Source: the human T2T-CHM13v2.0 reference genome, Homo sapiens
Direction: 5' to 3' (one strand)
Assembly: GCF_009914755.1 (NCBI RefSeq)
Contig: NC_060927.1
DNA: 64,000 bases
Part shown: piece after piece, positions 1-64,000 of the stretch
Numbering within the stretch: position 1 is the first letter of the stretch
Layout of the letters: each line of letters opens with the position of its first letter
Program-made: the position numbers and the translations under genes
Notes under the pieces: model-generated
What the model was told of the DNA's origin: nothing
Seen by the model: the letters and a program-made list of their open reading frames with translations, nothing else
Database searches by the model: none

Positions 1-376
1 ATAATCAAAGGCTATGTCTAATGTGGTCCAGATCAAGGTTAAATCATTTCCCTGACATACTGGATCTTCCAATGAATTCCATTAAGAAGGGCAATATACT
101 AAGCCACTAATATATTTCTACTCCCCAAAATTCTCCTTTAGTGCTGCTGTCAATAAAACAAAAAAGAATGTGTTTAAAAATTAGAAGATGACCAATTGCT
201 TTCATTTTAAAGGAATGTCTAAATTGCATTTAAAAAATCGAAGCAATCCAGAATGTACTGACAAATACTATTTATTGAGCATTAAACTTTCAATTCTTTT
301 GATGATAATCCTGACATGTTCTCCCATATAGCATTCTGAGAAATTGCTGCAAAACAAGAATCTGAGAATCTAAGAG

Positions 377-402
377 GTGTGTGTGTGTGTATGTGTGTGT
401 GT
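377..402. repeat. (TG)n microsatellite
   Basis: gtgtgtgtgtgtgtatgtgtgtgtgt seen directly. Confidence 0.9.
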
Positions 403-1426
403 CTTTATGAGCAGTCATGACCAAGAACCTGATGACAAACACCTTAACCTATTCCATATCAGTATTACACACATCTTTTGACTTTTTTTCTAACAATCAT
501 GATAGATTTAATCTGAAATATCTTCATTCTATTTCCTCATCCTTTTTGTAAACAAAGACAAACATGAAAGAAATGCTAGCTGAGACTAGCACTGCAGATG
601 GTCACTACAACTGATCAAAAGTTGCACATCTCCAGGAATACCACATACCCTGAAGATGGATTATAGTGTATCACTACTCTGGCCTCTTGTCCTGGAGTTG
701 TGCAATATTCACCTCTGGGTCTGTTTAGAACCATGCTGAATTGAAACTGAAATCAGTAATCTTTCTTCTTAGAAAAAAATAACTCAAGATTACTAAGTTA
801 ATCAATTCTAATGAGATATGAACTGATTTAAATTAAAATAATATCCTCAAAACATTTATCAGTCACTAAAAGGTGGAGACAGTGTTAGACATAAAATTAT
901 CCCAAAATGACTGTATATAATAGGGTCACAGTTCCCCATCCCTAAATCCTTGTTTAGTTAGCAGGTTTTCTGGTGAAGGACATAAAACTGGATACCATGA
1001 TGATCTTACAGCACCCTCAAGTGGATTAGACTGACAATGTTTTTTTTCTTGAAGAAAGGTGTTGGTCTGTGATATGAAAAAGAAATAGAAGCTGGGAGAA
1101 TCTTTTCAAACAAAAACCATGGGAATGAATGAAGATGTGCCAACTCTTATCAGAAGGGCTTGCAGTTTGAATTATTCCTCTAACAACAGGGATAGACATT
1201 TGGCTGAGTTTGCCATATTTTCCATTTAGTATTCCTCACTCTTCCTTGAGTCACTTCAGGACAGCTTTGAATAGAGTGTTAAACACAGATGGCTACCTTA
1301 TATGGTAGCAAATTTGTAATCTAAACCTTTTACACCATGTGCTTAGGAATGAAATCAAGGGGCCCCATTATGGGAAAAAAAAGAGTTCAAGGCGATCTTT
1401 AGATAATAACATAATAACGGACATTT

Positions 1427-1479
1427 GTATTAGTCAGAGTTCACCAGAGAAACAGATAACAGGAGATACACATACACAT

Positions 1480-1515
<36 letters not shown>

Positions 1516-2233
1516 GATGAAGACTTAGCTCATACAGTTATAGAGGATTATGGAGGCTGAGAAGTCTTGGGATCAGCCATCTGCAAGCTGGAGACCCAGG
1601 AAGGCTGCTGGCATAATGTAGTCTGAGTCCAAAGGCCAAGGAGAGCCAATGATATAAATCCTACTCTGAGGGCAAAAGAAGATGAAATGAGATGTCCCAG
1701 CTCAAACAGTGGGGCCAAAAAGGGGCACATTTTCCCTACTTTTGCCTTTTATTCTATTCAGGCCCTGAATTGATATATATATATTTTTTGAGACAGGGTC
1801 TCACTCTGTCGCCCAGGCTGGGAAAGGCTCACTGCAGCCTCAACCTCCCAGGCTCAGACGATCCTCCCACCTCAGCCTCCTGGGTAGCTGGAACTACAGG
1901 CATGTGACACCACACCTGGCTAATTTTTGTATTTTTGGTGGAGACAGGGTTTTGCCATGTTGCCAGTGCTGGTCTCAAACTCCTGGGCTCAAGCAATCCG
2001 CCCTCCCGGCCCTCCCGAAGTGCTAGGATTACAGGCATGAGCCACAGATCCTGGCCCCTCAGTGGATTTGATGATGACCAACTACATTGCGGATGGCAAT
2101 CTACTTTACTGAGCCCACCAATTCAAATGCTAATGTCATCTGGAAACACTCTCACAGACACACCCAAAAATAGTCTTTAACCAACTATCTGGACATCCCC
2201 TGATCCAGTGAAGATGACACATAAAATTAACTA
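1427..2233. mobile_element. MLT2-family (ERVL) solo LTR, interrupted by a (CA)n tract and an Alu
   Basis: Starts tgtattagtcagagttcaccagagaaacaga and ends gatgacacataaaattaac, resembling MLT2 termini from memory. Confidence 0.65.
1784..2056 (-). mobile_element. Alu (AluJ-like), antisense
   Basis: ttttttgagacagggtctcactctgtcgcccaggctgg...ggattacaggcatgagcca. Confidence 0.9.
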
Positions 2234-2578
2234 CAGGTTGAGCATCCCTACTCCAAAAATCCAAAATCCAAAATTCTCCAAAGTTGGAAACTTTTTGAGC
2301 ACTCACATGAAGCCACAAATGGAAAATTTCACACCTGACCTCATGTGGTAGAACCCAGTCAAAATGTAGGAACGTGGCACCATGTTTACTCAGCGTCCCA
2401 AGGGTAAAATAAAATTACCTTCAAGTTGTGGGTATAAGGTGCATACAAAACATAAATGAATTTTTTGTTTAGACTTGAGTCCCCAAGGTATCTCATTATA
2501 TATATGCAATTATTCTAAAATCTCAAATTCAAAACACTCTGGTCCCAACCAGTTCAGATAAGGGATACCTGACCTATG
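2234..2578. mobile_element. Tigger4/MER46 (Zombi)-like DNA transposon relic
   Basis: Starts caggttgagcatcccta..ccaaaaatccaaaatccaaa, with an inverted terminus ataagggatacctgacct. Confidence 0.7.
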
Positions 2579-2929
2579 TCATAATTTTTTTTAATAAAAT
2601 AAATTCCATACATATATTTTAAAGCTACATCCTTAAAGAGCATGGTTTCACTGACCCTCTAAATGGCATGGTAATGGTAGAAAGAGTACTAGATACACAG
2701 TTAGACGACATGTATTCTAAAGTTAGTTTTTGAAAAACAAAAGCATGTATTAACCTCTCCATATTTGTTTCTTCGTTTTTAAAATGGCAGAGTAGAAAAA
2801 GCAGAGGCTACTAGTTGGTGGCTTCTTAGTGTATTAGTCAAAACCTTTGGTTCCAAACTACAGATTTCCTCCATCTGGCTTAAGCAACAAAAAGGGACTA
2901 TTTTCAGGAAAATAAAGACAGTAATTGGA

Positions 2930-4480
2930 GAAGAACGAAGTTGGAGAACTGGAACTACCTGACTTCAAGACTTACTATAAAGCTATAGTAATTAAGACAG
3001 TATGGTATTGGCAAAAGAATAGACAAGTAGATCAATGGAACAGAATAAAGAGCCCAGAAATAGACCAACATAATACATAAGTACCGTCAACTGATCTTTA
3101 ACAAAAGTAAAAAGGCACTACAATGGAGAAAAAAGATACTCTTTTCAGCCAGTAGTGCTGGAACAACTGGACATCCATATGCAAAAAAATGAATCTATAC
3201 ACAGGTCTTACATCCTTCACAAAATTAACTCAAAATGGATTATAGATCTACATGTAAAATGCAAAACTATAAAACTCTTAGAAAATAACATAGAAGAAAA
3301 TCTAGATGACTTTGGGTTTGGTGATGACTTTTTAGATACAATACCAAAGTCATAATCCATAAAAGAAAAAAAAAACTGATAAGCTGGATTTCATTAAAAT
3401 TAAAAATTTCTACTCTGCAAAAGATACCACTGGGAGAATATAATCCACAGGCCAAGACAAAATATTTGCAAATATATTAAAATATTTTAATAAATATATA
3501 AATTAAAAAATGGGCCAAAGACCTTAACAGACACCACACCAAAGAAGATATACAGATGGCAAATAAGCATATAAAAAGATGCTCCACATCATATATCATC
3601 AAGAGAATGCAAATGGAAATAACAATGAGATACCACTGCACATCTATTAGAATGGCCAAATTTCAGCACCCTGACATCAAACACCAGTGATGATGTGGAG
3701 CAACAGGAACTCTCATTAATTGCTGATGGGAATGTAAAATGGTACAGCCACTTTGAAAGACAGTTTGGTGCTTTTTCACAAAACTAAACATACTCTTACC
3801 ACACAACCCAGCATTTGCACTCCTATGCAAAAGAGTTGAAAACTTATGTCCACCAACAATATGCACATGTATGTTTATAGCAGCTTTGTTCATAATTGCC
3901 AAAACTTGGAAGAAACCAGTATATCCTTCAATAGGATAATGGATAAATTGTTTTATAAATCCAGCAAATTGAATACTATTCAGCACTAAAGATAAACAAG
4001 CTATCAAGCCATGAAAAGACATGGAGGAAACCAAAATGCATATTACTAAGAAGCCAGTCTGAAAATGCTATATACTATATGATCTCAGATACATAACATT
4101 CTGGAAAAGGCAAAAATACGGACACAGTAAAAAAATCAGTGGTTGTCAGGGGTTCCAAGGAGAAAAAGAATAGACAGAGCACAGAGGATTTTTAGGGTGG
4201 TGAAACTACTTTGTAATACACTATAATGGTGAATATGTCATTACACATTTGTCCAAGCCCACAGAATATATGACACCAAGAATGAAACCTAAGATAAACT
4301 ATGGACGTTGGATGATAGAGAGGTGTCAGTGTAGGTTCATCAATTTAACAAATGTACCACTCAGGTGGGGGATATTGATAATGAGGGAGGCTATGCATAT
4401 GTGGGGGCAGGGGATACATGGGAAACTTTTTACTTTCTCCTCACTTTTGCTTTTAACCCAGAATTGCTCTAAAAAATAAA
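2930..4480 (+). mobile_element. Old L1 (L1MC-like) ORF2 end and 3' UTR
   Basis: Degenerate ORF2 C-terminus (KINSKWIIDL.VK.KTIKLLE.NI), followed by L1M 3' UTR and an A-rich end. Confidence 0.8.
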
Positions 4481-6431
4481 GTCCATTTTTTCTAAAAAGA
4501 AGAGAGCCTTTAAAAGATACTGAAAAATTAAAGTTAGAAGTATCATAATAGATTTCTAGGACCTTATTTGGTACCCACCATCCCTGACACACACACTCCA
4601 ACCTTAACCCCAGCTAAAGGTGAGGCCTTGTTGAAACTGTTGGCATCAGGATCAAGAACCAGAAACAATCTATCTATAAATATTTCTCATAAAGTCATGG
4701 ATTATTTGTAGATTCTTAACAATTGGTTATAAACGTTTCCGAGATGTAAAAAAAAGACTTTATCTTTTGCAGATTATGTCACTAGCTGCAGAAGTTATTT
4801 GTGGAAACTTGGGAGATCCAAGAAAAGCTACAATGAGATATGCTGCTTCTCCCACTTCTTTATGTGGCTACCTTGTTTCACCTAAGTTTCTGTGTTCTTT
4901 GCTAAAGAAATCAGGAATTTACTCTGTGTGTGTGGGTGTATGTATGTGTGTTGTACCCACAGAGAGGCACCAGGGGTTTCTTCCCACCAATCTATAGCCT
5001 ACCTGAAATGACACGCTTACATAACCAAATGTCTATAATTAAAATATCCCTACCTACCTCCATTTCACACTTGCTGTCTCCAGAATGTATCTTGCTTTTT
5101 CACACCTCTACTTCTTTAATCATATTGCCCTCTGTGCCTGGACTGCACATAGTTGCCTCCCCCTCTCTCCTCTTACCCCCAGCAACTCCCACTACCTCAC
5201 TTCACAGAGAAGAGGAATCTATGCAGACACCCTAGTAGGTGTCCACAATAGCACTTACCACTGTGCCATATTTGTTTCTTCTTATGTCTAATCCTGTGTT
5301 GCACTGTGAGCCACTCAAGAACCAGAGTTATTTTCTTCACCTTTATATCTCTAGGGTCTAGAGTGTTTATTAAATAATGTACATATGTGTTTATTTAGAA
5401 ATTGAATTTAACATTTACAATAAAAATAGGCACAGGAACCAGACATCAAAGATCTGACTGCTTTAGATGTCCTGCCTTCTTCCCCCAACCCCATCCCACA
5501 CTTTCCCCTGTCCCTCTCCTCAACATATTCATTTAGTTATTTATGTTGCTTAATCTGGAAAAGTTTCTCGAAAAAGATTTTTTTAAGGTAAGGCAAGAAG
5601 TAAAAAAGAAAAACAGTATTTTCTTCGTCGCCCACTTGAGAGGCCCCACATGTGGGACTAGTTTTTCTAAAATGAGAAGCAAACCTAGTCCCATTTCCTT
5701 TCCTCACTCCCTCCAATCCCATGTCAAAGATCCAGTGCCCTGTCCCCTTCAAAGTCAAAGGGGTGTCTGTCTCAAAAGAAAATGAACTCAAATACACCTG
5801 TAATTGTAAAAGGCTTTATCCTCTGCAATGGGAGTAGTATTCCGGAAGTAAAGAATAAGACTGCCTTCGGCACCCAACTAATGTGGCTACTTTCACATAA
5901 GGAACTAACCAAAGACAGAAAATCCCACGCTGAGTTTTGAGTACATTTGCTTAAAGTGCATTTCTTCTGTCACTACTATACGAAAAATATCACTCTTGAT
6001 AAATGCTGTTTACCCCCTAAAAGGAGCTGCTTTCTATGTTCACGGCCATTTCAGATGTTCAAGGTATGAGGTGGGGGAGGGTTATCCTAGTGTTGGAATT
6101 AGGAAGAAGTATAGACAGATCCCATAGTGATAAAACCATGTGCTACTGAAGAATGGCCTCAGAAGGTGACATTCCCAGGCTAAGTAACACTATTTGGTGT
6201 CTGGTTCTCAGACACCGGTTTCTTAGTCCCTCCAAAAAATGAGGTCCTTGATCACAGATTGACTCTAACACAAATCACATACTTATCAAGATGTCTATAA
6301 TAATTTTTAGTGGTCAGCTTTCCTTTTCAGTGACAGCACTCTTTCCTAAAAACAACCATTCTCTAGAGTTATGGCTTAAAACAAGTCAGTCTGTACCATT
6401 TATTAAAGTTGATATGCCTATAGAAGCTTGA

Positions 6432-6735
<304 letters not shown>

Positions 6736-7109
6736 CAAATTTATCTTTTACAGTTGCATTCTTGTTTGTTGCATTTTCTCAAGTCTCAAACTGTTTACCT
6801 ATTTGCCTGGGTTTTCCACAAAACAGTGTGGCAGTATCGATTATGTTCTGGGCTAGATCTCCTATACAAAAGTGGTAACACAGTGAAAGGCAAGTTGATT
6901 TCCTCAAAGACACATGGTGGGAAGTGGAGAGACTAACTGTCACCGTTTATTTCTGTTCAAGAGGACTATACTGAACTATTTACACTGAACATATTTAAAT
7001 GGTACAAATTTTATACTGGAATAAAACGAAGCTACATGATCTCAAAATTAGGGTTAGTTAGACCTTCCATATGATAAAATACTCAATCCAGCAACTCTGC
7101 CTGAGAAGA

Positions 7110-7240
7110 CCAATTAATACTTCGTTTGGAATCCTAACTCTAGCCTCTTACTAGCTGTGTGCCATTGAGCAATTTACTGGGACTCTCTGAGCATGTTTCC
7201 TCGTTTTCTAAAATGAAAAAGTACAATAGCTACCATAGTG
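7110..7240. mobile_element. MIR fragment
   Basis: ggaatcctaactctagcctcttactagctgtgtgccattgagcaattt...ctctgag...tttcctc matches the MIR core. Confidence 0.6.
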
Positions 7241-7779
7241 GTTAGGTTCTCAAGTCAGTAAGTAAGGGGATGGGGGACCTAAGTTGAAATTCCCTTTGAA
7301 AATCACTTGAATTGTCCATAAGAACAGTATATTGACTTTTGCGTACATACCACTATACAGTAAGTCCCACAGACACTAAATTTTGAGCAACCATTGAGAT
7401 AAACTAAATAAGAAATGCATGTGTTCATTAGTTATTGTAAAACTTGAATGGCATATGCACGTGTGGAGACATTAAAGCCATCCTGGTTTTAGAATTCACA
7501 ATCACTAACAGTAAATGGGGTATGGATGGAGAACACCACTCCAGGTGCTTAACAAATGTCCGTGTCCTTCCTTTCTTCTGCCCTTAAAACCACCTGGAAA
7601 CCTTCCCGGAGCAGCCGGTTGAATGGGGTTACGCCAGAGACACAGGTATTGATTTACGCAGAGAGTACGTCGAGGGAAGAAGCTTGGAGACTCGTATAGG
7701 GTTCTTACCCTGGCACTGGCACTTAGAAGCACCTTGATGAATACGAAAAGGAATTATTATTTACCCTAGGTTACAGCTC

Positions 7780-8480
7780 GAGCTATTTCGACGTAATAAC
7801 GATCCCACGTACACTTTAAAAAGCAAACTTCTCACATACATCACTTCCTGGAAGCCCTAGTCAGCCTTTAGCCCAAGCAATGCTGAGCCCAATCCTTCGG
7901 CCTTCCGTAGTCTCGCTCGGTTTCGCGAGATCGAGGCTGAGCTCCGCCGCGCCGCCGTGGGGGCGACCCCAGAACACTTCCGGGTGTAACTGGTTGTGCT
8001 GTCTGTGTACTTCCGGCAGCCTCCAGACAGTTTCTTCCGCTTCCTGTACCACCCGGCTCAAGTAGCGGACACGGAACAGGGAACTATCAGCCCGTCGGCC
8101 TCCGGGCCCTGCATTCTCTAGCCATGGACCGGGACCTTTTGCGGCAGTCGCTAAATTGCCACGGGTCGTCTTTGCTCTCTCTACTTCGGAGCGAACAGCA
8201 GGACAATCCACACTTCCGTAGCCTCCTGGGGTCGGCCGCCGAGCCAGCCCGGGGCCCGCCGCCCCAGCACCCGTTGCAGGGCAGGTAATGAGACGTTGGT
8301 GCCACTGCGCCACGGAAGAGGGGACGCAGCTCTGGCAGCCACTACCGCAGCCCCGGGTTTGCGTCTAGAGGAAGTGGAGCCGCGGCCGTGAGCACAGGAC
8401 GATCGCGCGCTGGTGTCTTGGGCTGGGTGGACGGGGGGCGCTCCTGGGTTGTGCAATGCGGGATGCGGGCTGAACTTTTT
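7780..8480. promoter_or_regulatory. CpG-island promoter of TTC14 with ETS sites and a CGCG element; probably bidirectional
   Basis: CpG-dense and TATA-less; ACTTCCGG at ~7976 and ~8009, cttccgcttcctg at ~8034, TTTCGCGAGA at 7921-7930 (one mismatch to TCTCGCGAGA). Confidence 0.85.
8124..8284 (+). CDS. TTC14: TTC14 coding exon 1 ([14 protein letters not shown]...PLQGR)
   Basis: Kozak gccATGg; donor CAG|gtaatg; 161 nt, phase matches exon 2. Confidence 0.95.
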
Positions 8481-8752
8481 CTCTGGCACTGCTTGGTAGA
8501 GGCGCAGATTCCTTAGCTAAAAATCCCTTGAGCTTTCCTATCTGAGTTGGAGGCGTCACTTTTTAAGTTTCCCCGCTCTCCACCTCCAGGTTGGTTAATG
8601 AGGGAATGCCTAGTTAAAACTTTTTGTCTGAGGTTGTATTGTCTGCAGCTTAGGATGGAGCGGAATGGGCGATGAAAGCCATAAGCAGAAGGTTAGAAGT
8701 AAAGAGGCTTTGCAGATAACCCAATTTTCATATATATTTTTTTCTTTTTAAG

Positions 8753-8877
8753 AAAAGAGAAGAGAGTTGACAACATCGAGATACAGAAATTCATCTCCAA
8801 AAAAGCGGATCTGCTTTTTGCACTTTCCTGGAAATCAGATGCACCTGCAACTTCTGAAATTAATGAAGACAGTGAAG
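8753..8877 (+). CDS. TTC14: TTC14 exon 2 ([17 protein letters not shown]...EDSE)
   Basis: tttttaag| acceptor, AAG|gtcagt donor, 125 nt, open frame. Confidence 0.93.
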
Positions 8878-8985
8878 GTCAGTTTAGCCTTAAAATCTTT
8901 AAGATTGCGGTTCGGTTTAACAGTACTTCAGGTGAAACGGAACTCAAAACTATCGTTAGTGATTTTGTTAATTTTTTTTTTTTAG

Positions 8986-9185
8986 ATCATTATGCAATCA
9001 TGCCACCTTTAGAGCAATTCATGGAGATACCTAGTATGGATCGGAGAGAGCTGTTTTTCCGAGATATTGAGCGTGGTGATATAGTGATTGGAAGAATTAG
9101 TTCTATTCGGGAATTCGGTTTTTTCATGGTGTTGATCTGTTTAGGAAGTGGTATCATGAGAGATATAGCCCACTTAGAAATCACA
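8986..9185 (+). CDS. TTC14: TTC14 exon 3 (start of S1-like domain)
   Basis: poly-T ag| acceptor, |gtaagt donor; [21 protein letters not shown] is S1/OB-fold-like. Confidence 0.95.
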
Positions 9186-10086
9186 GTAAGTTATTTTTGT
9201 TACTTGGATTGCTTCTGTTTTTGTTAACGCATCTCAATGCAAGAACTATATCTTTGCATGCAGTTGTGCTCAAGTATACCTGCCAAGATGCTTTTGGAAA
9301 TTAAATGTTAATTGGAGAAAAATAGTTTAAAAAAATTAGTGTAAGTTACCCAGTTTCTCCCTCCATTTCTGGTTTTTGGGATTTTTTAAATTTAAACTGG
9401 TTGGCAGGCACAGTGTTCTTTTCTAAATGCTCAAAGAGGTATCAGTGGACGTGGTGAGGTTGATTGATATTCAGACTTATTTCTTGTAGTTGAACATATG
9501 TATTCTTAATTAGTTAATATTTGGCATTGTATATTTTCATGTGGATAATTTGGAGAGAAGTTTCATTTATATATTTACAATAATTAAATGTAAGTGGTTT
9601 GTACATTATATTAAGATACTTTGCCCAAGATGGATAGTCCTGAATTTAAACTAATGTGTCACGATAAAAGATTGGGTATTTGCCATCTATCCAGGCAGAT
9701 AAAAAGGAAGAAAAGCAGAAGGTATTACAGATTGGATAACAGACAAAATACTTTGGAGAATTGGCATTTCATTTTCACTGGAATCCTTATACCTTTTAGA
9801 CAAATTTTAGTTTGTTTTTGATGCATGTTGTATACTGTCATAAGCCATCATATTTGGTTCCTAAACTAATGGAAAGTTTCATGAGATTTTAGTTTTTTAA
9901 CTGAACCAGCAAACATATTTTACTGTGTTTGGACACGGAAATTACTTTTAACTAAATCCTTATTTAAATTTTTACTTTAGGTTGTTCAACTACTAGCTGT
10001 TTCATACCAAACAACTAAGATAAAAGAAGACACTGTTCTTATCAAAGCTTGAAATGTCTGGTGTTTTAAAATACTTCTCATTACAG

Positions 10087-10171
10087 GCTCTTTGTCCCTT
10101 AAGAGATGTGCCTTCTCACAGTAACCATGGGGATCCTTTATCATATTACCAAACTGGTGACATCATTCGAG
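10087..10171 (+). CDS. TTC14: TTC14 exon 4 ([28 protein letters not shown])
   Basis: ttacag| acceptor, GAG|gtgatt donor, 85 nt, phase consistent. Confidence 0.92.
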
Positions 10172-10339
10172 GTGATTAGTTTCATCATACTAATAAAAAA
10201 GTAATGATTGTTGAATTTTTGTTTTTATTAATTTAAAAAAATACAGTCTAAGAGGGTAGTGTTTGGGAAAGTTTATATTTTTTATGTTAGTTTACATTTT
10301 CTTACTAATCAGCTTAGTTCTCTTTTTTTTTTTCTTAAG

Positions 10340-10469
10340 CTGGAATCAAGGATATTGACAGATACCATGAAAAGCTAGCAGTATCTCTGTATAGCTCTTC
10401 TCTTCCACCACACCTATCTGGTATTAAATTAGGTGTAATTAGCTCTGAAGAGCTTCCTTTATACTACAG
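10340..10469 (+). CDS. TTC14: TTC14 exon 5 ([17 protein letters not shown]...LPLYY)
   Basis: cttaag| acceptor, CAG|gtaatt donor, 130 nt. Confidence 0.93.
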
Positions 10470-10713
10470 GTAATTTATCCGTATTATTTCAACAACAGTT
10501 CATTACAAAAGTCTCTTGGATTGAGGAATACCACATTTTTATAACGGTTAAATTACTTCAGACTTGGTAAAAGGAAACCATATCATAATATTGCCACACC
10601 ATCTTATGCAAAAAATGGAATTAGTATTTAAACCTCAAATGATATTATTTCTTTACTAGAAATGGAATGTCAAATTAGTCATTTTACAATTTTTGTGTTT
10701 GTATTTTTTTAAG

Positions 10714-10869
10714 GAGAAGTGTTGAGCTAAATAGCAATTCTTTGGAGTCCTATGAAAATGTCATGCAGAGTTCCTTGGGATTTGTTAATCCAGGAGTAGT
10801 TGAATTCCTTCTAGAAAAACTAGGAATAGATGAATCTAATCCACCATCTTTAATGAGAGGCCTACAAAG
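10714..10869 (+). CDS. TTC14: TTC14 exon 6
   Basis: ttttaag| acceptor, AAG|gtatag donor, 156 nt; overlaps the ORF-track peptide [13 protein letters not shown]. Confidence 0.93.
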
Positions 10870-11129
10870 GTATAGTACATCAGTATTACTCTTAGATGGT
10901 GAGGGGAGTGGCAGTAAGCTCAGAAGCTGCGTTTAGCTGAAGGACGTATTTTACCATCCTAAGCCACCTAGTAGCAGGCATATGCCAAAGGTTGAATGAA
11001 CCAGGTGATCCCATCTTCTGGACTGGACTGTCTTATCAGTGATTAATATGTGTACCATGTAACCAAGTAGAGAAGGATGCAGAAACTTTTTATAAGAATT
11101 TTGTGTGTATGCTAAAGAAAAATACTGGG

Positions 11130-11442
11130 TTTTTTTGTTTTTTGTTTTTGTTTTTTGAGTCGGAGTCTCACTGTGTCACCCAGGCTGGAGTGCAGTGGCG
11201 CTATCTCAGCTCACTGCAAGCTCTGCCCCTGGGTTCACGCCATTCTCCTGCCTCAGCCTCCCAAGTAGCTGGGACTACAGGTGCCCGCCACCACGCCTGG
11301 CTAATTTTTTTTTCTTTGATTTTTAGTAGAGTTGGGGTTTCACCGTGTTAGCCAGGATGGTCTCAATCTCCTGACCTCGTGATCCACCCGCCTCGACCTC
11401 CCAAAGTGTTGGGATTACAGGCGTGAGCCACCGCACCTGGCC
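11130..11442 (-). mobile_element. Alu (AluY/Sc-like), antisense, with 13-bp TSD
   Basis: Alu body flanked by aagaaaaatactg at 11115-11127 and 11443-11455. Confidence 0.95.
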
Positions 11443-11627
11443 AAGAAAAATACTGTTTAACAATAATAATCATTTCGAAAGTTCAAAGATTTTGGTATGT
11501 AAATAGAATGCAGATTTCTTGCTTGGGATTCATACTTTCACTGTCGAGTGCCTGTCAAGCAGAGTTAAGTATAGTTACTTAAAAAATATTTGTGGTTTAA
11601 CTTTTTAATTTTTATTTTCTTTAATAG

Positions 11628-11699
11628 CAAAAATTTCTCTGAAGATGATTTTGCTTCTGCATTGAGAAAAAAACAATCCGCATCTTGGGCTTTAAAATG
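11628..11699 (+). CDS. TTC14: TTC14 exon 7 ([24 protein letters not shown])
   Basis: aatag| acceptor, ATG|gtatga donor, 72 nt. Confidence 0.92.
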
Positions 11700-12114
11700 G
11701 TATGAAGACTGTCTTTCAACAATTGCATTATATCTAGTCTAAAAGCTTAGGGCAAGGCAAGCATGCTTATATCATCAATAAGACAAATTTGAGATGCATT
11801 AAAGTGATGCCTTTTTGACATGAGCTTTTCTTTTATAGATGTAAGTAGTCTTACATTTTACACTTAACAGATAAGTTTTACTCAGCATTTCAGTTTTCTC
11901 AAAAGGAATTAGTATATTGATATCTAGGTTTCACCAATATTTGTTGTGAAAATGTCCAAAGGCAGAAGAACGTTCCTTAGGTATATTGTGAGTACTCTGA
12001 AAACTAAATATTTTGCCAAGTTTGATGACATTTGCTTTTAAAACTTATTCACACTAACATTTTATTTAGATATTGTTTGAAGTGTTTGTGATGCTTTACA
12101 AATGTCTTTTTTAG

Positions 12115-12234
12115 TGTGAAGATCGGAGTTGACTATTTTAAAGTTGGACGCCATGTGGATGCTATGAATGAATACAATAAAGCTTTGGAAATAGACAAAC
12201 AAAACGTGGAAGCTTTGGTAGCTCGTGGAGCATT
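12115..12234 (+). CDS. TTC14: TTC14 exon 8 (TPR: [24 protein letters not shown])
   Basis: ttttag| acceptor, |gtaagt donor, 120 nt, TPR consensus. Confidence 0.95.
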
Positions 12235-12342
12235 GTAAGTGAATCATACATGGATTTTAAGGAATGTTTACCAGGTAAATGCGAACAAGATTTATGAAGA
12301 GCTTGTGAGATACAGCCCTCTATCTTTGTTTCATGTCTCTAG

Positions 12343-12465
12343 ATATGCGACAAAAGGAAGTTTGAACAAAGCAATAGAAGATTTTGAGCTTGCATTAGAA
12401 AACTGTCCAACTCACAGAAATGCAAGAAAATACCTCTGCCAGACACTTGTAGAGAGAGGAGGACA
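12343..12465 (+). CDS. TTC14: TTC14 exon 9 (TPR: [22 protein letters not shown])
   Basis: ctctag| acceptor, |gtaagt donor, 123 nt. Confidence 0.95.
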
Positions 12466-13509
12466 GTAAGTATCAGATTTTGTTTAATAGTGGAGGTCTA
12501 ATGTTCAACCAACCACTAAAAAATTTTGAACTTAAGGAAATAGTTTCTTAAGCACTTAATTTATAACACTCTTGGTTTCAATAAATAAATGGGAAAGTAC
12601 AAGAGATTAGGCAAATACTCTTTTCCTAGATAATATACTCAAAAGTTTTTGGTTTAATGACTATACTATTTGTGTAGTCATTCCTGTTTGTGATCACAAA
12701 TTCCAAGTTGATTAAATTTTGCAATATTCGTTTATAATTTATAAGAACTTCTATTTAATGATTGGAGCAGCTTTTTACATACTTACTAGGTGGATAACTA
12801 GTAACTACTTATATGTGGTTGTCTTATAGCCTTGTATTGATGTCTTTGAGCTGAGTGAATAGCAATACCCTGTAGTTACCTAAGCCAGAGATACTGTTCA
12901 TCTTTGACTTGTCCTTTGTTTCCCATATCCAGTCTACTGACACAAAAGTGATCCCATTGTATTTGTTTTATAGTAATTTCTTTTTCCTTCTAAGAACCCA
13001 AAGCACTTTGCAACATCTTTTGACTGCTTTATGTCCAAACTTTCTCATTCTGGTGTTTCACAACCCAGACTTGTGAAATTCATCTAATGATTATGCTATT
13101 TACAGGCTCATTGTGATATATGTGTATGTTGGTATTTCCAAAGATTTCCAAAATTTTCTGTAGATAATTTTTCATAAACTACTAGGGAAAAAAGCCTGCT
13201 GGTATAATTCTGTGCTAAAATTCAAGATCATACTAAATTTGTGGACACCCATTTATCATGGGTTTTTGTGTATTACTGCAAAAATGTGCCAATATTGGAC
13301 ATATACCTTTAGTTACTAGTAAGATTTCTGTTTATGTGGTCTATGAAATAAATTACAGTAAAAAGCATATTATTTTGGTATTTTATTTTGGAAAATAATT
13401 TACTTGGCTTTTCCCTAATAAGCTCTCTCATATAAGCCTTTGACCTGTATGCATATTTGGATAGTTTTGTTGTTTTTACAAAAAAGCTAAATCTTTCTTT
13501 CAAATTTAG

Positions 13510-13627
13510 GTTAGAAGAAGAAGAAAAGTTTTTAAATGCTGAAAGTTACTATAAGAAAGCTTTGGCTTTGGATGAGACTTTTAAAGATGCAGAGGATGCT
13601 TTGCAGAAACTTCATAAATATATGCAG
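13510..13627 (+). CDS. TTC14: TTC14 exon 10 (TPR: [21 protein letters not shown]...KYMQ)
   Basis: tttag| acceptor, CAG|gtgatt donor, 118 nt; cumulative CDS 1290 nt = 430 codons. Confidence 0.95.
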
Positions 13628-13657
13628 GTGATTCCTTATTTCCTCTTAGAAATTTAG
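13628..13657 (+). CDS. TTC14: Alternative TTC14 C-terminus on intron-10 retention (VIPYFLLEI*, 439 aa total)
   Basis: In-frame read-through to TAG at 13655-13657; matches my recollection of a 439-aa TTC14 isoform (not verified). Confidence 0.7.
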
Positions 13658-14561
13658 TGATATTTGAAATAATGCCCAAACTTAATTTTCTCCTGAGGAA
13701 AACTATTCTACATTACTTAAGTAAGGCATTATGAAAAGTTTCTTTTTAGGTATAGTTTTTCCTAATTGGGTTTGACATTGCTTCATAGTGCCTCTGTTTT
13801 TGTCCATAATCGAAAGTAAAGATAGCTGTGAGAAAACTATTACCTAAATTTGGTATGTTGTTTTGAGAAATGTCCTTATAGGGAGCTCACCTGGTGGTTT
13901 TTAAATTATTGTTGCTACTATAATTGAGCTAATTATAAAAACCTTTTTGAGACATATTTTAAATTGTCTTTTCCTGTAATACTGATGATGATGTTTTCTC
14001 ATGCATTTTCTTCTGAATTGGACCATTGCTGCTGTGTCTGTGACATCTGGTGCTGCTCATCCCCATCCACAAACTGGAAAATGATTTCCTATGTAATCAT
14101 GCATCCAACTGGGCTGTGCTATTTTTTTAAATGGTTTGTATTTGAACATGGTGATTCCTCCTTCACTTCACCTTAACGGAATGTCTTTATTTGAATTTTA
14201 TTTGTAAAATGTGTCCTGTTTAAATTTTTCAATCTTTAAAAATAATTTTTATGTACTTTTTTTTTTTTTTAACCTTTCTTGCACTCTGGGTCATGGGTAC
14301 CACTGCAATGGCTTCCCCTTTTTTTATGGGATACCAACTGCAATATGGTCCTCAATGCTGTTCTGGCCATTTCAATGACTAATGCCAAACATCTGTATGA
14401 CTAATTTTTTTATGTTAAAAAAATACTGTTTAATGCTGGCTCTATGGTGATTTGGTTTTACTAAATTGGGTTTCTCGTTGGGGGTGGTCTTTTGAATACT
14501 GGGTTTTATATATTCTGCTATTTTTAACGTGTGGTTTTTTTCGATATCTGGGTTCTAAAAG

Positions 14562-14671
14562 AAATCTTTGGAATTAAGAGAAAAACAAGCTGAAAAGGAA
14601 GAAAAGCAGAAAACAAAGAAAATAGAAACAAGTGCAGAAAAGTTGCGTAAGCTCTTAAAAGAAGAGAAGAG
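14562..14671 (+). CDS. TTC14: TTC14 exon 11 ([20 protein letters not shown]...KEEKR)
   Basis: Weak acceptor ggttctaaaag|, donor GAG|gtaaac, 110 nt; phase joins exons 10 and 12. Confidence 0.9.
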
Positions 14672-14950
14672 GTAAACTATAATATTCAGTATTTTTAAAC
14701 TTAAGGCAACTACTGAATTGAACCCAAAGTGCCATACTGGAGGTAAAGTAAATAAAAATATGAAAGTATTTCAAGTGCCAATCAGTGACTGTTAAGAATC
14801 TTTAGCAAATATGTGTTCCATGTATTTTCTTATTAAAGAGATGAAGTGGAATTTAAGGCTAGAATTCTACAAAAAAAGAGTATCTTAGAATTAAAATATA
14901 GAATAAGTTACTTTAATTATGTTTTAGGAAGAAATATTTTAGAACTAGAG

Positions 14951-15175
14951 CAGTGGTTCTCAACTAGGGGTGGATTTATTCACCCGGGGACATTTGACAA
15001 GATGTGGAGACATTTTTGATTGCCATAACTGATAGGGTGCTACTGCATCTAGTGTATAATGGTCAGGGATGCTCTTAAACATTCTGTAATGCACAGGTCA
15101 GCTCCCACCCGCACCCCCACCCCCTACCAAGAATTATTTGGCTGAAAATACCAATAATCAGGTGAAGAAACCATG
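14951..15175. mobile_element. MER20 (hAT-Charlie) with 8-bp TSD
   Basis: cagtggttctcaac...ggagacatttttgattg; aactagag at 14943-14950 and 15176-15183. Confidence 0.85.
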
Positions 15176-15490
15176 AACTAGAGGTAGCCAAATAAAAAAG
15201 TTGAGTTCTCCTTTATGTGTTCAGTAGTCTTAAGTTTTTAAGGTAGTGTTGAAAAAAGTCTGTCTTTCAGAGATGATGGATTTGCTTACAATGATACCTG
15301 TCTGCAAGCATTTTTTCCCCCAAAAGTGCTTAATAGTAAAATTAGATCTTGTAGTAGCCGAGATTATTGTATCATTTATCTGAACCACAGCTTTTATAAA
15401 ATCTTTAAAGGAAACAAATAGGGCCCACATCTTTATGAATAATTTAGAAACATTTTTGTATATATATGACAAATGAACTGTTTTTTTTAG

Positions 15491-16403
15491 GCTAAAGAAG
15501 AAAAGAAGAAAATCAACTTCTTCTTCAAGTGTTTCTTCTGCTGATGAATCAGTGTCTTCATCATCATCCTCTTCCTCTTCTGGTCACAAAAGGCATAAGA
15601 AACATAAGAGGAACCGTTCAGAGTCTTCTCGCAGTTCCAGAAGGCATTCATCTAGGGCATCCTCAAATCAGATAGATCAGAATAGGAAAGATGAGTGCTA
15701 CCCAGTTCCAGCTAATACTTCAGCATCTTTTCTTAACCATAAACAAGAAGTGGAGAAACTACTGGGGAAGCAGGATAGGTTACAGTATGAAAAGACACAG
15801 ATAAAAGAGAAAGATAGATGCCCTCTCTCTTCATCTTCACTTGAAATACCGGATGATTTTGGAGGTAGGTCTGAAGATCCAAGAGATTTTTATAACAGCT
15901 ATAAAACCCAAGCAGGTAGTAGCAAAACAGAAAAGCCATATAAATCAGAAAGACATTTTTCCAGTAGAAGAAATTCCTCAGATTCCTTCTGTAGGAATTC
16001 AGAGGACAAGATTTATGGTTATAGGAGATTTGAAAAGGATATAGAGGGAAGAAAAGAGCACTATAGAAGGTGGGAACCAGGTTCTGTGAGGCATTCTACC
16101 TCACCAGCAAGCTCAGAATACTCTTGGAAGTCAGTTGAGAAATACAAAAAATACGCTCACTCTGGATCACGTGATTTCAGTAGACATGAGCAAAGATACC
16201 GTTTAAATACAAATCAAGGAGAATATGAAAGAGAGGACAATTATGGGGAGGATATCAAAACAGAGGTTCCAGAAGAAGATGCACTAAGTAGCAAAGAACA
16301 CTCAGAAAGCAGTGTTAAGAAAAATTTACCTCAGAATTTACTGAATATATTTAATCAGATAGCTGAATTTGAAAAAGAAAAAGGAAATAAGTCAAAAAAT
16401 TAA
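15491..16403 (+). CDS. TTC14: TTC14 exon 12 (Ser/Arg/Lys-rich tail, stop TAA)
   Basis: ttttttag| acceptor; 913 nt to stop; total CDS 2313 nt = 770 aa. Confidence 0.96.
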
Positions 16404-17000
16404 TACACCAAGGATATCGGCACCATTACACAAAATGCCATTAAGTGAAGTTTTTGGTTGTATTAGTCATAACAGTTGAGTGCAGAAATCTCTGCTTCTA
16501 AAATTATTTGTAGAGATTACAGGAAACAAATGCTTTTAAGTAAGTTTTTCTCAAATTTTGTTTCAGTTCTAGGTCCCTTGTCACAGCTTGGTTTTTAGAC
16601 TTTTTATGTATATGTTTATGTACAGTATATTACTCTTGACAGTTTGAATTTCTTCACCTAAAGATAATTCTCTGAAAGTACTGTTTCTTCATTCTATTGC
16701 GGTATATGAGAATTCCTGGGTGCATCTTATTCTGCTGTTTGAGAGAAAAATTTGTGCATTGAACACTTGGATCATTTTTATAAAAATTAATTTCATTTTC
16801 TTTTCTGTTAAATTAAAAATCGTCAGCTTTTGAAAGATTATATGTTCGAATGTTTCTTGAACACTTTTATATTTATCAGTTTAAATATTACATTTTTTGC
16901 CCAATTTTTTTTAAAATTTTTAAATGGTAGATTATATGTCTTAATTTTCCTCTAAAGCCCAATTTGATTAAAAGTGGTTTGTGAACAGTCATTGGCTTCC
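16404..17000 (+). other. TTC14: TTC14 3' UTR (end approximate)
   Basis: AT-rich region after the stop; ATTAAA candidates near 16812 and 16967. Confidence 0.55.
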
Positions 17001-18118
17001 ACCCAGCATAAGTGCCTTAGGAATAAGATCATAAAAGTTGAATAGGAGCCCATTTTGCTTATTTCTCCATTATTTTTTACCTCATTGCTAGCATAGCCAT
17101 AAAAAGCTTTTTAACTTTAAATATTTACAAGGCCCTTAGGGCCTGTATTCCACGCAAGGGTAAATCAGAAAAGAAAAAAATCCTTTTAGCAAAAACATAG
17201 CAGTAGCAGAGAAGCACATTGTAAATCTGGCTTTTCTTTAGGGAAAGAAAATTGGGAGACTCTCCTAGTGTAGCAGATGTTCAGTCCAGAAGGCACTAGG
17301 CATGTCGTTAAATCTGACCTGCATTTCTTCTTACCACCTCCTGTGCCTTGATGCTTCTCTGATGACCCCTTTCTCAGAGTCTGAATAAATAACTAGACCA
17401 ACTAGAGCCTGGTTTTACTAAGAATAATAAATTCCAGCAGCTAGAGCTGAAGAACAAAGAGACTTGGATTATAAAGATCCTCCCCAAATTGCTGAAAATA
17501 GTGTGGTATATTCTTTGGGAGACAGATAGAGATAGGAGTCATAGGTACTGGGTTTATGATGTCATTAGAGTTTGCAGTTTAAGATTCTCAAAGCTGTAAA
17601 TTACAATGGACTTTAGATACTGTCACACACAATGACACTAGATAAGTGGGTGGGTAGCTGAGGATCTACAGAGGTCTAAGTGAGGGAGAATAATAGAGGA
17701 AGAAGAGACTTATTCCTTGTTCTGTCTTGCAGTTCTTGCCAACAGTAAAATGTCCAGGCCTTAAGTACTGGGTGTGTATTATCTGTGTCTATCAAACTCC
17801 AGTAATGAGAGCCTAGTGAAAAATCTGAAATTTCTTTTGCAAATGGAACAGTGAAAAGAAACCCTGGTCAAGAGCAATAGATAATGGTGATAGAAATCGG
17901 CTAGTCACTCAAAGCATTAGTCTTTGCACCAAGAAGAAGCTTCTTTAAGAAATTCATCTTAAAAAGAGTCCTTAATAATTCTATGTATTAATAGCTCCAG
18001 TATCATCTTTACAAAGTCGTGTTTATAAAGAAAGAGTGAAAACTACTTCTTGGCATACATAGCCTTTGACCTTTTGGAATCCCTAGTTCAGCTTAAAATT
18101 TTAAACACAACATTTAAA

Positions 18119-18920
18119 AAATTTTTTTTTCCTTAATTAATTCATATAAATTTAAGGGGTACACATGCATTTTTGTTACATGGATCTATCGTGTAGTGGT
18201 GAAGTCTGGGCTTCTAGTGTAACCATCACCCAAATGATGTACATTGTACCCATTTCATAATTTATCATCCCTTACCCCCCTGCCAACCTACCAGCATTGG
18301 CGTAGGCAGAATTCATGATTCAGACCTCAAAAGTGGAAGCAAGAGGGGCTGAGTACAGTCACTCATGCCTGTAATCCCAGCACTTGAGGCTGAGGGAGGA
18401 GGATTGCTTGAGGCTAGAAATTTGAGACTGGCCTGGGCAACGCAGCATGACTCCATCCAAATAAGTTGGGTGTGGTGGTGCATGCCTATAGTCCCAGCTA
18501 TGCGGGAGGATCGCTTGAGCCCAGGAGTTCGAGGCTGCAGTGAGCTCTGATTGTGCCACTGCACTCCAACTTGGGTGACAGCCAGACTGGTGTCTTAAAC
18601 ACAACAAAAACAAAATGGGACTTAAGTAAGCTACGAAGTTCTTGCACAGCAAAAGAAATAACACAGTGAACAGACAACCTGCAGAATGGGACAAAATGTG
18701 CAAACTATGCATCAGGCAGGGGACTCATCCAGAATTTACAAGGAATTCAGCAAACCAAATCACCCTATCCAAAAGTGAGCAGAAAACATGAATAGGTATT
18801 TTTCAAAAGAAGAGATAAAAATGGCCAAGAAGCGTATGAAATAATACTCAACATCACTAATTAGAGAAATGCAAATTAAAACCAAATGAGATATCTCTCA
18901 TCAGTCAGAATGGCTATTAC
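18119..18920. mobile_element. L1 3' fragments in opposite orientations, interrupted by an Alu at ~18347-18615 (+)
   Basis: Antisense L1 3' end with T-tract at 18119-18295; sense L1 ORF2-end sequence at 18616-18920. Confidence 0.7.
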
Positions 18921-20781
18921 ACCCCATTCAATGTAAGAGAATAGTACCTTATCCTGTAGGCTGCCTGAATTTATTAGGTAGGCGCAAAAGTAATTGCAGT
19001 TTATGCCATATTAAGCAGAGTATACAAACCAATTTCTAAGGAAGTTCATCACAGCAAAAATTATTGGGGATTTACATTGTCAAGAATAGCGACATCTTCA
19101 GTAATTTTTCTCAAGATCATATATTGCCATATCTTGGTCTCCATAAGCAGATGAAGCATGACTTTTGGATATGAGGATAAGTGTCCAGATTTGGAGATAG
19201 GTTGATCCCCTGTCGCACCATTTGTCATTACTACACTGAAGTTGTTAGAACTGTTATTTAAGGATTAAATGTAGATTCGTATGCTGGCCCAAGAACCAAA
19301 CCATTCCACAAATTCTGTGCTAAGCTCCAGGTGGCAACTCAGTAAGTAGAAGTTATATAGTGCAATTTCTGTGTGTCAAGCCCTGTGCATCTTTTTTATA
19401 TTATCAAATTCGGTAAACTTGTAGGTAACTTTCTGTGTCTATAGTACAAATGAGGAAAACAGGGAAGTAACTATCCAAGGTTACAGAGCTAGTAAGATAC
19501 AACCTCTACCTTCATAGAAGAGTGTTTAATATTACTTCAAGTTTTAAGTAATTCCCAAACTAGCACAGGGCTGAGAATAAGAACTTTGATGAGCAAAGTG
19601 ACTTTAATTAGTTTTTAGGTCTTATAAATCTCATGCATTAGAGCAGTACTTTAGCCAAAAATTTTATTACCTACCTTTTTTTTCGCCCACCTTATTCTTG
19701 ACTTTGCTATGCCTTTTTCCTATTTCTAAAACAAAACAAAAAATAATCAGGAGAACTATTCACTACCACTACTGCTTTTCAGAAAGAAGTACAAACAACA
19801 GTTCTAAAATAATGACAGTTGTAATGAGCATTTTTTCCCAAGGTTTGAAGGAGACACATGTACATTCGTGAATTCTAATACATTTATTTAAAATCCAGTT
19901 TTATAATATTCCACACTCTATTCCAAGAGTACAAAGTGTTGGGCACATGTTATAATGAAGTGTTAACTGGAAAAACTACTACATTTGGCAGTCTACCTCC
20001 AACTGTAAATGAAATTTCTATTGCAAATCAAGTCATACCTAGCTTTCATTAAATCGTTTATTAAATCAAGAAAATTTCAAAATTGTTTATACTTGGTTGG
20101 CTGTATCTGAAAGCAAATCTTTAATGCGTTTATTTCAAGGTCAGAAGTGATTTATTTCAAGGTCAGAAGTGATTTTTCTAAATTTATGCTGCATTTTAAA
20201 ATTGATATACAGTGTTTCTCTTACCGGTTTTTTTTTGGGGGGGTGGGGTGGGTAGGGGTTGATGCTATTTTTTGGTTAAAAATTATAGCAAAAGAAGAAA
20301 CTGCCTTTAACAATTTTTCTCCCCAAAAGTCTGAGAAATAGTTACTTTGAATAAAGAAAACCTAATTTTGGTGTCTTGTAGGGTAAATGAGATTTTCACA
20401 TTGCAATACGCTCATAATAGTACAGTAAATCTTTAGAAATTTCTTCTTGAAAGATTGTTACATTAGAAGTGAGTGTAGTTTCGTGAAATAATGAAGCAAA
20501 CTATTTTCTAACACTACGAACATCAGAATTACAGTGAAATACAGCATTTTTCCTATGCTTGTATAACATGTAGCCTTGTCAAGAATCTGCTATTAATTTC
20601 TTCAGTATGAAGAAAACAGTAGAGAAAATGAGAACGTTCCTTTTTTTTTAAAACTATCAGTTTTTACACTTACCACTAAGTTTTTACACTTTCCACTAGA
20701 TAAAATGTGTTGGGTCGTTTTGTATTTTAAAGTATATTTTTGTTTTTGTGTTTACAACTTTTTCAGAAGAGATTAAAATGT

Positions 20782-20938
20782 TTATTTGCTGCTCTTTTTG
20801 CTCTTAACATTACTAGAGCTACTACTAGCACTAGATGGCCTAGAAGGGCTGCCTACTAGTGAAGAGGAGGCCGGGAATTTAAGCTCCAGTACTTTAATTG
20901 AAGACTGAGAAGTAGATGTACTTGTACTCCTAGATGAC
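20782..20938 (-). CDS. CCDC39: CCDC39 last coding exon (exon 20; ...[13 protein letters not shown])
   Basis: tttttcttctag| acceptor on - strand, 157 nt to TAA. Confidence 0.92.
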
Positions 20939-22141
20939 CTAGAAGAAAAACCAGAATTATAAATTCAATGCAAAGTTTATATTTTAGTATAGACCCTCTC
21001 ATTATTGGCAAAAGGTACCATAATTCCATAAGTAAAGACATCAAAAAAGTACATATTAATAGTGTTAAGTTTTTAAATGACCATCAATAGATATCAAACA
21101 ATTTAAACAGGAAAGGAAAGATGAACATAGATGAGTTTCAAACCAGTAGAAAAGTAGTTTAATAAGTATGTTCCTACATGGTAAAAATGCTTTGAACTAT
21201 AATCAGTTTTTTAGAGTTGGAATCATTAAGCATTGAAAGTTTCCAAAACAGAGGAAATAGGGCCAAGAGGATTTGGTGCTGGCAAAAATAATTAAAATGA
21301 TACCTTTTGTAATTTAAGCTGAAGAGAAGAGAGAAGCATATTGATGGATAAAGTGGTGGGGTCATTTGAAAAACAGCTAGCTATATAATTCTGAAAAAAG
21401 TTTTAAATATATATTTTATGAAAGTACAGGGATGTTCAGTTATATAGAAACAGTTTTTTATACTTAAATGAAACACTTTTTTTAGGGGCCTCTTCATGAA
21501 ATTTTTACCTGGACTAAGGAATAGTAATTTAATAAGTAGCTGCTGAATGCAGGAGATTGTGAATTCTAAAATCAGGATCATTATTAATAAATTTTTGTCA
21601 GCAAAGCACAAGAATGTTTGCTTAAGCATCTGGTGATAGAATTCTGGGTAACAACTGCAGAAGAAAAAAAAAGGGGTTTCCTTTTTAGCAAAATAAAGCT
21701 TCATAAAGTCAAATCCTGATTATGTAAAATACCACAGTGTGGTTTGAATCACAAAAATCATATTCTATATGTCTGTACATCTAAGCTGCCCTTACATGTT
21801 TTTAAAAAAATTCCCCCAACTTGGGGGTTCACCCCCAAATGCTAGATGTAGCCCCCAAATTTATTTCTGTTTTATCCTACTGAAATAGCTCATAGTCACA
21901 GAGCACTTGGGCTATACTGGAAATAGTGACACCAGCAGAAGTCAGAAGGAAATTCTTGTTCTGCTGGCTGTTTCTGCATCTAATCTATATGATGCTGACT
22001 AGTGAGATGTCTGACAGTGAAAAGAACACTGGCAGTGAGTGCATGGGCCTGCCTAACAGCTGCGGTGATGTAGAAGTGGCTGGAATCACTTAGTGTACAG
22101 CTGTGAGAGTTAAGCAGATTTTTTTTTAACCCTCCGCTTAC

Positions 22142-22224
22142 CTTGCTGATAGTGAAGTATGTGAAGGAGATCTAGAGCTCTGACGACTGCCTTTTGTGCT
22201 AGCTGTAGGTAGTTCTAACCCACT
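22142..22224 (-). CDS. CCDC39: CCDC39 exon 19 ([27 protein letters not shown])
   Basis: ctccag| acceptor, AAG|gtaagc donor, 83 nt, phase fits exon 20. Confidence 0.92.
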
Positions 22225-22376
22225 CTGGAGGAATATTCAATAGCAATCATTAGTACTACCTACTGTTTTTTAGAAGATAAATATTTTTAATTAGCTTTCA
22301 CTTCATGATGAATGTCATGAAAGTTTTTATTTTCATGAAGTTTTTAAGAAATATTTAATAGAAGGTGCTGTATTAC

Positions 22377-22556
22377 CTGTTGAAAGTATGTTTGAAGGAT
22401 AATACGGATCTCAGTATTTTCTTCTATGATATCAACTAACATTTCATCAATAACTTTGTGAAACTGTTTCATTTCACGAAGTTTGATGTCTTGTTCTTCC
22501 ATTGTTTCATCTTTTGTGTCTTTCAAAAGACGGATTTCCTTTGTGAGTTTTGCACA
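22377..22556 (-). CDS. CCDC39: CCDC39 exon 18 ([12 protein letters not shown]...TYFQQ)
   Basis: caacag| acceptor, CAG|gtaata donor, 180 nt. Confidence 0.94.
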
Positions 22557-22686
22557 CTGTTGGTAAATAATAGTCAATTATTCTATAAACGTGTTTACCA
22601 GAATTTAATATTTTTAATAGATGAAGGAGGATTTGGGACTTCAAAAATGTAAATATGAAAGGTCAGTTTTTAAAAGATATCGATAC

Positions 22687-22827
22687 CTGTTTGGTCACTC
22701 TTTCTAATTTTGGCTTCTGCTCCTCCGTTTCTTTACTTAGTTGAAATGAATAAGCCTGCTTCTCTGATAACTTTTCTTTAACATTATTTGCCAAATGTTC
22801 TATAACATCTAATGTATTTTCCATGCT
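22687..22827 (-). CDS. CCDC39: CCDC39 exon 17 ([12 protein letters not shown]...RVTKQ)
   Basis: ttctacag| acceptor, CAG|gtatcg donor, 141 nt. Confidence 0.93.
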
Positions 22828-22959
22828 CTGTAGAAAAAATATTAACATGTATTTTTTAGAATCAGAAATTGACTTTTATAACTTGTCATTTATCAAGTAT
22901 TCATTTAATTTTAATTCATTTATTTTTGTACATAATATACATTATTTCTGTTGATGTAC

Positions 22960-24100
22960 CTCTTAATGACATCTCGGTCAATGATGGACTGTATATATGA
23001 TGGTGGTCCCATAGGATTATAATGGAGCTGAAAAATTCCTGTTACCTAGCGACATTGTAATGTGGCACAATACATTAGTCATGAGTTTGTGGTGATGGCT
23101 GGTGTAAACAAACCTGCATTGCCAGTCATATAAAAGTCTAGCACATACAATTATGTACAGTGCATAATACTTGATAGTGATAATAAAAGATATTACTGAT
23201 TTATGTATTTACTATACAATATACTTTTATTATTTTACAGTGTACTCCTATTTATTTAAAAAGTTAACTATAAAACAGCCTCAGGCAGGTCCTTCAGGAG
23301 ATATTCCAGAAGAGGGCATTGTTATCATAGATGACAGCTCCATTCATGTTACTGACCCTGAAGACCTTCAAGTGGGACAAGATATGGAGGTGGAAGACAG
23401 TGGTATTGATGATCCTGACCACGGGTAGGCTTAGGTTTATGTGTGTGTATGTGTCTTAGTTTTTAACAAAAAAATTAAAAAGTAAAAAAACTAAAAATAG
23501 AAAAATGCTTAGAGAATAAGGATATAAAGAATATTTTTGTGCAGTTGAACAATGAGTGCTTAAGCTAAATGTCATCACAAAAGAGTAAAAAAATTTTACA
23601 AAATTAAAAATGTTTAAAGTTAAAAAGCTCTAGGAAGCTAAGGTCAATTTATTATTGGAGAAATAAAATTATTTTTATGAATTTACTGTAGCCTAGGTGT
23701 ACATTATTTATCATGTCTACAGTAGTGTTCAGCAATTAGGCCTTCACATTCTCTCACCACTCACTCACTCAGTCACTCACCCAGAGCAGCTTCCAGTCCC
23801 GCAAGCTCCATTTATGGTAAGTGCCCTGTACAGGTGTACCATTTTTTTAATCCATTATACCATATTTTTATTGTACCTTTTCTATGTTTAGATTTGTTTA
23901 GATACACAAGTACCACTGTGTTACAGTTGCCTATAGTACTCAGTACAGTAACACACTTTACAAGCTTATAGCCTAGGAACAATAGGCTATACCATCTAGG
24001 TTTGTGTAAGTACACTCTTATGATGTTCACACAGTGACAAAATCGCCCAAGGATGCATTCATCAGAACACATTCCCATTGTTATCCAATGCATGACTGTA
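22960..24100. mobile_element. Tigger3b (Golem)-like TcMar DNA transposon
   Basis: cggtcaatgatggactgtatatatgatggtggtcccata near the start, terminus ...atgcatgactgta; ~1.15 kb. Confidence 0.8.
23241..23428 (+). CDS. TTC14: Alternative terminal TTC14 coding exon derived from Tigger3 (VYSYLFKKLTIKQPQAGPSG...DDPDHG*)
   Basis: tattttacag| acceptor is in frame with the internal exon-12 donor GAG|gtaggt at 15864; 1774+188 nt = 653 aa + stop. Confidence 0.65.
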
Positions 24101-24269
24101 TAATGGTTTTATGGATTAAATTTTTTATGTAATTCAACTGGAAAGTATTTTTATGTTATTTTGGAAAAAATAAAACAATGACAATTGAAATCATGGAATC
24201 TGCAAAGATTCACAGTATCTCTTCTGCTTTATTAGTAAAATCAATGTTTAGCGCCTGCTTACAAGGCAC

Positions 24270-24712
24270 TTTTTTTTTTAATTATACTTTAAGTTTTAGG
24301 GTACATGTGCACAACATGCAGCTTTGTTGCATATGTATACATGTGCCATGTTGGTGTGCTGCACCCATTAACTTGTCATTTAACATTAGGTATATCTCCT
24401 AATGCTATCCCTTCCCCCTCTCCCCACCCCACAACAGGCCCCAGTGTGTGATGATCCCCTTCCTGGGTCCACGTGTTCTCACTGTTCAATTCCCACCTAC
24501 GAGTGAGAATATGAGGTGTTTGGTTTTTTGTCCTTGCATTAGTTTGCTGAGAATGATGGTTTCCAGCTTCATCCATGTCCCTACAAAGGATATGAACTCA
24601 TCCTTTTTTATGGCTGCATAGTATTCCATGGTGTATATGTGCCACATTTTCTTAATCCAGTCTATCATTGTTGGACATTTGGGTTGGTTCCAAGTCTTTG
24701 CTATTGTGAATA
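24270..24712 (-). mobile_element. 5'-truncated young L1PA 3' end, antisense
   Basis: ttttttaattatactttaagttttagggtacatgtgcacaac...; imperfect TSD acaa(g/t)gcac. Confidence 0.92.
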
Positions 24713-25119
24713 GACAATGCACATTCTTTTATCTTTCAGTGATTTGCCTTAGTAAGTACTTTCTACTAGATTATTATTTTTTCTTTCAAACTATTTTGTT
24801 TTAAGGAGCAATCTTAATGTGATCTTTAAGAAATTAAAGTTCATTAAAGGATTAATGGGTAGATCATAATAACTATGACCTACCAACTAATAACAAGTAA
24901 TCATCAGGGCTTACCACTAGGATTTTAACTAATTTACCTAAGACTCTGAGCACTTGTTTTTGTCTCCTTTAAATGAGACTGTTATCTCTTACTATCTACT
25001 TCCCTAAAAGAGATTCTAAATAACTGTCTTCTTGGTGGAAGAGCAAGAGAATAGAAGTAGCAGTAATGATAGTTGACTTTTATTGAAGGCATATTACTAA
25101 AAATGCCTGTAGAATTTAC

Positions 25120-25226
25120 CTGGATGTCTTCTTGAAGTTCTCTGATTTGTCTTTGTTTGTATCTGTATTTTTCATCAACAGCTCTTTTTTGTTCTTCTAG
25201 TTGAATTTTTAGCTCATACTCATCAC
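25120..25226 (-). CDS. CCDC39: CCDC39 exon 16 ([20 protein letters not shown]...QEDIQ)
   Basis: tttcag| acceptor, CAG|gtaaat donor, 107 nt. Confidence 0.94.
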
Positions 25227-25670
25227 CTGAAATGTAGAACATTTTTAGTTTAAAATTTCAACATACTAAGTAGAAATCAATTTTAAAGTATTATGTAAAT
25301 TGCACCAATATTTTTGTTATGAAAGTTTAAATTTTTTATATCCACTTGTAGAAAAACACTATGGGCATGTAGTAGCCATTTCTTGTTTTGTCAACATAGA
25401 GCAGCAATATGCTGCCATTTTTTTTCAGTCTTTGAATTAATTACCCTAGAGAGGTGATATGCCATACAGATCCTGAACTAATAATGGAAGTAACACCCTA
25501 GAAAACCACTTAGAAAAAAAATGTCGTGGGGGGAGGAAAGAAAAGGGATTAGTTTTTCTGACCCAATCTAACATAGTTTGCTTTTGTTCTTCCTCATGTC
25601 TCACAGTGTTCCTTTTAACTATACACTCGTCACTGTATATATGTATAAAAAAAAGTTAACTCCTACATAC

Positions 25671-25830
25671 TAGATGGAGTCACTTTTTTAAAAGATTGCT
25701 TATAATTGTTGTTACAGCTGTTCAGCACTTGAAGGGTATTTTCTAGAGCGTAGATTTCTTTTTCAGCTTTGTTGATCTTGGCATCCAAACAGTCACCTTC
25801 CCTTTGAAGTTCTTCTTTTTCTTGAGCAGC
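25671..25830 (-). CDS. CCDC39: CCDC39 exon 15 ([33 protein letters not shown]...)
   Basis: ttcatag| acceptor, |gtatgt donor, 160 nt; absent from the ORF track but in phase. Confidence 0.93.
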
Positions 25831-26619
25831 CTATGAAGTACAGAATAGAACTGGTTGAATAAAAGCATTTACTATGGGAAGAAATGCCTAATGGCTGTCT
25901 TTGGAGCAGAAAATAGTTGACTTGTGACAATAACAGTTTATCTCATGGCCTACATATGGCACCAAGCATTTATTTGTTGTGCTTGATTTACAGTGAAAGC
26001 CCAAATTATCAGGCCTTCAAAATATGGCACATAGGATACAGAATTCAAAACCGTGATGGAAATGTAGTAACTAACCAAAGCTTATATAAAAATTTCCAGC
26101 AAAAATTGCCAAAGAGTTAATCAAGTATAAATATTACTGGGAAGAAAGGGAGGGAGGTTTGATACTAGATATTAAATCAGAAGAATGTTTCTGGCCTGAA
26201 AGAGGTTCAGGAACACTTTATTTCAAAATTTAGGAGTAAAAGAGGTAAAATGGCATGTATTTTGCCACAATTTTAAAAATAATTTTTTTAAAAAAAGATC
26301 ATTGTAATAAGTGTGGCTGAAAAAGATGAAGTCTATGAATTGCTAAAGGCCAAAATTATTTCCTCTAAGAGTGGACATACTCAGTGACTTTCTACCAGGG
26401 TAATGCTGTCACTGGGCTAAGCGGTTCTCTAGAGCTGTACCTAAACAATTCCAAAGAACGTCCTAAAGGCTGACATAGATAGTATGCATATATATACATA
26501 TATATGTGTATATATATGCAAGAAAATTTTTAGTCAAAATCACTAATAATTTCATTTTAATTTATTCAGTTCTTAGATGTATGTATTTAAACCTGAATGT
26601 AGTCAATTAGAAATATAAA

Positions 26620-28935
26620 TTTTTTTCTGATTATTTTTATTTGTAAAAATTTATGGAGTACAAGTATATTTTGTTACATGGGTATATTGTGTAGTGGTGA
26701 CTAGTGTACTACCTATCATTGGAATACTGTACATTGTACCCATTAAGTAATTTCTCATTATCCATGTCCCTCTGATACCTCCACCATGCTTCTGAGTCTT
26801 CCGTGTCTATCACTCCACGCTCTACCTCCATGTGTACGCGTTATTTAGCTCCCACATATAAGTGAGAACATATGGTATTTGTTTTTCTGTGCCTGAGTTG
26901 TTTCTCTTAAGATAAGGGCCTCCAGTTATATCTTGTTGCTGTAAAAGACAGGATTTCATTCTTTTTTCTGTCTGGATAGTATTTCATTGTGCATATATAC
27001 CACATTTTCTTGATCCAGTCATCCATCAATGGACACTTCGGTTGAATCCACATCTTTGCTATTGTAAACAGTGCTGCAATAAACATAGGAGTGGAGGTAT
27101 CTTTTTGATTTAATGATTTCTATTCTTTTGTGTAGATACCAGGTAGTAGGACTGCTGGATCAAAAGGTAGTTCTATTTTTAGTTACCTGAGAAACCATTC
27201 TGTTTTCCATAGAGGTTGTGTTAATTTACATTCCCACCAACAGTGTATAACCATTCATTTTTCTCCATATCCACACCAACATCTCTTGTTTTCTGTCTTT
27301 CTAATGGCCATTCTGATTGTTGGCTTTAATTTACATTTCTCTAATGATTAATGATGATGAGCATTTTTTCATATTCTTCTTGGCCATTTGTTTGTCTTCT
27401 TTTGAAAAATGCCTACTCATGTCCTTAGCCCACTTTTTTTTCTTCCAACTTTTAGGTTCAAGGGCTACATGTGCAGGATTGTTACATGGGTAAATTGTGT
27501 GTCATGGAGGTTTGGTGTACAGATTTTTTTGTCACACAGGTAATAAGCATACTTTCCCCAGTGTATGTTCTTGTCAGTTTTGTCCAAGATCAGTTAGCTG
27601 TATGTGGGTCTATTTCTGGGTTCTCTTTTCTGTACCATTGATCTTTGTGTCTCATTTTATACCAGTACCATTGATGTTTTGGTTACTATAGCCTTGTGAT
27701 ATAATTTGAAGTCAGATGATGTAATCCCTCCAGCTTTGTTCTTTTTGCTTAGGATTACTTTGGTTATTTGGATTTTTGTGTTGCATGTGAATTTTAGGAT
27801 TGTTCTAATTCTGTGAAAAATGAAATTGGTATTTTGATAGGGGTTGCATTGAATCTGTAGATTCCTTTGGGCACCATGGTCATTTTACCAATATTAATTC
27901 TTCCAATCCATGAGCATGTAATGTTTTTACCTTTGTGTCATCTATAATTTCTTTCATCAGTGTTTTGTAGTTTTCCTTATGGAGCTCTTTTACCTCCTTG
28001 GTTAAATACATTTCTAGGTACTGTTTTTGTATCTGTTATAAATGGAATTGCCTTCTTCATTTGGTTCTCAGCTATATCATTATTAGTGTTTAGAAATGCT
28101 ATGGATTTTTGTACCTTGATTTTGTATCCCGAAACTGCTGAATTCATTTATCCAATCTAAGATTTTTTTTGGTGGAGTTCTTAGGGCTTTCTAGATGTAA
28201 GATCATATCATGTGAACACAGATAATTTAACTTCCTCTTTTCCTATTTGAAAGACTTTCATTTATTTCTCTTGCCTGATTGCTGTGGTTAGGACTTCCAG
28301 TACTATGTTTAATAGGAGTGGTGAAAGTGGGCATCCTTGTCTTGTTCTAATTCTTACGGGAAATGCCTTCAGCTCTTTCCCCATTCGATACGATGTTGGC
28401 TGTGGGTTTGTCATAGATGGCATCTATTATTTTGAGGTATGTTCCCTCTATGCCTGGTTTATGGAGGGTTTTGTCATGAAGGAATGCTGAATTTTATCAC
28501 ATTGCTTTATCTGCATCTATTGAGATGATTATATGATTTTTGTCTTTAATTGTGTTTATGTGATGTATCATGTTTATTAAGTTGCATATACTAAACCATC
28601 CTTTCATCCCTGGCATAAAACCCCCTTCATCATGGTGTATTATCTTCCTGATGTGCTGTTGGACTCAATTTGCTAGTATTTTGCTGGAGATTTTTGTGTC
28701 TGTGGTCTATGTTCATCAGGAATATTGATTTATCGTTTTCTTTTTTGTGTTGTGTCCTTGTCTGGTTTTGGTATCAGTGTGATACTGGCCTTATAGAATG
28801 AGTTAGGGAGCATTCCCTCCTCCTCAATATTTTGGAACAGTTTCAGGAGGATTTGTATTAGTTCTTCTTTGTATGCTTGGTAGAATTTAGCTGTTACTAC
28901 ATCTTACCCTGGGCTTTTTTGTTGTTGTTTGGAGA

Positions 28936-28978
<43 letters not shown>

Positions 28979-31900
28979 GGATTCATTCTTGCTATTTATA
29001 TTATCGGTTTATTCGGGATTTTTGTTTCTTCCTGGTTCAACCTTGGGAGGGTGTATTATATGTTTCCAGAAATTTATCTGTTTCCAGGAATCCATTTACT
29101 CTAGGTTTTCTAATTTATAAGTTAGTATAGTCCCTGATGATCTTTCATATTTCTGTAGTTCAGTTGTAATGTCTCCTTTTTGTTTTCCGATTTTGTTTGC
29201 TTGGATCTCTGTTCTTGATTAGCTAGCAGTTTATCAATTTTGTTTGTCATTTGAGGAACAAAGTTTTAATTTCCTTGATCATTTGTAAATTTTTTTGTCT
29301 CTATTTCATTTAGTTTTGCTTCTGATCTGTTATTGCTTTTGTTCTGCTAACTTTGGTTTGGTTTTGTTTTTTTTCTTGTTTTGCTAATTCCTTGAGGTGC
29401 AGTGTTAGGTTGTTAATTGATGATCTTTCTACATTTTTGATATAGGCATTTAATGCTATAAACATCCCCCTTAGCATTCCTTTTGCTCTATCCCACAGGT
29501 TTTGGTATGTTGTGTATCCATTTTCATTCATTTCAAAAATTTTTTTAAATTTCCATCCTGATTTCTTTGTTAACCCAGTGATCATTTAGGAGCATATTGT
29601 TTAATTTCCATATATCTGTAAAGTGCCCAAAGTTTTCTGAGCATTGATTGCCGGTTTTTCACTCCACTGTGGTCTGAGAAGATTTTTTTTTTTATTTTTT
29701 TTGAGACTTGTTTTCTGGCTTGTCTTGGAGATGTTCCATGTGCTTATGAAAAGAAGGTATATTATGCAGTCGTTGGGTAGAATGTTCTGTAGATGTCTGT
29801 TAACGTCCATTTGGTCTAAAGCCCGATTTAAGTCCAGTGTTTCTTTGTTGATTTTCTGTCTTGATAATCTGCCTAGTGCTGTCAGTGGGGTGTTGACCCA
29901 CCATTATTGTCTTGCTCTTTCTTTATTTCAATCTGGTAATGCTTGTTTTATGAATCTAGGTGCTGCAGTGTTGTGCATATATAATTAGGATTGTTATATC
30001 CTCTTGCAGAAGTAATCCCTTTATCATTATATAATAACCTTCTTTGTCTTCTTTTACTGTTTTGATTTAATATCTCTTTTATCTAATATAAGTAAAGCTA
30101 CTCCTACTTGCTTTTGGTTTCCATGGAATGTCTTTTTCCACCCCTTTACTTTCAGTATATATGTCTTTTCCAATAAGGTGAGTTTCATATAAGCAGCATA
30201 TTGTTGGATCACATTTTTTATCCATTCCACCATCTATATGTTTTAATTGGGTCGTTTGATCCATTTACATTCAAACTTATATTGATATGTATGATTTTGT
30301 TCCTGTCATATTTTCAACTGTTACCTAGTTGGTTTATAAATTATTTCTTTTTTTTCTCTGTGTGGTCGTCTGTGTTTTGGTAGAATTCTGTTATGTTGCC
30401 AGTGATGCCTTTCTCTTCCTCTTTTGTGTGTTTGTTTTATAAGACCTTTGAGTCCTGTACTTTTGTGTGTTTTCACGATGGTGAATACTGACATTTTGTT
30501 TCCATTTTAAAACTCCTTTGAGCATTTCTTAGAGGACCAGTCTAGTGGTGAAGAATTCCCTTAGTGTTTGCTTTGCTGGGTATTTCTTCTTCCTTTATGA
30601 AGCTTATTCTTGCTGGATATAAAATTGGGGGCTGACAGGTGTTTTTTGGTTTTATTTTGTTCTGTTTTTGTTTTTGTTTTCCTTTTAGTGCTTTGAAAAT
30701 TCTGTCCCATTCTTTTCTGTCCTATAAGATTTCTGCTGAGAAGTCTGCTGTTATTCTGATGGGGTTTCCTTTATAGGTGACTAGATGCTTTTCTCTTGCT
30801 AATTTTAACTTTTCTCTTGCAGTTTCACTTTGACTTTAGACATTCTGATTACAATACACCATGATGAGGTATTGTTTTGAAATGTATTTTCCTGGGGATT
30901 GCTGGGCCTCTTGTGTCTCGGCGTCTAACTCTCTTACTAGACTTGAGATGTTTTCATCAATTATTTCCTTAAATGGGCTTTCTAAACTTATTTCTCTCTC
31001 TTACCCCTCAGGCATAACTGATAATTTGTAAGTTCAGTCACTTTACTAGTTCCAAACATCTTGAAGGCCTTGTTCACTCTTTTTTATTCTTTTTTTTTTA
31101 ATTTGTCTGACTGGATTATTTTAAAAGACCTGTCTTCAAGGTCTGAGATTCTCTCTGTTGCTTGTCTAGTCTGTTATTGACTCTTTCTTTTGCTTGTGTA
31201 GTCTATTTTTCTTTTTTTTTTTTTTTAAGATATCTCCTTGGTGAATTTTTTGCTCATACCCTGAATTGATTTCTGATTTCTTTATATTGGTTTTCAGATT
31301 TCTCTTGCATCTAATTGAGCTTCTATCAATATTTTGAATTTTTCATCTGGCATTTCAAGGATTTCTTTTTGAGTGGGATCTATTGCTGAACAGTTGTTAT
31401 ATGGTGGGTCACATTTCCTTGCTTTTTCATGGTTCCTGTGTCCTTCCATTGATAGATGCATATCTCATGTAACAGTTGCTTCTGCTAATTTTTTGAAATT
31501 GCTTTCCTAGGAGAGGATTTTCTCCTGAAGAAGTACATATGTAGTTGGTGTTTTGATGTGGGGTGCCTGTGGTAGTGTGGTCTTTGTATGATTTCTTAGG
31601 CAGTACACAGGTTCAGTGGTATCTGTGATTTCCTCAGTGACTTAAGGTATGGTTATTAGTTGAGCTTTGGTGAAGTTTTGCTGGGGTCTAGGATGCCAGG
31701 TAAGCCTGTCTTTGGGCCCCATTGGTGGCAGTGGTGGGCTGAGTGTATCTATTCTCAGGCCAGAGAGTAGCTTATACTGTCACTGGTGTTAGTGGATCCT
31801 GGAAGGCTGATTCTTGGGCCTCTGGGTAGCTTGCTCAGATGTTGGTAGTGGGAATGGTGGGCCCGACATGCAGGCGGGTTTTCAGGCCCCTGGGCAGCTG

Positions 31901-33010
31901 GTGTGATGCAGGTAATGGCAGTAGCGGTGGTAAAGCAACTCACTGGAACCCAGAAGGTCCATACTGGTGTTGCTGGTAGCTGCAATGGGTTGGACATGCT
32001 GGTCCTCTGGCCTGTTGGTAGTGCATGGGAGTGGGTGTCAGCTGTGGTGGTATTTGTAGGTTGAATTGCCCCAACTTCAGACTCTAGCAGGACTGATCAT
32101 GTGCCAACAGTGATGCACTGGGTTAGTAAATATCTGGGCCCCTGGATGGCATACTTGAGTACTTGGGGGATGGGTTTGGGCCAGCAGACTAGTCCCAGGC
32201 CCCTTGGTAATACCTTTAAGGAGGTTCTGGCTGTGACAGTCAAAGGTGGGGTGGTTCCCAGGACACTGGCAGAATACTCAGATATGGGCTGTGGTGGCTG
32301 TGCTGTAGGCCTGCCACCAGGGAGGGTGCAACCTTTCTCAGGTGGAACAGCATGGGTAAGAAGCTGTAGGAAGTCCCACAGCAGCCATAGTGGGACAGCA
32401 GGAATCGTCACCAGAGTACATGGGAGTGCCTGGTCTCTTTTCTCCCTCCTTGGATCGGAGACAGCTGCAGCAATGTCAACCTGCACTTGGCCCAAATGTG
32501 GGGCACGGTGTAGCATTAAACTCTCCAAATGCTCCTGGCTGTGGCCTTGCAACCAGAATGCAGGGTTCCTCTCAGGTGAGGTGCTCAGGTGGGTAACAAG
32601 TTGTGAGGAGTGCAGTCTTCTCACACCTCCGTCTCACAACAGCCAGTAGCAAGGTCGTGGGAATTGTCTTAGGGGTGCACTGGAGTGCTTGGTCACCCCT
32701 CTCCCACCTTGGACAGGTGGTAGTTGCAGTAGTGTTTCAAGGCACAGCCCAGCGTTAAATTCTCAAAATGGCAAAATCCTAAATCTACTACATCAAGAAA
32801 CAGAATCCACTACATTGAAAAACAGACTTACATTGAAAAAACAAAAATTAACTTCTAAGTGGCAAGGTTTTTCCCAGCAGTGAAAATGCTATGGGCCCAT
32901 GGCCAGAGAGGTTGTGGTTCCTCTCAGGTGATTTACATGGGTAGGAAGCTGTGGGGAGTACAGTCTGCTTATGTGTCACTTTCACAGCAGCCTGCAGCAG
33001 GGCAGGGGGA
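26620..33010 (-). mobile_element. Long degenerate L1 (L1PB/L1MA age), antisense, with a nested L1PA 3' fragment at ~27435-27552
   Basis: 3' UTR at left; ORF2 remnants ([22 protein letters not shown]; DPTICCL.ETHL); GC-richer 5' region at 31.6-33 kb. Confidence 0.85.
28939..28977. repeat. (TTA)n microsatellite
   Basis: About 13 tta units seen directly. Confidence 0.95.
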
Positions 33011-33689
33011 ATTGTAAAGATAAGTTTTATTAGTAATATTTCCATTCTTAACATTTTCACTGGCATTTATTTTATCGTGCTTCAGAACATTAGTTACACA
33101 TATTTTGTGATAAGTATTACATAATTTTAAAAAGTTTAGCAAAAAAATTATAGAAATTATATCTAATTCCTTTGAGTCTCAAATTGGTAACCCCATTTCA
33201 TCTGAAATATAAAAGAATAGTGGGAAAATGAGCTGGAATGAGCCAAACAAATTTTAGTTGTGGACTACTGGGTCAGTTTCTTCATTTTTCAAATGAAGGA
33301 GTTGAATTTGTTCATTTTATGCAAATTCCTGATATAATTCCATGTATAGCTTGAAGTTCTAAAATTCTGATTCCATTCGCTTCTAAATCAGAGATGATAT
33401 ATCTCTCAAAAGTCTGTCCAATATTTTCAAGTAACTTAATTGGACAGTGTCATTAAATTGCAGTCAGAACTATACTGTTTCCTTATAAAGACTAAGAGGA
33501 ACTTGGAAATGAGATTTGAAAAATACTAGTCCTTCACTGGTTACTAATTATATTTTTCAGTTTGGCCTTTAAGGGTTAGATATTATAAGATACTAGAGTT
33601 GATGAAAAAGCCATGTATGCCCCATAGAACAAAGACCAAAGACAGGAGCTTACTACAAGACCAAAGACAGGAGCTATGAATTGAGCTGT

Positions 33690-34441
33690 GTCCCTTATAA
33701 GAAGATATGTTGATATCCCAACCTGTGGTACCCCAGAAGGTGACCTTATTTGGAAATAGGGTCTTTGCAGATATAGTCAAGTTAAATGGAGGTCATTAGG
33801 TTGGTCCTAATCTGATATAACTGGTATCCTTATTAAAATGGGAAATTTGGACAGAGGGAAAACTGTGTGAAGAGACACAGGAAGGAACACCATGTAAAGA
33901 TGAAGGCAGATTTCAGGGTGATGCATTTACAAACTAAGGAACACCAAAGATTGTCAGCAGACCACCAGAAGCTAGGAGAGAGGCATAGAACAGGTTATTC
34001 TTCATAGCCTTCAGAGGAAACCAACCCTATCAACACCTTCATCTTGGACTTCTAGACTCCAGATGTATCAGATATATATTTCCTTTTTTTTGAGACGGAG
34101 TCTCACTCTGTCGCCCAGGCTAGAGTGCAGTGGTGCAATCTTGGCTCACTGCAAGCTCCGCCTCCTGGGTTCATGCCATTCTGCCTCAGCCTCCCGAGGA
34201 GCTGGGACTACAGGTGCCCACCACCACACCCGGCTAATTTTTTGTATTTTTAGTAGAGATGGGGTTTCACCATGTTAGCCAGGATGGTCTCGATCTCCTG
34301 ACCTCGTGATCCACCCACCTCGGCCTCCCAAAATTCTGGGATTACAGGCGTGAGCTACTGCACCTGGCCTGAGACATATATTTCTGTTGTTTAAACCATC
34401 TAGTTTATTGTATTTTGTTACAGCAGCCCTAGAAACTAATA
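33690..34441. mobile_element. MLT1 (MaLR) LTR interrupted by an antisense Alu at ~34084-34369
   Basis: gtgaccttatttggaaatagggtctttgcagat...ttgttacagcagccctagaaactaat; the Alu has TSD ga(t/c)atatatttc. Confidence 0.8.
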
Positions 34442-34446
34442 AAAAG

Positions 34447-34660
34447 GGTCAACAAGCTTTGTCTGTAAAGGGCCAAATAGTAATTAGACTTTATGGGCCA
34501 TTCAGTCTGTCGAAACTACTTCATTCTGTCATTGTAGCATGTAAGCAGCCATAAACAATATATAAATGAATAAGTGTATGTATTTTGTCTTCCAGTACTT
34601 ACTTACAAAACAAGTGGTGGGCAGCATTTGGCTGGAGTGCATAGTTTGCTGAGGCCTCAT
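34447..34660. mobile_element. MER58A-like hAT element
   Basis: tctgtaaagggccaaatagtaa...gcatagtttgctga. Confidence 0.7.
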
Positions 34661-37331
34661 CCACAACATTCAGAAAACACAACAGTGGTTAGCATTGTAA
34701 TCAAATTCCTATTACCCACAGCCATAAACATAATATATGTATCCATCAGGAGAGATCCCTTTGTAGATAACATAAGAAGAATAAGGGAAGGGAAAAAATT
34801 TTGAACTGACTAAATTTAAATCCTAAATCTACTACATCAACAAACAGAATCCACTACGTTGGAAAACAGACTTACATTGAAAAAACAAAACTTAACTTCT
34901 AATTGGCAAGGTTTGTCCCAGCAGTGAAAATGCCAAGGTACTATTTTCAAATAGTTAAAAATTCTTATACAAATATGAAATGAACTTTTATTAAAGGTTT
35001 TACTCAACTTGTTAATGAAGAGCCAGTAAGATATTTAGACTTATTTCAAAGAAGAATATGAAAACAGATTTTATATTATAGACATGTTGAATCAGAAATG
35101 CTGACATGAATTTGCTGGTAGATGCAAAACATATTAATATATTTTAGTGTAATAAACTTCAGTGCTTGGGTTATCTTTTCTACAGAGCAGAGTTGTATTT
35201 CTACTGGCCAAAATTCATTTACATTGTTAGCAGCAAGATATCACTTACGTTACTATCAGTTGTCTGCAAGTTAGTTATCATCTATACCTACAGAGTTGTA
35301 AAATAAACTAGTCAATAGAGAGTCGAAGGTCTGCACTCCTATAGAATCAGATAATACCTGGAGGGCCCACTAGAAAATGCCAACACCTTGGTATCACCAT
35401 GCACTGGCATCATTGCACCCATGGTTTGCTTTTCTCTATTTTTCAGGCCATAATTTTTCCTGATATAAGCTAGACTGAGTTTAGTTATTATTTAAGTTTC
35501 ATTTTTACACATCTGAGACTTGTGAAGTGTTACCAGTAAAAAGTGTAAACATGCTATACAACAACAACAACAAAAAATGGGAATAACTGCGTGGCAAGCT
35601 GTGGATCCCAGAGAAGATGGAAGATAAGAAATATGGCATCAGGACATTGAGAAAGTAACTGATAGCCTCAGTTCATTTAGCATAATCATTATTCTGATAT
35701 TTATCCAGCACTTTCACTGTAAACAGAAGGAATATTCTTTCTTCATATAAAACTTGTCTGTGTTCCTGTGAGTTAGGTTAATCAGCATCATCACAGTAAT
35801 AATAATAACTAACATTTATTGAGGACTCATTTTGTGCCAGCCACCGTCCCAAGGGCTTTACATGTATTTTCTCTTTTCTCCCAACAAAAGTAACAATATT
35901 ACCCTCTTCATTTTCCAAGTGAGGAAACTTAGGCCTCACATGGTTAAGTAACTTATTCCTGGTCACCTACCGAAGCAGTGGTAGGATATGGATGAAGGCA
36001 CACTTAACACCAGTACTTTTAGGTAACCCATCACACCACTTGTTAGAGAAACTTAATTGGAATTGCAACATCTTCCGATTTCCCAATACCTAAAAAATTA
36101 GAGCCTACCCTTTATCCTTCAGGAACTTTTAAAACCTGAGAGGAGAAAAGTCCTGTTTGGGCAGAAGCCTGAGGTATTACAGACTGACAAGTTATAAGAA
36201 AGTTTTGAGAGCTGGGACTGATTTCTCATAGGGAAGGCAGAATTTCAAGCAAAGTGACAGGCATACCATACTTGCTGCATTTGTTAGGGGCAGATTTGAA
36301 GAAGAGCTACAGGAGAAAATTTGGCCAATTAAGTTGGTAGAAATCAAAGGGAGAGAGCATCCACAAGAGCCATTCTCTGAAGGTGTGAACTGGAAGATGA
36401 TCTCACCCCTATTCATGTATGGTACAGGGAAGTGAGTCAAAGTTACAAGTTCCATCCCTTGTTTGTAGCATTTTGAGTAATTTCCTAGACCTTTCTGTAA
36501 AGGAAATTACTCCTGTTCAGGGTATTTTCTACATGGGAAAGATGAATATAGCAGTGCTTAGAGAATAGCATTCAATTCCACATCACTTAATGAATTTCCC
36601 CTTTGGGTTAAAGATAACCATGGGATGACAGACAACTGTCAAACATCAGAAAAAAACAGATTCACCTGGTCTGTCTCCCTATAATATCATATTATAGGGA
36701 TATATGGGCAGGGAAGCAGCCCTCTTCCTCTCTGAACAGCTGCCATACCAGGACTCTAATGGTAAACTGGAGTTTAAAATTCAGAGGTGGTGTAGCTCCA
36801 AGAAATGCTAAGGTCCAGCCAGGGTGTGGCATAAGAGTGGGTGGCTATAGTGAAGTAAAGGAAAGCTTTAAGCCTCAATTGTTGAACAGGTTGTCACATG
36901 CATACCAAAGACACTTAGAGTGATAATAGGTCTTAAAAAGATTACGAATCTTGCCTAGGAGAAATGACATTCTGCAAATAATAGCAAAAAGAAAAAAGTG
37001 TCAAAGAATGGTCAAGTAGAATGACCTGAACTCAAAAGAAGAAGACTTCTGGAGCAAGTTCACAGTAAGTTTTGGGAATCAGAGGGCAGTGCTTGACCTC
37101 ACGGACTAGAGGTATATAGAATGAATACTGCTTTCAGTATCTCCATTTAGGAATGAATGTTTTGGCCTTTGTTAAGTGTAATAGTGGCCCTAATTAAGTG
37201 AAATAGTTGCTAGATTTCATGGAGGGAAAGTTGCAATATTGTTGTTTTTTTATTTAAATTCAGAGGATTATGATGAATGAGTTAACAAAGAAAATTTCAT
37301 ACCATCACAACTGTGAATCAATTAAAATTAC

Positions 37332-37455
37332 CTTTATTACATAATAGGCCTGTGTTTTCTCCTCTTCTCCTTCAGGAGGCAGCATAACAACAGTCAGAAT
37401 TTCATATCTATTCTTCAGCTTCTCAATTTTACTTAGCCGCTCGCGAAACTCAGTG
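37332..37455 (-). CDS. CCDC39: CCDC39 exon 14 ([19 protein letters not shown]...AYYVIK)
   Basis: cttattag| acceptor, AAG|gtaatt donor, 124 nt. Confidence 0.94.
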
Positions 37456-37510
37456 CTAATAAGAAAAAGAAACACTGAGAAATGAATAACATACTTTACA
37501 ATTTTTAAAG

Positions 37511-37695
37511 GACTATCAAGTGTTCTTATTGAAGACATTTGGATTTGTGTTACTACTAAACTCAAACAGGTTAAATTTGTTCTCACGTTTTAATTTAATA
37601 AAAAGACTATCAGGTGTTCTTATTGAAGACATTTGGATTTGTGTAACTACTAAACTCAAACAGATTAAATTTGTTCTCACGTTTTAATTTAATAA
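37511..37695. repeat. Tandem duplication, two copies of a ~94-bp unit
   Basis: gactatca.gtgttcttattgaagacatttggatttgtgt... occurs at 37511 and 37605. Confidence 0.95.
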
Positions 37696-37699
37696 TTCA

Positions 37700-38100
37700 G
37701 TGTGAAGGATCTGATATTTACCCTACTTGAAAGCTGACAAGTTAGCCTGCCACAGTTTCATTGTGTCTTTTGCTGGCAGAAGACACAATCCCTGTTTCAG
37801 AGACAACGGACTTTATTTCTCATGACACAGCAAGAAGCATAAGATTCCTGTTTGACTGGCTCCCCTTGCTCCCTACATCCCATGGGAGCAAGAAGGGGCT
37901 CAAGTGGATGCTGCAAACAGTAGATTTGCATCACAGCTGAGGAATCTCAAGCCTAGGTAACCCAAATATTTTATAGTGGGAAATAAGCAAACATGCCTAA
38001 CTTTTGCTCCAGAAGGAGATACTACCTCTAGTTTCTGAGGCTGTTTGCTATTCAAACGTCTTTAAAAAGATAGTCCAAACAGGGCGGTTGAGAATTGTCT
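37700..38100. mobile_element. Old ERVL-type LTR relic (subfamily uncertain)
   Basis: ggatctgatatttaccctacttgaaagctgacaagttagcctgccacagtttcat resembles a recalled LTR start. Confidence 0.45.
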
Positions 38101-39659
38101 TCCAGAATTCAGATTCTTAAATCTGTTGGTTACTTTCTCCTTTTATTTCAGTAAATTTATATTTTATGAGCTATTTTTTAGAACTTAATACTAGTAATCT
38201 TAATATATGCCTGGCAATATGGAGAGTGCCTCAACTGCCTGCTACAAACTCATGCAAGTAAGCTCTCTAACCATGGTGAAAAAGAAATCCTCAACCTACC
38301 AGTTTTTCTACTGCTAGAGAAAACTCATGGTAAGATATATTTAGTGTCATAAGTTACAGTTTTTCTTATTTTTAATTATCACTCATTTCCTCAGAAAATA
38401 TTTACTCATCCTTTATGTGATCATAAAAACTTGCTGGACTTCAAGATTGTGGACCAAGCACAGTATATTACTCTTCCTTTCTAAAATAAAAAAAGATTAA
38501 AAAAAACAGCAACATAGCAGTTCTGAGAATCAGAAAGGTACAATAATTTTTCATGAATTCATGGAAAACAGATGGGGTAAGATTAACGGAAAAAAAATAG
38601 ACACACACGGAAGACCACTGCAGAAGCAGGAGCCATTTTCCACCAAAGAAGTCTGAAAAAAATCCAAACTCAGAAACAAGAAAAAGAACAAGAGTGATCT
38701 GTGAGGCTATAATCAACAACTCTGGGCCATTCCCCTCAACCCCTCAAAACATACAGAAATGTCAGGAATGCTTTCTGCTCCAATGATAACCAAAAAATTA
38801 CCACAGTTCCTAGCATGTATGTTGAAGCTAGAGAAAGAGGTAAAAACATGACAGTGGAAGTAAATGAAAAAGAAAGGCAGTTCTACTTAGGAATGAGATA
38901 AAGTCTTCATCACTCAAAATAAACACCTCCTAACTTTTTGTAACCATGAAATCCTAACCCTGCTTAATAGCTATTACGCTCTTTACAGGACAAACTAGCA
39001 CGAGCCTACAATCAGCCCTCCCATTTAGAGGAGCGATCTGTTGGAGAAAACCAGAGATCCACTTAATTGCAGAGGAAACCCTTACCAGTTAGCTACCAAT
39101 ATCCACCGATTAATAAGCATTCATTAATAAATATTAACAAAGGACCATTAAACATTTATGGAAAGCAAATGGCAAAAATGAACAAAGAACAGACCTGACA
39201 CATAATGCATAGAAGACAATGTTCAGTCTTCTAATTAGTACCATCTAAAAGAGAAGAGGATATTGATTCCAAAAACACCCATAAAACAAGATGGGCTGCT
39301 ATGAAAATAAAGGACTAATGAAAGAATAACAGTGCTTGCAAATAAGTTTTCTTCTTCAATGTAAGAGCAGTGAAGAATAAAGATTTAATGAGCAATCTGG
39401 AGAGAGAGACAAGGGGGGAGATTAGGCAGAGGAGAGGGGAATAGGGAGAGAGAGATAAAGAATATCTGAGAAAGTAAAATACAAGTAGAAAAAAGAAACC
39501 TGGAGGACAGACCTAAAAGGGCCAACATCTAGTAAAAATGAGCAACAAATGGAGAAAACAGGAGAGTATGATGGTAAGAAAAAAATTAAATAGAAAAATA
39601 TTCTCCTGACCCAAAGGAAGACTTGAATGAAATAACTAAAATAGACCATACAGAAAGGA

Positions 39660-42600
39660 GTTCAGCCCCTCTTCCCTGGGAACCCCTATCCCCTGACTCT
39701 TCACCAGGCAGGGGCCCCAGCCCGTGACCACAGAACAGTTGCTCCACCCATGGCTGAGCATACCCACTGGTAGTGGCCTGGAGTGTCCTGCAGAGGCTCC
39801 CAGAGGCACATGATAGCCCCTCTGCCACGACCACAGCAGCAGTTCTATCCCTGCTGCCCTTGATTTGGGGAAAAAACAGCCTGAGGACTATGCCTGAGCT
39901 TACAGCACACTACAGTCACCATGCAGAGAAGACAACCACTCTCTTCTCCTGACTCCCTTAACTCCTTGCTCCCCAGCAAGCCACAAGCTCACACCAGCAG
40001 TACAGCCACCCCACCCCACCCCACCCCACCAGCTGAACACTACCAGTAACAGCAGCTAAATGTTTCTCAGAGGTAGAGCCGTCAGAGGCAACCAAAAGCT
40101 TCTGCCACTGGCTCTGCAGTGGTACTACCCCAGCTATCCTCAGATTAACCAAGGAGCAGAGACCCTAAGTGCCTCATCCGTATTTGCAACAAGCTGCAAT
40201 CCACCCAAGGAGAGGAAGCCAGTCCATCTCCCATGGATCACATAAACACCCACTGCTCATCACCAGGTAGGGTGTCCCCAGATTGGGCCCATAGCACAGA
40301 CTACCTCATCCTGGGTTTATTGCATTCAGTGATTGCTGACCTGCACCTCTCTGGGATGAAGCCATCAGGAGACAAAAGACCCTCAGCCACAACCACTACT
40401 AAGGTACCTTATTCAGCTGCCTCCAAGTTGGGAAAGAAACATAAACCCTGAGATCACCCCAGAGCTGTGGTGGGCAGCCCAGTAGCACCAAGCCGTGATC
40501 TACAGCCAGCACTCAGGTGAGAGAGCAGCCCCCACTTACAGAGCACTGAGAGAGAGCATGACTGTGAGGAAATATAGAGCAGCCACACAGCCAAGCAAGA
40601 GCCTACCTACTGACCACTACACCTAAGCACCACCTACTGGATCACACCCCAAAGCTTCAACACCAAAAATAACTTCCTAACATATACCCCTGTGAAACCA
40701 AAGATAAGAAGTCAGCTACAAATAAAGACCCCACACAAAGCCTTGGCCCTATGAAAACATCCAGAAAAGAAATCTGTTGACTGTACTCAGTCTACACCAC
40801 AGTTAAAGGAATAACCATTTAATTAGTCCATTTTCAAACTGCTATAAAGATACTACCTGAGACTGGATAATTTGCAATAAAAGAGATTTAATTGACTCAC
40901 AGTTCCACATGTCTGGGGAGGCCTCTGGAAACATATAATCATGAATCATGATGGAAGGCAAGGGGGAAGCAGCATCTTTACAAGGCAGCAGGAGAAAGCA
41001 AGAGACATTTTTAAACCATCAGATCTCATGAGAACTCACTCACTCACAAGAACAGCATTGGGGAAACCACCACCAACATCCATTACTTCCCACCAGGTCC
41101 CTCCCTCGACATGAGATTACAATTGTAGATGAGACTTGGGTGGGGACACAGAGCCAAACCATATTCTGCCCCTAGTGCCTCCCAAATCTCATGTCCTCAC
41201 ATTTCAAAACCAATCATACTTTCCCAATAATCCCCCCAAAGTCTTAGCTCACTCCAGCATTAACTCAAAAGTCCAAGTCCAAAGTCTCATCTGAGACAAA
41301 GCAAGTCCCTTCCGCCTATGAGCCTGTAAAATAAAAAACGAGTTGCTTCCAAGATACAATGGGGGTACAGGCATTGGGTAAATGTTCCTGTTCCAAATTG
41401 GAGAAGTTGGCCAAAACAGAGGGGCCACAGGCTCTATGCAAGTCCAAAACCTGGCAGGGCACTCCTTAAAGCTCCAGAATAATCTCCTTTTACTCCATGT
41501 CTCACATCCAGGGCACACTGATACATGGGGTGGGCTCCCAAGGCTTTGGGTAGCTCTGCCCCTGTGGCTTTTTAGGGTATAGCCCCTGTGGCTGCCTTCA
41601 CAGGCTGATATTGAGTACCTGCGGCTTTTCAAGGTGCATGGTGCAAGCTGTCGTGGCTCAACATACACAAATCAATAAATCTGATTCATCACATAAACAG
41701 AACTAAAGACAAAAATAACATGATTATCTTAATAGATCTATAAAAGGCTTTTGATAAAAGTCAACTCCTCTTCATGTTAAAAATTCTCAGTAAATTAGGC
41801 GTTGAAGGAACATACCTCAAAATAATAAAAGCCATCTATGACAAACCCACAGCCAACATGATAGTAAATGGGGAAAAGCTGGAAGCATTCCTCTTGAAAA
41901 CCAGCATAAGACAAGGATGCCCTCTCTCGTCACTCTTAGTCAACATAGTATTGGAAGTCCTGGACAGAGCAGTAGGCAAGAGAATGAAATAAAGAGCATC
42001 TAAATAGGAAGAGAGGAAGTCAAACTATCCTTGTTTGCAGATGATATGATTCTATATCTAGAAAACCCCATAGTCTCAGCCCAAAAGCTGCTTCAGCTGA
42101 TAGACAACTTCAGCAAAGTTTCAGGATACAAAATCAACGTATAAAAATTACTAGCATTCCTATACACCAATAACAGCCAAGCCAATAGCCAAATCAGGAA
42201 CGCAATCCCATTACACAATTAACACAAAAAGAATAAAATACCTAGGAATACAGCTAACCAGGGAGGTGAAAGATCTCTACAATGAGAATTACAAAACACT
42301 GTTCAAGGAAATCAGCAGAAAACTGATTTCTCATGGATAGGAAGAATCAATGTTAAAATGGCCATACTGCCCAAAGCAATTTACAGATTCAATGTTATTT
42401 CTGTCAAACTACCAATGACATTTTTATAGAACTAGAAAAAAACTATTTTAAAATTCATATGGAACCAAAAAAGAGTCTGAATAGCCAAGGCAGTCCTAAA
42501 CAAAAATAACAAAGCTTGAGGCATCACGTTACCCAACTTCGAAGTACACTACAGGGCTACAGTAATCAAAACAACATGGTACTGGTACAAAAACAGACAT

Positions 42601-43955
42601 ACAGACCAATGCAACAGGAGAGCCCAGAAATCAGGCTGCATCCCTACCACCATCTCATCTTTAACAAAACTGAGAAAAACTATCAGTGGGGAATGGACTC
42701 GCTATTCAATACATGGTGCTGGGATAACTTGCTAGCCATATGCAGAAGATTGAAACTGGACCCCTTTCTTATACCACATATAAAAATCAACTCAAGATGG
42801 ATTAAATATTTAAATGTAATACTCAAAACTATAAAAACCCAGAAGACAACCTAGGCAATATTATTCTGGACAGAGGAAAGGGCAAAGATTTCATGATGAA
42901 GATGCCAAAAGCAATCACAGCAAAAACAAAAAGTGATAAATGGGATCTAATTAAAACTGAAGAGCTTCTGCACGGCAAAGTAAACTATCAACAGAGAAAA
43001 CAGACAACCTACAAAATGGGAGAAAATTTTTGCAAACTCTGCATCTGATAAAGGTCTAATATCCAACATCTATAAGGAACTTAAACAAATTTATAAGAAA
43101 AAATACAACCATATTAAAAAGTGAGCAAAGGACATGAAAACTTTTCAAAAGGAGACATGCATGTGCCAAAAAGCATATGAAAAAAAGCTCAATAGATCTT
43201 TAGAAAAATGCAAATCAAAACCACAACGAGATACCATCTCACACCAGTCAGAATGGCTGCCATTAAAGTCAAATAAAATAAAATAAAATAACAGATGCTG
43301 GTGAGGTTGCAGAGAAAAAGGAATTCTTATACAATATTGGTGGGAATGTAAATTAGTTCAGCCATTGTGGAAAGCTATGTGGTGATTCCTCAAGAAAGTA
43401 AAAACAGAAGTATCATTCAACCCAGAAATCCCATTACCGGGTATATACCCAAAGGAATATAAGTCACTCTACCATAAAGACACATGTGCACAAATGTTCA
43501 TTGTAGCACTATTCACAGTAGCAAAGACATGGAATCAACCTAAACACCCATCAATGACAGATTAGATTTAAAAAATGTGCCATATATACACCATGGAATA
43601 CAATGCAGCCATAAAAAAGAATAAGATCTTGTGTTTCATGGGAACGTGGATGGAGCTGGAGGCCATTATCCTTAGCAAACTAATGCAGGAACAGAAAACC
43701 AAACACTGCATGTTCTCACTTATAAGTGGGAGCTAAATGATAACTCATGGACACAAAGAGGAAAACAATGGACATTGGGACCTGTTGGTGGGTGGAGGGT
43801 GAAAGGAGGGATAAAAACAGAAAAAATAACTATTGGGTACTAGGATTAGTAGCTGGGTAATGAAATAATCTGTATAACAAACCCCCATGACACAAGTTTA
43901 CCTGTATAACAAACCTGCACATGTACCCCTGAACCAAAGATAAAAAAATTTTTAA
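39660..43955 (+). mobile_element. Rearranged primate L1: 5' UTR, inserted MST/THE1 segment, then ORF2 RT-to-3' end
   Basis: [15 protein letters not shown]...RQGCPLS peptide; gtttgcagatgatatgatt (FADD); L1P 3' UTR ending ~43955. Confidence 0.9.
40820..41655. mobile_element. MST/THE1 (MaLR) LTR (~40820-41163) plus truncated internal sequence
   Basis: attagtccattttcaaactgctataaaga...ggggacacagagccaaaccata, then ttctgccccta..cctcccaaatctcatgtcc. Confidence 0.85.
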
Positions 43956-44749
43956 AACTGAAAGAGCTCCAGGAAGGGTCAAGCAAGAGAAACTTTAAAA
44001 TGACAAAATGCCCAGACACATACAAGAAAATTATAAAACACCAAGGATAAAGAGAGTGTCCCAAAGCTTCCAGAAAGAAAACAAACAAAGCCCAGTTTCC
44101 CTACAAAATAAATTTCATTAATCTGTAATCAGACTTCTCATAAACAACACTGTAATCTAGCAGAATATGAAACAATGTTTTACAATGTTCTGTCATTCAA
44201 GTTTAAGGGAGAATAAATATATGTATTAAACATGCAAGGACTGCAAAGTTTCAGAAAACATCAGTTCGACAAAACAAATTCAAAATCATACTCCAAAAAA
44301 TGAAATGAAATCCAAGAAAATAGAATGATGACAAGGGATACATGAAAAAACCATTAAATCAAGAAACAAAACACATACGTAATTTTAAATTATTGCTGAC
44401 ATTTGGATCCACAGCTTAATGCACATGAAGAAGTTTTTAAAAAAGTAAAGACATAATATTAAAAACAATAGCAAGAGACTATAATCAGTATTTCAACAAT
44501 ATGTGAAAGATGGGAAAAGGAAAAGAAGAGGTAAGAGATGCTAAAAGTCTTACTCTTTAGGAAGGGGAAAATAATAGAAACTAATTTTCAATATTCATAG
44601 AGAAATGATTAAAGTTTCTTTTAAATCTAAGAATAACCAACAAAATAATTAAAATTAGAATGTATACCTTCCAAATAAAGAAAAGGCTAAACAAAATTCA
44701 GTAAAAACAATGAAAAGCAGGAAAGACAGAAATAATGAATACATGGCAA

Positions 44750-47680
44750 TTTCTTAATGTTTCCTGAAAAGTTAAATATATACCTACCACATGATCCAGC
44801 AATTTTACTCCTAAGTATTTATCCAAGAGAAAAGAAAGCATATGTCCATACCAAGAACACATATGTTCATAGTACCTTTGTTTATAATAGCTAAGAACTG
44901 GAAACAACTCAAATGTCCATCAGCAGGTAAATGTATAAATCAACTGGAGTAAACACATGCAATGGAATACTGCTATTTAACAAGAGAAAGCCAGGGTCAG
45001 TAAACCATCCTGCCTGCCACCTGTTTTTAGATAGCCCACAAGCTAAGAATGACTTTTAAATTTTTAAGTGATTAGAAAAATAAAAGAATTATATTTCATG
45101 AAAATTTAAAACTTCAGTATTCATAAAGTTTTAATGGAAAATAGCCATGCTCATCTTTGACAGTGTCTGTGGCTGCTTTCAGTCTACAATGACAGAGTTG
45201 AGTGAGTTGAGTTATTCAAACTATGACTGGAAGCAGCCTAAATGCCAATCAACCAACAAGTGGATAAAGAAAATGTGGTATATATACACCATGGAATACT
45301 ACTCAGCCACAAAAAGGAACAAAATCATGGCATTTGCAGCAACTTGGATGGAGTTGGAGACCATTATTCTAAGTGAAGTACCTCAGGAATGGAAAACCAA
45401 ATATTGTTATGTTCTCGCTTATAAGCAGGAGCTAAGCTATGAGGATGGAAGAGAATAAAAATGATATAATGGACTTTGGGGACTTGTGGGGGGTGGAGTG
45501 TGAGAGGGACCTGAGGGATAAAGGACTATACTTTGAGTACAGTGTACACTGCTTGGGTTCAGATACACCAAAATCTCAGAAATTACTGCTAAAGAACTTA
45601 TCTGTGTAGCTAAAAACCACCTGTTTCTCAAAAATTATTGAAATAAAATTTTAGAAAAAAATTGAAAAATAAAACAAAGACAATATGGCCTGCAAGGAAC
45701 TGTAAGTTAGTTATCTAGCTCTTAGAGAAAAAGTGTGTCAACCCCTGACAAAAAGGAATGTATATTGATATACACAACATGGATGAATTTCAAAATAATT
45801 ATGCTGAATGAAAAAAGCCAGACAAAAGGCAGACCTACTATTGGATTCCATTTATGTTAAACTCTTGAAAATGCAATCCGAACTATATGGATGAAAAGGA
45901 GATCAGTTGTCCGGAGAGAGAAACATGGGGGAAGGACCGAAGGGAGGAATTACAATGGGGTACAAAGAAACTTGTGGGGGTGATGGATACATTATCTTGA
46001 TGGTGGTGATGGTCTCTCCGGTACATTACGTATGTCAAAACCTATCAAATGTACACTTTAAATATGTGCAACTTATGTATCTCAAATATACCTCAATAAA
46101 GTTTAAAAAGTAAAGTCTATGACAATTGAAAGACAGGAAAGGTAAAAAAGAAAAAATGGCAATATTAATTTCTTGTGGGATGCAGCTAATATAATACTTA
46201 GAGGGTTTTTTTTACTTCAAAACTGAAAATTAATGAGCTAAGCATCTGAAGAATTTAGGAAAATAACATTTAAAAACCCTGTATAAAAGAAGGAAAAAAT
46301 AGTAAAGGCAAGATCAGAAACTAATGAAATAATGAATGGACAATAGAAGATAGCAATAAGAGCAGATCCTTTCCAAATAATGTTAATACTGATTAACTTG
46401 TGGTGAGAATTATCCTACCCCAAAAGAATGCACAAATAACCAATGTCAGGAATATAAAAGGAATCATCTCTAAAAATACTACAACTATTAACTAATAAAA
46501 TTATAAACAACTGTATGGCAATAAATTTGAAATTTGGATAAATATAGAAAATTTTTCCTAGAGAAAAATAGAATTTACCAAAACAGAATCAATAATAAAT
46601 ACAAAATCTGCATTGTCCTATAAACAGTATATAAACCAATAGTTGAAAATGTTCCCCCATAGAAAACTTCAGGCTCCCAATGGCTTTTTTTTCCAGTGGG
46701 GTCTTTGAAAAACAAAAAAGATATAATTCCACTCTTTTAGAAACATATTCAATGTATAGAAAAATAAGAAATACACACAAGTCATTTTATGAAGTCAGAC
46801 ATAACCTTAATAGCCTGATACCCTGACAAGGACAGTAGAGCAAGGAGAATTATGGGTCATTTATACACATGAACATAGATGCAAAAATTGTATTAAAATA
46901 TTCCCTAACAAAATCTAGATGTATGCAAAAGATAATATGTAACAGACAAGTTGGGTTTATTCTAGAATGTAAGGTTGGTTTGACTTTGAAAAATTGATCA
47001 ATATGATTAAACACAACAGATTGAAGAAGATACATCTTGTCAATAAGTGCTGAGAAAGCATATAATAAAAGTCAACATCCATTCTTGATTAAACAAAATA
47101 ACTTCTTAGTAAAGGATAAAAATAGATAGGAGCTCAATGTGGTAAAAGGTATCTAAAAAATAGAAATAAACTACAGTAAACCTTATATTTAATGCAAAAA
47201 CAATGAAAGCTTTCCCTTTGAGATCAGATAATAAGACAAGGATACCTGTAATCAACACTGCTCTTCAGTATTGAACTGGGGAAAAAAGAAAAGTTATAAA
47301 GATTGGAAAGCAAGAAATAAAACTGTTATTATTTGAAAATAATATAAATGAAATACAGTATATAGAAAATTAGAATGTACTGATTGTTAGAACAAGATTG
47401 TTAAGCAGGGTTGCTGAATACTTAATATACAGAAATTAACTGCATTTCTACATACCAGCAGCAAACCAAAAATGAAATTGACAGTAACATTAAAGAAAAA
47501 ACATGTAGCCAGAAATAATCTTATAAAAGATGTGCAAAATCACTTCAATAGATGCAGCTATTGAATATCTATTTTTAAAAAGACGTGTTATTGGACTTTA
47601 CCACAAACCATACATAAAAAGCAATTCCAAGTAGATTAGTGATCTTAATGTAAAAGGGACAATCTAAAGAATGAAGAATT
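44750..47680 (+). mobile_element. Nested old L1M fragments with a MER58-like insert and an L1PB-like 3' end (~45228-45665)
   Basis: KWIKKMWYIYTMEYYSA peptide and degenerate ORF2 motifs. Confidence 0.65.
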
Positions 47681-47855
47681 AACCAAAAGAAGAGCCTAGA
47701 TTTATGGCTATAACATGCCCTATGTCTTTCTTATATGAAAAGCCATTTCGAATGAGTAAAAACGATGCACATCCGGGATGTTAGAGGGGGCAGCTAGTTC
47801 TCCTGACATCATCCTGTTTTTTTAATTCCTCAGCAGTTTTAAAACTGAAAATTAC

Positions 47856-48064
47856 CTTATGTTTTCCCGTTCTTGATCAACATATCTTATTTGTGACGCA
47901 AGCATTGTTTTATGAACCTTGATTTCTTCAGTTCGCTCTTCCATTGCTGTGTATAATTGCTGTTTTCTTTTTTCTAGGGAAAGAACTTCTTCTGCCTTAC
48001 TGTGAAGCATTTCTCGAGTACGCTTAACTTCAAGTTTTAAAAGATTGTCCTCTATCATCAAATC
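47856..48064 (-). CDS. CCDC39: CCDC39 exon 13 ([15 protein letters not shown]...QERENI)
   Basis: ttgatag| acceptor, AAG|gtaatt donor, 209 nt. Confidence 0.94.
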
Positions 48065-48825
48065 CTATCAACGTAACAAAATGGTCAAATATTGAAATTA
48101 TTTTTAATTGCAAAACCAAAATTTTTTTTATTGCTATATAAGTAAAACTTGAAAATATACCTTTTTCCAATTTAACCATTGACTAAGATATTAGCTAGGC
48201 CTAAAATTGATCATAGTTTTTTTTTTTCTTTTAAGAAAAGGGTTTATAGTTATTCCAAATCTTTTTCATAATTCAATTTTAAAGTCAAGCTTTGCTATTA
48301 TAAAAAACAAAGGGAAGAAGTTATTCCTGAAGTTAAACTTACGCTATCCAAAAAACATAAAGCCCTATGAATGGCCATTTTTATACTCTGAATCTCACAA
48401 AATAATGTGGAAATATATTTTTATTTTAAAACAATTCAGTCGTGAATAGAGTACTGACATAAGAGTACACATATCAATCAATTTTCAGAATAGAAACCCC
48501 AGAAAAAAACACTCCAGGATATAAGATTTTATTGTTTCATAAACGTGGCTTTTCATTTGGAGAGATTAGATACTTACATCTCACGTGCACCAAAAATATA
48601 TTCTAGATGAATGAAAAATCTTAAGAGATGAAATCAACGTAACTACTAGAAATAGTAAACATTTGTCTGATTTTTAGTGTAACCAAGAAGTTTCTAAGCA
48701 TAAAAATTAAAAAGAAAAAAAAACTAAGAGATTTGATGTTTTAAAAAAAGTTTTGTGTCACAAACACTGAATAAAAATGTAAAGGTAAATGGGGAAAATA
48801 TTTACAATATTTATGACAGAGATAA

Positions 48826-49121
48826 TTTTTTTTTTTTTTTGAGACGGAGTCTTACTCTGTCGCCCAGGCTGGAGCGCAGTGGTGCGATCTCCGCTTACTG
48901 CAAGCCCCACCTCCTGGGTTCACGCCATTCTCCTGCCTCAGCCTCCGGAGTAGCTGGGACTATAGGCGCCCGCCACCACGCCCGGCTAATTTTTTGTATT
49001 TTTAGTAGAGATGGGGTTTCACCATGTTAGCCAGGATGGTCTCGATCTCCTGACCTCATGATCCACCCGCCTCGGCCTCCCAAAGTGCTGGGATTACAGG
49101 TGTGAGCCACCGTGCCCGGCC
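48826..49121 (-). mobile_element. AluY-like, antisense
   Basis: Full Alu with TSD gacagaga(t/c)aat. Confidence 0.95.
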
Positions 49122-49982
49122 GACAGAGACAATATTTTTACATATGAAAATCTTTTATAATTTATATATGTAAACTTCCCAGCGGAAAAAAAATGGGCCA
49201 AGAATACAAACTAGAGCTCCAAAGAAAAAAAATATGGAACATGACATAACAGAGAAAAGTGTTTTAAACATTTTTATTTAAACATAAATGTTTGAAAATG
49301 TATCATTAAACAAAATATTTTTAAACCACCAATTTTAAAAATGCAGACTAAAACAATGAGATACCATGTTTATCAAATTGGCAACAATTTTTTAAATTAG
49401 GATATCCAGCCTCAGTGGTAGTGAATAAAATAGAATGCTTACATACTACTGATAGGAGTATTAATGGTACCCTCTAGAAGAGAATTGGGCTTAAAAATTG
49501 TTTCAAGACGCTAAAAATATTCATTTCTTTCTGAATCATAATTATATAGCTAGGAATTTATCCAAAGGAACTAACTGAATAACTGCACAATGAACAACTA
49601 ATTGAACAACTGCACTGTACATGTAGTACTATTTACAATAGCCAAGCATTAGAAAGAAACAAAAATCTAAAAAATAGGGGATGGTTAAATAAACTATGGT
49701 AATTTCATGCAATGGACTTATAGAAAGCCTTCAAAAATGTTTTTGAAAGAATAGTTAATGTTTTAGGAAGCATATGATATATAGAAATTTTTTAATACAA
49801 CATAAAAAGCCAAATTTCTTTACAAGACTGGAGGGAAATTATAGACTTTAACACTGTTTATATTGGGTATAGTGATTATAGTGACATTTTCTTTTTCATA
49901 ATTTGCTATATTTTTTCATTTGTCTACAATTAACATGGAAACATGGTTTTCAATACTACATATGCATACAATTTTACTGCAC

Positions 49983-50120
49983 CTGCTTAAAACCTTTGGC
50001 TTTATCAAGTTCTTTCTCTGATCTGTCGATGAAAAGGTTTAGTTCATTTATTTTGGTCATAAGGGACTGTTTTTCATCACTGTTTTTACTATGTGCCTTC
50101 TTGATAAAATAAAGATCATT
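49983..50120 (-). CDS. CCDC39: CCDC39 exon 12 ([20 protein letters not shown]...KGFKQ)
   Basis: ttttgcag| acceptor, CAG|gtgcag donor, 138 nt. Confidence 0.92.
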
Positions 50121-50398
50121 CTGCAAAAAAGAAAAAAGGTATATAAATGTATGTTTTAAATATTGACAAAAATATTAAATACATGCTGTATTATATATAT
50201 CTTACATTAAATTATATACTCAGATATTTAAAATAATCCTATGTTTTATTATCTCTCTTTCTGCTATGTCTGTAATATAATACACATGGATAGTCACATA
50301 GAAACATTTTCATTTTTATCATCAATTGATGTTTTGGATGTAGTATGAGTTCAGTAATTCTAGGCAATACATAACTTCCAGTTCAACCTAATGAATCA

Positions 50399-50737
50399 CA
50401 GTCATCCCTCAGTATTGTCTGGGGATTGGTTGCAGGACAACTGCACTACCACCACCAAAAGGTATGGATGTTCAAGTCCCTTATATAAAATGGCATAGTA
50501 TTTGCATATAATCTACACACATCTTCCTGTATACCTTTAATTATCTTTACATTACTTATGTAATAAAATGTAAATGTTATATAAATAGTTGTTACACTAT
50601 ATCATTTAGGGAATAATGACAAGAAAAAAGTCTGTACATTTTCAATACAGATGCAATCACCCATTTTTCTGAGTATTTTCAATCCTCAGTTGGATGAATC
50701 TGCAGATGTGGAGCTTGTGGATACAGAGGGCGACTGT
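50399..50737. mobile_element. MER2 (Tigger-type) DNA transposon
   Basis: Inverted termini cagtcatccctcagtatt...gatacagagggcgactg. Confidence 0.85.
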
Positions 50738-50859
50738 GCTAGGAGACAGCCATTTATGAGGAGATGGGAGCATACACCAGTTCATCACATGGTTTACCAC
50801 TCCCATATTGGAGTTCATTGTTTGATTCTACGCAAGTCCCAGATAGTAAGGATATCAAC

Positions 50860-51100
50860 AATCTGAGAAACCATAGGGTGCTGGTTAAGAGTACAAGCTC
50901 TTAGAATCAGATGGCTTTAATTACCTACTAACCATCTGACCCTAGTATGATGGACTCTTCCTCAGTTTCCTCATCTCTAAATGGAGATGAGGACAGTTTC
51001 TACCTTCATGGGTTATTGTGAAGATTAAAGATGTTATTGTCAAAGCATGTGTATAACAGTGCTTGACACATAGAAGTGCCATGTAAATGTCAGCTATTAT
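50860..51100. mobile_element. MIR
   Basis: cctcagtttcctcatctctaaatggaga...gggttattgtgaagattaaa. Confidence 0.7.
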
Positions 51101-52941
51101 TAATTACATACATAATCACATATTGCTAAAGAGAAAAATGTTTGATTAGAACTAATTCCATCATATGCATAAATAGATCATACATTTGCAGATACCAGTT
51201 TTCCAGTTTTATACCTGTTTAGATCCCTCTTCCCACCCAGAACCCAGAATAAGGTTTGTGCTCTTATTCCCTTCTTGTTTCCTAAATCTAAACTTTCCAG
51301 TTCCAAGATCTCTTTCCCTCTCTTCCTCCCTCTATCCGTTCCTCCTCTCCTCTGTTTCTAATTGCCTGCATTTCTCTGAAGTATTGGGACCTAAGATTTC
51401 AGCAAGATAGTAAGAAGAGGAATTTTTTGCATAAAAATGTGATTTTATAAAATTAAATTTGATAAAAAGAGCTAAAACAATGTGATTTTCAACCTGAAGA
51501 AACTATTTTCTGTATGTAAAATGAGATGGAGTGGCATGTGAGAGGGCATACAGGATGACTTTACAATCTGTTGCTACTATTGAAAAGAGCAGCTCTTCAT
51601 AATGACCAAAGGCTAACTAGCTTTAATATAATTTGTTAATTCACTTACATTTCTATTAATTTATGTATCTCTCTGTTAAAACCAGAGTTGGAATGGCATA
51701 AGCACTTGACAATGGTATGATGGAGGGAGCAGTCAGAGTAGTTCAAAGGGGGAAGAATTATAACCATCCCCACACAGCAAAACAGACACAATCCAGGCCA
51801 GGGGCAAGAAACAAAGTCATACCTCTAACATTCTATACCATTCTCATATTCTAAATAATCAAAACAATACCACATATTGAGTACCTACAATTGTGCTAAG
51901 ATATAAATTGCTTCTAGTTCTCCCAAATGTCCTAAAATAATATTAATTTTTCCCCCATTTAATAGACGAGTAAACTAGAGCTCAGAAAATTTAAAACAGC
52001 AGTAGTGGTATAGCCTTGAAATTTAAAACTAGTTTTATCTGATCCAAAAACAAGTATTTTTTTCCACTAAACAAAGATAACCATTTTAAAATATTTCATC
52101 AGACTACAAACTACTCCAAACCAAAATTTTGTCTTCTTAAGAAGAAAAAAAAAAAGTAATAACTCTCCACCTTTTGCAGCCCTCAAGGAATTTAGGGCAA
52201 TTCTTTTTATAACCACCAGAGGACACATCAATAGTCTTTCCAGTGGTAAATAACAATTAGACCCTACTAAGTTCTCACCCCATTCATGTCCACACTCACT
52301 ATCTCACTTTTACTCTCTAGTCAAACTTTAACATAGGTTTTATATTACAAGAAACATAATAAAATGCCTAAAGATGAAGACGTTCTAACCTTATTAACAG
52401 AATCCAATCATTTCAAATATTATAACTAAGTAAAGATTTGAATAACAACTGCTGACTCATAAAGAGCAGTTTCTTTTTACATGGTGTTTTAAAGACAAAG
52501 GGCCATCAAGTTATTTGTTATGGCAGTTAATAAAATAGAAAACTAGAACTTATCAATGTTCTAAACAGTGTACTCTTGAAGAGTATTTAGAAGTCAAATG
52601 CAGGAGGGGTCAAATCCTAGCTCTCTGTGTACTAGCAGTATAACCTGGACAAATTACTTACTCTATAAAACAGATAATAGTATCTTCCTCACAAGACATC
52701 TGTAAGGATTATATGAAATAAAATACTAGAGGCATGTCATACAATATTTAGCATATACTAAATGCATCATCAATGGTAACATTACACACTAATAGTACAA
52801 AAATAAGAACATTGTTCATACATTTGTTATATATGTGTGTAGAGTGGCAGTCACCCTATCCAAAGTAGTCTTAAGAACATGTTGTCCTAAAACAGAATGA
52901 CTAGGATATTTGAAATATAAAATGTATTTTGGCTAAGTTAC

Positions 52942-53106
52942 ATGAAGCTTCTTGATCTGTGTTTCCAAAAGGCCACATGTAGATTTTTTCTCTTCCAAAG
53001 ACTTCCTAAGTTCAACAATTTTTGCTTCAAGCGCTTGTTTTTCTTCTGAATTAATTTCTCCCTTTAACCGTGACATTCTCCGTTCCACTTGTTGAATGTG
53101 AAAATC
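52942..53106 (-). CDS. CCDC39: CCDC39 exon 11 ([17 protein letters not shown]...IKKLH)
   Basis: taacag| acceptor, CAT|gtaact donor, 165 nt. Confidence 0.93.
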
Positions 53107-54027
53107 CTGTTACAGTTTAAAAAAAAAAAGGTATTACAAAGAAAAAAAAAGCATTTCTACAAGTGTAAAAACAAAGTGAATACTTTCTTATGACTTTGGA
53201 CTAGGCATTATCATGTAATAAAGTCACTTTAGTCTTTCAGTAATTCAGGATAAAATCCTTTTCACTCTAAGAGGAACAAAAATAAACTATATCTCAACAA
53301 TCAAGGTACATGATAGACACAGAAATAATCTTCTGAAAATATGACAAAGTTGGGGGATGTTTATCATACTACCATGATGGAATCTCAGTAAATTCACTGG
53401 ATTTACATGAATTTGGATTTCTGAGGGCACATTATCTAAGGGATACAAAACAGGTAGTCACTAATTGTTAGCCATGAAAGGTTCAAATATGAACATCTAA
53501 TTAATTATTCTTAATATTATACTTTAACATCTGTAATTTTTAAAAACTAAGAATATATATTAGATGAGAAAATTAAGATGTAGAGATGGAGAATATTAAG
53601 AGATTAACACAAATATATAAATAGAACAAAATAAGGAAAAACTGAAAAAAATGCTTTTACTCTATTAGCATGGGGGTGAGGGTGGGGGTGCCTAACTAAG
53701 AATCAACATACAGTTTTTCTCGGTTTCAGATATCTCGTGCCTTCTTCTGTTTTACTCTGGATGCAAATGTCTCAGGTTCCTTTAAAACACGGTTCTCCCT
53801 CACTAGAGTTCTCTCTCCTCTTGCCTGTTTATTTCAGATTGAGGGGAAAAAATAGTTTTTAAGGCTCCCTCACCCTACTACTGATCTAACATGATGTCTC
53901 ACCTTCAGCATCTGTCTGTCCTCCACAAAAGGGCTTATAATTCTTTGTTTTCTTAGAACATGGCGTATCTTGACCATCACAACTGTAATAAATCAATATG
54001 GAAGATATTCATAAAAGTAACATCTAC

Positions 54028-54222
54028 CTGGCTGTACATAATTTCTTGCTGCTTCAAGGTTTCAAAATCCAGTTTTTGTAACTGATGGTTGAGATGTTTC
54101 AGAGAGGAACGAGTTCCTTCAATTTCTGATAAAACAGCTTTTTCTTTCATTGTCTCAGTCTGTAACTCCTGAGCTTTCTTAAACAGCACACCTTTTATGA
54201 GGTTCAGTTGAACATCTACTTC
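54028..54222 (-). CDS. CCDC39: CCDC39 exon 10 ([20 protein letters not shown]...IMYSQ)
   Basis: attatcag| acceptor, CAG|gtagat donor, 195 nt. Confidence 0.94.
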
Positions 54223-56437
54223 CTGATAATGAGAATTATAGTGATTAATGGAATTAAATATATTGAAATGTTGTATTTATATGAACATAATAATTTAGAA
54301 ACTCAAATAAATTTGAACCCTCCACTATTTTAGCCCTTTAGAAGATAAAGCTCTTCCCACAATTTTAACAAGTCCCCAGCATTTCTTATGGTTTATTCTA
54401 TTCTAGTAGACTAGGGTAGCTTTTACGCCCGTGTCATACACCTTGACCTGTCGTCTTAATTTCATCCCATGCTACCCTAGCCTAGCAGTTGGTCATTCTA
54501 CTGATTTCCTCAAAAAATAAAGTCCACTGGAAATATGCAGCCTGTACATGCACAGAGTTTCCTAAAGTCTTGAGGGTGCTATGGGGAAGAAATCACACCA
54601 CCCAATCTCCCACCTTTCAAGCACTATACAGTGGTGAGCAGGTAAATGTTAAATGTTTAACCATCATCTCTCTAGGAGATGAGAGGCTAGGGGGAGAATC
54701 TGATTTCCACGGTATAAATACTCCCATTATGGCCAATTTCCTGCTACTAACATGATTCCACTAAAGGCAGAGTTGGGAAGAAATTCACAGAAACAGACCA
54801 TTTTGTGGTGTTTCCAACATACAGATAAAACAGACATAGGTAACCTTAAGAGTACAAAATAATAAAATATTTGGAAGTAATGAGTGCTGAGTATGTATTA
54901 CTTTTTTTGTAAACGCTATTTATTTAACTATGAGTTTATATAATCTCATTTTTAATCATAGCTGTATTTAGGAAAATTTCTAAAAATTTAACTATTGGCT
55001 CTTGTAAGCTGGTAGGAGCACTACCAGCACACTACAGGAACTACCTGTCACTCACTCTTTGCCTCCAGTTGGCCTCCACCACGTGCAGCTCTAGGAAATA
55101 GAAATGAGTCTCCCATTCCCACAGATACTCTCTCAGGAAGCAAACCTGTCTTGACCCGGAAGCCTCACAACCAATGTGTTCTAGGCTTTAAATTGATCTA
55201 CCATGCCATGATCAGTTGAAAATTATCATTTTTAAATGCTGAAATAATTTGCCTATGTGATCTTATACCCAAATAAGTATATTTTCCTTTAGCAACCAAC
55301 AAACCTGAATATGACACAAAACAAGTCTGTGACTGGCACATTGAAATCTTTGCATAAACAAGAAATATAATCTGATATTCAGTGCATTATTTTACATAAA
55401 CAATTTTCTATAGGTTTAAGATCTTCTCAAAGATTGCCTGGCAGAGTTTTAAAGCCAATGCTTCGTGGTGAATAACACAGTACATCTCCAAAAAAGATAG
55501 GGTTGGGATTTTTTCAAACAAACAAAAACCAACAGCAATGAAAAAACCCCCAAGACTATGAACACAGCCCTGCTAAAAAAACAATCGGTACACCCTGCTG
55601 CTAATATTATTAATTTTTCTAATTTAGCCAGTTCTTCAAAAATGTCTGAAGTTTTTAATTCTCTGTGATGAAAAGGTCTATTTCATATAAATTTCACAGT
55701 GTTTACAGGTTTCTGATAAGTACTAATATCATCTGTTACAGGGAATTATGCTCTTAGGAAGAAAACACCAAAACTTTTAAAACATAATGTGTAATTTGAA
55801 TATCATTCATGTCAAGATTGCAGCATGATTTTATGACTTAGAAATTTTACAGCACACTGAGGAAGCTGGATCCCATCCAAATACAAATGGAGCCAGATGA
55901 GATATAAGCCTTATATTGGGAGATTTTGCCACCATCTTCAACTACCCCTTTTTCAACCCCCCCAAACGAGTAAAAGCAAGAAGTAGAGTCAGGTCACACT
56001 TATAGTTCACACTTATAGTTCACTTTGAAGTTTTCAAAGACGAAGTGGTGCACCAGCCTTTTCCAGTTCCTCAAAAATTGGCTTTAATGCCATCAACATG
56101 CCAAAAAAGACTGAGGTAGAAGAAGGTGCCAGTAGAATTAGCAAAGTTATAGCATTTCAAAGCCCATTTACCAAAAAATTTTGCCAGAGTATAAGGGGTT
56201 AAAGAGATAGTAGATGATAAAGAAGTACAAATCAGGAATGTAGATGATGATGGGAATTTGATTACAAAAAAACAGTGATAATCATGTAGAAATCAGTTGT
56301 AAAACAAAGCCACTTTTTGAACTATTTGTATGCAATATACAAATAGATATATGGATGATGGCAGGGACATAGGTACAGTAGGCTTTGGGAAGGAATGGAA
56401 TCCAGGGCACAGTGGGGGAGCTACTTTTTTAAAAAGT

Positions 56438-56752
56438 AGCCAGGCATGGTGGCTCACACCTGTAATCCCAACACTTTGGGAAGCGGAGGAGGGTAGATCA
56501 CTTGAGGTCAGGAGTTTGAGGCCAGCCTGGCCAACATGGTGAAACCCCATCTCTACTAAAAATACAAAAATTAGCCAGGTGTGGTGGCACGCGCCTGTAA
56601 TCCCAGCTACTCAGAAGGCTGAGGCAGGAGAATCACTTGAACCTGTGAGGTGGAGGTTGTAGTGAGCTGAGATCATGTCACTGCACTCCAGCCTAGGGGA
56701 TAGAGCGAGACTTAGTCTCAAAAAAATAAAATAAAATAAAATAAAAAATAAA
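56438..56752 (+). mobile_element. Alu (AluS-like) with (aaaat)n tail
   Basis: Complete Alu dimer. Confidence 0.95.
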
Positions 56753-56771
56753 TACAAAGACATCAAAATTA

Positions 56772-57167
<396 letters not shown>

Positions 57168-57263
57168 TTACAAGACCTCCTCGTCCTCTGATCCTAGGAG
57201 TCTAATTAATTCACTGTTGCTAAATTTTCTGTGATTTAAAGAAAAATTAAAACTAAACTTTAC

Positions 57264-57396
57264 CTTCACATCTTTTTCCTCCTCCTTTAGCATATCTTCC
57301 AAATTAGTAGCTTTCTCTTCTACAGACATGGTTTTCTCAGTTATCTCCTTTAATTTTGTTTGTATTATCTCATTATGATTTTTAGTTTTTTGTAAC
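57264..57396 (-). CDS. CCDC39: CCDC39 exon 9 ([17 protein letters not shown]...EEKDVK)
   Basis: ctcttcag| acceptor, AAG|gtaaag donor, 133 nt. Confidence 0.94.
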
Positions 57397-57618
57397 CTGA
57401 AGAGGGTTTATCACAAAAAGATAGAAAACGTGCCTAAAAAGCATTTCATACAAACAAATAATAGTTTATCCTAATATTTATTTGTATAACTTGAAGGGGT
57501 TTTTTGCGTAAACCTTTTTATTACCACTACATATTTAATAGACCATAAAAATATGGCTTCTGAGTCTTTGTGATGAAAATATGAGTAAAATTTTTTTAAG
57601 TTTAATAACGTAGTAGCT

Positions 57619-57912
57619 GGCCAGGCGCGGTGGCTCACGCCTGTAATCCCAGCACTTTGGGAGGCCAAGGCGGGCAGATCACGAGGTCAGGAGATCAAGA
57701 CCATCCTGGCTAACACGGTGAAACCCCGTCTCTAATAAAAATACAAAAAATTAGCTGGGCCTGCTGGCGGGCACCTGTAGTCCCAGCTACTCAGGAGACT
57801 GAGGCAGGAAAATGGTGTGAACCCAGGAGGCGGAGCTTGCAGTGAGCTGAGATCACGCCACTGCACTCCAGCCTGGGCAACAAAGCAAGACTCCCTCTCA
57901 AAAAAAAAAAAA
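57619..57912 (+). mobile_element. AluY/Sc-like
   Basis: Full Alu with TSD gtagtagct. Confidence 0.95.
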
Positions 57913-58025
57913 GTAGTAGCTAAAATATTGCAATTATTTAAACAACAAATAGTCTTAAGTATTTAATAATTTTCTAGATATAGTAAAAAATAATCATAAA
58001 CATATTTAGATAGTTTTTTTCTTAC

Positions 58026-58129
58026 CTTGCTGTTTCTTCATGAATGTCCTTCTTTATCTTGGAAATATTTTTCCTCAGAGCTTCTAAATCACTGGAAGTT
58101 CTATTCACAGTGGCTTTTAAAGAATCCAG
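58026..58129 (-). CDS. CCDC39: CCDC39 exon 8 ([20 protein letters not shown]...EETA)
   Basis: aaatag| acceptor, AAG|gtaaga donor, 104 nt. Confidence 0.92.
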
Positions 58130-58619
58130 CTATTTATTAGTTAACAGACAGAAATTATATATTTACTCTGTATCTTATAACTTATTTCATTTCTGAGTTT
58201 TATTCTGCCCACTTTAAGTTCTAACCTACATCACACCCACAAAAGTAGTAGCCATTTTTTTATATTTAATATATAAACAGATTTCCATATTGATCTGCTA
58301 TCAAATTTTAATTGGCTTTGTTGTATAATCCTAGCAAATTATAGAGAACACATATGTGTTGAAAGTAAATACAGAAATGTCTAATATCACTAGACCTGCT
58401 CAGAAAGAGCACATCCCCAAAGTCCAGATAAGCTAATATATATGTGCTCATAAGAATCATAAGTTTAACTGGATTTGAAAAATCTCAAAAGATTCTAATA
58501 TATCAGACTTCTAATAACTACATTTTACTGTTAATCAATAGTAAACTATATTTTACTATTAATCAAAATTATTTAAACAGAAAATCTAAGATACAAATTT
58601 TCTTTTTTATTAAGGACCT

Positions 58620-60084
58620 TTGCAAAAACCCTAAACTCTCCACCAAATACTCTCAGAACAAATTCAGTAAGGTTTCTGGATACAATATCAATATACAAAA
58701 CCAGTTACATTCTATACACTTACAACAAGCAATCCAAAAAAGAAATCAAGAAAACAATCCCATTTACAATGGCATCAAAAAGAATAAAATACTTAGGAAT
58801 AAATTTAACCAAGGAAGAAAAAGATCTGTACACTAAAAACTACAAAACATTGATGAGAGAAATTGTAGAGGACATAAAGATATCCTGTGTTCATGGATTG
58901 GAAGAATTAATACTGTTAACATGGTCATACTATTCAAAGCGATCTACAGATTTGTGAAAGTTGTCAAAATCAAAATGGAGTCACTTGTGTCAAACCCTGA
59001 CAAAACTGAGCTGGGGAAGGCCATGAAGAGAGAGTTCTCATACATATTTGCCCAATAACAAGAACTATCCCAAGAGACTCTGCCAGAACCACAGCCTTGC
59101 ATAAAGACCACTGCAACCTTGTACAAAACCCTTCTACAAAGACATCTGCCCAGCAACTGACTGATCAACCTTGGACTGACACTACCCTAATTGATTCCTA
59201 TAGCCAAGGATTATTATTTTAATACAACTTAGGTAAAGTTACTCATTTTACCTTTAAAAACTTTTGCCTTCCTTTATCTCCCTAGATATGCCTATAATCT
59301 GTCATAGCCTGTATATACTGGATTTTCAAATTCCCTGCTCATTCCTAATTAAGCTCAATATTTTTAGAGGGCCTCTCTCTGTTATTTAGGTTGACAGATT
59401 CAATACAATATCAAAATTCCAATGTCATTCTTCACTGAAACAGAAAAACAATTCTAAAATTCATATGGAACTATAAAAGATCCCAAATAGCTCAAGTAAT
59501 CTTAAGCAGAAAGAACAAAGCTGGAGGCAACATACTTTTTTATTTAAAATTGTATCACAAAGCTAAACTAATCAAAACAAAATAGTGCAGTCATCCATTG
59601 GCATCCACAGGGGATTGGTTCCAGGATCCCTCGCAGATACCAAAATCTACGGATGTGTAGGTCCCTTATATAAAATGACATGTATTTGCATATAACCTAT
59701 GTACAGCCTCCTGTATACTTTAAATAATCTCTTGATTATTTTTAACACCTAATACAATGTAAATGCTATGTAAATAATTTTCATATTTTTAAAATTTGTT
59801 TCCCTTTTTATTGTTGTATTATTTTTATTGGGTTTCTTTTCTGAATATTTTTTATCAATTGTTGGTTGAATCTACACATGCAGAATCCATGGATAAGGAA
59901 GGCTGACTGTACTGGCAAAAAAAAAAAAACCAGACACACAGAAAAATGGAACAGAATAGAGAACCCGGAAATAAACCCATGCATATATGATCAACTAATT
60001 TTCAGTAAATGTGTCAAGAATACACAATGGGGAAAGGATAGTCTCTTCAATCAATGATGTTAAGAAAACTGGATAGCCACACGC

Positions 60085-60116
<32 letters not shown>

Positions 60117-60415
60117 GAAATTGGGCTTTTCTCTGGTACCATATACAAAAATTAATTCAAAATGAATTAAAGACTTAAATATAAGACCTGACACTGTAAA
60201 ACTTCTCAAAGAAAACACAGGAGAAAAGCTCCTTGACATTGGTATCTGTAATGATTTTTTGAATTTGACACCAAAATTACAGGCAACAAAAGCAAAAATA
60301 AACAAGCAGGACTACATCAAACTAAAAACTTTCTTTAAGGAAAAGGAACCACCAACAAAATGAAAAGGTAACCTACAGAATGGAAGAAAATATTTGCAAA
60401 CCATTTACCTGTGAT
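58620..60415 (+). mobile_element. Old L1 ORF2 fragment split by a solo LTR and a MER2 (~59588-59910)
   Basis: [22 protein letters not shown] and [17 protein letters not shown] peptides continue across the inserts. Confidence 0.85.
58953..59396. mobile_element. ERV1 solo LTR (MER34/MER39-like)
   Basis: TG...CA termini with 4-bp TSD gatt (58949-58952, 59397-59400). Confidence 0.8.
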
Positions 60416-60627
60416 GTGAATGGCGCCCCGTGGTGCTTAATCAGGGGTTTAATCAGAGTATCCCAAAAGTTCCACAAACAAAGAGACATTAAAAAAAAAA
60501 AAAGAAAAAGGAAAAAAAAAAAAAACTAGAAGCAGTTTCTTTATCACAGGAAAAGCTTTATGCTTATTTTATATTTTATAGTGATTTGTCGTGAACATAC
60601 AAGCCAGTCTTTTTTGAGTTGACATAC

Positions 60628-60819
60628 CTCACCCTTCAGCTGAATTCTACTAGTTTCATGGTCCTGATATGCCGTTCTACATTTTAAAAGTTTACGATCA
60701 GCCACAGAAATTCTTTTCTCAAACTCTGTGTTATTCCCAATCTCACTTTCCAAAAACTTGATCTTTTCTTTAACCAAATTTTCTTTTTCTCTCGTTTCCT
60801 GCTTTATCCTTGCTAATTC
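60628..60819 (-). CDS. CCDC39: CCDC39 exon 7 ([19 protein letters not shown]...QLKGE); upstream exons lie beyond the window
   Basis: tcctag| acceptor, GAG|gtatgt donor, 192 nt; all 14 exons join into one open coiled-coil frame. Confidence 0.94.
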
Positions 60820-62404
60820 CTAGGATTAAAACAAATATGTTTACTTAAATATATGTTTAAACTGAGAAAACTAAAAGGAATTTAGTTTCTATTTTTCTAT
60901 TATTACATTTAGTACTTATTTTACCAAAACTTCTTAGAAGACATTTTTAAATACTTTTATATTAATAAAAACAAAATATTAGTATGCTACATATTAATGT
61001 CTATAAATTCATATTGTTAAATGTCTCTGTTTTCTTTCATATATCTGGAATTTTGCTAAAGAGATGAGAAAAATGGTTATGCTTTTATATATGAAAGGTA
61101 AAAACCTACAAATGTAACAGTGTTGAATATTTTTCACATGGAAAGCGGGGTTTCAATGAAGTTTTCCAAATATTTTACAGACCGGTTTTTTTTTAGTGTT
61201 TTGAAAATAGCATTTTAGTTATTGGTTTCAATAGGAATGTCTTCACTCAGGCCTTTCACTGGTCGTAGAGACAATAATAAATAGAATACACAAAACACTG
61301 TAACTGAAATGTGGACAAAGTACCATGGGAACAAAGAGATGATGAATTCTTTCCAAGAGGAGTCATTAGTCGACATTATACTTTCCTGGCTTTCCAGGAT
61401 AGGGAAGAAAAAAAAAAAGAAAAAGAAAAAGTAGAAGAAGAAAAAAGACGTGCCCAAGAGGCAACATTTGAGTCAGGCTTACAAACATGAATGGGGTTGC
61501 ATAAATACTCTAATGTAGTTAAAGTGTAGGGTGGGAAGGCAGGGGTGCAAAAGGAATATATTAAGAAGGGTTGGGGTCCAGATGAAAGAGATAAAGCTGG
61601 AAAGGTAGGGTTTAGGGCCAAATTGTGAAAAAATTCAAATGTCATGTTAAAGATCAACTTTTAAGCAATGTGAAGCAAAAAGATTTCAAAGCTGGGAAAT
61701 AAAAAGATTAGATGTTGTTTTTACAAGTGATGCTGATGGCAATAAGTTGGATGAATTAGAAAAAAAATTACCCTAATGTGTATTACTTGCATGTATTCCA
61801 AAATGAGGTCCTTCCAAACAACTAATCACAGGAGATTGGGGGAGGAGGTATGTGTTCTGAAATCAACAGGTTTTAGAAATGCTGCATGTATACATATTAG
61901 CATATTAAATGGCTACACATCTGAGATATATTTTAAAAAGGAAATTTTAAAGTTGTTTAGTTTTCAAGTTGTTTAATCCAATTTTTAAGTTGTTCTAAAT
62001 ATTTACTGTGTTCATTCACTCAAAAGACACGTCAAAACTTCCTAAGTTTAAATATTTCAGAATATGAATCCAGAGTTTCTTGCCTTATGATTTTTTCTAC
62101 CACTTAATCAGATGCTTTAATTCTACTTCAACATCATACTTAATAGTGCTATGCATCATAAAATTTTCATATAGGTAATACTAAGTAATATTTTAAAACT
62201 TCTACACTGTAATAAAAGCATAGTAGAAAAATATTTTTCCACTTCTACACGTTGTTTCTTTTAAGAATACAATTTCAGGATTTTATGACCAGACCCCTGA
62301 AAAGAAAATGCTGAGAAGGCAGGAATGAACTGTTTTGCAGGAAGAGGAACAAAAGAGTATAATATCAGTTAGGAGATAAAATATTCCACCCTCCAATATG
62401 CTAC

Positions 62405-62992
62405 CGTCAGAGGCATTTGAACCATAGCAACTCCATCTTGAAGAGGAGCAGCGTTAACATAAGGCTGCGACCTACGGGGCTGCATTCCCAGACAGGCAAT
62501 CTAAGTCACAGGATGAGACAGGAGGTTGGCTCAAGATACAGGTCATAAAGAACTTGCTGATTAAAAAGTTTGCAGTAAAGAAACCAGCTAAAACCCCCCT
62601 GACCAAGATGGAAAAGAGAGTGACCTCTGGTCATTTTCACTGCTTATTATATGCTAATTATGATGCATTAGTCTGCTAAAAGACACTCCCACCAGCACCA
62701 TGGCAGTTTTCAAATGCCCTAGCAATGTCAGGGAGTTACCCTATATGGTCTAAAAGGGGGAGGCATGAATAATCTACCCCTTGTTTAGCATATAATCAAG
62801 AAATAACCATAAAAATGGGCAACCACCAGCCCTCAGGGCTGCTTTGCCTATGGAATAGCCATTCCTTTATTCCTTTGCTTTCTTAATAAAGCTGCTTTCA
62901 CTTTTACTCTGTGGATTTGCCTCAGATTCTTTCTTGCATGAGATCCAAGAACACTCTTTCAGGGTCTGGATCAGGACCCCTTTCTGGTAACA
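62405..62992 (+). mobile_element. MER41 solo LTR (MER41A-like)
   Basis: gtcagaggcatttgaacca..gcaactccatcttgaa start; aataaa; ggacccctttctggtaaca end. Confidence 0.85.
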
Positions 62993-63339
62993 GTATGAAA
63001 ATAATAAAACCATAGAAATCAGAAATCCTATAGATCAGGGGTTTTTTCAAAATGTGTTGTTTTGTTTTATTCTCATATAGCAGTTGTCAAACACTTAGAA
63101 GCATCCTGCTGCCTAACGGAACCACCTCTTAGCACCCTCCTTAGTCTCTGACAGCACAATCAGGAGATGTCAACATGTAAGTAAGGAACCACTATGAATG
63201 TGACCAGGGAGCTACTAGTTGTGTATTCTGCCAAATCAGCTGACCGAGTTACTTTAGCCATGGGGTTGTATGAGAAAACTGATTGTGGATCCGTAATCTT
63301 GGATCTCGCACATGACTGACAGAGAGGAAGCAGTCATGA

Positions 63340-63777
63340 CTTGAGAAAAGAATTTTTATCTGAGAATTTTACATTATCAAGCCCAGAAAGGCATTAAAAT
63401 CAGACAGAAATAACATCCCACTGCACCCCTTTTATGAGCTGTGTACTCATGTCTTGATACAGCTTGCTATTGCCACAAGCAGCTATAAATTAACCTAATA
63501 ATGCCTCAGCAGATACTATAACCCACACCCTGCAGCTCAACAATGTATAGCCAATCAATAGCTGATGTTATTTCAATGTAAATTCTTGATAAACAACTCA
63601 GGAACTCGCTCTTTTTTCCCTCTTTAAAAATCAACTTGTAACTGCTGCTAATTGGAGTGTATATTCAGGGCAACTTGAATCTATACTCCCAGGTTCCCAG
63701 GAATCAATCCTCAAGCTTGGCCAAAAGAAACTCTGCTTCCATTAATTTTGCTTCAGCTTCTTCCTTGTAAGTCAACA
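63340..63777 (+). mobile_element. ERV1-type solo LTR (MER34-family-like)
   Basis: ttgagaaaagaatttttatctgag...ttgctattgccacaag.agctataaattaacctaataatgcc...gtcaaca. Confidence 0.55.
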
Positions 63778-63822
63778 GCTTAATGTTTGAAAGCAATGAG
63801 AAGTTAAGAAATATTAATAGCA

Positions 63823-64000
63823 GGCCAGGTGCGGTGGCTCACGCCTGTAATCCCAGCACTTTGGGAGGCGGGTGGATTGCCTGCGGTCAGGAGTTCGAGA
63901 CCAGCCTGGCCAACATGATGAAACCCTGTCTCTACTAAAAAAAAACTACAAAAATTAGCTGGGCGTGGTGGCGGGAGCCTGTAATCCCAGCTACTTGGGA
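63823..64000 (+). mobile_element. Alu, cut by the window edge
   Basis: ggccaggtgcggtggctcacgcctgtaatcccagcactttgggagg. Confidence 0.95.

What the first reader, a model, noticed from the sequence alone, without database searches (positions are those of the whole stretch)
13952..14561. 608-nt AG-free zone in TTC14 intron 10: candidate ultra-distant branch point or splicing sensor
Seen: after the AG at 13950-13951 there is no AG on the sense strand until the acceptor AG at 14560-14561 (checked line by line). GA and CT (antisense AG) are common and the sequence is not a simple repeat, so the depletion is strand-specific. Assuming 5% AG per position, about 30 would be expected and the chance of none is about 3e-14. 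The acceptor is poor (ggttctaaaAG). A branch-like TACTGAT followed by pyrimidines sits at the 5' edge (13980-13986, ~575 nt upstream). Established: long AG-exclusion zones mark distant branch points with scanning to the first AG and are linked to regulated splicing; typical zones are tens of nt. Inference: this is a selected RNA element that makes full-length TTC14 depend on long-range 3' splice-site selection. Because TTC14 has an S1-like RNA-binding fold, TPRs and an RS-like tail, it may be an autoregulatory sensor of a splicing activity TTC14 itself supports.
Basis: partly seen in the sequence, partly recalled or inferred. Interest (0 to 1): 0.9.

Follow-up and report, generated by a model that had tools for sequence, protein, structure and literature searches.

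The report
Far-upstream branch point in TTC14 intron
The last 608 bases of TTC14 intron 10 contain no AG because the intron is spliced from a branch point about 577 bases upstream of the exon, an unusually long but already known kind of arrangement that probably slows splicing and favours an intron-retaining short isoform.

Summary
Window 13952-14559 (608 nt) has no AG where about 24 are expected (P about 1e-11 to 2e-19; 0 of 20,000 shuffles). The other 24 annotated acceptors in the window have zones of 17-77 nt. The stretch is single-copy, not repetitive, not coding and not unusually structured.

Taggart et al. 2017 (Suppl. Table S1) list a 'distal' branch point at TACTG(A*)T, -577 from this acceptor, with 54 lariat reads (34 unique) from 23 RNA-seq sources. 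This is window A13985. Their mouse table has the same heptamer at -560, at the place I expected Ttc14 to lie. A minor proximal branch point (-41, score 4) appears in Pineda & Bradley 2018.

This is therefore a very long member of the known class of distant branch points with AG exclusion zones (Gooding 2006). No paper I could search names TTC14 for it.

The autoregulation idea is untested. One circumstantial fact supports it: TTC14 protein was detected only in catalytic (C-complex) spliceosomes. Moderate interest.

The parts
13628..13635 (+). 5' splice site of TTC14 intron 10 (CAG|GTGATTCC). It departs from the consensus at +5. The intron is 934 nt, phase 0.
   Evidence: hub annotation
13950..13951 (+). 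Last AG before the zone. It lies 22 nt upstream of the most upstream mapped branch point.
13952..14559 (+). AG exclusion zone, 608 nt with 0 AG
13980..13986 (+). Branch site TACTGAT; branch adenosine A13985, which is hg19 chr3:180325911 (-577). It is the main lariat-mapped branch point.
13973..14020 (+). Cluster of minor or alternative branch-point calls in Taggart Tables S1/S5/S6 (-589 to -542). One more lies at 14150 (-412).
13994..14015 (+). Pyrimidine tract next to the distal branch site (TTTTCTCATGCATTTTCTTCTG, 82% pyrimidine); presumed U2AF2 site
   Evidence: U2AF2 binding is inferred
14520..14541 (+). Proximal candidates: branch call at T14521 (-41; Pineda & Bradley), TTTTAAC with A14527 (-34), then a T7 run at 14535-14541
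14560..14561 (+). Acceptor AG of exon 11 (context TTCTAAAAG|A, with purines at -3 to -6). It is the first AG downstream of the distal branch point.
14562..14671 (+). Exon 11, 110 nt (skipping it would shift the frame). It is AG-rich and purine-rich.
14577..14578 (+). Second AG, 17 nt downstream. It matches the start (14579) of an exon of another RefSeq transcript.
   Evidence: hub annotation

Best explanation
Intron 10 of TTC14 is spliced mainly through a distant branch point. U2 snRNP pairs with TACTGAT and the branch forms at A13985, helped by the adjacent pyrimidine tract (13994-14015). This gives a 358-nt lariat loop with a 576-nt tail. In the second step the spliceosome takes the first AG downstream of the branch, 14560-61. 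Any AG arising in between would be used instead and would add intron sequence to the mRNA, so such mutations are removed by selection. That is why the 608 nt stay AG-free. Shown: the zone, its statistical excess, the branch point (published lariat reads), and a mouse counterpart. Inferred: that the distal branch leads to productive ligation at 14561. Also inferred: that the long distance makes the second step slow, which contributes to the annotated transcript that retains intron 10 and encodes a protein ending ...[13 protein letters not shown], without the Lys/Glu-rich and Ser/Arg-rich C-terminus.
For: The zone and its improbability. Not a repeat: single copy in the T2T assembly apart from a 52-nt T-rich match; no tandem or notable internal repeats. 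Not coding: longest stop-to-stop frame is 82 aa. No Rfam family match. The branch point: Taggart 2017 Table S1 row chr3:180325911, TACTG(A*)T, 3'ss 180326488, -577, distal, 54 total and 34 unique reads, with mismatch support, in 23 sources including nuclear fractions and an independent capture set. On the table page I read it is the best supported of 12 distal rows; the next has 7 reads. Complete Tables S5/S6 list calls only at 13973-14020, 14150 and 14562 for this intron. Mouse table: chr3:33706200, TACTG(A*)T, -560, distal, plus a second nt downstream. The same +27 offset is seen in human, 13985 to 14012. The zone starts 34 nt upstream of the branch A, as the scanning model predicts. Retention: a RefSeq exon 13510-16991 (hub), and a cattle long-read isoform retaining the intron between exons 10 and 11. 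Pineda & Bradley report far-distal branch points in 22.0% of switch-like retained introns against 4.6% of constitutive ones. AA, GG and TG, the one-step neighbours of AG, are over-represented in the zone.
Against: A proximal branch point at -41 (score 4) exists in a dataset that was blind to anything beyond 250 nt. A plausible TTTTAAC plus T7 sits at -34. The share of mRNA made from each branch is therefore unknown. Lariat read counts reflect lariat stability as well as usage. In Taggart's minigenes of three other genes, deleting distal branch points had only modest effects. The mouse entry rests on 1 read, and its assignment to Ttc14 rests on my recalled coordinates. I could not obtain any orthologous sequence, so AG-freeness in other species is unverified. 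Predicted folding gives no sign of a structure that shortens the distance (z = +0.84).
Confidence: 0.72

Rival explanations
1. The productive branch point is the proximal one (-41/-34). The distal branch is a kinetic 'holding state' or decoy that forms a lariat intermediate rarely completing step 2. The zone stays AG-free only so that this intermediate cannot ligate to a wrong AG.
For: Taggart's model and minigene results for LONP1, SHMT2 and APRT. A proximal branch call at -41. Abundant distal lariat reads would also be expected from a long-lived intermediate.
Against: There is no proximal call in Taggart's tables, which could see both sites, against 54 distal reads. The acceptor has no adjacent strong pyrimidine tract (59% pyrimidine over the last 32 nt).
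Confidence: 0.2
2. One reading: the element is an autoregulatory sensor. TTC14 protein promotes or inhibits long-range 3' splice-site use and so sets the ratio of its own full-length to truncated isoform.
For: TTC14 spectra were found only in C complex, the stage at which the 3' splice site is chosen. It is listed as a spliceosomal component and FRA10AC1 interactor. TTC14 knockout sensitises cells to CDK12/13 inhibitors in two CRISPR screens. CDK12/13 inhibition retains introns with larger branch-to-acceptor distances. PTB is a precedent for autoregulation through a distant-branch exon.
Against: There is no direct evidence: no binding data, and no splicing change with TTC14 level, in anything I could search. 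The links above are associations between separate studies.
Confidence: 0.1
3. Chance, base composition, or an AG-poor repeat that happens to lie next to the acceptor (as in one 369-nt case in Gooding 2006).
For: The zone is T-rich (43%). Gooding describes such false positives.
Against: P is 1e-11 to 2e-19 and 0 of 20,000 shuffles reach it. G is 17% and A 23%, unlike the other long AG-free runs nearby, which have G of 5-14%. The zone is single copy with no repeats. A mapped branch point sits exactly at its 5' edge.
Confidence: 0.01

Closest known systems
Distant-branch-point exons with long AG exclusion zones (Gooding et al. 2006, PMC1431707; section 6 read)
   Same: A long AG-free zone directly upstream of the acceptor. 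The next zone upstream is short (608 vs 21 nt). A consensus-like branch site plus pyrimidine tract sits at the 5' end of the zone. The intron is linked to alternative processing.
   Different: Length: 608 nt, against 838 of 67,334 exons with >=100 nt and 165 with >=150 nt. Only PTPRS (1126 nt, branch site uncertain) is named as longer in the text I read. TTC14 is not named in the text or in the held 16% of the supplement.
PTBP1 exon 11 and PTBP2 (nPTB) exon 10
   Same: Zones of 381 and 438 nt. These are genes for RNA-processing proteins, and the PTB event is autoregulatory.
   Different: There the regulated outcome is exon skipping leading to NMD, through PTB binding. For TTC14 the annotated alternative is intron retention, and no regulator is known.
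'Distal' branch points of Taggart et al. 2017 (PMC5378181; passages and Tables S1, S3, S5-S7, S10 seen)
   Same: This branch point is itself a row of their table. Like their validated cases it matches U2 pairing, has a mouse counterpart and sits in an alternatively processed intron.
   Different: It is not discussed or validated by PCR in that paper. It has far more reads than the other distal rows on the page I read, and no 'expected-zone' partner in their tables, whereas their model assumes one.
Retained or detained introns with far-distal branch points (Pineda & Bradley 2018, PMC5959240; passages seen)
   Same: A retained intron with a branch point >=100 nt upstream.
   Different: Their pipeline stopped at 250 nt, so this site lay outside it. 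Nuclear detention of the TTC14 transcript was not examined here.

Membership tests
Distant branch point / AG exclusion zone exon (Gooding 2006) | AG-free zone of >=100 nt ending at the acceptor | tested here: met
   608 nt
Distant branch point / AG exclusion zone exon (Gooding 2006) | First zone much longer than the next one upstream, and longer than composition explains | tested here: met
   608 vs 21 nt; P 1e-11 to 2e-19
Distant branch point / AG exclusion zone exon (Gooding 2006) | Branch-site consensus with adjacent pyrimidine tract near the 5' end of the zone | tested here: met
   TACTGAT at 13980-86 plus an 82% pyrimidine tract at 13994-14015
Distant branch point / AG exclusion zone exon (Gooding 2006) | Lariat formation mapped at that site | tested here: met
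   Read from published tables, not measured by me: 54 reads, 34 unique, 23 sources
Distant branch point / AG exclusion zone exon (Gooding 2006) | Zone not caused by a repetitive element | tested here: met
Distant branch point / AG exclusion zone exon (Gooding 2006) | No good branch site in the conventional position | tested here: not met
   TTTTAAC at -34 and a weak mapped call at -41. This weakens 'only distal', not membership, because several accepted cases have both.
Distant branch point / AG exclusion zone exon (Gooding 2006) | Conserved in orthologues | tested here: inconclusive
   The mouse table has the same heptamer at -560 (1 read), but the gene assignment is from recall. No orthologous DNA was obtainable.
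Autoregulated splicing event of an RNA-processing protein (PTBP1 type) | The protein binds its own pre-mRNA and its level changes the isoform ratio | not testable with these tools
   Only C-complex association of TTC14 is known.
Detained intron | Polyadenylated, nuclear, intron-containing transcript that is spliced later | not tested
   Only a RefSeq retained-intron transcript (hub) and a cattle long-read isoform.

The most novel reading that the evidence does not exclude
TTC14, a protein of unknown function seen only in catalytic (C-complex) spliceosomes, helps the spliceosome reach far-away 3' splice sites. Its own intron 10, with a 576-nt branch-to-AG distance, reports on that capacity. When the activity is low, intron 10 is retained and a tail-less TTC14 is made; when it is sufficient, the full-length protein is made. 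This would also explain why TTC14 loss sensitises cells to CDK12/13 inhibitors, which impair introns with long branch-to-acceptor distances.
Probability: 0.1. Interest if true: 0.75.

Novelty: new member of a known kind. Interest (0 to 1): 0.45.

Why it matters
With 54 reads, this is one of the longest well-supported branch-to-acceptor distances I met in the sources read. It would make a natural substrate for asking how the human spliceosome finds an AG more than 500 nt from the branch. It also lies in a gene whose protein is itself a catalytic-spliceosome component of unknown function, which gives a cheap and specific experiment. In practical terms, 241 of the 1,824 possible single-base changes in the zone would create an AG. 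These deep-intronic variants could plausibly disrupt TTC14 splicing, and standard variant filters would ignore them.

Tried and rejected
Orthologue retrieval. Exon 10 as a query was too short. The last coding exon found nothing in genome contigs or viral contigs. Exon 3 found only a bacterial S1-domain gene (L003), which is irrelevant. Conservation of the AG-free state is therefore untested.

Whole-genome ranking. 

RNA family search found nothing meaningful: 2 hits with E of 0.12 and 0.73, far below their gathering scores.

RNA folding gave an MFE of -114.3 kcal/mol against a shuffle mean of -118.0, z = +0.84. I dropped the idea that a stable structure bridges branch and acceptor.

I considered coding or small-ORF constraint, tandem or dispersed repeats, and an antisense gene. 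All were rejected. The hub annotation shows no minus-strand gene over 13952-14561.

Gooding's supplement does not contain TTC14 by name, but only about 16% of it is held (10,688 of 67,334 entries).

Pineda & Bradley's tables have no distal site, because their method looks only at the last 250 nt.

Full report
**1. The observation**

I read window 13400-14800 and listed every AG. After the AG at 13950-51 the next is the acceptor AG at 14560-61, so 13952-14559 (608 nt) has none.

- The stretch is T263, A138, G104, C103. GA occurs 18 times and CT 51 times, so the lack is specific to AG on the sense strand.
- From the zone's own composition 23.6 AG are expected.
- The exact probability of none is 1.3e-11 for independent bases. 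It is 2.0e-19 under a first-order Markov model trained on the other 5,357 nt of TTC14 intron sequence.
- None of 20,000 shuffles had fewer than 10 AG.
- In the 64-kb window the next longest AG-free run is 175 nt, and the longest CT-free run is 200 nt.
- In 264 kb around the window, both strands, there are 35,322 AG-to-AG gaps. This is the only one of 600 nt or more. The next two (309 and 237 nt) are low-complexity, and the other long runs have only 5-14% G, against 17% here.
- The other 24 annotated acceptors in the window have zones of 17-77 nt. The zone just upstream of this one is 21 nt. The first 324 nt of the same intron hold 17 AG.

I therefore cannot give a genome-wide rank.

**2. What it is not**

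- It is not a repeat family. The stretch is single-copy in the assembly apart from a 52-nt T-rich match.
- It has no tandem repeats and only two short, weak internal repeats.
- It is not coding. No stop-to-stop frame exceeds 82 aa.
- It has no credible Rfam match.
- It does not fold better than shuffled sequence (z = +0.84).
- No minus-strand gene overlaps it (hub annotation).

**3. What it is**

A simple scan for branch-site-like heptamers put the best match at TACTGAT, with the branch A at 13985, 34 nt inside the 5' edge of the zone. It is followed by TTTTCTCATGCATTTTCTTCTG, which is 82% pyrimidine. Weaker candidates lie at -385, -289, -179, -157, -97 and -34.

The decisive evidence is published. 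Supplemental Table S1 of Taggart et al. 2017 (PMC5378181) has this row: chr3:180325911, +, canonical TACTG(A*)T, 3'ss 180326488, -577, 'distal'.

- It carries 54 total and 34 unique reads, with mismatch support.
- It was found in multiple and unbiased sources: 23 RNA-seq runs covering many cell lines, nuclear fractions and an independent capture data set.
- The row fixes the offset hg19 minus window at 180,311,926, and the position is exactly A13985.
- Minor calls lie at -589, -571 and -561 (1-2 reads each).
- The complete comparison tables S5/S6 list calls for this intron only at window 13973-14020, 14150 and 14562. Nothing is listed in the usual -18 to -60 region.
- On the page of Table S1 that I read, 12 rows are labelled distal. 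This one has 54 reads and the next best has 7.
- The paper's text does not name TTC14.

**4. Conservation**

I could not obtain orthologous DNA. However, the mouse table of the same paper (sheet BP_table_5_mouse, mm9) has chr3:33706200, +, TACTG(A*)T, 3'ss 33706760, -560, distal, 1 read. Its comparison table adds a second nt downstream. Human has the same +27 pair, 13985 and 14012.

I had searched that interval because I recalled that mouse Ttc14 lies there. The gene assignment therefore rests on recall plus the identical heptamer and the similar distance, and no tool confirmed it. A cattle long-read study reports a TTC14 isoform retaining the intron between exons 10 and 11 (PMC9555877, passage read).

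There is also an internal argument for selection. 241 of the 1,824 possible single-base changes in the zone would create an AG: 83 transitions and 158 transversions. With recalled neutral rates of about 0.5-1e-9 per site per year and a 2:1 transition bias, a neutral sequence would gain its first AG in roughly 12-24 million years. This estimate is an inference and was not measured. AA, GG and TG, the one-step neighbours of AG, are over-represented.

**5. Evidence against a purely distal reading**

- Pineda & Bradley 2018 (PMC5959240) mapped branch points only within the last 250 nt of introns, so they could not see -577.
- Their held table (cut when stored) lists chr3:180326447, +, score 4. This is window T14521, at -41, next to TTTTAAC and a T7 run. 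A weak proximal branch point therefore exists.
- Read counts depend on lariat lifetime as well as on use.
- In Taggart's minigenes of three other genes, distal branch points mattered less than proximal ones. The authors propose that distal branches act as a 'holding state'.
- The AG-free zone does not decide between a productive distal branch and a decoy, because in either case an intervening AG would be harmful.

**6. Mechanism proposed**

U2 pairs at TACTGAT, with U2AF2 presumed on the adjacent tract. Step 1 gives a 358-nt loop with a 576-nt tail. Since no AG exists before 14560-61, exon ligation from this intermediate can only use that AG or a later one. The next AG, 14577-78, matches the start (14579) of an exon of another RefSeq transcript.

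The acceptor itself is poor: TTCTAAAAG, with 59% pyrimidine over the last 32 nt. The 5' splice site departs from consensus at +5. Slow or inefficient second-step chemistry would favour the annotated transcript whose exon 13510-16991 retains introns 10 and 11. That transcript reads ...[13 protein letters not shown] and so lacks the Lys/Glu-rich and Ser/Arg-rich C-terminus.

The link between distance and retention is inferred. It agrees with the enrichment of far-distal branch points in retained introns: 22.0% against 4.6% in constitutive introns.

**7. Comparison with what is known**

The class was defined by Gooding et al. 2006 (section 6 read).

- 838 of 67,334 exons have zones of 100 nt or more, and 165 have 150 nt or more.
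- PTB exon 11 has 381 nt and nPTB 438 nt.
- PTPRS has 1126 nt, with an uncertain branch site.

TTC14 meets the defining features tested, except that a conventional-position site is not absent.

No paper in the searchable library links TTC14 to an AG exclusion zone or a branch point:

- TTC14 with 'AG exclusion zone': 0 papers.
- TTC14 with 'branch': 24 papers, none about splicing branch points by title or abstract.
- TTC14 with 'intron': 27 papers.
- TTC14 with 'spliceosom': 14 papers.

Subscription journals and closed supplements were not searched. I therefore file this as a new, unusually long member of a known kind, with its branch point already sitting unremarked in a public table.

**8. 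The autoregulation idea**

Nothing tests it directly. The circumstantial facts are these:

- In a quantitative proteomic comparison, TTC14 had spectra only in C complex, alongside CDK10 and others (PMC3923134, figure legend read).
- It is described as a biochemically identified spliceosomal component of unknown function and an interactor of FRA10AC1 (PMC10048706, passage).
- TTC14 and CDK10 knockouts sensitise cells to CDK12/13 inhibitors in two screens (PMC13478345 and PMC10161439, passages).
- CDK12/13 inhibition preferentially retains introns with weak acceptors far from their branch points (PMC10287901, passages).

These links make a cheap experiment worthwhile, but they remain associations across separate studies. 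I give the idea about 10%.

**9. Verdict**

The distant branch point is supported by published lariat data. The sensor idea is untested. The kind is known, the member is extreme, and interest is moderate.

Noticed in passing
window 14387-14722 and 14392-14585: The 3' end of intron 10 and exon 11 hold the window's longest CC-free run (336 nt) and longest CA-free run (194 nt). The last ~170 nt of the intron are C-poor and G/T-rich, with repeated TGGGTT motifs.
   Followed up: no
window 13755-13780 and 14455-14480: A 26-nt direct repeat (77% identity). Each copy holds a branch-site-like heptamer (TCCTAAT / TACTAAA) followed by TTGGGTTT. It may be chance.
   Followed up: no
window 14587-14622 (exon 11): A purine-rich near-tandem repeat (AAGCAGAAAACAAAGAA, 2.1 copies). 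Exon 11 is dense in AG immediately after the AG-free intron end.
   Followed up: no
window 14562 (hg19 chr3:180326488): Taggart Tables S5/S6 list the first base of exon 11 itself as a branch call in one category only ('B'). It may be an intron-circle or end artefact of the kind the paper describes.
   Followed up: no
TTC14 protein (literature): TTC14 and CDK10 co-occur as C-complex-only proteins. Both are recurrent sensitiser hits for CDK12/13 inhibitors in two independent CRISPR screens.
   Followed up: partly
L003:10001-10105: The S1-like exon 3 of TTC14 matches a deltaproteobacterial MAG at 43% identity over 35 residues. This is an ordinary S1-domain resemblance, not contamination or transfer.
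   Followed up: no

What the first reader, a model, noticed from the sequence alone, without database searches (positions are those of the whole stretch)
13952..14561. 608-nt AG-free zone in TTC14 intron 10: candidate ultra-distant branch point or splicing sensor
Seen: after the AG at 13950-13951 there is no AG on the sense strand until the acceptor AG at 14560-14561 (checked line by line). GA and CT (antisense AG) are common and the sequence is not a simple repeat, so the depletion is strand-specific. Assuming 5% AG per position, about 30 would be expected and the chance of none is about 3e-14. The acceptor is poor (ggttctaaaAG). A branch-like TACTGAT followed by pyrimidines sits at the 5' edge (13980-13986, ~575 nt upstream). 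Established: long AG-exclusion zones mark distant branch points with scanning to the first AG and are linked to regulated splicing; typical zones are tens of nt. Inference: this is a selected RNA element that makes full-length TTC14 depend on long-range 3' splice-site selection. Because TTC14 has an S1-like RNA-binding fold, TPRs and an RS-like tail, it may be an autoregulatory sensor of a splicing activity TTC14 itself supports.
Basis: partly seen in the sequence, partly recalled or inferred. Interest (0 to 1): 0.9.

Follow-up and report, generated by a model that had tools for sequence, protein, structure and literature searches.

The report
Distant branch point in TTC14 intron
A 608-base stretch without a single AG in front of TTC14 exon 11 is real, and it lies downstream of a branch point 577 bases from the exon that published lariat sequencing had already mapped but never discussed.

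Summary
There is no AG from 13952 to 13559+1000 (13952-14559), between the AG at 13950-51 and the acceptor at 14560-61. P is 1e-11 to 1e-14. It is the longest of 35,281 AG-to-AG gaps in 264 kb, and the sequence is not repetitive.

Taggart et al. 2017, Table S1, lists it at -577 with 54 lariat reads from 23 runs. None of the 12 sites listed in this intron is in the conventional 10-60 nt position. The paper's mouse table has the same TACTG(A)T at -560 on chr3; that this is Ttc14 rests on my recall of the coordinates.

So this is an extreme member of the known class of AG exclusion zones with distant branch points, longer than PTBP1 (381) and PTBP2 (438). The zone is best explained by the first-AG rule.

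Failure to splice intron 10 gives the annotated 439-aa isoform, which lacks the Ser/Lys/Arg-rich tail. The same intron is retained in cattle.

The autoregulation idea is untested. The only support is that TTC14 protein was found in catalytic (C) spliceosomes.

No paper in the searched library discusses this intron.

The parts
13510..13627 (+). TTC14 exon 10; it ends on a codon boundary (aa 430)
   Evidence: Hub annotation.
13628..13635 (+). 5' splice site of intron 10, CAG|GTGATTCC, which lacks the consensus G at +5
   Evidence: That it is weak is my reading of the sequence, not a score.
13950..13951 (+). Last AG before the zone, 34 nt upstream of the branch A. The AG before it is at 13927, so the upstream gap is ordinary.
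13980..13986 (+). Branch-point sequence TACTGAT, branch A at 13985 (-577 from exon 11)
   Evidence: Taggart 2017 Table S1: hg19 chr3:180325911, 54 total and 34 unique reads from 23 runs, with mismatches at the branch in 12 reads. All four motif strings reported for this acceptor match the window at the computed offsets, 4 of 4.
13973..14001 (+). Minor mapped branch sites: C13973 (-589, 2 reads), A13991 (-571, 1 read), A14001 (-561, 2 reads)
13993..14016 (+). Pyrimidine tract just downstream of the branch point (17 of 20 pyrimidines at 13995-14014); the likely U2AF2 site
   Evidence: U2AF2 binding is inferred; Taggart reports U2AF2 CLIP signal at distal branch sites in general.
13952..14559 (+). 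AG exclusion zone, 608 nt
14378..14405 (+). Two ACTAAT motifs 22 nt apart inside a 16-nt direct repeat. They look like branch sites or QKI sites, but no lariat reads are listed there.
   Evidence: Table S5 lists nothing at the matching hg19 positions.
14522..14528 (+). TTTTAAC, a conventional-position branch-site candidate (A14527, -35) followed by a T7 run. No lariat reads are listed.
   Evidence: Table S5.
14560..14561 (+). Acceptor AG of exon 11 (aaAG|A), the first AG downstream of the branch point
14562..14671 (+). Exon 11: 110 nt, 77% purine, 11 GAA, 18 AG. Skipping it shifts the frame.
14577..14578 (+). Next AG, 17 nt downstream. It serves as the acceptor of a RefSeq alternative exon that starts at 14579; spliced to exon 10 it would shift the frame.
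   Evidence: Hub annotation.

Best explanation
Intron 10 of TTC14 is spliced through a distant branch point, A13985 in TACTGAT, followed at once by its pyrimidine tract and lying 577 nt upstream of exon 11. After the first catalytic step the spliceosome takes the first AG downstream of the branch. Any AG arising in the 576 nt in between would therefore become the acceptor and break the reading frame, so selection has kept the whole stretch free of AG. The long distance, the aAG acceptor and the GTGAT donor probably make the second step or intron removal slow. The result is a standing share of transcripts that keep intron 10 and encode the 439-aa isoform (S1 motif and TPRs, no Ser/Lys/Arg-rich tail). 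Shown: the zone, its statistics, the mapped branch point, and the annotated retention isoform. Inferred: that the distal lariat is the productive one, that splicing is slow, and that the isoform ratio is regulated.
For: The zone is real and far beyond chance. It is unique in the genome and not repetitive. The branch point was mapped by lariat reads: 54 reads from 23 runs of several cell types, plus reads from the run the table labels 'Mattick(SRR1049830)', with mismatches at the branch. Table S5 gives it every quality flag except 'expected position' (for the column meanings). Of the 12 sites listed in this intron, 10 lie at -589 to -542, one at -412 and one at the acceptor itself, and 0 of 12 are in the 10-60 nt class. 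The zone's 5' edge is 34 nt upstream of the branch A, and AG density just upstream is normal (18 AG in 324 nt, O/E 1.12). AA (O/E 1.63) and GG (1.80), the products of transitions from AG, are in excess over the other TTC14 introns (1.16, 1.17). The mouse table holds TACTG(A)T at -560 on chr3, inside the interval I named before searching. Retention of intron 10 gives VIPYFLLEI* at 439 aa, which matches UniProt isoform 3 as quoted in PMC7279152. A RefSeq transcript has 13510-16991 as one exon (hub table). Cattle long reads show retention of the intron between exons 10 and 11. The general rule and the class are described in Gooding 2006, Corvelo 2010 and Taggart 2017.
Against: A lariat read shows only the first step, so productive use of this branch for exon 10-11 joining is inferred from the AG-free zone, not seen. 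Taggart's minigenes for three other genes showed that distal branch points contribute only modestly, and that a second branch point in the expected zone is usually used where the exon is included. A plausible conventional site (TTTTAAC at -35 with a T7 run) exists, and sparse lariat data cannot exclude its use. The acceptor is not an outlier by crude pyrimidine measures. I could not read any orthologous sequence, so AG-freeness in other species is untested. Assigning the mouse site to Ttc14 rests on coordinates I recalled, and on one read. 'Ttc14' was not found in the 4 of 5 supplementary files of the detained-intron paper that could be searched. Predicted RNA structure gives no special bridge between branch and acceptor.
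Confidence: 0.75

Rival explanations
1. The distal branch point is a decoy or holding state. Productive splicing uses an unmapped conventional branch site near -35, and the distal lariat intermediates are mostly reversed or discarded.
For: Taggart 2017 proposes this role for distal branch points and found weak effects when they were deleted in SHMT2, APRT and LONP1 minigenes. TTTTAAC at -35 with a T7 run is present. The high lariat read count would fit an intermediate that accumulates.
Against: 0 of 12 listed sites in this intron are in the expected position, against 54 reads at -577. If the second step could not span the distance, AGs far from the branch would be harmless, and there would be no reason for exclusion over the full 576 nt.
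Confidence: 0.15
2. TTC14 protein, a component of catalytic spliceosomes, feeds back on this intron, so the long branch-to-AG distance acts as a sensor of second-step capacity. This would add to the best explanation, not replace it.
For: TTC14 gave spectra only in C complexes, alongside known late-acting proteins, and is called a biochemically identified spliceosomal component and FRA10AC1 interactor. The isoform switch removes the Ser/Lys/Arg-rich tail. PTBP1 exon 11, another long-zone exon, is autoregulated according to the abstract of PMC1940037 in the listing.
Against: No data link TTC14 level to its own splicing. Its function in the spliceosome is unknown. Four searches found no paper on this.
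Confidence: 0.15
3. The AG-free run has nothing to do with splicing: it is chance, skewed composition, a repeat, or a constraint on the other strand.
For: Gooding 2006 describes a 369-nt zone caused by a repetitive element, with only 31 nt in mouse. The zone is T-rich (43%).
Against: P is at most 1.3e-11 even with local composition. G is 17% and A 23%, and GA is near expectation. The zone has the highest sequence complexity of all 43 long runs in 264 kb. There are no repeats and no other genomic copy. There is no Rfam family; the one hit scores 22 bits against a threshold of 90. No antisense gene is annotated here. The mapped branch point sits at the zone's 5' edge.
Confidence: 0.02

Closest known systems
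PTBP1 exon 11 and PTBP2 (nPTB) equivalent exon: AG exclusion zones of 381 and 438 nt with distant branch points (Gooding et al. 2006)
   Same: There is a long AG-free stretch before a regulated exon in a gene for an RNA-processing protein, with the branch point near the 5' end of the zone (predicted at -389 for nPTB). The non-productive outcome truncates the protein or removes the transcript (abstract of PMC1940037).
   Different: The TTC14 zone is longer (608 nt, branch at -577). The annotated alternative outcome is intron retention giving a stable short isoform, not exon skipping with decay. Autoregulation is shown for PTBP1 and is untested here.
CLK1 and CLK3 exon 4, MBNL1 and HTR4 exons with mapped distant branch points (Corvelo et al. 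2010)
   Same: The branch points were mapped experimentally toward the 5' end of zones of 134-291 nt, and such zones are linked to regulated splicing.
   Different: Those zones are two to four times shorter. Corvelo scanned only the last 500 nt of each intron, so a -577 site lay outside their search.
Classical distant branch points of alpha-tropomyosin and alpha-actinin
   Same: The first AG downstream of a remote branch point with its pyrimidine tract is used as the acceptor (as summarised).
   Different: According to my recall of those papers, the branch there lies close to the upstream exon's donor and enforces mutually exclusive splicing. Here the branch is 357 nt from the donor, so that steric mechanism does not apply.
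PTPRS intron with a 1126-nt zone (Gooding et al. 2006)
   Same: It is an even longer AG-free stretch before an exon.
   Different: No branch point was mapped there in what I read; candidates lie at -1079, -829, -288 and -171, and the mouse zone is 229 nt. TTC14 has a mapped branch at the zone's 5' end, and mouse shows a similar distance.

Membership tests
Exons with AG exclusion zone and distant branch point (Gooding 2006 class) | AG-free stretch of at least 100 nt directly upstream of a verified acceptor | tested here: met
   608 nt. Gooding found 838 of 67,334 exons at 100 nt or more and 165 at 150 nt or more.
Exons with AG exclusion zone and distant branch point (Gooding 2006 class) | The next AG-to-AG interval upstream is short (first zone much longer than second) | tested here: met
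   AGs at 13927 and 13950 give a 21-nt interval; there are 18 AG in the 324 nt of intron upstream of the zone.
Exons with AG exclusion zone and distant branch point (Gooding 2006 class) | Branch-site match with an adjacent pyrimidine tract near the 5' end of the zone | tested here: met
   TACTGAT matches 5 of 7 positions of TACTAAC and fits yUnAy. A13985 is 34 nt from the bounding AG. 17 of 20 bases at 13995-14014 are pyrimidines.
Exons with AG exclusion zone and distant branch point (Gooding 2006 class) | Experimental evidence that the distant site forms lariats | tested here: met
   Published lariat reads: 54 total and 34 unique from 23 runs. The coordinate mapping was checked, 4 of 4 motifs.
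Exons with AG exclusion zone and distant branch point (Gooding 2006 class) | The zone is not the by-product of a repeat | tested here: met
Exons with AG exclusion zone and distant branch point (Gooding 2006 class) | Zone and branch point conserved in orthologues | tested here: inconclusive
   The mouse table holds TACTG(A)T at -560 with 1 read. The gene assignment rests on recalled coordinates. No orthologous sequence could be read, so AG content is unknown.
Exons with AG exclusion zone and distant branch point (Gooding 2006 class) | No branch point used in the conventional position | tested here: inconclusive
   0 of 12 listed sites are in the 10-60 nt class, but a candidate at -35 exists and lariat data are sparse.
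Exons with AG exclusion zone and distant branch point (Gooding 2006 class) | Association with alternative splicing | tested here: met
   A RefSeq exon spans 13510-16991 and an alternative exon starts at 14579 (hub table). Isoform 3 ends in VIPYFLLEI. Cattle show the same retention.
Autoregulated splicing-factor genes (PTBP1 type) | The gene product changes the splicing of its own pre-mRNA | not testable with these tools
   The only support is presence in C complexes.
Detained introns (Boutz et al. 2015) | Listed as a detained intron | tested here: inconclusive
   'Ttc14' occurs 0 times in the 4 of 5 supplementary files searched; file 5 was not searched, and the lists may use other identifiers.

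The most novel reading that the evidence does not exclude
TTC14, a protein found only in catalytic (C) spliceosomes, uses the exceptionally long 577-nt branch-to-AG distance in its own intron 10 as a gauge of second-step capacity. When late-stage spliceosome activity, or TTC14 itself, is limiting or in excess, the balance shifts between the full-length protein with its Ser/Lys/Arg-rich tail and the tail-less 439-aa isoform. This would be a feedback loop acting at exon ligation rather than at splice-site recognition.
Probability: 0.15. Interest if true: 0.8.

Novelty: new member of a known kind. Interest (0 to 1): 0.5.

Why it matters
How the spliceosome finds an AG hundreds of bases from the branch is still unsettled: linear search, folding of the RNA, or help from the downstream exon. 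Most studied cases span 130-440 nt. TTC14 intron 10 offers a natural substrate with several useful properties:

- a 577-nt span;
- a branch point supported by many lariat reads in many cell types;
- complete AG exclusion;
- a purine-rich downstream exon;
- a simple protein-level readout (a tailed or a tail-less isoform).

It also bears on variant interpretation. 242 of the 1,824 possible single-base changes in this deep-intronic stretch would create an AG and are predicted to create a new acceptor. Standard tools that look only about 50 nt upstream of an exon would miss these. Because the gene encodes a little-studied component of catalytic spliceosomes, the feedback idea is cheap to test.

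Tried and rejected
1. RNA structure bridging branch and acceptor. The 601-nt stretch folds no better than shuffles (z +0.25; 11 of 20 shuffles fold at least as well). The structure-collapsed path from A13985 to the acceptor is 17 steps (MFE) or 22 (sampled), against 27±11 and 26±6 in shuffles; 9 and 10 of 40 shuffles are as short. There is no sign of a selected bridge. One search was a script error, fixed.
2. Known RNA families. The only hit is a 22-bit match to a Listeria sRNA model with a threshold of 90 bits, which I take as chance.
3. Repeats. There are no tandem repeats and two short direct repeats. The genome search found only the locus itself and a 52-nt 85% match on another chromosome.
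4. Poly(A) signals and RBFOX sites in the zone: none.
5. Gooding 2006. TTC14 and its aliases are absent from the text and from the held part of supplement 1. That file is cut, and S2.xls cannot be read, so the exon may still be in their lists.
6. Detained-intron lists: no 'Ttc14' in the 4 of 5 files searched.
7. Pig splicing atlas and the CDK12/13 screen: nothing about this intron.
9. A Pfam scan of the spliced protein was not run. The domain layout is therefore quoted from PMC7279152 and was not tested here.
10. A second 200-kb background sample was not obtained, so the background is 264 kb.
11. Ranking the zone over all human introns and reading orthologous introns could not be done with the tools at hand.

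Full report
THE OBSERVATION

On the + strand there is an AG at 13950-51, and the next one is the acceptor of TTC14 exon 11 at 14560-61. The 608 bases between them hold 138 A, 104 G, 103 C and 263 T. No A is followed by G. GA occurs 18 times and CT 51 times.

- The chance of no AG is 1.3e-11 if bases are drawn independently at the local composition.
- It is 1.3e-14 if each of the 138 A is followed by G at the window's rate (0.207).
- It is 3.5e-15 at the rate of the other TTC14 introns.

The other 24 annotated acceptors in the window have AG-free stretches of 17-77 nt. In 264 kb, both strands, 35,281 AG-to-AG gaps, this is the longest. The runner-up is 309 nt and of low complexity. The zone has the highest trinucleotide entropy of all 43 runs of 120 nt or more.

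It is not a repeat. There is no tandem repeat and there are only two short direct repeats. A search of the whole genome finds only the locus itself and one 52-nt 85% match. No Rfam family fits.

WHAT IT IS

Supplemental Table S1 of Taggart et al. 2017 (PMC5378181; I read passages of the text and parts of the tables) gives human lariat reads in hg19. It lists chr3:180325911 (+), TACTG(A*)T, acceptor 180326488, distance -577, class 'distal'. The entry has 54 total and 34 unique reads, with mismatches at the branch, from several sources.

The reads come from 23 runs. The three runs I looked up are whole-cell total RNA from three different primary cell types. Five reads come from the run the table labels 'Mattick(SRR1049830)'. 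The table splits the 54 reads 37,1,(16) by position within the motif; 12 of the 16 at the A carry a mismatch.

Three minor sites for the same acceptor are at -589 (2 reads), -571 (1) and -561 (2). I saw 4 of the 5 rows that name this acceptor.

Taking hg19 180326488 as window 14562, all four reported motif strings match the window at the computed positions (4 of 4). The branch A is therefore 13985. TACTGAT occurs once in the intron.

The complete quality table (S5; column meanings) lists 12 sites in this intron:

- 10 lie between -589 and -542;
- 1 lies at -412;
- 1 lies at the acceptor coordinate itself;
- none carries the flag for the conventional 10-60 nt position.

The main site has every flag except that one.

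The zone begins 34 nt upstream of the mapped branch A and ends at the acceptor. AG density just upstream is ordinary: 18 in 324 nt, O/E 1.12. Within the zone, AA and GG, the products of single transitions from AG, are in excess (O/E 1.63 and 1.80, against 1.16 and 1.17 in the other TTC14 introns).

A pyrimidine tract follows the branch directly (17 of 20 at 13995-14014). This is the arrangement described for AG exclusion zones with distant branch points (Gooding et al. 2006, section read; Corvelo et al. 2010, passages). [quoted passage not shown]

OTHER SPECIES

I could not read any orthologous sequence. Taggart's mouse table (mm9; sheet names) holds chr3:33706200 (+), TACTG(A*)T, acceptor 33706760, -560, 'distal', one read with a mismatch. 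I chose the search interval beforehand from my recollection of where mouse Ttc14 lies, and no tool verified that. The same heptamer core, strand and near-identical distance make an orthologous branch point likely. Whether the mouse stretch is AG-free is unknown.

CONSEQUENCES FOR THE PROTEIN

Exon 10 ends at codon 430.

- Keeping intron 10 adds VIPYFLLEI and a stop, giving 439 aa. This is UniProt isoform 3 as quoted in PMC7279152.
- The hub table lists a RefSeq exon spanning 13510-16991.
- The short form keeps the S1 motif and the TPRs. It loses 340 residues rich in Ser, Lys, Glu and Arg (the domain layout is quoted, not tested here).
- Exon 11 is 110 nt, so skipping it shifts the frame.
- The next AG (14577-78), used by another RefSeq exon that starts at 14579, would also shift the frame.
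- Exon 11 is 77% purine, with 11 GAA and 18 AG. This is a sharp contrast with the zone and is typical of purine-rich enhancers (my reading).

MECHANISM

Most likely (0.75), the distal site is the main branch point of intron 10. The first-AG rule then explains the exclusion zone. The long span, together with the aAG acceptor and a GTGAT donor, makes removal of this intron inefficient, which sustains the short isoform.

Shown here: the zone, the mapped branch, and the isoforms. Inferred: productive use of the distal lariat, slow kinetics, and regulation.

The high lariat count fits a long-lived lariat or intermediate but does not prove one. No row among the first page of the table exceeds 51 reads, and whole runs yield only a few thousand lariat reads.

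Against this reading: Taggart's minigenes for three other genes showed only modest effects of distal branch points, and the authors suggest a holding state with a second, conventional branch point. Here a TTTTAAC at -35 with a T7 run could serve that role, although no read supports it. By crude measures the acceptor is mediocre, not exceptional. Predicted folding gives no special bridge between branch and acceptor.

AUTOREGULATION

TTC14 gave spectra only in C complexes in Schmidt et al. 2014 (one figure legend read). It is called a biochemically identified spliceosomal component and a FRA10AC1 interactor (one passage). I give it 0.15.

WHAT IS KNOWN

The class is established. Named examples are PTBP1 exon 11 (381 nt), PTBP2 (438 nt) and PTPRS (1126 nt, unverified) in Gooding 2006, and CLK1, CLK3, MBNL1 and HTR4 (134-291 nt) in Corvelo 2010. 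Corvelo scanned only the last 500 nt of introns, so this site lay beyond their search.

The TTC14 branch point is already in a public supplementary table. TTC14 is not named in Taggart's text or tables or in Gooding's text or held supplement. Searches for TTC14 with 'intron retention', 'splicing', 'spliceosom' and 'branch' found no paper that discusses this intron's branch point or AG-free zone. Supplements I could not see may bear on this: Gooding S2.xls and the cut part of S1, the cut parts of Taggart S1 and S2, and file 5 of Boutz 2015.

VERDICT

This is a real, selected, extreme AG exclusion zone tied to a mapped distant branch point. It is a new, undescribed member of a known kind. Its branch point already sits in public data, and the feedback hypothesis remains open.

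Noticed in passing
window 14368-14405: A 16-nt direct repeat places two ACTAAT motifs 22 nt apart, at -180 and -158 from exon 11. From recall, this resembles a bipartite QKI/SF1 site. No lariat reads are listed at either.
   Followed up: partly
window 14467-14555: TGGGTT occurs three times (14467, 14500, 14549) and GGGGG occurs at 14480, all in the last 100 nt before the acceptor. These G runs lie between the last T-rich stretches and the AG, as in the 'REPA' elements named in the abstract of bioRxiv 10.1101/363804.
   Followed up: no
window 13755-13780 and 14455-14480: A 26-nt direct repeat at 77% identity, spaced 700 nt, with one copy upstream of the zone and one inside it. Both copies contain ATTGGGTTT.
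   Followed up: no
TTC14 protein (literature): CDK10 and TTC14 both appear in the list of proteins seen only in C complexes. CDK10, its cyclin FAM58A and TTC14 were recurrent sensitisers to a CDK12/13 inhibitor in CRISPR screens. This hints at a shared pathway.
   Followed up: no
window 56113-56312 (- strand): A 200-nt stretch with no AG on the CCDC39 sense strand, in mid-intron and not adjacent to an annotated exon.
   Followed up: no
L009 5049-5368 (G000:C3:183261049-183261368): Low-complexity A/T-rich stretch that is AG-free for 237 nt on the + strand and 309 nt on the - strand. It is the second-longest run in the 264-kb background.
   Followed up: no
L002 (G000:C17:58908855-58908906): A 52-nt 85% match to zone positions 268-319, the T-rich part. 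It is the only other match in the genome and is probably trivial.
   Followed up: no
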